A stretch of 44,994 nucleotides of DNA, taken from positions 1-44,994 of the forward strand of contig NW_021834701.1 in the NCBI RefSeq assembly GCF_006345805.1, given 5' to 3'. The position numbers and the translations under genes are program-made. This DNA is from Octopus sinensis. Lineage: Eukaryota. Positions 1 to 44,994 of the stretch are shown here, one piece after another (position 1 is the first letter of the stretch; each line of letters opens with the position of its first letter). A model generated the notes under the pieces. The model was given only the letters and a program-made list of their open reading frames with translations. It was not told the origin of the DNA and did no database searches.

Positions 1-559
1 TGAAGGGTATCTTTTTTTTCTTCAGAAATGTTAAATAAACCCAGTCTGTTCTTTAAACGAGGGACATATTCATACGGCACCGAATGTTTTTTACTCAAAG
101 ACGTCAGTGATTGGTGTAATTGCAGAAATTGAAGAAAAAAAAAGCAACAAATATCTTACAAACTAAAGAATTTTCTCAATAAAGCCAAGAGAAAAAGATG
201 TTTTATAAACACATTCTACCCAGTATACGAAGTTTAAAAGTGTTTAGTTACCTAGAAATTATGTTAAAAACTGCCGTTCAAACCGAAAATATCCCTGAAC
301 CTAGAAGCATGAAATTGGGAAGCAAACCTCTTGCCACACAGCCCCTCTCCGACCTATCAAATCTCTTTAGCCTGAAAAGGCATCAAACACATCGTGTTTA
401 TCCAACGTTTCTTCCAATAGCATCAGCTTATTGAAGGGAGGTAACATAATGTTTCCTTACTTGGTTACTTCCCTTGTGGGCTAATAACGAAGTGTCGTTT
501 TTGTGTGAGTGTGTGTGTGTTTTTCCTCTTCTATTTTGCGTTTCCTTTTTTCTCTCTTT

Positions 560-1150
560 TTTTTTCCATCGTAATTCACGAACATTCACCGGCCCTCCGT
601 CGGTTACTACGATGAGCGTTCCTGTTTATCCGATCAACGGAACAGCCAGCTCGTGAGATTAATGTGCAAGTGGCCGAGCACTCCGCAGACGCGCGTGACC
701 CTCAACGTATTTCTCAGGGAGATTCAGCGCGACACAGAGCGACAAGGCTGGCCCCTTTTGAAACACGGGTACCCCTCGTTTTTGCTGCTGGGTGGACTGG
801 GGTAACGTGAAGTAAAGTGACTCGCTCAAGGACGCGTGCCATGAGGACTTCAACTCATCACCTTACGATCAATGAAACAGCCGACCTCTGAAATTAACGG
901 AAAGTGGCTGAGTACTCCGCGGAGGGGTGCACCCTTAATGTAGCAGTTTCCAGGGAGATTCAGTGTGACACAGAGTGTGACAAGGCTGGCCCCTTTCAAT
1001 CACAGGTACCACGCATTTTTGCCGGTTGAGCGGACTGGAGCAATAAAGTGAAATAAAGTGTCTTGCTCAAGGACACAACGCGTCGCAGGGGATTCGAACT
1101 CACGACCTTACAATCGGGAGCCGAATACCTTAACCACTGAGCCACGCACC
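560..1150 (-). mobile_element. Two tandem tRNA-derived CORE-type SINE copies (the 560-835 copy lacks the tRNA head)
   Basis: The minus-strand head has an A box (TGGCTCAGTGG) and B box (GTTCGAATCC) followed by GTGTCCTTGAGCAAGACACTT; the body is duplicated at 600-835 and 850-1080. Confidence 0.75.
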
Positions 1151-1487
1151 TTCACAGCTTCGCGAATATTAAAGTGGTCGCATGAAGGGTTTCTCTTCGT
1201 GGATGTATTTGATGGTTTCGAAGATTCTGCTTTGTTCGCTTCCATCAGAGTTGCGGCTATCTTACTCTAACGTCGGGGTTACCATTTTGTAGTGATGTCA
1301 GTATGTGAAAACCTACAATTTTTACAATTGCATGCGAGAAAAAGGGGTCACCATCTTGTAGGTAAAACGACAAGAAAAAATAGGAACTTGTGAGACGTTC
1401 ATAATAAGTTATAACATATTTATTACTGGATGTAATGATTTAACATATAGGAATGGCTTGAAAGAAAAGGCTTGTAACACATTAGCT

Positions 1488-1706
1488 CAATGGTTTTCAA
1501 CCAGGGTTCCGCGGAACCTTAGGGTTCCGCCAGTATAGTCCAGGGGTTCCGCAAGAAGTTACAAAACTGCTAAAATCGGCAGTAATTTTTAATTCTCCTA
1601 TGCAGATATGTGTGCATAAGACTATTAAATTATTGCACAGGGGTTCCTCGAGCCAGTGGAATGTTTCCTTGGGGTTCCGCTCCAGCAAAAAGGTTGTAAA
1701 GCAGTG
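1488..1706. mobile_element. hAT (Charlie-like) MITE
   Basis: Imperfect TIRs CAATGGTTTTCAACC / GGTTGTAAAGCAGTG; 8-bp TSD CATTAGCT / CATTAGAT (7 of 8). Confidence 0.85.
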
Positions 1707-1779
1707 CATTAGATGAACATACTTTGCGACCATGTGTCTCAAAGCAAATGAGGTGAATATTCTCGCGTGCAGGGTGTGT

Positions 1780-1900
1780 GCGAGTGGCGTGGCTCAATGC
1801 GTACGCCTAGGAACCGACAGGCAAAAGTTCGCTTTATATAAGGGATGAACCGGAAGTCCCTGACTTCCACGTCATCCGGAAGTTGATTGAAGGCTTCTAG
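1780..1900. promoter_or_regulatory. CpG-rich promoter-like patch with ETS motifs, a CRE half-site and a TATA-like box
   Basis: CCGGAAGT at 1850 and 1876, inverted GGAAGT core at ~1862, ACGTCA at 1869, TTTATATAAG at 1833. Confidence 0.4.
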
Positions 1901-2292
1901 AATATGCGAGAATATTCGAGAAGGTCGACGGAGATTACTCTCGTTAGATCCCTTTTCGTTTTGCTTTCCTGCTTGACCGCCAGCGGTCACTACAATGGGG
2001 GCCAAATCGAAGCTACGGAGTCACTGAATTACTTGTGAAAAAAGAAAAACTAAAAAAAATTTTTTTTAATAAAAGGAAAGAAAAACGTAAAAGGAAAACA
2101 AGGAAGAAAAACGTCGCAAGTGATGGACCCTTAAAGAAACTGCATCGACGAGGATGCACAATCGCATACGGTGCAATGTGTCGTTGCTGCAATTGGAACA
2201 TATGTTGGTCATTGTTAAATATGGGTGTAGAAAAGTTTTTGAATAAAAAAGTTTGGATGTGACTCAATCTCCACTCTCCTCTCGTTTTCAAT

Positions 2293-2329
<37 letters not shown>

Positions 2330-2348
2330 GCATATATATATGATTTTA

Positions 2349-2395
<47 letters not shown>

Positions 2396-2454
2396 TTTCG
2401 GAATGGTCATTTTGCCAGTTTAGCCAATAAAAATCTTGCACACAAATATTTAAC

Positions 2455-2528
<74 letters not shown>

Positions 2529-2559
2529 TATATATATATATATGCATATATAGATAGAT

Positions 2560-2608
<49 letters not shown>

Positions 2609-2679
2609 TAGATAGATAGAGAGAGAGAGTGATATGCATAATATATATATGCATATAATGGGTGTATTTGTGCGTTTGT

Positions 2680-3166
2680 GTCTGTGTTTATCCTCACGAC
2701 CATCGCTTAACAACCGATGTTGGTGTGTTTATGTCCCTATAACTTTGTGGTTCGGCTAAAGTAATCGATAAAATAAGTACTATGCATACAAAGAATTAGC
2801 CCTGGGTTCGATTAGTTCGGCTATAACACCCTAAGGTGGTGCTCCAGTATGACTGCAGTCACATGACAAACAAATAAAAGAATTAAAATATATATATATA
2901 TATATACACACACACAGATATACTGTAGCAGAAATACCCGGCGTTGCTTGGGATTAAAACGGCATAGTTTTTTTTATTGTATTACTTATTTCAGTCATAT
3001 GACTGCGACCATGCTGCAGTACCGGTTTTAGTCGTGGAAATCGACCACAAACTTTATTCTTTGTAAGCCTAGTACTTATTCTATCAGTGAGTTTTGCTAT
3101 ACGGCTTAGTTACGGGGACATAAACACAGCAACATCGGTTGTCAAGTGGTGATGGGAGTACAAACA

Positions 3167-3210
<44 letters not shown>

Positions 3211-3280
3211 TAAATATACATAGTTTCCGTATACGAAATCTACTCACAACGCTTTGCTGGACCTGCCGCTGTAGTATAGA
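2680..3280. mobile_element. Two partial copies of the dominant SINE family, tail-to-tail (2680-2885 +; 2980-3280 -), with a Helitron 3' end fragment between them
   Basis: Diagnostic SINE tail motifs (CAACCGATG..GTGTTT, GGTGCTCCAG..GACTGAAAC); CCCGGCGTTGCTTGGG at ~2937. Confidence 0.7.
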
Positions 3281-3924
3281 TTATATATATATTTTATATA
3301 TATATATATATATAATATATATAATCTATATATATATATATAATATACATATAAATATATATATGTGTATATATACTTATATATATATATAATATACATA
3401 TAAATATATATATGTGTATATTAATTATATATATATATAATATACATATAAATATATATATATGTGTATATATATATATATCATATACATATAAATATAT
3501 ATGTGTATATATACATATATACATATATAAAACATATATAAATATACGTATAAATATATACATACATAAATATATCTATATATGCATGTATATATATATG
3601 TATATATACATATATTTTTTGTAGTTTCAGCTCAAAGCTGGGGCCTTGCTGGAACCCTACCGTTTTACTACACTGTTATTACTGAAAGCTGCCTCTAATA
3701 TATGGCACCTGGCGTAGAATAGAATTTGATCTAGCTACACGCATTCGAACCTCTTGCCGTGAGGTGGGTTCGTCTGGGACACTCGACTGAAAGAGATCCA
3801 GCCTTGATTTAAAAACGCCTGCATCTACTTTGTGCAGGTTCCTCAGGCTCTTTCAGAGAATATATATGTATATATATACACATATATATATTGGTATATC
3901 ATGTATACATATATATACATATAC

Positions 3925-4009
<85 letters not shown>

Positions 4010-4225
4010 TCTTAAATCCTTAAACATGTTTTAGCCCGAAGGCCGCGGCCATGCTGGACACCACCGCTGAATGAGCTGCACTAATATGTGAATCCACCTC
4101 TGATAGTGGCACTTGATCAACAAGGGGGTTCGATGCTATACATATTTATGTATACATCTATATATATGCATATATATATATACACTTATACATATACAAC
4201 TTCATATATATATATATACATACCC

Positions 4226-4257
<32 letters not shown>

Positions 4258-4307
4258 ATTGGTGAATTGAAGAAATGGAGCTGAGCGCAGATTGAACAGA
4301 AATCGTT

Positions 4308-4398
4308 TTTTTCATTCTACACGTGTTTCGAAAGGCACAAATTACCAAAATCCGATTGAAAATGGGACCATATTGTGTCTTTCTCTTCAGGAAGAAAA
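4308..4398 (-). ncRNA. Type I hammerhead ribozyme (palindromic stem III, dimer-type), core intact
   Basis: The minus strand reads UUUCUUC-CUGAAGA-GAAAGACACAA...UUGUGCCUUUC-GAAA-CACGUG-UA/GAAUGAAA: full catalytic core, stem II, stem I and a GUA cleavage triplet. Confidence 0.78.
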
Positions 4399-4571
4399 AA
4401 GGAAATCCGTTGGAAAAAAAAAAAAACAGAACAGAGGCAGAGCAAAAACAAATCGAACTGTGCTCCTAAGAGCCAATGGCGAAACAGTTTCGCCATGGGC
4501 TCTTAGGAGCACAGTTCGATTGTTTTTTGCTCTGCCTCTGTTCTGTTTTTGTTTTTCCCAACGGATTTCCT

Positions 4572-4661
4572 TTTTCTTCCTGAAGAGGAAAGACACAATA
4601 TGGTCCCATTATTCAATCGGATTTTGGTAATTTGTGCCTTTCGAACACGTGTAGAATGAAA
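4572..4661 (+). ncRNA. Mirror copy of the hammerhead with GAAC in place of GAAAC (defective as assembled)
   Basis: CTGAAGA at 4580-4586, GAAC at 4643-4646, GTA at 4651-4653. Confidence 0.6.
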
Positions 4662-4889
4662 TAAAACGATTTCTGTTCAATCTGCGCTCAGCTCCATTTC
4701 TTCAATTCACAATAATGTTTTAATTTCAATTATCGCCACCAACGCACGGTTGCAACGCCAGATGGTGTTGTACCTCCAACCGTGCTGTTCACTGCTGTGA
4801 TTTTTGCTACTAAGGTATCGGTTAAACTTTTGATTAATCTACTACAAGATTATTCATCTTTCTATTTCCATAATATATATATATTATAG

Positions 4890-4959
<70 letters not shown>

Positions 4960-5009
4960 TATATATATAACCATATATATATATATATAAACACACCACA
5001 TATAATATA

Positions 5010-5041
<32 letters not shown>

Positions 5042-5835
5042 CATACTTAATTTGACGATTGTGTTCATGGGTGTAGTTCCACTGATCGTGAGAATCTAGT
5101 ATCGATTGCAACTGACAATTTTAAGTGCAGGTGTTAAAAAAATATATGTTACATGCTTCAGCACACAACGTTGCAGCATTTAGCATCGATAACTTTAAGT
5201 GCGCATGTGCACAAGTATGTGTGTATGAGAGAAAGAATGGGGCTGTGCTTATATTTATATATATATACATACTAGAGTATAAAATTTTTTAAATAAATGA
5301 AATTAAATACCTAACACCCACCCACCCACTGTAATAATGTGAAACTTTTTATAAAGTTTGTCTGCACCGAATTCCACCCTAGTGCATAACAAATTTAGCC
5401 CTACCAGTTGGAAACTTCCTTGGCGAAGGAGTCAGTAATATTAAATTAATAGAACTTAAATTCTGTTACATCATTGCATCGCTATTCCCCAAGAAACGGC
5501 CGTCGGGTTTTAAAGAACTATAAGCGTTTATATAGATTTAAAATATTCTCTACACTCCACCTATTCTGTGTATATAATTTTAACACCGTTTGTATTGTAA
5601 GTAGGATTACACAGTGTGTTCCCAATATATTCTTAGCATATTTATATAGTCATGTCTATATATTTTTACGTATTTTTAATATATTTTAAGTGTGTATATC
5701 TATATACTTTTATTACACGAGTTTGCGCTCATAATAATTTTACAACCGAATATATTTTAGTAATCTTTCTTTGGTCTCTCGTCATCATTTTTCCTATGGC
5801 TTAAATATACTGAACACTTCGATGTATATATATAC

Positions 5836-6476
5836 CACCTCGTGGCAGCTTAGGCAAGTATTTTCTATAGCCTTAGTCTTGAGCCGACCAATGCCTTGTG
5901 AGTAAATTCGATTGACGGAGATTGAAAGAATCCCGTTGTAAACGTGTTAGTGTGTGTGTGTGTGTGGGTGTGCGTGTGTGCGTGCGTGTGTGCGTGTGTG
6001 TGCGTGTGTGTGTGTGTGGTGCGTGTGTGTGTTTGGGTAGGTTGTGCTGTGTGTGTGTGTGGTGTGCGTGTGTGTGCGTGCGTGTGTATGTATGTGTGTG
6101 ATGGTGTGTGTCGTGCGTGTGCTGTGTGTGTGTGTGTGTGTGTGCGTTGTGTGTGTTGTGTGTGCGTGTGTGTGTGTTGTGTGTGCGTGTGTGTGCGTGC
6201 GTGTGTATGTATGTGTGTTATGTGTGGTGTGTGCGTGCGTGTGTAATGTGTGGTGTGTGGTGTGTGTGTGCGTGTGTGGTGTGGTGGTGTGTGTGTGTGC
6301 TGTGTGTGGTGTGTGTGCGTGTGTGTGTTCGTGCGTGTGTGTGTGGTATGTGTGTGTGTGGTGCTTGCGTGTGTGTGTGGTGTTGTGTTGGGGGTTGTGT
6401 GGTGTGTATGTGTGTGGTGTGGCGTGTGTGTGTTTATGTGTGTGGCGTGTGTGCGTGTGTGTGTGTGCGTGTGCGC

Positions 6477-6509
<33 letters not shown>

Positions 6510-6737
6510 TGTGTGGTGTGTGCGTGTGTGTTTTCTCCGCCACCGCTTGGCTGCTGGTGATAGCGTGTTTCCCCCCCCCCCCCCCGCCACCCGTAACGTA
6601 GCAGTTCGGCAAGAGTGTCCGATAGAATAAATACCAGGTTTTATAAACAAGTAAATTCTGGAGTCGAGTAAAAATCCTTCAGGGAAATGCCGCAGCATGG
6701 TCGCAGTTCAATCACTGAAACAAATAAAAGATAAAGG
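5836..6737 (+). mobile_element. SINE copy whose internal (GT) tract is expanded to ~590 bp
   Basis: SINE 5' part (CCGACCAATGCCTTGTGAGT) ends at ~5945, followed by degenerate (GT)n, then the SINE 3' part 6530-6737. Confidence 0.75.
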
Positions 6738-6931
6738 ACATGTATTTTCTTTCATCTTTTACTAAATTCACTCAGAGACTGAGGCCATGCTGGGGCACCA
6801 CCTTTTAGTATGGTTGCTTTTCTTACATTGCTTCTGGTGACGTAACGAGTCAGGCGGAGCTGCCCCTCTTTGTGCCTCCTGCTGGTCTGGGTTCCTCTGA
6901 TAACTCAGATAGAAAAAAATTATGTAAATTA

Positions 6932-7343
6932 GGCGCAGGAGTGGCTGTGTGGTAAGTAGCTTGCTAACCAACCACATGGTTCCGGATTCAGTCCCACTGC
7001 GTGGCACCTTGGGCAAGTGTCTTCTGCTATAGCCTCGGGCCGACCAATGCCTTGTGAGTGGATTTGGTAGACGGAAACTGAAAGAAGCCTGTCGGATATA
7101 TGTATATATATATGTGTGTGCATGTGTGTGTGTGTCTGTGTTTGTCCCCCTAGCATTGCTTGACAACCGATGCTGGTGTGTTTACGTCCCCATAACTTAG
7201 CGGTTCGGCAAAAGAGACCGATAGAATAAGTACTGGGCTTACAAAAGAATAAGTCCCGGGGTCGATTTGCTTGACTAAAGGCGGTGCTCCAGCATGGCCG
7301 CAGTCAAATGACTGAAACAAGTAAAAGAGAGTAAAGAGAGTAA
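6932..7343 (+). mobile_element. Full-length copy of the dominant tRNA-derived SINE
   Basis: Head GGCGCAGGAGTGGCTGTGTGGTAAG, GTGGCACCTTGGGCAAGTGTCTT box, internal TA/GT tract, tail ending GAAACAAGTAAAAGAG. Confidence 0.9.
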
Positions 7344-7756
7344 ACGTTCTTTGAATATGTTTCCAAAAAATGTTTAGAAAACCCCCATTTCTGCACCTCG
7401 CAGCCCCTGAGGTTTCAGGCAGAATGTTGGATAGTTGTGGGCGTTTGAATCCCGTGCTCTTACAGTATTGGGTCCTTATTCCAACCGGAAAAGACGGTAT
7501 TAGGTGATGCCAGGCTCTGTCTGCATATAAATTAGTTTGTTCGTCGTTGTCGACGATGATGAAGGACATAATATGGGGAAAAAAACCGGGGGTATGGTGT
7601 CTCCAGGCGTGACCCACCTGTCTGATGTGTGCTCGAAAGGCTCTGCTCAAAGTCAGGCTCTGGTGATTAACAGGGACGGAACACGAAGAGTTGGTTCGGG
7701 ACATGCAGACTTCGCATTTTCCTTTGTAACCCTAAAATTTCTGAGTTGCAACAGTA

Positions 7757-9862
7757 AAGAATTTTGGGGTTTGTGGCTGGGTAAAAAGAATTTTGAGGTT
7801 TGTGGCTGGGTAAAAAGAATTTTGAGGTTTGTGGCTGGGTAAAAAGAATTTTGAGGTTTGTGGCTGGGTAAAAAGAATTTTGAGGTTTGTGGCTGGGTAA
7901 AAAGAATTTTGAGGTTTGTGGCTGGGTAAAAAGAATTTTGACGTTTGTGGCTGGGTAAAAAGAATTTTGAGGTTTGTGGCTGGGTAAAAAGAATTTTGAC
8001 GTTTGTGGCTGGGTAAAAAGAATTTTGAGGTTTGTGGCTGGGTAAAAAGAATTTTGAGGTTTGTGGCTGGGTAAAAAGAATTTTGAGGTTTGTGGCTGGG
8101 TAAAAAGAATTTTGAGGTTTGTGGCTGGGTAAAAAGAATTTTGACGTTTGTGGCTGGGTAAAAAGAATTTTGAGGTTTGTGGCTCAGTAAAAAGAATTTT
8201 GATGTTTGTGGCTGGGTAAAAAGAATTTTGAGCTTTGTGGCTGGGTAAAAAGAATTTTGAGGTTTGTGGCTCAGTAAAAAGAATTTTGAGGTTTGTGGCT
8301 CAGTAAAAAGAATTTTGAGGTTTGTGGCTGGGTAAAAAGAATTTTGATGTTTGTGGCTCAGTAAAAAGAATTTTGATGTTTGTGGCTCAGTAAAAGAATT
8401 TTGAGGTTTTGGGCTGTGGTGGTAAAAAGAATTTTGAGGTTGTGGCTCAGTAAAAAGAATTTTGAGGTTTGTGGCTGGGTAAAAAGAATTTTGACGTTTG
8501 TGGCTGGGTAAAAAAGAATTTTGAGGTTTGTGGCTGGGTAAAAAAGAATTTTGATGTTTGTGGCTGAGTAAAAGATTTTGAGGTTGTGGCTGGGTAAAAG
8601 AATTTGAGGTTTGTGGCTCAGTAAAAAGAATTTTGATTTTTGTGGCTCAGTAAAAGAATTTTGAGGTTTGTGGCTGGGTAAAAGAATTTTGAGGTTTTTG
8701 GCTGGGTAAAAAGAATTTTGAGGTTTGTGGCTGGGTAAAAAGAATTTTGAGGTTTGTGGCTGGGTAAAAGAATTTTTTAGGTTTGTGGCTGGGTAAAAAG
8801 ATTTTGAGGTTTGTGGCTGGGTAAAAAGAATTTTGACGTTTTGGCTGGGTAAAAAGACTTTGAGGTTTGTGGCTGGGTAAAAAGAATTTTGAGGTTTGTG
8901 GCTGGGTAAAAAGAATTTTGAGGTTTGTGGCTGGGTAAAAAGAATTTTGAGGTTTGTGGCTGGGTAAAAAGAATTTTGACGTTTGTGGCTGGGTAAAAAG
9001 AATTTTGAGGTTTGTGGCTCAGTAAAAAATTTTGATTTTGGGCTGGGTAAAAGAATTTTGAGCTTTGTGGCTGGGTAAAAGAATTTTGAGGTTTGTGGCT
9101 CAGTAAAAAGAATTTTGAGGTTTGTGGCTCAGTAAAAAGAATTTTGACGTTTGTGGCTGGGTAAAAAGAATTTTGATGTTTGTGGCTCAGTAAAAAGAAT
9201 TTTGATGTTTGTGGCTCAGTAAAAGAATTTTGATGTTTGTGGCTCAGTAAAAAGAATTTTGATGTTTGTGGCTCAGTAAAAGAATTTTGAGGTTTGTGGC
9301 TGGGTAAAAAGAATTTTGAGGTTTGTGGCTCAGTAAAAAGAATTTTGACGTTTGTGGCTGGGTAAAAAGAATTTTGAGGTTTGTGGCTCAGTAAAAAGAA
9401 TTTTGAGGTTTGTGGCTGGGTAAAAAGAATTTTGACGTTTGTGGCTGGGTAAAAAGAATTTTGAGGTTTGTGGCTGGGTAAAAAGAATTTTGACGTTTGT
9501 GGCTGGGTAAAAAGAATTTTGAGATTTGTGGCTGGGTAAAAAGAATTTTGAGGTTTGTGGCTGGGTAAAAAGAATTTTGATGTTTGTGGCTAGGTAAAAA
9601 GAATTTTGAGGTTTGTGGCTGGGTAAAAAGAATTTTGAGATTTGTGGCTGGGTAAAAAGAATTTTGAGGTTTTTGGCTGGGTAAAAAGAATTTTGACGTT
9701 TGTGGCTGGGTAAAAAGAATTTTGAGGTTTGTGGCTGGGTAAAAAGAATTTTGAGATTTGTGGCTGGGTAAAAAGAATTTTGAGGTTTGTGGCTGGGTAA
9801 AAAGAATTTTGAGATTTGTGGCTGGGTAAAAAGAATTTTAAGGTTTGTGGCTGGGTAAAAAT
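7757..9862. repeat. 29-bp minisatellite, ~70 copies (consensus TTTTGAGGTTTGTGGCTGGGTAAAAAGAA)
   Basis: Directly visible tandem array with GAG/GAC/GAT and CTGGG/CTCAG variants; scattered 1-nt indels in the middle. Confidence 0.97.
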
Positions 9863-10152
9863 TCAATATTTTTCTTAGGGACTGCTTTCAGGTAGCTGGT
9901 CTTTATAATTCTGTGGTTTGGATTGTTGACCATTCTGTTGTTGTGGATGATTGCTTTCCGCTAAACCAATCCTGGTTCCACCATCAGGCCATACTTCTGA
10001 ATCTATATCCATATCCGACCCTTGTGACCTTACTGCCGGGGTTACTTCAAGTTGCGCATCGGAGATGTGGGCATTGTTTAAAGCAAAAGAAACGGGATTT
10101 GCAAATTTTCGTATACACTTGGACCGGCGAGGGCTCGGCCTTGTAGGATTGT
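9843..10152 (-). pseudogene. Diverged partial copy of the TLR N-terminal (pre-LRR) segment
   Basis: Aligns by eye to 19045..19390. It reads NPTRPSPRRSKCIRKFANP...DMDIDSEVWPDGGTRIGLA versus TLR NPTRSNPHRSKCLCKFGNP...DMDIDLELQPDGGSRIGLA. An 11-nt deletion near 9880 frameshifts it to TAA. Weak similarity resumes across the minisatellite at ~7735-7775. Confidence 0.85.
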
Positions 10153-10504
10153 AGGAGGTGACACCTCTATCGGTGCAAATTCACTAAGCATGGCGGTCTT
10201 GCACTTGCGTTTCTCAGGTGTCTGAGTCGTCGGAGGTGGAGGTGATCTCAAAGCTAACTAAATTCTACACTGAGAAAAAAATATTCTAACTGTAAGCTAC
10301 AACAGATAACCATTCACTTAAGGTGCATGTGGCCCGTGTTGTGTGCCGGGCATACAATCTGTGACCACAACAGCAAGATATCACATTCTTTAAGCGCAAT
10401 ACAACGATGCATGCGTCAGGGTATGACTATTTTCACAGTTGGTACGTCGAACGGCCACACAGCCTCGAAGGGGCAGAGTAGGCTGGGATGTTAGAGTGAC
10501 ACCT

Positions 10505-10550
10505 TTGCTGATTGGACGATACAGACGACGCGCGGTGTTGATTGGGCGCA
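10505..10550 (-). promoter_or_regulatory. Pair of CCAAT boxes 30 bp apart upstream of the TLR-like fragment
   Basis: ATTGG at 10511 and 10541 in a CpG-containing unique stretch. Confidence 0.35.
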
Positions 10551-11068
10551 CAGGGAAACACACCAATATACAGGGAGGGCAAACTGACAGACAGACACGC
10601 AGACAGGAGGAAAGAGAGAAAATAAACAAAGCGATTTGTTTTATTTATTAAATTTATTTATTTTTTCCATTTTAAATGAATTTTAATTTACTTGCATAAT
10701 TTAAAAAACGAAAATCTTCTGAAGCCATTAATATATTCATGTTTCTTCCTCTTTTTCTTCTTCATCGTTACCATCACCATCATCGTCATCATCATTATCA
10801 CCATAATCCCCCTAACCATCACCATAATTATCATCATCTTCATCATCGGAGAATCACTCAGCAAGACTCCCTGCCACCGCAGATATACAATGGCACTGGC
10901 CCCATTTTCTACCTCTTCCTCACCATCCACCTCCCTCTCACCCCTCCTTCGCCTTCCTCTCTTCAGTCTCCAACTCAGGACCCTACTCTTCACATGCATC
11001 ATCTCAATTTTATTTTCAAAAATAAGAAAAAGACAAACAAAACAAAAAAAAGTAAAATAATGCATTTG

Positions 11069-11810
11069 GGCGCCGTAGCTGTGTGGTAAGAAGTTTGCTT
11101 CCCGACTGCATGTTTTGGGGTTCGGTTTCAATGTGTGGCACCTTTGGCATGTGCCTTCCATTATAGCCTCGGACTCTCCAAAGCTTTGTGACCGGATTTG
11201 ATACACGGAATTGGAAAGAAGCGTCATATATATATATATATACATACATATAATATATAATATATATATATATACATATATATATATAATATATATAATA
11301 TATATACATGTATATATATATATATATACATGTATATATATTATATACATATATATATATTACATATATATATATATATATAATATATATATATATATAT
11401 ACATATATATATACATATATATATACATATATATATAATATATATATATACATGTATATATAATTATATATATATACATATATATAATATATATATATAT
11501 ATATTTTACACACACATATATATATTATATACTTTACTATATATATTTTATATATATATATACATATATAATATAATATAATATATATATATTATATACA
11601 TATTATATATATATAATATATATATATATATTATATATATATATGATGTATATATATATATATATTATTATATATATATTTTATTATATATATATATTAT
11701 ATATATATATATATATCTTATATATATATTATATATATATTACATATATATATATATACTTTGCATATATATATATATATATATACTTTGCATATATATA
11801 TATATATAAA
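11069..11810 (+). mobile_element. SINE 5' half (11069-11226) running into a ~580-bp (TA)-rich microsatellite
   Basis: SINE head and GGCACCTTTGGCATGTG box followed by TA repeats. Confidence 0.75.
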
Positions 11811-12057
11811 GCTACCATTGGCATCAATATCACAAAGGTGGTAAAATATCCTACTGCCTTACCTGTTTTCCAAAATGGAAGCGAATACCTCAATTTATAT
11901 GATAGGCTTGAACAATTGTTAAGACACTAGGATATTTTTCTACTTTACCTAACATGAAACCGATGGCAGCCTTAATTCACGAATAAAGAAAATATATATT
12001 AACGAATACGGTGCTGAGCACTCATTCCATCGTTAGACATTTACGTCTGTGTGTATA

Positions 12058-12222
12058 TATTGCTCTTTTACTTGTTTCAGTCATTTGACTGCGGCCATGC
12101 TGGAGCACCGCCTTTAATCGAGCAACTCGACCCTGGGACTTATTCTTTTGTAAGCCCAGTACTTATTCTATCGGTCTCTTTTGCCGAACCGCTAAGTGAC
12201 GGGGACATAAACACACCAGCAT
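12058..12222 (-). mobile_element. SINE 3' half
   Basis: TTTCAGTCATTTGACTGCGGCCATGCTGGAGCACCGCC...CCGAACCGCTAAGTGACGGGGAC. Confidence 0.85.
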
Positions 12223-12318
12223 TATATATATATAATGCAATATATGTGTATATATACATATATATTACATTATATATATATATATATATATATTCCCTAA
12301 ATATTATTATATTATTAT

Positions 12319-12368
<50 letters not shown>

Positions 12369-13251
12369 CATTGGTAAGAAAAGCTCTTGGACAACCAAGC
12401 CGCCTTCAATCCCGCAACCAATCAGCATCGCCGACCAATCAGGAGCAGCCAGCGTGTCCAATGTGACCAGATAACGATCACGTGCATCGTCTGGGCAAGG
12501 TCAGCAGGCTTGGGAAATGGCTGCCACATGAATTGATTGAAGCGAAAAAACAAGCAGGCGTCAGTGTCTGCTCTGGTGAAGCCGAAGATTCGATTGGTTG
12601 GAGTCAGTAATCACTAGGGATGAAAAGTGGGTTCTGTGCTCCAAGGTGAGGTGCAGACGATGCTGGGTGTAGCAAAGGTCAACAGGCAAAACCTTCGCCA
12701 AAAGGACCGCTTGTGGGAAAAGGTTATGATCACAGTTTGGTGGGATTGCCAAGGTGTGATCATGTTGGATCTTCTCCTACACGATACCACCGTTGACAAG
12801 GATGTCTACTGCGAACAAATCGACCGTCTAAAGATCGAACTGTCCAGAAAAGGCTCAAATTTGAAGATAACCTACCACCGAGACAACGCGCCAGCACATC
12901 GTGCAAAGACGACATCAGAGAAGCTGAAGGATGCGGGCCGAGAGATTATGGTGCACCCACCGTATTCTCCTGAGCTTGCCCCTTCTGACTGCCACTTATT
13001 CCCTGCCTTGCAACACGCGATTGGCGATACAGAGTTTGAAAACTAAGAAGAATTGAAATCGATCCTTTACGAATTTATTGATTCCAAACCTCGTGATTTC
13101 TGCATGATACGATTCAAAACTTTACCTGAAAGATGGCAAAAGGTGATCGATAACGAGGGTGATTACCTTTTGGATCGATTGCTCTTTGTTGTTGTTTTTT
13201 AATTAATAAAGTGATATGTTAAAAGTGTCCAAGAACTTTCTTACCAAACTG
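12369..13251 (+). mobile_element. Internally deleted mariner (D,D34D) transposon with TIRs, in TA repeats
   Basis: TIRs TTGGTAAGAAAAGCTCTTGGACA / TGTCCAAGAACTTTCTTACCAA; transposase motifs RDEKW, VWWD, HRDNAPAH, HPPYSPELAPSD, RWQKVIDNEGDY; stop at 13044; no N-terminal HTH region. Confidence 0.92.
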
Positions 13252-13281
13252 ATATATATATATGTGTATATAAATATATAT

Positions 13282-13367
13282 AACGTAAAGTATACTAGCC
13301 ATCTCAATATGGCTAACCACTAAGGGTGGGTGGTTAGCCATATTGAGATGGCTAGTAACTTTACGTT
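13282..13367. repeat. 86-nt hairpin, ~38-bp arms, 9-nt loop
   Basis: AACGTAAAGTATACTAGCCATCTCAATATGGCTAACCAC / GTGGTTAGCCATATTGAGATGGCTAGTAACTTTACGTT. Confidence 0.9.
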
Positions 13368-13416
13368 GTCGAGCGGTTACTGTTTACATCTCGTTCAGAG
13401 ATTTATTATTGCTTAA

Positions 13417-13450
<34 letters not shown>

Positions 13451-13477
13451 TATATATATATTATATTCTTTACTACC

Positions 13478-13691
13478 CACAAGGGGCTAAACACAGACGG
13501 GAGAAACAAGGACAGACGAACGGATTAAGTCGATTATATCGACCCCAGTGTGTAACTGGTACTTAATTTATCGACCCCGAAAGGATGAAAGGCAAAGTCG
13601 ACCTCGGCGGAATTTGAACTCGGAACGTGACGACAGACGAAATAAAGCTACGCATTTCGCCCGGCGTGCTAACGTTTCTGCCAGCTCGCCG
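13478..13691 (-). mobile_element. Second tRNA-derived SINE family (GCCGAGGTCGACTTTGCC core)
   Basis: Head GGCGAGCTGGCAG, B box GAGTTCAAATTCC, core CTTTCATCCTTTCGGGGTCGATAAATTAAGTACC. Related partial copies at ~21975-22105, 26655-26765, 43026-43170, 43440-43555 and 44685-44820. Confidence 0.8.
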
Positions 13692-13697
13692 CCTTTT

Positions 13698-13750
<53 letters not shown>

Positions 13751-13815
13751 GTATATATACATATATATATATATGTATATATATATAAATACATATATAT
13801 ATATGTATATATATA

Positions 13816-13957
13816 TGATGGGCTTCTTTCATTTTCCGTCTCCCAAATCCACTCCTAAGGCTGTAGTCGGTCCAAAGATATAGCGTATGGTGTCACGCAG
13901 TGAGACTGAACCCAGATCTATGTGGTCGGAAAGCAAACTTCTTACCACACATCCATG
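13816..13957 (-). mobile_element. SINE 5' half
   Basis: GGGCTTCTTTCA..CCGTCTCCCAAATCCACTC...CTTACCACAC. Confidence 0.7.
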
Positions 13958-14076
13958 CTTCTGTGTGTGTGTGTATGTGTGTGTGTTTGCGTGTGTGTGT
14001 GTACACCAGAGTAAGCACATAAATGTGAGACAAGGTGGGAGGCATAGTACTCAAATACCGGGGGTAGAGTAATATG

Positions 14077-14198
14077 CTTTATTAAAAAGCAGCAAAAATA
14101 TCATAAAAAAAACTGTTGCTCAGGGTTTCACGTTCCTGTTCGTCAGACAAAACTCTGAGTAACTGGTTTTGTGATATCTTTGCTGCTTTTTAATAAAG
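14077..14198. repeat. Imperfect foldback whose apex is a degenerate minus-strand hammerhead core
   Basis: Arms CTTTATTAAAAAGCAGCAAA / TTTGCTGCTTTTTAATAAAG; the minus strand across the loop reads UUGU-CUGACGA-ACAGGAACGU-GAAAC-CCUGAGCA-ACAG. Confidence 0.65.
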
Positions 14199-14574
14199 TG
14201 CGTATATCTATCTATCTATCTGTCTGTCTTTCTGTATGTATGTATGTATATACTTATATATACACGTATGCATATATATAGTGTTTGTGTGTATGTAACT
14301 GTATATAAATGTATATATATATATGTACCTATCAGTATATAATCATATATATATATGGCGGGGGGGTAAAAGGCAGGATTGTCATAGCTGAAAAATCTTC
14401 AATCATAGGTCTATTCGACCAGGGCTGACCTGTGGTTAAACAACAACAACAAAAACAACAAGGAAGGACACTTTAAATAGCGCAGTCCAACATACACTAT
14501 GTCTGAATGAAAGATAGGACTGTCACATCTGGAATGTCTTTGATCTGCTGGATGCAGCGATCTGACCTTATGCT

Positions 14575-15030
14575 CTACAACTCTACTCCACTCCAACCTA
14601 CTTCACTCCAAAGCCATGTTCCCACACTTCATCTCTGTTCCACTATTTCAAGTGCACACTCCTACTCCACTCGACAGCATTCTGCTGCAGTGATCGGTTC
14701 CACTCCACTTTACTCACACTCTGTTCACTTCACTCACGCTCCACTCCACTCTACTCAGACTCTCACTCCACTTTACTCACACATTCACTGCACTTCACTT
14801 TATACACACTCCACTCCACTTACGCTCTCACTGCACTTCACTTTATACCCCCCCACTTGACTCACACTCCACCCCACTTTACTCACACTCCACTCCACTT
14901 TACTCACACCGCAATCCATATTGCTAACACGCTCTCCACTCACTCTCCACTCCACCGAAACTCCAATGCATCACACGCCCCCCCCCCACTCCACCAGCCC
15001 TCCACTCCGCTCGATCTCTGCTCTACTTCA
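14575..15030. repeat. Degenerate (ACTCC/ACTCAC)n pyrimidine-rich repeat in the presumptive TLR 3' UTR
   Basis: Directly visible CACTCCACTTTACTCACAC units. Confidence 0.75.
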
Positions 15031-15083
15031 TCACCTCTAAATCACCTAAGTTAACCTCTACTCCATAGTACTGTTCTTCTATC

Positions 15084-18000
15084 TTACATGCATGAGGTAT
15101 ACTCAGCCAGGACAGAGTTCTGTATGATAGCCGTCTCCTCGTCCACTGACGCCTCGTGTTCGTTAAGCTCTTGCCCACGGCAGGGACCCGGCTTCGGCAG
15201 TTCATATTGCAGCCTGTGCCAGAAGCAACGGCCCCGGGCAGTCAGGTACTCCCGGCGCTGCACCCGGCGTTTGATCTCATCATCCAGCGTCGAGATGTCC
15301 ACGTCACCGAAAAACACCAACACAACCCGATGCCGTTGCTGCTGCTGATGATGACGACGATGGTGATGATGATGATGATGGCGATAGTGGTGGCTGGGGG
15401 CATGATGACGATGATAACGATTGTGATGATGCTGATGAGGTTGGAGGCTATGAGGGTGATCCTGATGATGATAATGGTGATGCTGTTGTTGTTGTTGTAA
15501 GGGGAGCTGGTGTCGGTGGTGACTTACCCCTCCTTCCTCTTCGTCGACTTCTCCTTGCTCTCCTCTCCCTCGCTCTCCTCCGAACCTGCTCCCATGGCTG
15601 CCGTCGTCGTCATCGTCACCATCGTATACCCCTCCACTGCTTCCACCCACACCCATCAAAATCTGGCCCTTAGAGAGAGCAACGGCGACCCTTAGTGCCG
15701 CCATGCATGACGGGCTGGAGCCAGTGCCGCGGGACACGATAACCATTGTGCAGCGACACTGGCTGATGGCAGCAGCGAGGTTACCGGTGGGGCTGGTGGC
15801 GGTGGCGGCGGCGTTGTTGTTGTTGTTGTTGTTGTAGTTCGTAGTAGTAACTGTGGTGGCGTTGGTGGTGGCGCTGATGGCTGCAGGAAGGTCTGTGTTG
15901 TTGGAGGTGGTGGCGGTGGCACCTGTGGGAACAGTGGCATTGCTTGTGTCGTTACCGTAGTTGCTCTCCTTGGCGGCGGCGGCGGTGTTGGTGTTGGTGT
16001 TGGTGGTGGTGGTGGTGTCAGCAACGGAGTCAGCGGCGGCGGCGGCGGCGGCGCGGTGCAAACGCTGCGGGGAGGCGTTGTGGCAGCGTTTCCGGCCCTG
16101 GATCTACCCCTGATGATGGTGATGGCGTTGCGGTCTGGATAGAAAATCTTGAAAGCGTGCTTCCCGCTGTACTCGAGCCTGGGTAGCAAGGTCGATTCAA
16201 TCCATTTGCGGCAGTCCTCATCTCGCCGATCATAAACGAGAAAGATATCGAATGGCCTGCACGATCGATCTCTGTACCGACAACACTGCAACCCCAGCTT
16301 GACATAGATGCAGGCCACACATTCACGGCGATATCTTACGAAGAAAGCTAAACAAAATGCTAATATAATCACAGACATTATGAGGCCAATCACAACGATT
16401 TTCCTGGTTAAGGACGGCTGACACTTAAATGCAGACGGACGTTGGTCAACAACGATCTTGTGGTTACACCGTATGTCTCTCCTGTTACGCACAATTGTGT
16501 AATTGTAATTAAGCCAATGGTAGAACTGTTGATTGTCGCAAGCGCACTGCCATGGGTTTCGCTCCAGCTGGATTGACCGTAAGGTTCTAATATGGCTGAA
16601 TTCAGCCAGGGTATGTGCCTCGATCACACGGAACTTGTTACCGCTAAGATCAAGGTGTCTTAGGGATCGTAAACCATGGAATACATTTTCGTCAAAATGA
16701 TTCATGCTGTTATCGTTGAGGTAAAGTTCTCTGAGAAGGACGAGGTTTCCAAAGACAAACGCCGGTAAAGTCAACATCGAATTTTTGTTGAGTCGGAGGA
16801 CCCGCAGTTCTGGGAACCTCTTGAGGAAGTCCTCGCCGATGGAGCTGATTTGACTAGCGTTCAAGTACAGCTCTTGCGTCTGCATTCGTTTGCGTTCGGA
16901 CAAACTGGTCAGTTGACCGAGGGATGAGAAATCATTGCCATCCAGATACAGTTGGACCGTGCTGGATGCTATGACATCAGGCAAAGTGGTCAGTCTTCGA
17001 GAACAGAGCGTCCGCAGCGGTGAACCAGCCTCTTTACCTGCGAAGCAGTCACACTTCGTGCTGCATTCTATTTTTGATATGCAGAGGAATTCGTTTATGC
17101 TTGTAGTGAGAATGGGTTTCCGGTCGGGGCTGTGCTCAAATGTGCATTCTTCTACATGATACGTAGATTCAGAAAGTTTCTCCATTGCAAAACTTCGCTT
17201 CTGCTGCTGCCGTTGTTGTTGCTGTTGTTGTTGTTGCTCTTTAAGCCAACGCATTTCACATGAACAAACGATTGGGTTGCCATGTAGGAGTACAGACAAC
17301 CCCGAGGACATCACGACAAACGGTTTGAAACGAGTGAGGAAATTATCCCGCAAAGAGATGGCGGTCAGGTTCTCCAGGTTGTTGAAAGCAAACGGAATAA
17401 TTTCGGTTATGTTGCAACTGTCAAGAGAAAGCTTTCGGATGGCACCTCGTACAGGGTAAGTGGGTGGAAAGAGATAATCCCCTATCGATTTTATAGGATT
17501 GTGTGATATATTGAGATATTGCACACGCTGTAAGGCGGGGTATCTGAAAATGTCCGAGAGACGATGGATGTTGTTGTAGGCGAGGTTTATGGATGCTAAA
17601 CTTTCCAAGCCTTGAAAAACATTTTCTTCAAAATCAATATTTAATTTATTGTGGTCAAGCGAGAGGGTTTTTAGGTTAGATAAGCTAGAAAAGGCTCCAG
17701 GAATGGCCTCTTCAATGTGGTTGTGTCCTACTTGTAAATGTTCGAGGCGCCCCATATCATGAAACGCCTGGAAATGCAGTTTTCTTATGTAGTTCCATCT
17801 CATGTCAAGATGCTGTATCGATGTGTTCTTCAGACCGGCTGGAACTACTTGTAAAGAATTCCTGCTCAAGTTCAGAGTAAACGGGCATTGGGGGAAGGCC
17901 TGGTTTTCAATAGTTACAAGGTCGTTTTCGGATAAATCTAGTATTTGTAAATCAGCGAGGTCTTCAAATGCCCCACGTGACAACAGTGATATCATGTTTG

Positions 18001-19732
18001 CCCTAAGATTCAGTTCTTTCAATCTGGACAGTTTTCTGAATACCAAACGGTTAAAGAAACTGAGGAAGTTATGGGAAAGATCTAGATGCTCTAAGTTCTG
18101 AAGGTGAGCAAAGCTGTTGTTGCCCAGTGATGTGATAACATTAGAACTGAGGTCTAAAACCGTTAAAGACCCTAAATGCTGAAAGATAACATTGAAGTTC
18201 AATCCGTCCTCGAGACGGTTGCGACTCAAATTGAGGGACTGCAAAGCTGGGAACAAAGAAATGCTGTTCTTTTCGATGAGTTTGATTTTGTTCTGTGAGA
18301 GATCAAGTTGTTTTAGCAAAGGAAAGGCACTAAACATAGACGGAGTTAGGGACCTTAAATCGTTGGCGCTGAGGTTGAGGAGTTGCAGAGACGAAAGGTT
18401 GAGATGTTGTGGGATGTGATTAATGATGTTCGAAGATAAATCCAGATGCAGGAGTCTGGTGCAGTTGATCAGTGGTAAAGCGTGTAGGACGAAGATACGG
18501 TTGGATGAGATGTAAAGGTGACGAAGGGCTTCAAGTCCCTGGCATAACCGAGCTGGTAACTCGGACAAACGATTGAAAGAGAGATCTAAGGTCCTCAAGA
18601 CACGGCTGTTTTGGAAGGCAGACGAATGTATATGGTTAATAGCATTACTGGAGAGATTGAGGAATATGAGAGACGATGCAAGTGTCGTTAAGGCCTCAGT
18701 AGACAGAGTTTCGATGCTGTTCTGACTAATGTCAATGTAACGGATTGGTGGCGACACCCGGTGGCACAAAAATGCAATTGATGGATACCCGGACAAGTGA
18801 AGGTTACTTAAGTCTAAGTAAGTCAAGTTTTTCAGACCACAAAACACTCCATCCGGTAGTATATCAATAGGATTGTGAGAGAGAGAAATGTATTTTAAAT
18901 TGGCTAAGCCGACAAAAAACTTGCGGGGTACAGCTCTGATGCTATTTGAACCCAAATCCACTGCAGCCAATGATTTCAAGTGATGCAACGATATCGACGT
19001 CAAATCAGTCACCTGACAAAAAATAAAATTCTGGGGTTGCACTGGTTTGTGGCTGGGTGAAAATTCAACATTTTTCTTAAGGACTGTTTGAGACCTACTT
19101 TCAAGCTGCTGGTTCTTATCACTCCATGGTTCCGACTGGTGACCATCCTGTAGATGTGGACGACTGCTTGCTGCTAAACCAATCCTGGATCCACCATCAG
19201 GCTGTAATTCTAAATCTATATCCATATCCAGCACATCTAGTGACCTTGTGTTGGGTTTTTGTTCATTGTTCACTGTCGGGGTTAATTCAAGGGGCCCGTC
19301 GGAGACATAGGCATTGTTTAAAACAGAAAAAATAGGATTTCCAAATTTGCATAGGCACTTGGACCGGTGAGGGTTGGACCGTGTAGGATTGTTTCTGCAG
19401 TGGATATATATGTAGGAGATATTAGAAGGTGAGGGTTGCCCCTGGGGGGTGGCACTAGGGGTACTGGTTGGGAAAGGCTGGTCAGAGGCACAAATCGAGA
19501 CGTTGGCGTTAATATCGTACAAACACTCGCTGGCAGGTTGGTAGCGGAAAGATAAAACGGTTCGAGCTGCACCGGACAACCGGAAAGGGAAGCTGCGGTT
19601 TCGCTGCTCCTGTGCGTGTGAGATGCAGATGAGGGCAAAGGTGATGAGGAAGACGAAACCAGCGACTGAGATGGTGTTTGTTGAAGTAGGAGTAGCGAGA
19701 GTGGTATGAGTGATAGCGGGAGTGGAAACCAT
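15084..19732 (-). CDS. Toll-like receptor, multiple-cysteine-cluster (protostome-type), single coding exon, one apparent 1-nt frameshift at 16053
   Basis: ORF 15692..19759 gives a signal-like hydrophobic stretch (VAGFVFLITFALICISHA), ~23 LRRs, LRRCT (NPIVCSC), LRRNT (CSTKCDC), ~5 LRRs, LRRCT (NPWQCAC), TM helix (IVVIGLIMSVIILAFCLAFFV) and TIR box 1 (FDIFLVYD). ORF 15084..16061 supplies the rest of the TIR (NLAAAISQCRCTMVIVS; VVLVFFGD; FWHRLQYELP). The track start at 19759 is TTG; the first ATG is at 19732 (AGGATGG context). 19732-15084 is 4649 nt, +1 = 1550 codons. Confidence 0.92.
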
Positions 19733-19834
19733 CCTTGGTTCAATATTTTTGTATGCCAACTAAGGGTGTATGTGTTTGTGTGTGTGTGTGTATGCGTCAC
19801 TCGACGAAGCAGATTGAGGCAGATTTCTGGAAAT

Positions 19835-20056
19835 ATAATAATAATAATATAATAATAATAATAATATTAACAATACTAATTAATAATAATAATAATGATA
19901 ATAATAATAATAATAATAATAATAATATTAATTAATAATACTAATTAATAATAATAATAATAATAATAATGATAATAATAATAATAATAATAATAATATA
20001 TAATAATAATAATATTAATAATACTAATTAATAATAATAATATAATAATAATAATG

Positions 20057-20093
<37 letters not shown>

Positions 20094-20125
20094 TAATAAT
20101 GATAATAATAATAATAAATAATAGT

Positions 20126-20165
<40 letters not shown>

Positions 20166-20188
20166 GTAATAATAATATAATAATAATA

Positions 20189-20219
<31 letters not shown>

Positions 20220-20292
20220 TAATAATGATAATAATAATTAATAATAATAATAACAATAATAGTAATAGTTATAATAATAATAAGAAGAATAA
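19835..20292. repeat. (AAT)n microsatellite, ~450 bp
   Basis: Directly visible. Confidence 0.97.
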
Positions 20293-20294
20293 TT

Positions 20295-21965
20295 GAAAAT
20301 CAGAATTAGATAGGACTTATCTCCCAAGAAAAATAGGTGGAAGAGGCCTGATGCAGCTTGAACAATCCTTTAAATCAGCAATAATAGGCCTTGAAACGTA
20401 CCTTAATACAGCAAGTGATGCACTTTTGCAAACTGCACTGAAGCACGAAGCTTCTGTCACGAAGCTTAGAAATTTTAAAAATCTCTTGGCCTACAAGTTA
20501 ACAGTAAGAATGAGCAAAGACACCGAAATACTGACAGGCCTACCATTACTCATTTTACTCTTTTTACTTGTTTCAGTCATTTGACTGCGGCCATGCTGGA
20601 GCACCGCCTTTTTTAATCGAGCAACTCAACCCCCGGGACTTATTCTTTTTGTAAGCCCAGTACTTATTCTATCGGTCTCTTTTGCCGAACCGCTAAGTGA
20701 CGGGGACATAAAACACACCAGCATCGGTTGTCACGCAATGCTAGGGGGACAAACACAGACACACAAACACACACACACACACACATACATATATATACAT
20801 ATATACGACGGGCTTCTTTCAGTTTCCATCTACCAAATCCACTCACAAGGCTTTGGTCGGCCCGAGGCTATAGTAGAAGACACCTGCCCAAGGTACCACG
20901 CAGTGGGACTGAACCCAGAACCATGTGGTTGGTAAGCAAGCTACTTACCACACAGCCACTCCTGCGCCCATTGCTTCTCTTGATTTAGGAATTAACAATC
21001 TGAAAGACCAACAAGATCCAAATAGTGACAAACCTATCACTGATGCAAAAGAAAAAACACCAAACAAAAGCAAAGAAGGCTTGCATGAATAATATGGAAG
21101 TCAAAACCCCTGGAAAGGCAAAACCCCGCATGGAAAATACCCTAACCACGTGACCAAGCCAGACATTGATCAAAACCAGTGGCTACAAGGGACAGGTCTG
21201 AAAGGGGAAACAGAAGGTTTTGTTATTGCAGCGCAAGAGCAGAGCTTACCTACCAGAAACTAACCATCCTTAAAGATGAATCTGGCCCCTTGTGCAGAAT
21301 TTGTGGAAAATTCACAGAGAAAATTGTGTTGTTTCTGGCTGCCCAGTCCTGGCTGCAAAGAAGTACCTCACAAGACATGACAGACTAGGGAAGTACAACC
21401 ACTGGAATGCTTAAATCCCATGGTAAGTGGTACAGGCACCATCCAGGGGATGTCATAAATGGCGAGGGCATCACCATCCTTTGGCACTTCCCAATACAAA
21501 CACAGAAAAACTGACTCCAATCGACCAGACATTGTGATCAAGGACTATAACAGTGGAACCTGTCTGTTAATAGATATGTCTGTCCCCACCAAGAGCAAAA
21601 TGTCTCAAGAAAGGAATACAAAAAGCTTTCTCAATATAAAGATCTGCAAATTGAAATCATGAAAATGTGGAAGCTAAGTACTACGACAATACCAGTTGTA
21701 ATCGGTGCACTGGGAATCTATAAAGAAGGGAGCTGAGAAGATTATTAAGCATTTCCCTGGTAACTCCAATCTCTGTGAACTACAAAAGGTAACCTTGATG
21801 GGTTCAGCCCATAGACTACGGAAAGCACTCTCTATCTAAAATGGAATAAATGTGGTGATAATTTTAGCATGCATAGCAAAACAGAACTCCCTTGCTACTC
21901 TAGGCCTTCGGAGGAGGCCCGGGGCTAAGGCAGCTGAAATAAAGTTATAATGAAAGGAAACCATA
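20295..21965 (+). mobile_element. 5'-truncated, decayed R4/Dong-like (RLE endonuclease) non-LTR retrotransposon, interrupted by a SINE
   Basis: DRTYLPRKIGGRGL (post-RT), zinc-finger remnant CRICGKFTE...SGCPVLA..KYLTRHD, RPDIVIKD...LIDMSVP endonuclease, IPVVIGALG; many stops and frameshifts. Confidence 0.82.
20548..20969 (-). mobile_element. Full-length SINE nested in the R4/Dong-like LINE
   Basis: Complete head-to-tail SINE; LINE coding remnant on both sides; CCATT at both junctions. Confidence 0.9.
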
Positions 21966-22233
21966 AATAATAGTAATCCTTTCTACTAACGGTGCAAAGC
22001 TTGGATTTTATAGGGAGGGGAACAGTCGATCACATTGACCGCAGAATGCAGCTGGTACTTAATTAATCGACTCCGAAAGGATGAAAGGCAAAGTTGACCT
22101 CGGCCACCGGGACCCAAGACATGGCAGATTTTGTCAAAGAACTAGATACAACACACAAAAAGGTGGGGTTTACATCTATCAAGAGGGAAAGAAGACCCGA
22201 CGACATTAAAGTTATAACAAAATTATATGAAAA

Positions 22234-22538
22234 CAAGCAGTATCGCCCGGCGTTGCTCGGGTGTGTAAGGGAAATAACTATATAAGCATTTTTAGAGAGT
22301 TACTTCCCTTATATAACCCGAGCAAAAATCATTAAAAATGCGGAAAAATGATGGTAATTTTTCTTTTTAAATCGTAGATTCATCGTAGACGCACGCTAAT
22401 ACCCAGAAGGGCTCGATATGAATGACGACTATAAGATACCCGCTTTTGGTTAAACTGAACTCCAAAATGTGGGAGTAGTTAGGAATCTAAATCGGAGGAG
22501 ACAGAGTCTCACACACACAACTTTAGTTTTATATATGA
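22234..22538 (-). mobile_element. Non-autonomous Helitron, single copy
   Basis: 5' TCATATATAAAA; 3' hairpin CCCGAGCAACGCCGGG followed by CTTG (variant of CTAG); same family as 35323-36125. Confidence 0.75.
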
Positions 22539-22639
22539 AAATAAACATGAAAAATAAATATGAATCCCCAAAAGCAGAGAAGTCCAGTGAGGGAAAATTC
22601 CACACAAAATGTTCCAAATTACTCTGCCGACACCAAGCC

Positions 22640-24640
22640 ATGGCAAAGTGTCATGTTCCAGTTTTTCCTTCCTATTTAGAAAAGCATTCTCAGAGCAAAT
22701 CCAGTCTGGTCACTCTCGTCCACATTAAGGCCTCCTTCTCTACCCTCACCTTTCTCTTCGAATGATACCTGAAGAAATTGATGAGAGTTTGGCCAGATAG
22801 GAAAGTGCCTGTCTTCAAACCTTTCAGATGGGCCCATCACACAGCCCCTTCCTTCTCTACTTAAAGAATTCTGGTGGGTGCGTCGGTCTTTACTATACAC
22901 TTAGCAGGCAACTAGATTTGTCTTACACAAGACAGCAGTAGTTCAACAGAAGGCCACAAGTCCTTAATATACAGACACTGAACAATTGCAAGCTGAATGG
23001 TTCCGTCTTCCTGCACGTATCTCAGACAGGTTCGGCTGTTGTTGTTGTTGTTAAGCAACAAGACAGGTGAGGGTGATTAGGTGATGGTCTAGGACTTAGG
23101 GACGGAAGACCCCAGACCTTGGGGGAAAAAAAAACTTTGGTAGTCTTGTTGTAGTCGAGGGCTCTTCGTTGACACCTGACACCACTGGGATATGGCCCTC
23201 AAAGTCGCTGGAAATGGAGATCTCCAGGTCCAAATTCAGGTTTGGCTGTTGGAACTTCCATTCCCAAAGAGTGTATAGTGAACAAGTAATGTGCCCCGCT
23301 CCCTGATGCACTGCCATGCCAAGGACTTGTTGAAATTGTCCATTATCTTCGACTAGAATGTGCTCCGGAAGAGACAACCCAGACTGTTCCCGTTGATGCC
23401 CAAAGTCAATGGTTGGCTAATCGCTGCTCATATTCTCAACTAACTCCCTGTGGAAATCTTAGTTTGTGTTCCTGCAAATGGCTTCATCCACTCTTGTCCT
23501 GTGTTTCACCCGGGAGTGCAGCTCGGTCAATGAGCAGCGGAAAGACGTGCAGCACGAAGGACGCCCACACCAGATCAGCCTTGATTTCATACCATTGCAG
23601 TAATATAAATATATCAGCAGGTGCATCAGCTTCTGCGCATAGCAATGCATCGTCAAGGATGGCATTCCATGACCACCACAAAATGGATTCTGACAGCAGA
23701 TGGGTTTCTTGACTAGTGGACCCTTCAATAAGAATCGAAAAAGCAAGCACACTGATCTGGTCAGAATGTTTTGGGGACAGGGTACCACGTACAAGGTGAA
23801 GTTTCAAATGCAGTTGTTGGCCTGTTACTTTGGTTACAAAATTGGGCGCACGGTTGTCAAGGTTATTGAACTTGGTGCCCACAAACTTTCGGGATTTAGG
23901 GGTTTACATCATTATTTTCACCCGCTCTCCGCTTTTTACTTTTTGGTGGGGGTCGTTTGGTGCTCCCCTATTTGGGTGCTTTTGTCTTGTCCAAGACTCC
24001 TGCTTTGTCCAAAGATTCCTGTTGCTTTTTTCTTACTTATTCTTGTTGTAGGGATGGTCCCTTAGGGACTGCAATGGATTTGTCATTGGGAACTGCAGTA
24101 AAAAGTGAGGTACTCCTCCCGGCTTCTTCACAAAAGAACATAAAGCTTTTAAGAGATCAGTTTTGTCACAGATACAACATTTGGGTTTCCTACCCCCTGC
24201 GACAACCAGCATCTGCTCGCACTTGCTAAAACAAAGAAAAATTTAAGATGCCGTACACGTCTTTTGGAATGACCAAAACGTGGAACTCCATTGACATTCC
24301 TGTTCTATTTTGTTGCCAGCTTGTTTTCATGTTTATTGCCCCATCTTCACGCTCCTCTGGCATGGCCATTAGTCTGAACTGGTCTCTATGTGGAGGTATG
24401 TTTGTAACCCTTACTTCGGTCAGACGACATTCCATGCATCATGAACTGGTTGGAGAGAAGCTCATTGTAAGCATTCTACACACCTCCACTTCATTGCTGC
24501 AGACAGCTTCCACCATCCTAGATTGCTTTTATCAGCAAATATACAGTTCAGAAGGCCGCACTTCTCCTGCAGACATTTTTTCTATTTCGGTCGGAGAACG
24601 GCATCGTTGCTTTTTTCCGGTTCGATTAATGCTCTTGTCT
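22640..24640 (-). mobile_element. Decayed L1/Tx1-like LINE: ORF1 remnant, APE endonuclease remnant and ORF2 C-terminus, RT domain absent
   Basis: Manual minus-strand translation gives VRVTNIPP and GRKPKCCICDKTDLLKALC (degenerate zinc knuckle), QETH, WKF motif, CLRY..GTIQLAIVQC..DLW and LKGLKTGTFLSGQTLINFFRYHSKRKVRVE. Confidence 0.65.
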
Positions 24641-25399
24641 GTTTTATAATCTGCTTGTCCGTTCGCTCGCTATAGTTTAGTTAGTTAGAGAGGGGGAGGG
24701 GGAGTAAGAGAGAGAGAGAGAAAGAGAAATGTGAGTAGAGAAGAAGGAAGGGAGGAGTATGATAATACAGTAAGGCCAAATACATCATGTGGTTAGTTGA
24801 AGGGGGGGGTGAAGAGTGAGAGAAAAAGATGGTGAGAGAAAAGTAGGAGAGAGAGGTGTTGTTAAAGACGTGCTGTAGGGTGAGGAAGGAAAGGTAAAGA
24901 GAAAGAGAGAAGTGTTAAAGATATGAAGAGGGGAATAACCTGGTTAAAATGTTTGTTGAAGAGAATGAGAGACATGTAAAGTGCTTAGAAGAAGGAAATT
25001 TTGAAAAAGTATAATTATTGTAACTGCAAGTGAAATAATTTAGCAAAACCATCCATTGTTTATTAAATAGCTTCTCCAAATAGTTTTCCTTCTGTGGAAT
25101 TCCCACAAGTCCCACTCGTAGATTACTGTCCGTTTCTTGGAGCAAATCCTTTTCTCTTCTCAGAGTGACATGGCACTTTATTTTCCCTTGCAGTGAATGA
25201 GTGATCTCCCCTTATCTACAATAACAAATGCCAAAACGAATTTCTGTGTGTCTGTGTGTCACACTTTGACCCCCCCCCCCACCCATCTCTCTCTCACTAT
25301 TTAATGACATTTCTTCTACTCCACTTGTAGGGGTGAGAGTAAAAGTGGGCATAAAGACGGTGAAGGTGGAAGTAGGTTGACAGCTGAGATAGTAATGGG

Positions 25400-25765
25400 G
25401 TAACAGTAACAGTCATATAACAGTCATAAAACTCTCGTAACTCAGTAGTAACATCATAACAGTCATATGACGGTCATAATAAGTCATAAAATTCTCATAA
25501 CTCAGTGGTAACATCATAACAGTCATATGACGGTCATAATACAGTCATAACACAGCCATAACATTGTCATAATACAACCATATAACAGTCAAAAATTTCT
25601 CATAACTCAGTGGTAACATCATAACAGTCATATGACGGTCATAATACAGTCATAAAACTCTCGTAACCCAGTGGTAACATCATAACAGTCATATGACCGT
25701 CATAATTCAGTCATTAACATAGTCCTAACCCAGCCATAAAACAATCATAATAGTGTCCTAACAAA
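25400..25765. repeat. Higher-order minisatellite, ~59-bp units built from ACAGTCATA-like monomers
   Basis: CTCRTAACTCAGTGGTAACATCATAACAGTCATATGACGGTCATAAT recurs 4 times. Confidence 0.88.
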
Positions 25766-25919
25766 CTGTGTCACAGCCTATAGCCATGTCATTGCCTTGT
25801 TTAGCTGTGAACATGTTGAACAGACTGATTTGCTGTGAGTCATTTTTATGTAATGGCTGTCTGTGTGTCTCAGCCTGTCCATGTCTTTGTCTCTGTTTGT
25901 GAGGCCCTGTGTGACAGTA

Positions 25920-25952
<33 letters not shown>

Positions 25953-26099
25953 AGTATCCTTTACATATATATACGAAGACTATACACACACACACATATA
26001 TATATGCACACACACACACACACAAATATATACATGTATATGTGTGTGTATGTGTTTGTGTACATTTATATATGTGTGTATGTGTGTGTGTGTGTGTGT

Positions 26100-26335
26100 A
26101 TTCTTTAACTTGTTTCATCATTTGACTGCGGCCATGCTGGAGCACCGCCTTCAAGGGTTTTAGTCAAACAAATCAACCCCAGGACTTTCTTTTCTTTTCT
26201 TCCTTTTTTTTTCTCTAAGTCAAGTACTTCCTCTATCAATCTCTTTAGCCGAACCGCTAGGTCACCGGTTGTAACCACGCCAACACTGGTTGCGAAGTGG
26301 TGATGGGGGGGGGGGCAAATACTGCCACAAAACAC
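26100..26335 (-). mobile_element. SINE 3' half
   Basis: GACTGCGGCCATGCTGGAGCACCGCC tail motif. Confidence 0.75.
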
Positions 26336-26411
26336 ACACTCATAGATATATATATACACCCACACACTACATACATTCACACATACACACACATATACAT
26401 ACACATAGACA

Positions 26412-26455
<44 letters not shown>

Positions 26456-26789
26456 ATATGCATGTGTCTATGTGTATGTCAACCTACTTCCACCTTCACC
26501 GTCTTTATGCCCACTTTTACTCTCACCCCTACAAGTGGAGGAGAAGAAATGTCATTAAATAGTGAGAGAGTGAGAGGGGTGGAGGGTCAAAGTGTGACAC
26601 ACAGACACACAGAATGTATGTATGTGTGTGGGTGTATATATATCTATGAGTGTCGATAAATTAAGTACCAGTTACGCACTGGGGTCGATGTAATCGACTT
26701 AATCCCTTTGTCTGTCTTTGTTTGTCCCCTCTATGTTTAGCCCCTTGTGGGTAGCAAAGAAATATATATATATATATATATATATATTC

Positions 26790-27180
26790 CTTACTTCCCA
26801 ACCACATGGTTCCAGGTTCAGTCCCAGTGCATGGCAGCTTGTGCAAGTTTCTCATACTATAGCTTCAGGCCAACCAAAGCCTTGTGAGTGGATTTGGCAG
26901 ATGGAAACTGAAAGAAGCCCATGGTATATATATTTGCACGGGTGTATATGCATTTATATGCATGTGTCTTTGCGTTTCTGTTTGCCCCCCCCCCATCGCT
27001 TAGCAACCGATGTTGGTCCATTTACGTCCCCCGTAACAAAAGAGACCAAAAGAAAAAGTACTACTATAGTACCAAGCTTTCACAGAATAAGACCCCAGGG
27101 AGAACTGTTTCAACTAAAGCCTTTAGGGTGTTGCTGCGGTTAAATGTCTGAAACAGGAGAAAGAATAAAAGACGAACGGA
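26790..27180 (+). mobile_element. Diverged SINE copy
   Basis: CCACATGGTTCCAGGTTCAGTCCC, GCCTTGTGAGTGGATTTGG, GACTGAAAC-like tail. Confidence 0.75.
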
Positions 27181-27306
27181 ATGTTTGTCAGTATTCCATC
27201 CTACACAGATACATACAGCCATGCATATACAGCATGTGTATATATGTGTATATATATATATATATATATGTTATATATATTATATTTATGTATATATATG
27301 TATATA

Positions 27307-27345
<39 letters not shown>

Positions 27346-27374
27346 TATATATATATTATATATATATATACATA

Positions 27375-27559
27375 GGCGCAGGAGTGGCTGTGTGGTAAGT
27401 AGCTTGCTAACCAACCACATGGTTCCGGGTTCAGTCCCCTGCGTGGCATCTGGGCAAGTGTCTTCTGCTATAGCCCCAGGCCGACCATGCCTTGTGAGTG
27501 GATTTGGTAGACGGAACTGAAGGAAGCCTGTCGTATATATATATATTTGTGTGTGTGAG

Positions 27560-27590
<31 letters not shown>

Positions 27591-27770
27591 ATGTGTGTGT
27601 GTGTGTGTTTACGTCCCAGTAACTTAGCGGTTCAGCAAAAGAGACCGATAGAATAAGTAGAGGGCTTACAAAGAATAAGTCCCGGGGTCGATTTGCCCGA
27701 CTAAAGGCGGTGCTCCAGCATGGCCACAGTCAAATGACTGAAACAAATAAAAGAGTAAAAGAGTAAAAGA
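27375..27770 (+). mobile_element. Full-length SINE
   Basis: Head at 27375, tail GAAACAAATAAAAGAGTAAAAGAG. Confidence 0.88.
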
Positions 27771-27824
27771 GTATATATGCACACACACATAAGTATATAT
27801 TGTATATATATATATATACATAAG

Positions 27825-27868
<44 letters not shown>

Positions 27869-27952
27869 AAATACAAAATGGGACAAGAACGCAAAACATC
27901 CGGACAACTTGGTGATACAAAAAGGGACAACAAAACATCCGGCACGTAAAAA

Positions 27953-28125
27953 GCACCCACTACACTCATGGAGTGGTTGGCGTTAGGAAGGGCATCCAGC
28001 TGTAGAAACATTGCCAGATCAGACTGGGCCTGGTGCAGCCTTCTGGCTTCCCAGACCCCAGTTGAACCGTCCAACCCATGCTAGCATGGAAAGCGGACGC
28101 TAAACGATGATGATCATGATTATGA
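27953..28125 (+). mobile_element. 3' part of a third short retroposon family with an RTE-like (GAT)n tail
   Basis: GGCGTTAGGAAGGGCATCCAGC...GGACGCTAAACGATGATGATCATGAT. Confidence 0.55.
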
Positions 28126-28229
28126 TATATATGCATTTATATATATAATGTATATTTATAATATATATATACATGTATATATATATAATATATATTTATA
28201 ATAAATATTACATACATATATATATATAC

Positions 28230-28278
<49 letters not shown>

Positions 28279-28358
28279 ATATGTGTGTGTATATATGTAT
28301 ACATATATATGTATATATATATGTGTATATATATATATATATGTGTGCATATATATAT

Positions 28359-28402
<44 letters not shown>

Positions 28403-28453
28403 GTATATATATATGTGTTGTATATATTGTATATATATGTATTTATATATGTG

Positions 28454-28486
<33 letters not shown>

Positions 28487-28534
28487 TATATATACACACA
28501 TACGTATATATTTATTATATATATATAGATCATA

Positions 28535-28790
28535 TTTACTTTTTTACTTGTTTCAGTCAATAAACTGAGGCCATGCTGGAGCACCAGCCCTCTTGCTCTT
28601 TTCCTCCTTTCAGTCATTTACTCTGGCCAAACTGGAGCACTGCCTTTAGTCGAACAAATTGACCCTATTCTTTGAAAGTCTAATACATATTTTATCCGTA
28701 TCTTTTGGCAAATCACTAAGTTATGGGGATGTAAACACAACAACATTAGTTGTCAAGCAATGGGGGGGGGACAAACACAGACACACTAAC
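28535..28790 (-). mobile_element. Diverged SINE 3' half
   Basis: GGCCATGCTGGAGCACC tail, partly duplicated. Confidence 0.65.
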
Positions 28791-28819
28791 ATATGTATAT
28801 ACATATATATGTATGTATG

Positions 28820-28851
<32 letters not shown>

Positions 28852-28903
28852 TATATATATATATGTGCATGTATATATATACACATATATACATATATAT
28901 ATC

Positions 28904-28934
<31 letters not shown>

Positions 28935-29074
28935 CATGTATATATACATATATGTATATATATATATATGAATATATCATGTATACATACATATATAATA
29001 CACGACATACATACATATATATATATATATCATTTATATCTACATAATATATAATATATATGTATGTATGTATA

Positions 29075-29478
29075 TATATACTCTTTACTCTCTCTCCTCT
29101 TTTAATCTTTTACTTGTTTCAGTCATTTTGACTGTGGCCATGCTGAGCACTGCCTTTAGTCGAGCAACTCGACCCGGGACTTATTCTTTGACTTATTCTA
29201 TCGGTCTCTTTTGCCGAACCACTAAGTGACGGGGACATAAACACACCCGCATCAGTTGTGAAACGATGTGGGGGGACAACACAGACCCACAAACATAACA
29301 CACATACATATATACATATATACGACGGGCTTCTTTCAGTTTCCGTCTACCAAATCCACTCACAAGGCTTTGTCAGCTCGATGCTATAGTAGAAGAGACA
29401 ATGTGTCATGCAGTGGGACTGAACTCGGAACCATGTGGTTGGAAAACAAGCTACTTACCACACAGCCACTCCTGCACC
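29075..29478 (-). mobile_element. Near-full SINE, left member of an inverted pair
   Basis: Tail at 29075, head at ~29478. Confidence 0.88.
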
Positions 29479-29621
29479 TATACATACATACATATATATA
29501 TATATACATGTATATATATATACATATATATATATAAGCGCAGGAGTATACATTATAATATTATATATATATTATATATAATATATATATATATAGGCGC
29601 CTACATATATATATATACATT

Positions 29622-30048
29622 GGTGTAGGAGTGGCTGTGTGGTAAGTAGCTTGTTTACCAACCACATTGTTCCGGGTTCAGTCCACTGCGTGGCACCTTG
29701 GGCAAGTGTCTTCTACTATAGCCTCGGGCCGACCAATGCCTTGTGAGTGGATTTGGTAGATGGAAACTGAAAGAAGCCCGTCGTCGTATATATGTATATA
29801 TATGTATGTACATGTATGTGTGTGTGTGTGTTTGTGTGTCTGTGTTTGTCCCCCCAACATCGTTTCACAACTGATGCTGGTGTGTTTATGTCCCCGTCAC
29901 TTAGTGGTTCGGCAAAAGAGACCGATAGAATAAGTCAAAGAATAAGTCCCGGGGTCGAGTTGCTCGACTAAAGGCAGTGCTCCAGCATGGCCACAGTCAA
30001 AATGACTGAAACAAGTAAAAGATTAAAAGAGAGAGAGAGTAAAGAGTA
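29622..30048 (+). mobile_element. Full SINE, right member of the inverted pair
   Basis: Head at ~29622, tail at 30048. Confidence 0.88.
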
Positions 30049-30076
30049 TATATATATACATACATACATATATATT

Positions 30077-30113
<37 letters not shown>

Positions 30114-30377
30114 ATATTGATATATAGTTATTCCAATGCACACAAATGTATAGATGTGGATGCTCACGCAAACATATGAATATGGCACACTCATAAACAC
30201 ATATATACATTCAGGGAGCAACGTGAAGGGACGAGTTTTGCTCAAGCCCTCAATGCAGCCACCAAAATAACCACTGAGTGCAACACCCAAACCACACAGC
30301 CATAAACATATATACACACCCCTCTCTCACTTTCGGAGAGGCACAAGCACCTACACGCACATGTACACACACGGCAG

Positions 30378-30522
30378 TAACTTCCACCTACCGAAATTCA
30401 ATCACAAAGCTCCGGTCGGCTCGGGGCTATAGTGGAAGACACCTACCCAAAGTGTCACGCAGTGGGACTGAACCCGAAACCATATAGCTTGGAAGCAAGC
30501 TCCCTAACCACACAGCCATGCC
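30378..30522 (-). mobile_element. SINE 5' half
   Basis: GCAGTGGGACTGAACCCGAAACCAT...CCACACAGCC. Confidence 0.7.
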
Positions 30523-30594
30523 CGACATATATATATCTTTATAATGTATACATACATATATATACGTATATATACATACATGCATATCACGTAA

Positions 30595-30898
30595 CGTCAC
30601 GTCACCGACCAGACTGTCAGATGTTGTTACACATCGCTGGTCACAATGCGCTTCGCATTGTTTTAGCCTTCGAATGACGCCACTCCGCTGGCTGAGTGAG
30701 CAGGCCAACAGAAGAAAGAGTGGGAGAAAGAGTGGTGAAAGAGTACAGCAGGGATCACCACCACCCCCTGCCGGAGTCTCGTGGAGCTTTTAGGTGTTTT
30801 CACTCGATAAACACTCACAACGCCCGGTCTGGGAATCGAAACCGCGGTCCTACGACCGTGAGTCCGCTGCCCTAACCACTAGGCCATTGCGCCTCCAC
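30595..30898 (-). mobile_element. Fourth tRNA-derived SINE family
   Basis: Minus-strand head GGAGGCGCAATGGCCTAGTGGTTAGGGCAGCGG..GGTTTCGATTCCCAG with A/B boxes and a non-tRNA body. Confidence 0.7.
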
Positions 30899-31187
30899 AC
30901 ATACATGCATATATACGTATATATGCATGTAACGTATAAATACCTACATGCATATATACGTTTATATATACAAACATGTATATATACATATGTAAATATA
31001 TATACATACATATATATACATGCATATATATGAATATATATATATATACATATATATATATACATGTATGTATAATTATATGTATGTATATATATGAACA
31101 TTTAGGTATATGTATATATTTGGCCAAGCTGGAGCATATACATATGTGCAAGTGTGTGTACGTGTGTGTGCGTGTGTCAGTGTGTGT

Positions 31188-31520
31188 GTTCTACTATAGT
31201 CTTCCGCCAACCAAAGCCTTGTGAGTGGATTCGGTAGATGGAAACTGAAAAGAAGCCCGTCGTTTATGTATATACACATATATACGTATGTGTTTATGTG
31301 GGTGTGTTTGTCCCTTCCCCCCTCCCCCGCCCGGCCAACAGTCACTTGACGACCGACGTTGGTGTGTTCACGTCCCCGTAACTTGGAGGTTCGTTCGTGT
31401 AGACCGGTAGAATAAGTACTGGGCTTAGAAAGAATAAATCTTGGGGTCGATTTGCTCGACTAAAGGAGGTGCTCCAGCACGGCCGCGGTCAAAATGACTG
31501 ATACAAGCGAAAGAATAAAA
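31188..31520 (+). mobile_element. SINE lacking head
   Basis: CCAAAGCCTTGTGAGTGGATT...GGTGCTCCAGCACGGCCGC. Confidence 0.75.
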
Positions 31521-31619
31521 GAATCACACCACACACACACACACAGAGTGGATGTGTGTCTCTCTTACCTTGTGAACGGTCGTATTATCCGAATGGTGCA
31601 ATTCACTGCAATAAAACTA

Positions 31620-32135
31620 CTTTGGTTAGCGGTGGCGGTGACGGGGGGGTGGTGGCGGTGGTGGTGGAGAGAAAGCTGGGGGTGGTGGTGGGGGTGGCGG
31701 TGACGGGTGGTGGTGGTGGAGAGAAAGCTTGGGGGGGGAGCCACTGTGTGGGGGGAGGGGGTGACGGCGGCGGTGGTGGTTCTGCCTTCACTGCAGTCTT
31801 CGTTGTACTGGCTGCGGTGGTGGTGAGGGTTGCGGTGGTAGTAGTTGTCGTGGTGGTGGTGGGGGGAGTCAGTGGTGGTGGCGGTGTTGCTAATGGCGGT
31901 GGTGGTGGTGGTGGTTGTGGTGGTTATGGTGGTAGTAGTTGTGGTGGTGGTGGTGGTGGTTGTGGTGGTGGTGGTGGTGGTTGTGGTGGTAGTAGTTGTC
32001 GTGGTGGTGGTGGTGGTTGTGGTGGTGGTGGTGGTGGTGGTGGTTGTGGTGGTGGTGGTGGTGGTGGTGGTGGTGGTTGTAGTAGTTGTCGTGGTGATGA
32101 TGGTGGTGGTGGTGGTGGTGGTGGTTCGGTGGTGG
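31620..32135. repeat. (GGT)n-rich low-complexity tract
   Basis: Directly visible; source of the poly-Thr/Val/Gly ORFs. Confidence 0.92.
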
Positions 32136-32409
32136 TATTGATTCAAATGTTATTTATAGATATGTATTGGTGCAGTGTATATATGCGGCATGCGTGTGGT
32201 GTGTGTGTGTGTGTGTGTGTGTTCGCTGCTGTCACTTCACAACCGGTGTTGTTATGTTTACGTTCCTAATTTAGCAGTGTTTGGCAAAAGAGGGCGATAG
32301 GGGACATGGCAGACTTCAAAAAATTTAGTCGATTTGTTACAACTAGAACCGTCCGAGCCGGTGCTCCAGCATGGCCGCAGTCAAACGACTGAAACGAGTA
32401 AAAGAAATT

Positions 32410-33610
<1,201 letters not shown>

Positions 33611-34809
33611 GAGTGCGTACAAACTGGGATGTTTATATACAGTAGTTTTTTATGCAATGTCCGTACGATTGTCATTGTTACTGAAATCCAGGTTAGACCT
33701 GTTTGTGCAGAACTATGCCGAAAGACGTTCCAACTGCGACCATCCCGTTTGTGTAGTGGACACCGCTCTTTTCTTTGTAAGGACATAAAACTTGGGAGCG
33801 ACGGGTGGTTTAGCTGTTATTTCTAGCATGCCATGTGCTCACATGGACAATCGCCTGTTTTTGCGCAAGCGGTGTCTATGTATGTATCTGTGCATGTGCG
33901 CGCGCGTGTAAGTGTGTGTGTGTGTGTGTGTTGTATGTGTGTATGCGTACGTATATGTGTAGGTATGTGTGTTTACGTTAATGTATACGTGTGTGTATGT
34001 GTGCGCACGTCTTCTCTCTCTCTCTCTCTGTATACGTACATACATATATACTTATATATAGATGTATGTTATGTCTGTGAGCATGTGTGTAACGTGTGTA
34101 GGCATATACATTTGTGTGTGTATATATATATATTACATACAAACACACACATACATATATGTATGCATATACATTTGTGTGTGTGTGTATATATATATAT
34201 ATTAATAATTAATTAATTTTGTATATATATATAATTAATAATTAATTAATTTTGCCCTCAATTGTTGAAATTATAATTAATCTCCCTCTGATTAATGCTT
34301 CGGATTTTACCGAAATAAGCATAGGGTTTGATGATTTTAACCCACGCTGGTGGAAAGGGGAGAACAGAGATTCTTCGCTTGCTTATTTGAATTTGTTGGC
34401 ACTGTTAGTTGGGAGCAGATCTTCGAAAGGGTATGTTCTTATTTTCAGTGTTTCCAAATCCAAACCAAGGAATTTCTGAGCCGATGATAGAAATGTTGTT
34501 TTGACTAATCTTGAAACGTACGTTCTCGAATAACCTTAGCATTTGATTTTTCGATGTCCTTACCCCCAAACTTTTGTGAGTTGAATTAAGCAAACACTAT
34601 ATATGAGAGAGATTTTCTTTAAGTATTAGAAATAGCTTTAAAAAAGTTTTTTAGCTGCTATTTCTAATGAGTTCAGTATGCGGCAAAGTAATTTATTTTA
34701 CTAAGCCCTTTTATATATGTAATAATTTGAATTCGCCTTGAATGGTCCCTTTGCTAATGAACACTTGGTGAAATTGATTAATAATTAATAATTTTGCCCT
34801 CAATTGTTG

Positions 34810-34844
<35 letters not shown>

Positions 34845-34847
<3 letters not shown>

Positions 34848-35250
34848 TCTTTACTCTTTTATTTGTTTCAGTCATTTGACTGCGGCCATGCTGGAGCACC
34901 GCCTTTTTAGTCGAGCAAATCGACCCCGGGACTTATTCTTTGTAAGCCCAGTACTTATTCTATCGGTCTCTTTTGCCGAACCGCTACGTGACGGAGACGT
35001 AAACACACCGGCGTCGGTTGTCAAGCAATGCTAGGGGGACAAATACGGACACACAAACATATACACATATATACACATACATATATACGACAGGCTTCTT
35101 TCAGTTTCCGTCTACCAAATCCACTCACAAGGCATTGGTCGGCCTGAGGCTATAGCAGATGACACTTGCCCAAGATGCCACGCAGTGGGACTGAACCCGG
35201 AACCATGTGGCTGGTTAGCAAGCTACTTACCACACAGCCACTCCTGCGCC
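34845..35250 (-). mobile_element. Full-length SINE
   Basis: Complete head to tail. Confidence 0.9.
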
Positions 35251-35322
35251 TATATCATATATATTACATACAAACACATACACACATATGTATATGTGTA
35301 CATACATACATGTATATACATA

Positions 35323-36125
35323 CTAGCAGTATCGCCCGGCGTTGCTCGGGTTTGTAAGGGAAATAACTATATAAGCATTTTTAGAGAGTTATAGCCAAAA
35401 AGTTGCAAAAAATACATTAAAAATGGAAAAAAATGATGGTAAATTTTTTTTTAAATCGTTGACTCATCGTAGACATTTTTAGAGAGTTACTTCCCTTATA
35501 TAATAGCGAAAAAATGTATTAAAATGGAAAAGAAATGATGGTAAATTATTTTTAAAATCGTAGACTCAACGTAGACGCGCGCTAATAGCCAGACGGGCTC
35601 GATATGAATCACGACTATAAGATACCCGGTTTTGGTTAAACTGCACCGCAAAATGTGGGAGGAGTTAGGAATCTAAATCGAAGGGGACAGACACTCACAC
35701 AACTAGAGTTTTATATATATAGACTAGCAGTATCGCCCGGCGTTGCTCGGGTTTGTAAGGGAAATAACTATAAAGCATTTTTAGAGAGTTATAGCCAAAA
35801 AATAGTTTTAAAAATGTATTAAAAATGGAAAAAAAATTATGGTAATTTTTTTTTTAAATCGTAGACTCATCGTAGATTTTTAGAGAGTTACTTCCCTTTA
35901 TTTAAAAAAATAGATTAAAATGGAAAAAAATTATGGTAAATTATTTTTAAAATCGTAGACTCTTCGTAGACGCGCGCTAATACCCAGAAGGGCTCGATAT
36001 GAATCACACGATATAAAATACCCGGTTTTGGTTAAACTGCACCGCAAAATGTGGGAGTAGTAGTAGTTAGGAATCTAAATCGAAGGGGACAGACAGCACC
36101 ACAACCTCACTTTTATATATAAAGA
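35323..36125 (-). mobile_element. Head-to-tail dimer of a non-autonomous Helitron (35323-35723, 35724-36125)
   Basis: Each unit has 5' TC-TATATATA and a 3' hairpin CCCGAGCAACGCCGGG + CTAG; the junction is CTAG|TC; the dimer sits between A and T. Confidence 0.85.
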
Positions 36126-36139
36126 TATAAAGATATGTT

Positions 36140-36352
36140 TGAGTGTGTTTGATTGTGTGCGTGTGTGTATGTATGTTAGGGTGCGTGTGCGTATGTTTGT
36201 GTATGTGTGTCCCTGTATGACGACTGCCTGTGTGTGTATGTGTGCGTGTGTGTGTGTGAGTGTAGGTGTGTGAGTGTGAGTGTATGTATGTGTGTGTGAG
36301 TGTATGTGTGTGAGTGTATGTGTGTGTGAGTGTATGTATGTGTGTGTGTGAG

Positions 36353-36384
<32 letters not shown>

Positions 36385-36639
36385 AGTGTATGTGTGTGTC
36401 TGTGTGTGAGTGTGAGTGTATGTGCGTGTGTGAGTGTGTGTGTGTGTGTGAGTGTATTGTGTGTGTGAGTGTATGTATGTGACTGTGTGTGTATGTGTGA
36501 GTGTGTGTGTGAGTGTATGTGTGTGTGTGTGTGTGAGTGTATGTATGTGTATGTGTGTGTGAGTGTATGTGTGTGTGTGAGTGTATGTATGTGTGAGTGT
36601 GTGAGTGTATGCGTGTGTGTGAGTGTATGTATGTGACTG

Positions 36640-36675
<36 letters not shown>

Positions 36676-37711
36676 AGTGTGTATGTGTGTGTGTGCGTTA
36701 ATACGTGGGCGTCTGTAGGAAATAGAAATAGCTTGAGAGAGAAAATAAAGGAAAAGGAGCAGAGAAAGAGAGAGAAGGGGAAAGAGAGGAGGCACAAGGT
36801 GCAAATAGTGTTTGTCAGAGGTGAAAGGTGAAAGGTGAAAGGTGAAAGGTCATCAGACAAAACGCCAGGACGAATGTGGAAGTCTGGTATTTTTGTTCCT
36901 TTAACTACTTTCCCGTCAAACGCTCCCTCTCCTTTCTCTCTCTCTCTCCCTCTTCTCTCTCTCTCTCCCTCCTTTCTCTCTCTCTCTCCCCCTCCTTTCT
37001 CTCTCTCTCTCTCTCTCGCTCCCTCTCTCTCTCCCTCCTTTCTATCTGTCTCTGTATCTCTCTTTCCCTCCCGCTCCTTTCTCTCTCTTAGGCTCCTTTC
37101 TCTCTCTCTCTCTCTCTCTCTCTTTCCTGATCTTTTGTCTCTCTTCCGCTGCTTTCTCTCTCTCTCTCTCTCTCTCTTTCCTGATCTTTTGTCTCTCTTC
37201 CGCTGCTTTCTCTCTCTCTCTCTCTCTCTCTTTCCTGATCTTTTGTCTCTCTTCCGCTGCTTTCTCTCTCTCTCCCTCCCTCTCCGTCTCTTTATCTCTC
37301 TCTCTCTCTCGCTTCTTCCTCTCTGTCTCTTTATCTCTCTCACTCTCTCCCTCTCGCTGCTTTCTCTCTCTGTCTGTCTCTTTATCTCTCTCACTCTCTC
37401 CCTCTCGCTCCTTTCTATCTCTGTCTGTCTCTTTATCTCTCTCTCCCTCCAGGTCCTTTCTCTCTCTCCTTCCTCTCTGTCTCTTTATCTCTCTCTCTTC
37501 CCGCTCCATTCTCTCTGTCTCTCGCTCCATTCTCTCTGTCTCTCTCGCACTCCTTTCTCTCTCTCTCCCGTTCCTTTCTCTCTCCCCCGCTCCTTTCTCT
37601 CTCTCTCTCTCCCGCACCTTTCTCTCTCTCTCTCCCGCTCCTTTCTCTCTCTCTCTCTCTCCCGCTCCTTTCTCTCTCTCTCCCACTTCTTTCTCTATCT
37701 CCCCCGCTCCA

Positions 37712-37743
<32 letters not shown>

Positions 37744-37748
37744 GCCGC

Positions 37749-37780
<32 letters not shown>

Positions 37781-37800
37781 TCCGCTCCTTTCTCTCTGTC
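36140..37800. repeat. (GT)-rich tract 36140-36700 and (CT)-rich tract 36930-37800
   Basis: Directly visible. Confidence 0.93.
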
Positions 37801-38019
37801 TGTTTATCTTCAACATGAAATTGACTATTATATATGTAAATTGATTTTTTTTTCTATGTTCACACACTCCATTTTGTTCGTTTGTTTGTCCAGCAAAATG
37901 AAAGTAAATGGTTTCAATGGAAGCTATTGTTTTTCCTATCTATGTAAAATCGAAATTCTGTCTTTTCCTTTCTCCGGAAAAATGAAAGTACTTGGTTCAA
38001 GGGAAGCTACTGCGCTATT

Positions 38020-38585
38020 GCCAAACTTGTTACACTCGATCCAATATGTAATTCAACTGATTGCGTCAATGATTTGGTGGATGTAATCTTTCCTAATCTT
38101 CTTTATAATTAATCATAACAATACAGATTGAATCTGTGAGCGATCAATCCTGGCTCCAAAACATGTTGAAATAAGCTTGCAGGAGAAATATTCACTTAAT
38201 TGAGAGTTGTTGACGATCAGGATGTTGTTCACGATCAGGATGTTGTTCACGATCAGGATGTTGTTAACTACCCCATCGAATTTATGAACTTACTGGAACC
38301 ACCCGGTACAGCTCCTCATTGGCTTCAGCTCAAAAAAGGGACCCCTATTATGCTCAACCAAAATTATCCAATGGTACAAAATTAATTGAGCACAAACTTA
38401 TGACGAAGTGCATCGAGGCAAATACTCTCACTGGTGGTGGCAAAGGTGAGACTGCCTTCATTCCTCGTGTACTAGTTATACCATCTGATGTCTCATTCCA
38501 AATGAAACGGTTACAGTTTCCCATCCAACATTCTTTTGTCATCAGCATAAATAAAATTTAGGGTTAAACACTAAAAGTAACTGGT
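38020..38585 (+). pseudogene. Helitron-type PIF1 helicase C-terminal remnant
   Basis: CERSILAPKH, YPIEFMNLLEPPGTAPHWLQLKKGTPIML, PKLSNGTKL, IPRVLVIPSDVSFQMKRLQFPI..F..SINK; frameshifts and stops. Confidence 0.85.
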
Positions 38586-38929
38586 CTGAAACTTGTGAGT
38601 GGATTTAGTAGACGGAAACTGAAAGAAGCCCGTCGCATATATGTATATATCAATGCCGTGAGACATTCTTGTTAATGTCTCATTTATACCTGCTTTATAT
38701 GGCTAATAGGTTAAATGGGACATACCTGTCTTCACGGCCGAAACAGCTGTCAGCTACAATGTAAATGTATTTTCTATTTCTATTTCTATGTCTTGTTATA
38801 TTTGTAATATATTATGTATAATGTCATTGCTGTTGTGTAATGGTTTAATAAAGTATTGATTGGGTATTTAATAAAGTATTGATGGTTGATGATTGATTTA
38901 GGTATGTTTCTCCATTGTCTCATTTTGTC

Positions 38930-38978
<49 letters not shown>

Positions 38979-39334
38979 ATATATATATATATATATAATA
39001 TATTATATAAATATTAGGGAATAAATCCAAACTTACAGGGAAAAATCAGATTTAGGATTGAATCCAATTTTATAGTAAAATATTATATTATATTATATAA
39101 ATTATATCAAATTAGGGATAAAACCACTATTAGGCATATCATACAATGAAAAACTTGAAAATTTAAAGAAATTAACAGCCATGAAACGATCGTAGTGTTG
39201 TATTAATTATATTTTTTCAATAATTTTGATATTTATTTAAATAATATAAATTAAATAATCTTATGTATTGGCTTAAGTTTTTCATTGTATGATTTGCCTA
39301 ATAGTGGTTTTATCTCTAATTTAATATAATATAC

Positions 39335-39421
<87 letters not shown>

Positions 39422-39429
39422 TGCGTGTG

Positions 39430-39652
39430 TGTGTTTGTGTGTATGTGTTTGTCCCCCTAGCATTGCTTGACAACCGATGCTGGTGTGTTTATGTCCCCGT
39501 TACTTAGCAGTTCGGCAAAAGAGACCGATAGGATAAGTACTGGGCTTACAAAAGAATAAGTCGCGGGGTCAGTTTGCTCGACTAAAGGCGGTGCTCCAGC
39601 ATGGCCGCAGTCAAATGACTGAAACAAGTAAAAAGAGTAAAGAGTAAGAGTA
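39430..39652 (+). mobile_element. SINE 3' half preceded by (GATA)n
   Basis: Tail motifs as in the other copies. Confidence 0.85.
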
Positions 39653-40099
39653 TTGTTTATAAAGAAATATTCACTCTTAATGCAACATGAATACTTCAAT
39701 AATTTAATTTACCATTACTATCATTACAGTCAAGAATGAGTAAATTACCTTTTTAAATTAATTGTATTATATAATTTCCATTACTGTATTGATAAATAAA
39801 TCAACACAGACAACTCACTTATTACTGTCATATAATAAACAAACAGGAGCTCATGTATGAAACTGATACATTTTCTACTTCAGTTATTACATATTTTTCT
39901 CTTCTAAAAATACACACAAACAGGAGGAGTAAACAGTAAAAGTAGTTACCCGACCAACGACGAGTGTTATTGCTAGTATGTGTGTCTGTGTGTCCACGGG
40001 TATATACACCCACACACATAAACACAAATCTTTTCTCTTTCATTTGTTCCAGTCAGTTGTCTGCGGCCATGCTGAGTTTTAGTCAGACAAATTGACCCC

Positions 40100-41585
40100 A
40101 GTTTATGAAACACCTATAAAATACATTTTCCACAGGTGGTTCCACGTGATGCTAGAAATAAAATCCTAATACCATCAGTCTAGTAGGAATCAGTAAAAGT
40201 ATAATCCTACTGGTGGTTTTATATCATACTAGAGACAACAGCCAGATTGAAGGACACGCCACAAAGCATTAATAAGTATGCTTGAAACAGAAACCAAATG
40301 TCTTCATATTCACTTTCTTCTAATAAAAACTGAAGGACACTGAAGTATTTTAAAAGGAAATTGACCTCTAGGGTTTGTCCCTACATGCTAGAAAGAAAAG
40401 CTAATGATCTTGAAATTTATACTGCTTTTCATATAAACACTGAAGGACGCAATACGAAGCATCTATAGAAGAATATTTTTGTAGGGGTAACTAGAAACCC
40501 TGCTGGTTTTCTTCAACGTTTCCTAACCCAGGATGGGTGATGGGTTCATCACTTTGAGCCAGGAACAAAGGGACAGTCCATGCATTGGAAACCCAGCCTC
40601 ACCTGCTCCAAAGAAGGACAAGGTCGTTTCACCAACATGAAAGGCGATGAACTCACTGTTTTGTGATATATATTGACCATCTCGAAAAGGGCCAAAACCA
40701 CCAACGGAGAGTGCTTTGCCAACTTCCTGAGGCAGTTGTGGAATGCTCTCAAGACCAAACGCCAAGGAAAACTGAAGAATGGGGAATTGTTTCATCAAGA
40801 CAATGCTCCAGCACACAAGTCCTTCGTTTCAATGGTTGCCGTGCGTGACTGTGGCTTTGAACAGGTTAATCGCCCTCCCTATTCCCCTGATTTGGCCCCA
40901 TCTGATCCCCAACATGAAATAACATTTGGCTGGGAACCAGTATCGCAGTGATGATGATGTCATATCTTCTGTCGATGCCTTTTTTTGTTGTTGTTGCTCA
41001 ACAGGATGAGCGCTTCTTCAGCAAACGGAGCCAAGCACTGCAACACCAAAGGGATGAGAGAGGTAAAGAGAGAAAGAAAAAGAGAAAAGGGATAAAGAAA
41101 GGAAGAAGGGAGACAGAGAGAAAAGTGATCTTTGTTCTTGTTTTGTTTAGAAGAAATTTCGGGACTTCAAGGGGGGACTATATCGGAAAATAAACCCCAT
41201 TTGGTCACCTTCCGTGAGAGAATCTTGGTCAGCCTATGGACCTTTCAGCCGACCCCCGAAAAAGGTATTCCTACAAAATACTTTCCTGCATGTGGTTTCA
41301 TATAATGCTGGAAATAACAGCTAAGTCGTCACAAATTTGTGTTGTTCTCCCCCTTATGCAATATTTAGATGGCGAACACACATAATCTCTCTCTCTCCCT
41401 CCCGACTTTACTCCACCTCTCTTGCTTTTTCTCACTCTCTTTATCATTAGCTCTCTCTCTCTCTCTCTCAGCTTTTCTCTCTCTTTTACTAAACATTTTT
41501 CTTTCATTTTATGTCCCTCCCCCTTTCGCTATCCCTCTCTGACATATTTTTCTTTTCCCTCTCTTCTTCCCTCCCACCACGAATG

Positions 41586-41619
<34 letters not shown>

Positions 41620-42490
41620 GCAGCCCCTACCGCCCTGTCAAAAAATCACGTAATTCCAAGGGAGGCTACAACTATCTTCGAAAGGTATAGAGTTATCTCC
41701 CTTCAAACAGTTATAAATTTGGATTCGAAAGAAAATTAATTAATTTTGTAGTTCATAATTCATATAATTAAATACTGTGGGTATTGAACAAGAATTTAAG
41801 AAAGATTTACGGAAAGAAATTCGCGACATGTGATTTTGCGTCATGCTAGGAATAACAGTCAACTACCCTGAAATTTGCGTCGATTTTTATACAAATTAGG
41901 ACACCTTAAGAATTTGTGCCATATATGGTCATTCTTCATGCTAGACTACATTAAGCAAGAGCCTTCAAATTGGTTTCGATTTCTCGTATGCAAATAGGAC
42001 ACTTAACCATCTCTAAAATATAATGAACAATATATGGTCCCACATATTGCGAGAAATAGCAACCAAATGGCCTTAAATCTGTGATGTGATGTGTATAAAA
42101 ATTGAAGGACACTTGAGGACGAAGCATCTGTAAGAATATTGTACTACAGGTGGGGTCTCACATCATGGTAGACATAACAAACAAGAACCTTTCAATTTCC
42201 GTGTAGTGTTTGTGTGTATAAATACGAAGGACACTTTTAGAATTAATTATAAAATATTATCCTATAAGTAGACTCACATCATGCTAGAAACAACAACTAA
42301 ATGCCAACAGAATTGCATTGTTTCTCATATGAAACAAACAGTCTTTCCGTCTCTTAACAAACATGTTATTCCGGGGCTTCTGTTGTTTATTCCTATCCTA
42401 AATGTTGAGGGCCGGGAAACAAGGACGCGTGTACCCTCCATCGGTTCTTACCTATCTATGCTAGAAACAGTAGCCAAGTGCCTTGAAGTC
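40100..42490. repeat. Old ~95-120-bp repeat array in two blocks (40100-40500, 41835-42490) with ATGCTAGAAA and GAAGGACAC boxes
   Basis: Box 1 at 40149, 40226, 40278, 40385, 41843, 41938, 42046, 42165, 42281, 42458; box 2 at 40249, 40332, 40442, 41898, 41996, 42104, 42226, 42421. Confidence 0.75.
40505..41050 (+). mobile_element. Second mariner transposase remnant
   Basis: LTQDG*WVHHFEPGTKGQS, LFHQDNAPAHKS, RPPYSPDLAPSD, HLAGNQYRSDDDV; no TIRs identified. Confidence 0.85.
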
Positions 42491-42599
42491 TAGTAAAAAG
42501 GCTGAGAAAAAAATAATCCTTAACTGGTCAGGCGGATTCGGCGAACACTTACATTAGCTCCATCATATATTACTGCCTGACCGTTGTGCCTCGCCTCAT

Positions 42600-42900
42600 T
42601 TCAAGTCTAACCGACCTGGAGCGCTTGCCATTCCGCTCTCTGTGCGACGGATGCATTCCACTGGCCAAGCGCTGCATTTGCAGTCAACAACTGCTCAACG
42701 AACGATTGGACATGCTGTAGCTGATTACACGCAGGTATGCACTGAGGCTGCGACCTCTCTCCATCGATTCCTTGACGGTGAACATGTGTGGTCGCTGTTT
42801 CCCCCCAGTTTCTCTCAATCGGAGGCCGAAACAGCTGGAATATGGTCGAGCCCTGGCGATCCTCTACCGGTGGGATAATGTAGCTGTTGGAAGTTCCATA
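42600..42900 (-). mobile_element. Possible RTE-like LINE 3' remnant
   Basis: Only WNASVAQRAEWQAL and SRNRWREV resemble the RTE C-terminus; weak. Confidence 0.25.
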
Positions 42901-44139
42901 TTGGATTTTGACAGAGGATTTGTGGGATTTGATTCTTTGGGAAAAGGAGGACATCGTCAGGGAGTTACCAGAATCAATAGCACGCCATGTAAACTGCATA
43001 GCAACATGTAGTGAATCTCTACGTTCTGAGTTCAAATCCCGCCGAGGTCAACTTTGCCTTTTGCTCCTTTCTGGATCGACGAAATAGTAACCAGTCAAGT
43101 ACTGGGTCGATGATACCAACTAGACCCCTAGACCAAAATTTCAGGCCTTGTACCTATGCTAGAAATCATTATTATTGTTCCGTCTTGCTCTATCTGATAA
43201 CTGAATAATATATGAGGTAAGGGGAACATCTCTAACTGAGGCGAAAATGAGAGAGGAGAGAGGTGGCACTAATTGCAACTCGACACTGAAAGATTCCAAG
43301 TGAGAAGTTGACAGAGATTCGCTCGGATATATCTTAATAATCCGTTTAAATCATAGATTTCTTTATGTGAACTTATTAACGCTACAGTAATTCTATCCAA
43401 GTAGAAACCCCATAAAAAGTTTAAAAAAGTGAAAAAAAAGGTCAATTTTGCCTTTCATCCCTTGGGGGTCGATAATAAAGTACCAGTGAAACACTGGGGA
43501 TCAGTATAATCAATCAATCCCTCCACCAAATTTCAAGCTTTGGGCAACAGTGGAAGGGTTGTTCACAGCGAAAAGGGATTGCTTCGATGATGATATCTTT
43601 GAAGAAACGTAAATATCGGAAGAGTTTATATTCCAATTAACGAAGAGGATGGAGGGAGCAACTGGTTTCTCTTGCATAATTGCACAACGGTTTCACAAAC
43701 ACTTTATCAGTATTTTGGGGGTTTTTTGTATACGTATCTGCATGCATATATATGTATGTGTGCATGCACGTGTGTGTGTGTGTGTGTATATATATAAATA
43801 TATATATATATAAATAAAAACTTACTTGGAGAAGAGAAACGACGCGTGCATTCGGTCATATAATAACAATAGAATAAATAATTAAAATATATGCATATAT
43901 ACGTACATATATGTACGTACTTACATCTACATGTATATATACGAGCATATATAGATATATATATATGAGTACAGGACACCACAAATAAACGTAGAACACA
44001 ACGAGAACGAAAACATAATCAAACAAGGAAACGGACTTTTTTAAAACGAAAAAACAGAGTACAGGACAAACAATACAAGGAAAATTCCACTTCATCAGCT
44101 GCCCCTGGTTCGACTCAATGCGTGTTTCAAAGGTATATA

Positions 44140-44206
<67 letters not shown>

Positions 44207-44232
44207 AATCTATCTATCTATCTATCTATCTC

Positions 44233-44270
<38 letters not shown>

Positions 44271-44291
44271 CATCCATCTCTCTCTCTCTCC

Positions 44292-44332
<41 letters not shown>

Positions 44333-44339
44333 TATATAT

Positions 44340-44534
44340 CAGGGGTCCCCCACCTTTCTTGCCGACCGCTGAGGGGTCGTCAAACCTTAAGAGCAGGGTC
44401 ACGTAGCCTCGCTGGAAGTGGCTTGGGATGTATTAATTAATTAAAATGTAAATCAAGCTGTTGATAGTTCGGGGGTCGCATGGGCTTCAAGCTTTGCTAA
44501 GGGGTCGCAAGTGCAGAAGCATTGGGAACTACTG
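44340..44534. mobile_element. hAT (Charlie-like) MITE
   Basis: Imperfect TIRs CAGGGGTCCCCCA / TGGGAACTACTG; flanks ATATATAT / ATATACAT. Confidence 0.65.
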
Positions 44535-44589
44535 ATATACATATATACACACACATACACCTCGTATTTCTCCATTTTCTTATCTTGTA

Positions 44590-44627
<38 letters not shown>

Positions 44628-44877
44628 ATATATTATATATATTATATATATAATGTATTATATAATATTTCTTTATTGCCCACTAGGGGCTAAACATAGA
44701 GGGGACAAACAAGGACAGACAAAGGGATTAAGTCGATTACATCGACCCCAGTGCGATACTGGTACTTAATTTATCGACCCCGAATGCATCAAAGAACAAA
44801 GTCGACCTCGGAGCTGGCAGAATCGTTTGCATGCCGGCCAAAATGTGTAATGGTATTTCGTGTGTCTTTTCACTTTA

Positions 44878-44994
44878 TAGGCGCAGGAGTGGCTGTGTGG
44901 TAAGTAGCTTCCTTACCAACCACATGGTTCCGGGTTCAGTCCCACTGCGTAGCACCTTGGGCAAGTGTCTTCTACTATAGCCTCAGGCTGACAA
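44878..44994 (+). mobile_element. SINE 5' part, runs off the window
   Basis: Head GGCGCAGGAGTGGCTGTGTGG. Confidence 0.88.

What the first reader, a model, noticed from the sequence alone, without database searches (positions are those of the whole stretch)
15084..16270. TIR domain with BB loop replaced and two ~110-aa low-complexity inserts
Seen: after FKIFYPDRNA (where TLRs usually have RDFxPG) comes ~113 aa of Ala/Thr/Asn repeats (~16124-15787). The domain resumes NLAAAISQCRCTMVIVS, with SPSCMAAL where TIRs usually have WCxxE. A second ~105-aa Gly/Asp/His/Gln insert (~15655-15336) precedes VVLVFFGD and FWHRLQYELP. Established: the BB loop mediates MyD88-type adaptor binding and the helix-C Glu is the catalytic residue of NADase TIRs. 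Inference: a non-canonical, decoy or condensate-forming receptor whose core strands and helices remain in frame around microsatellite-derived loops.
Basis: partly seen in the sequence, partly recalled or inferred. Interest (0 to 1): 0.7.

Follow-up and report, generated by a model that had tools for sequence, protein, structure and literature searches.

The report
Octopus Toll receptor with looped-out TIR
This is the cytoplasmic signalling (TIR) domain of an octopus Toll-like receptor that carries two roughly 110-residue disordered, repeat-derived loops kept for at least 34 million years; in this Octopus sinensis scaffold a one-base gap in a GCC repeat also breaks the reading frame, most likely an assembly error.

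Summary
The window is a whole 44,994-bp Octopus sinensis scaffold with one real gene, a multiple-cysteine-cluster Toll-like receptor on the minus strand (ATG 19732, stop 15084).

- **Observation.** FKIFYPDRNA is in the ectodomain frame; everything after window 16053 is shifted by one base. One C is missing from a (GCC)n run.
- **Orthologues.** O. vulgaris (1556 aa) and O. bimaculoides (1528 aa) are uninterrupted single-exon ORFs with both inserts in frame.
- **Selection.** dN/dS is 0.064 for the TIR core, 0.29 for the inserts and 0.18 for the ectodomain, so the gene is not dead.
- **Structure.** AlphaFold gives a confident TIR core. The inserts are disordered, between βB and αB and in the CD loop.
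- **Distribution.** None of 23 insert-less orthogroup sequences (cuttlefish, bivalves, a chiton, unnamed clusters) has RDxxPG. The odd BB loop therefore predates the inserts.
- **Function.** The decoy and condensate ideas remain untested.

Verdict: a real, constrained, octopus-lineage variant of a known receptor type. The frame break is probably an assembly artefact that produced truncated RefSeq models. Moderate interest.

The parts
15084..19732 (-). Whole Toll-like receptor coding region as assembled, from the ATG (MVSTPAI) to the stop after ...AEYTSCM. It is a single exon of 4649 nt, which is not a multiple of 3.
   Evidence: It is 93% identical in protein to O. bimaculoides XP_014788392 and differs from the O. 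vulgaris CAI9742777 coding sequence by 6 substitutions and 3 indels.
16403..19732 (-). Signal peptide plus leucine-rich-repeat ectodomain, with an internal LRRCT (17281-17237), LRRNT (17083-17033) and a membrane-proximal LRRCT (16558-16511). This is the multiple-cysteine-cluster (P-type) architecture.
   Evidence: Pfam LRR_8 E 1.8e-101 in 13 stretches. The cysteine-cluster motifs were read directly from the sequence.
16337..16402 (-). Transmembrane helix KIVVIGLIMSVIILAFCLAFFV.
   Evidence: A 22-residue hydrophobic stretch. AlphaFold models it as a helix with pLDDT 77-94.
16124..16252 (-). TIR core segment 1 (βA FDIFLVYD, αA, βB FKIFYPDRNA), in the ectodomain frame.
   Evidence: It shows no nonsynonymous change in 43 codons between O. 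vulgaris and O. bimaculoides.
15783..16123 (-). Insert 1, about 113 aa and rich in Thr/Ala/Asn, between βB/BB loop and αB. It is built from (GCC)n, (ACC/AAC)n and (AAC)n repeats and contains the frame break.
   Evidence: The corresponding octopus-only alignment blocks (28 + 79 aa in O. vulgaris) are absent from 23 orthogroup relatives. pLDDT is about 30.
16033..16055 (-). Site of the frame break. The sequence reads ACC GC|GCC GCC..., so one base is missing from the first GCC unit of the (GCC)n run. Against O. vulgaris this appears as a 4-nt gap (one base plus one repeat unit).
   Evidence: DNA alignment, indel list, frame coordinates, sequence.
15651..15782 (-). TIR core segment 2 (αB NLAAAISQC, βC CTMVIVS, αC SPSCMAALRVAVALSKG), in the shifted frame.
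15330..15650 (-). Insert 2, 107 aa, in the CD loop. Its first half is rich in acidic residues and Gly, and its second half is rich in His, Gln and Arg. It is built from (GAC)n, (CAA/CAG)n and (CAT/CAC)n repeats.
   Evidence: It is absent from 23 relatives. pLDDT is about 35. dN/dS is 0.18.
15195..15329 (-). TIR core segment 3 (βD RVVLVFFGD, αD, βE YLTA, αE FWHRLQYELP). It carries the orthogroup signature Y(L/I)TARxRxxWxRLxYELP.
   Evidence: Together with the tail it shows 1 nonsynonymous against 10 synonymous changes in 81 codons.
15084..15194 (-). C-terminal tail with a conserved acidic, di-hydrophobic motif (EETAII, 15140-15123), followed by the stop codon.
   Evidence: The motif is conserved across the orthogroup, for example ESDVIL, ENDVII and ETDIII.

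Best explanation
**What it is.** This is the cytoplasmic end of a single-exon, multiple-cysteine-cluster Toll-like receptor of Octopus sinensis. The receptor belongs to a mollusc-wide orthogroup. Databases variously name its members 'Tollo', 'TLR6', 'TLR7' or 'slit-like'. The TIR domain of this orthogroup was already non-canonical: it has PDR... where other TIRs have RDxxPG. It also has a signature Y(I/L)TARxRxxWxRLxYELP and an acidic tail.

**What happened in octopuses.** After the split from cuttlefish, and before O. bimaculoides diverged about 34 Mya, trinucleotide microsatellites expanded inside two surface loops. One is the BB-loop/αB junction and the other is the CD loop. This added two translated, intrinsically disordered segments of about 100-115 aa. 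The five-stranded α/β TIR core stayed folded and strongly constrained.

**How it probably works (inferred).**

- The receptor is functional.
- It probably does not nucleate MyD88-type assemblies through a canonical BB loop.
- It more likely uses the conserved βE/αE face and the tail.
- The inserts are tolerated loop expansions that are now themselves under moderate constraint.

**The frame break.** The one-base deficit in (GCC)n in this scaffold is most likely a long-read assembly error, or at most a very young allele. It is not a feature of the gene. It explains why the O. sinensis protein models stop inside the TIR.
For: **Identity of the window.** An O. sinensis RefSeq protein lies on a contig of exactly 44,994 bp.

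**Intact orthologues.**

- O. vulgaris L001:3001-7671 is a continuous 1556-codon ORF.
- O. bimaculoides L002:3001-7587 translates directly to the 1528-aa protein.
- Both keep both inserts in frame.

**The frame break is local and young.**

- The window differs from the O. vulgaris coding sequence by 6 substitutions and indels of 15, 4 and 3 nt.
- Only the 4-nt gap in (GCC)n breaks the frame.

**Selection, O. vulgaris against O. bimaculoides.**

| Region | dN/dS | Changes |
|---|---|---|
| TIR core | 0.064 | 21 synonymous, 5 nonsynonymous; p = 1e-9 |
| Inserts | 0.29 | 34 of 63 changes nonsynonymous against 78% expected; p = 2e-5 |
| Ectodomain | 0.18 | 110 synonymous, 75 nonsynonymous; p = 5e-27 |

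The 10 gaps in the protein alignment of the two intact ORFs are whole codons, so no indel between them breaks the frame.

**Fold.**

- With the inserts included, the core has pLDDT 70-90 and the inserts about 30-35.
- The trimmed core with 22 sequences gives pLDDT 77.8 and pTM 0.70, in the order βA-αA-βB-αB-βC-αC-βD-αD-βE-αE.
- Foldseek finds 28 PDB hits at E <= 1e-3, all TIR domains. Examples are IL-18Rβ at 1.9e-6 and TLR6 with TM-score 0.73.
- Sequence evidence: Pfam TIR 26.6 bits without the inserts, and a PDB profile hit to TLR7 at 9e-10.

**Lineage specificity.**

- About 18 orthogroup representatives score far above ordinary TLRs.
- A 25-sequence alignment shows the extra blocks only in Octopus.
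- Named members include scallops, Mytilus, Pinctada, Potamilus, the chiton Liolophura and a cuttlefish.

**Splicing.**

- O. vulgaris has no in-frame GT..AG pair that could excise insert 1.
- The O. vulgaris annotation, built with Iso-Seq and RNA-seq, keeps both inserts in its full-length model.

**Dates.** The divergence times of 34 and 2.5 Mya are from PMC10700109.
Against: - No reads were available. 'Assembly error' is therefore inferred from the type of lesion (a 1-nt loss in a GC-rich repeat), the near-identity to an intact sister species, and the fragmented state of the O. sinensis assembly (13,516 scaffolds).
- No transcript or peptide evidence that the inserts are translated was examined directly.
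- Trinucleotide repeats change by multiples of three on their own. Frame preservation across the inserts is therefore weaker evidence than it looks. One alternative frame is also open across insert 1.
- Only two independent octopus lineages were sampled.
- dN/dS on low-complexity sequence depends on the alignment.
- The signalling inference (no canonical MyD88 coupling) rests on missing motifs, not on any assay.
Confidence: 0.7

Rival explanations
1. The frameshift is real in O. sinensis. The gene then encodes a receptor with only βA-αA-βB of the TIR followed by a Pro/Thr-rich tail. That would be a signalling-dead or decoy receptor, or a young pseudogene.
For: The assembly reads this way. Two NCBI protein records follow the ectodomain frame to the stop at 15692, one of 1346 aa and one of 1336 aa (XP_036355784.1), and neither is flagged as low quality. 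O. vulgaris annotates a TIR-less isoform, so a receptor without a TIR is biologically plausible.
Against: The 325 codons downstream of the break are open. They differ from intact O. vulgaris by only 4 substitutions (3 nonsynonymous, 1 synonymous) and one 3-nt indel. The lesion is a 1-nt loss inside a GC-rich trinucleotide run, which is typical of long-read consensus errors rather than of unit-wise slippage. The scaffold is a small unplaced piece of a fragmented assembly. With only 2.5 My of divergence, however, lack of decay cannot exclude a recent real mutation.
Confidence: 0.15
2. One or both inserts are removed from the mature mRNA as in-frame exonic introns (exitrons). The expressed protein would then have a compact TIR.
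For: Insert 2 is bracketed in both O. vulgaris and O. bimaculoides by an in-frame GT (GGT|GTGGGT, window 15650) and by AG sites in the (CAG)n run (exon would resume at about 15344-15338). Splicing there would give ...KGQILMG|QQQRHRVVL. A GGG|GTAAGT consensus donor also lies inside insert 2 in the window.
Against: O. vulgaris has no in-frame GT..AG pair for insert 1, and the two pairs in O. bimaculoides are not conserved. dN/dS in the inserts is 0.29, and 0.18 in insert 2, far below the neutral value expected of introns (p = 2e-5). The three O. bimaculoides RefSeq accessions listed for this protein (XP_014788392-94) share one identical 1528-aa sequence, and the O. vulgaris full-length model keeps the inserts. 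GT..AG pairs of this kind are expected by chance in a CAG-rich stretch.
Confidence: 0.1
3. The inserts are selected functional modules. The BB-loop insert would block canonical adaptor docking, making a decoy. The blocky acidic and His/Arg/Gln-rich insert 2 would drive clustering, condensates, or metal- or pH-dependent regulation.
For: The non-repetitive parts of the inserts are about 80-88% identical over 34 My (by eye), with dN/dS 0.18-0.43. Insert 2 has a strongly segregated charge pattern. The inserts sit on the BB surface, which established structural work on MyD88 and MAL filaments shows to be used for TIR-TIR assembly.
Against: No functional data exist. Insert-less orthologues already lack the canonical BB loop, so the insert is not needed to explain non-canonical signalling. 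Repeat lengths drift between species. Low-complexity loop expansions are common and often neutral.
Confidence: 0.2
4. The TIR is a decaying relic, and only the ectodomain is still functional in octopuses.
For: Pfam fails to detect a TIR in the full-length O. vulgaris protein. The RDxxPG and WxxxE motifs are lost.
Against: The TIR core has dN/dS 0.064, lower than the ectodomain's 0.18. AlphaFold gives a confident TIR fold. The ORF is intact in two lineages separated by 34 My.
Confidence: 0.03

Closest known systems
Orthologous mollusc mcc-type TLRs: a cuttlefish transcript and Acanthosepion pharaonis CAE1173594; scallop 'TLR7' and 'slit-like'; Mytilus 'slit homolog 1-like'; Pinctada; Potamilus; chiton Liolophura 'Tollo'
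   Same: They share the ectodomain architecture, the length outside the inserts (about 1200 aa) and a TIR with PDR in place of RDxxPG. They also share the Y(I/L)TARxRxxWxRLxYELP signature and the acidic [DE]xxx[IL][IL]-like tail. Profile E-values range from 1e-102 to 1e-51.
   Different: None has the two inserts of about 100 aa. Cuttlefish and many bivalves keep the αC Trp, and several bivalves keep the Glu. Octopus has lost both.
Canonical MyD88-coupled TIR domains of vertebrate TLRs (TLR1, 2, 6, 10) and MyD88
   Same: The α/β fold is the same. Foldseek gives E 2e-6 to 5e-3 with target-normalised TM-scores up to 0.73-0.74, and the sequence profile gives E 9e-10 to 2e-5. The box 1 (FDxFxxY) and box 3 (FW) equivalents are present.
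   Different: There is no RDxxPG BB loop and no conserved BB-loop proline. About 113 disordered residues are inserted at that surface and 107 in the CD loop.
Insect Toll-6, Toll-7 and Toll-8 (Tollo) type receptors
   Same: These are mcc-type ectodomains. Several arthropod hits in this search carry His/Gln-rich low-complexity sequence. Annotation pipelines gave the octopus and chiton proteins the name 'Tollo'.
   Different: In the arthropod proteins seen here the low-complexity sequence forms a C-terminal extension after an intact canonical TIR. It is not placed inside the TIR. Orthology to Tollo was not tested, and the name comes from automated best-hit transfer.
NADase TIR domains (SARM1, plant TNL TIRs, bacterial TIRs)
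   Same: The fold is the same.
   Different: The catalytic αC glutamate is absent in Octopus, which reads SPSCMAAL there. NADase activity is therefore not expected.

Membership tests
Toll-like receptor, multiple-cysteine-cluster (P-type) | N-terminal signal peptide and leucine-rich-repeat ectodomain | tested here: met
   Pfam LRR_8 E 1.8e-101 in 13 stretches. A hydrophobic leader, VAGFVFLITFALICISHA, follows the first ATG (read by eye).
Toll-like receptor, multiple-cysteine-cluster (P-type) | More than one cysteine cluster, meaning an internal LRRCT/LRRNT as well as the membrane-proximal LRRCT | tested here: met
   The motifs CSCEMRWL (17281-17237), CSTKCDC (17083-17033) and WQCACDNQQF (16558-16511) were read directly. 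No dedicated LRRCT or LRRNT model was reported by Pfam.
Toll-like receptor, multiple-cysteine-cluster (P-type) | Single transmembrane helix between the ectodomain and the TIR | tested here: met
   The helix is at 16402-16337 and AlphaFold models it with pLDDT 77-94.
Toll-like receptor, multiple-cysteine-cluster (P-type) | Complete cytoplasmic TIR domain in one reading frame | tested here: inconclusive
   It is not met in the window as assembled, because of the frame break at 16054-16053. It is met in the O. vulgaris and O. bimaculoides orthologues and after a one-base repair.
Canonical adaptor-coupling TIR (MyD88 type) | BB loop with RDxxPG and its conserved proline | tested here: not met
   Octopus reads FYPDRNAITIIRGRS followed by the insert. 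None of the 25 aligned orthogroup sequences has RDxxPG.
NADase TIR | Catalytic glutamate in αC (the WxxxE context) | tested here: not met
   Octopus has SSPSCMAAL and cuttlefish has NSWSSMCL. The Glu survives only in some bivalves.
Mollusc 'Tollo/TLR7-like' orthogroup | The signature Y(I/L)TARxRxxWxRLxYELP, PDR after βB, and an acidic [DE]xxx[IL][IL]-like tail. Members score far above other TLRs with the orthogroup profile. | tested here: met
   All three motifs are present. Members score 1e-102 to 1e-51, against about 1e-25 for ordinary TLRs.
Spliced-out insert (intron or exitron) | A conserved in-frame GT..AG pair bracketing the insert, and transcripts that lack it | tested here: inconclusive
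   Insert 1 has no such pair in O. vulgaris. Insert 2 has pairs in both species. Transcript usage cannot be tested with these tools, and the published gene models retain both inserts.

The most novel reading that the evidence does not exclude
The two disordered loops are not passengers but selected modules. On this reading they have turned an already non-canonical TIR into a different kind of signalling platform. The BB-surface insert would prevent head-to-tail TIR filament assembly. The acidic and His/Arg/Gln-rich CD-loop insert would mediate clustering or metal- or pH-dependent regulation. A transcript-supported TIR-less isoform would tune the output. This would be an octopus-specific rewiring of a Toll receptor that domain-based TLR censuses can miss, because Pfam no longer detects its TIR.
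Probability: 0.2. Interest if true: 0.65.

Novelty: new variant of a known kind. Interest (0 to 1): 0.4.

Why it matters
**For TIR biology.** The BB loop is the best-known functional surface of the domain. A TIR that has tolerated about 113 disordered residues at that spot for at least 34 My, plus 107 in the CD loop, while its core evolves at dN/dS 0.06, is a natural experiment. It shows which TIR surfaces this receptor family can do without.

**For annotation.**
- A one-base assembly deficit has produced truncated O. sinensis protein models.
- Pfam does not detect the TIR in the intact octopus proteins.
- Censuses that require LRR, a transmembrane helix and a TIR can therefore miscount cephalopod TLRs. 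Cephalopods are reported to have the smallest mollusc repertoires (PMC10279657).

**For genome evolution.** It is a clear case of coding microsatellites building long disordered loops inside a folded domain.

If the inserts turn out to be neutral passengers, the finding is an ordinary curiosity.

Tried and rejected
**Searches that failed.**
- Two of the three large homology searches were wasted.
- An alignment query that included the inserts returned 8000 candidates chosen by low-complexity words, none significant.
- An insert-free alignment query returned a single protein and missed even the known orthologues.
- No further octopods (Amphioctopus, Hapalochlaena, Callistoctopus) and no octopus transcript contigs could therefore be sampled.

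**Weak or unavailable evidence.**
- Foldseek on the model with the inserts gave only non-significant hits (best E 0.2), although nearly all were TIR domains. The trimmed-core model was needed.
- The 2024 paper on 14 O. sinensis TLRs (Chen et al., Fish Shellfish Immunol) is not held, so I could not check whether this gene is described there.
- Literature searches for TIR domains with BB-loop or low-complexity insertions found nothing relevant.

**Ideas rejected.**
- A canonical intron spanning insert 1 that would restore the frame in the window. The GGG|GTAGAT donor and CCACCAG| acceptor I checked by hand leave the wrong phase. O. vulgaris has no in-frame GT..AG pair for insert 1.
- A pseudogene.
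- A second TLR copy or other genes in the window. The only other coding remnant is a mariner-type transposase fragment.

**Other.** The 3' exon of the TIR-less isoform is not in the window. It would lie about 360 nt beyond position 1.
Full report
**What is in the window.** The minus strand between 19732 and 15084 carries the only real gene on this 44,994-bp sequence.

- A 1355-codon ORF (19759-15692) encodes a signal peptide and a large leucine-rich-repeat ectodomain (Pfam LRR_8 E 1.8e-101).
- The ectodomain has an internal LRRCT/LRRNT pair, and a transmembrane helix follows at 16402-16337.
- The start of a TIR domain follows: FDIFLVYD at 16252 and FKIFYPDRNA at 16153-16124.
- A second ORF in another frame (16061-15084) encodes the rest of the TIR.
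- An exact-sequence look-up places an O. sinensis RefSeq protein ('toll-like receptor 7 isoform X2', XP_036355784.1) on a contig of exactly 44,994 bp. The window is therefore a whole unplaced O. sinensis scaffold.

**Checking the observation.** The two inserts are as described.

- Insert 1 is 113 aa, rich in Thr/Ala/Asn, at 16123-15783.
- Insert 2 is 107 aa, rich in His/Gly/Gln/Arg/Asp, at 15650-15330.
- Both sit on trinucleotide microsatellites.

- FKIFYPDRNA...PPRSVCT ends at 16055 in the ectodomain frame.
- AAAAAAADSVAD... begins at 16052 in a different frame.
- Two orphan bases lie between them.
- From ATG to stop is 4649 nt, which is 2 modulo 3.
- Read in the ectodomain frame, the protein continues as a Pro/Thr-rich tail and stops at 15692, inside the TIR. 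That is what the O. sinensis NCBI proteins of 1346 and 1336 aa contain.

**Orthologues settle most questions.**

- O. bimaculoides XP_014788392 (1528 aa; L002:3001-7587) and O. vulgaris CAI9742777 (1556 aa; L001:3001-7671) are uninterrupted single-exon ORFs. Both inserts are in frame in both.
- A three-way DNA alignment shows that the window differs from O. vulgaris at the (GCC)n run by a 4-nt gap. The window reads ACC GC GCC GCC..., which is one repeat unit fewer plus one missing base.
- Over the whole coding sequence the two differ by only 6 substitutions and indels of 15, 4 and 3 nt.
- The two species diverged about 2.5 Mya, and O. bimaculoides split off about 34 Mya (PMC10700109).
- A single-base loss inside a GC-rich trinucleotide run, on a small unplaced scaffold of a 13,516-scaffold assembly, looks like a consensus error. 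With so little divergence, a very recent real mutation cannot be excluded without reads.

**Is the domain alive?** Nei-Gojobori estimates between the two intact species are as follows.

| Region | dN/dS | Detail |
|---|---|---|
| Ectodomain | 0.18 | |
| TIR core segments | 0.064 | 21 synonymous, 5 nonsynonymous changes in 168 codons |
| Alignable parts of the inserts | 0.29 | insert 2 alone: 0.18 |

- Against neutral expectation, the deficits of nonsynonymous change have p = 1e-9 for the core and p = 2e-5 for the inserts.
- The 10 gaps in the protein alignment of the two intact ORFs are whole codons, so none of the indels breaks the frame.
- The inserts behave like constrained coding sequence rather than introns.
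- Two caveats apply. Trinucleotide repeats change by threes anyway, and one alternative frame is open across insert 1.

**Is it a TIR, and where are the inserts?**

- With the inserts removed, the three core segments pass Pfam's TIR threshold (26.6 bits).
- An orthogroup profile hits TLR7, TLR15/TLR2, TLR1, TLR6, SIGIRR and MyD88 TIR chains at E 9e-10 to 2e-5.
- AlphaFold on the O. vulgaris transmembrane-to-C-terminus fragment gives core elements at pLDDT 70-90. Two long stretches, residues 96-211 and 256-362, have pLDDT about 30-35.
- Foldseek on that model ranks TIR domains first, but not significantly.
- A trimmed-core model with a 22-sequence alignment reaches pLDDT 77.8 and pTM 0.70. It has the canonical order βA-αA-βB-αB-βC-αC-βD-αD-βE-αE.
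- That model matches 28 PDB chains at E <= 1e-3, all TIR domains. Target-normalised TM-scores reach 0.73-0.74 for TLR6, TRR-2 and MyD88.
- Insert 1 lies between βB/BB loop and αB. Insert 2 lies between αC and βD, in the CD loop.

**What is ancestral and what is octopus-specific?** A profile search of 1.84 billion cluster representatives finds about 18 proteins that score far above ordinary TLRs (1e-102 to 1e-51, against about 1e-25).

- Named members are scallops, Mytilus, Pinctada, Potamilus, the chiton Liolophura ('Tollo') and a cuttlefish. The cuttlefish record is a 4.2-kb Logan contig (292-nt 5' and 299-nt 3' flanks around a complete 1205-codon ORF), probably a transcript, that clusters with Acanthosepion pharaonis.
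- In a 25-sequence alignment, only the two Octopus rows have extra blocks. These are 28 + 79 and 108 aa in O. vulgaris, and 24 + 76 and 98 aa in O. bimaculoides.
- None of the 25 has RDxxPG. Most read PDR or a variant after βB.
- All share Y(I/L)TARxRxxWxRLxYELP and an acidic tail ending in a [DE]xxx[IL][IL]-like motif.
- The 'replaced BB loop' is therefore an old property of the orthogroup, not a consequence of the insert.
- The αC Trp is kept in cuttlefish and many bivalves but lost in Octopus. The αC Glu is kept only in some bivalves.

**Splicing.**

- O. vulgaris has no in-frame GT..AG pair that could excise insert 1, and the two pairs in O. bimaculoides are not shared.
- Insert 2 is bracketed in both species by an in-frame GT at its first codon and by AGs in the (CAG)n run. 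An exitron is therefore formally possible but unsupported.
- The O. vulgaris annotation was built with Iso-Seq, RNA-seq and PASA isoform updates. It lists the full-length form with both inserts.
- It also lists a 971-aa isoform that ends ...FFVTRY. That isoform uses a donor just after the transmembrane helix (window 16339, TTCTTC|GTAAGA) and an acceptor 15 kb downstream (L001:21666). That acceptor falls about 360 nt beyond the end of this scaffold.
- No annotated isoform removes only the inserts.

**Mechanism.**

- *Shown:* a constrained TIR fold; two disordered, repeat-derived, lineage-specific loop inserts; an ancestrally non-canonical BB loop; loss of the NADase-type Glu.
- *Inferred:* the receptor is functional but unlikely to nucleate MyD88-type head-to-tail TIR assemblies through its BB surface. 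It more likely relies on the invariant βE/αE face and the conserved tail. The inserts began as tolerated microsatellite expansions in surface loops and are now moderately constrained.
- *Untested:* whether the inserts have acquired a function such as a decoy role, clustering, or metal or pH sensing.

**Novelty and score.**

- The gene models are public. I found no description of the insert-bearing TIR in the searchable literature. The one paper devoted to O. sinensis TLRs could not be read.
- Pfam does not detect the TIR in the intact O. vulgaris protein. The stored Pfam annotations for the O. bimaculoides protein list none either. Domain-based censuses may therefore overlook this gene.
- I rate it a new variant of a known kind, of moderate interest (0.4). 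It is real and constrained, but low-complexity loop expansion is a common process and no function is shown.

Noticed in passing
window 16055-15692 (minus strand): The O. sinensis NCBI protein models (1346 aa and XP_036355784.1 at 1336 aa) read the ectodomain frame through the repeat. This gives a Pro/Thr-rich tail of about 120 aa and a stop inside the TIR. It is probably a mis-annotation caused by the one-base deficit. The 1336-aa form also lacks 10 aa (30 nt) inside the (ACC/AAC)n run, with no GT..AG there, which suggests a repeat-length allele in the supporting transcripts.
   Followed up: partly
window 16340/16339 (donor TTCTTC|GTAAGA); acceptor at L001:21666, about 360 nt beyond window position 1: O. 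vulgaris annotates a 971-aa isoform (CAI9742778.1) that ends ...FFVTRY just after the transmembrane helix. It uses this donor and a terminal exon 15 kb downstream, giving a TIR-less LRR-plus-transmembrane form. The donor is conserved in the window, but the acceptor exon lies off the scaffold.
   Followed up: partly
window 15140-15123 (EETAII) within the tail 15194-15087: An acidic tail with a [DE]xxx[IL][IL]-like motif is conserved from chiton and bivalves to cephalopods (ESDVIL, ENDVII, ETDIII, EETAII). It resembles an acidic dileucine sorting signal and might direct endosomal trafficking.
   Followed up: no
window 17242-17198 and about 19046: A third coding microsatellite, KEQQQQQQQQRQQQK, sits between the internal LRRCT and LRRNT. 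It is 5 aa shorter in O. bimaculoides. The window also lacks 15 nt (QDSSP) that both O. vulgaris and O. bimaculoides have in the N-terminal low-complexity part of the ectodomain.
   Followed up: partly
whole protein (O. vulgaris P0122; O. bimaculoides P0001): Pfam reports no TIR domain at E <= 0.01 in the intact full-length O. vulgaris protein, and the stored Pfam annotations for O. bimaculoides list none. The cuttlefish orthologue scores 45.7 bits. TLR censuses that require a detected TIR could classify this gene as LRR-only.
   Followed up: partly
window 15650 and 15344-15338: An in-frame GT at the first codon of insert 2 and AG sites in the (CAG)n run are conserved in O. vulgaris and O. bimaculoides. 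They could define an in-frame exitron of about 310 nt. A GGG|GTAAGT consensus donor lies at about 15530. No evidence of use was found.
   Followed up: partly
window 12627-13046 (plus strand): A mariner/Tc1-type transposase fragment lies downstream of the gene (Pfam Transposase_1 E 8.6e-14, DDE_3 E 1.4e-6).
   Followed up: yes
window about 7756-9861: There is a long minisatellite. BLAST against the O. vulgaris locus gives a ladder of alignments offset by 29 nt. The window is otherwise dense in di- and trinucleotide microsatellites, for example 5865-6700, 31560-33790 and 36070-37870.
   Followed up: no
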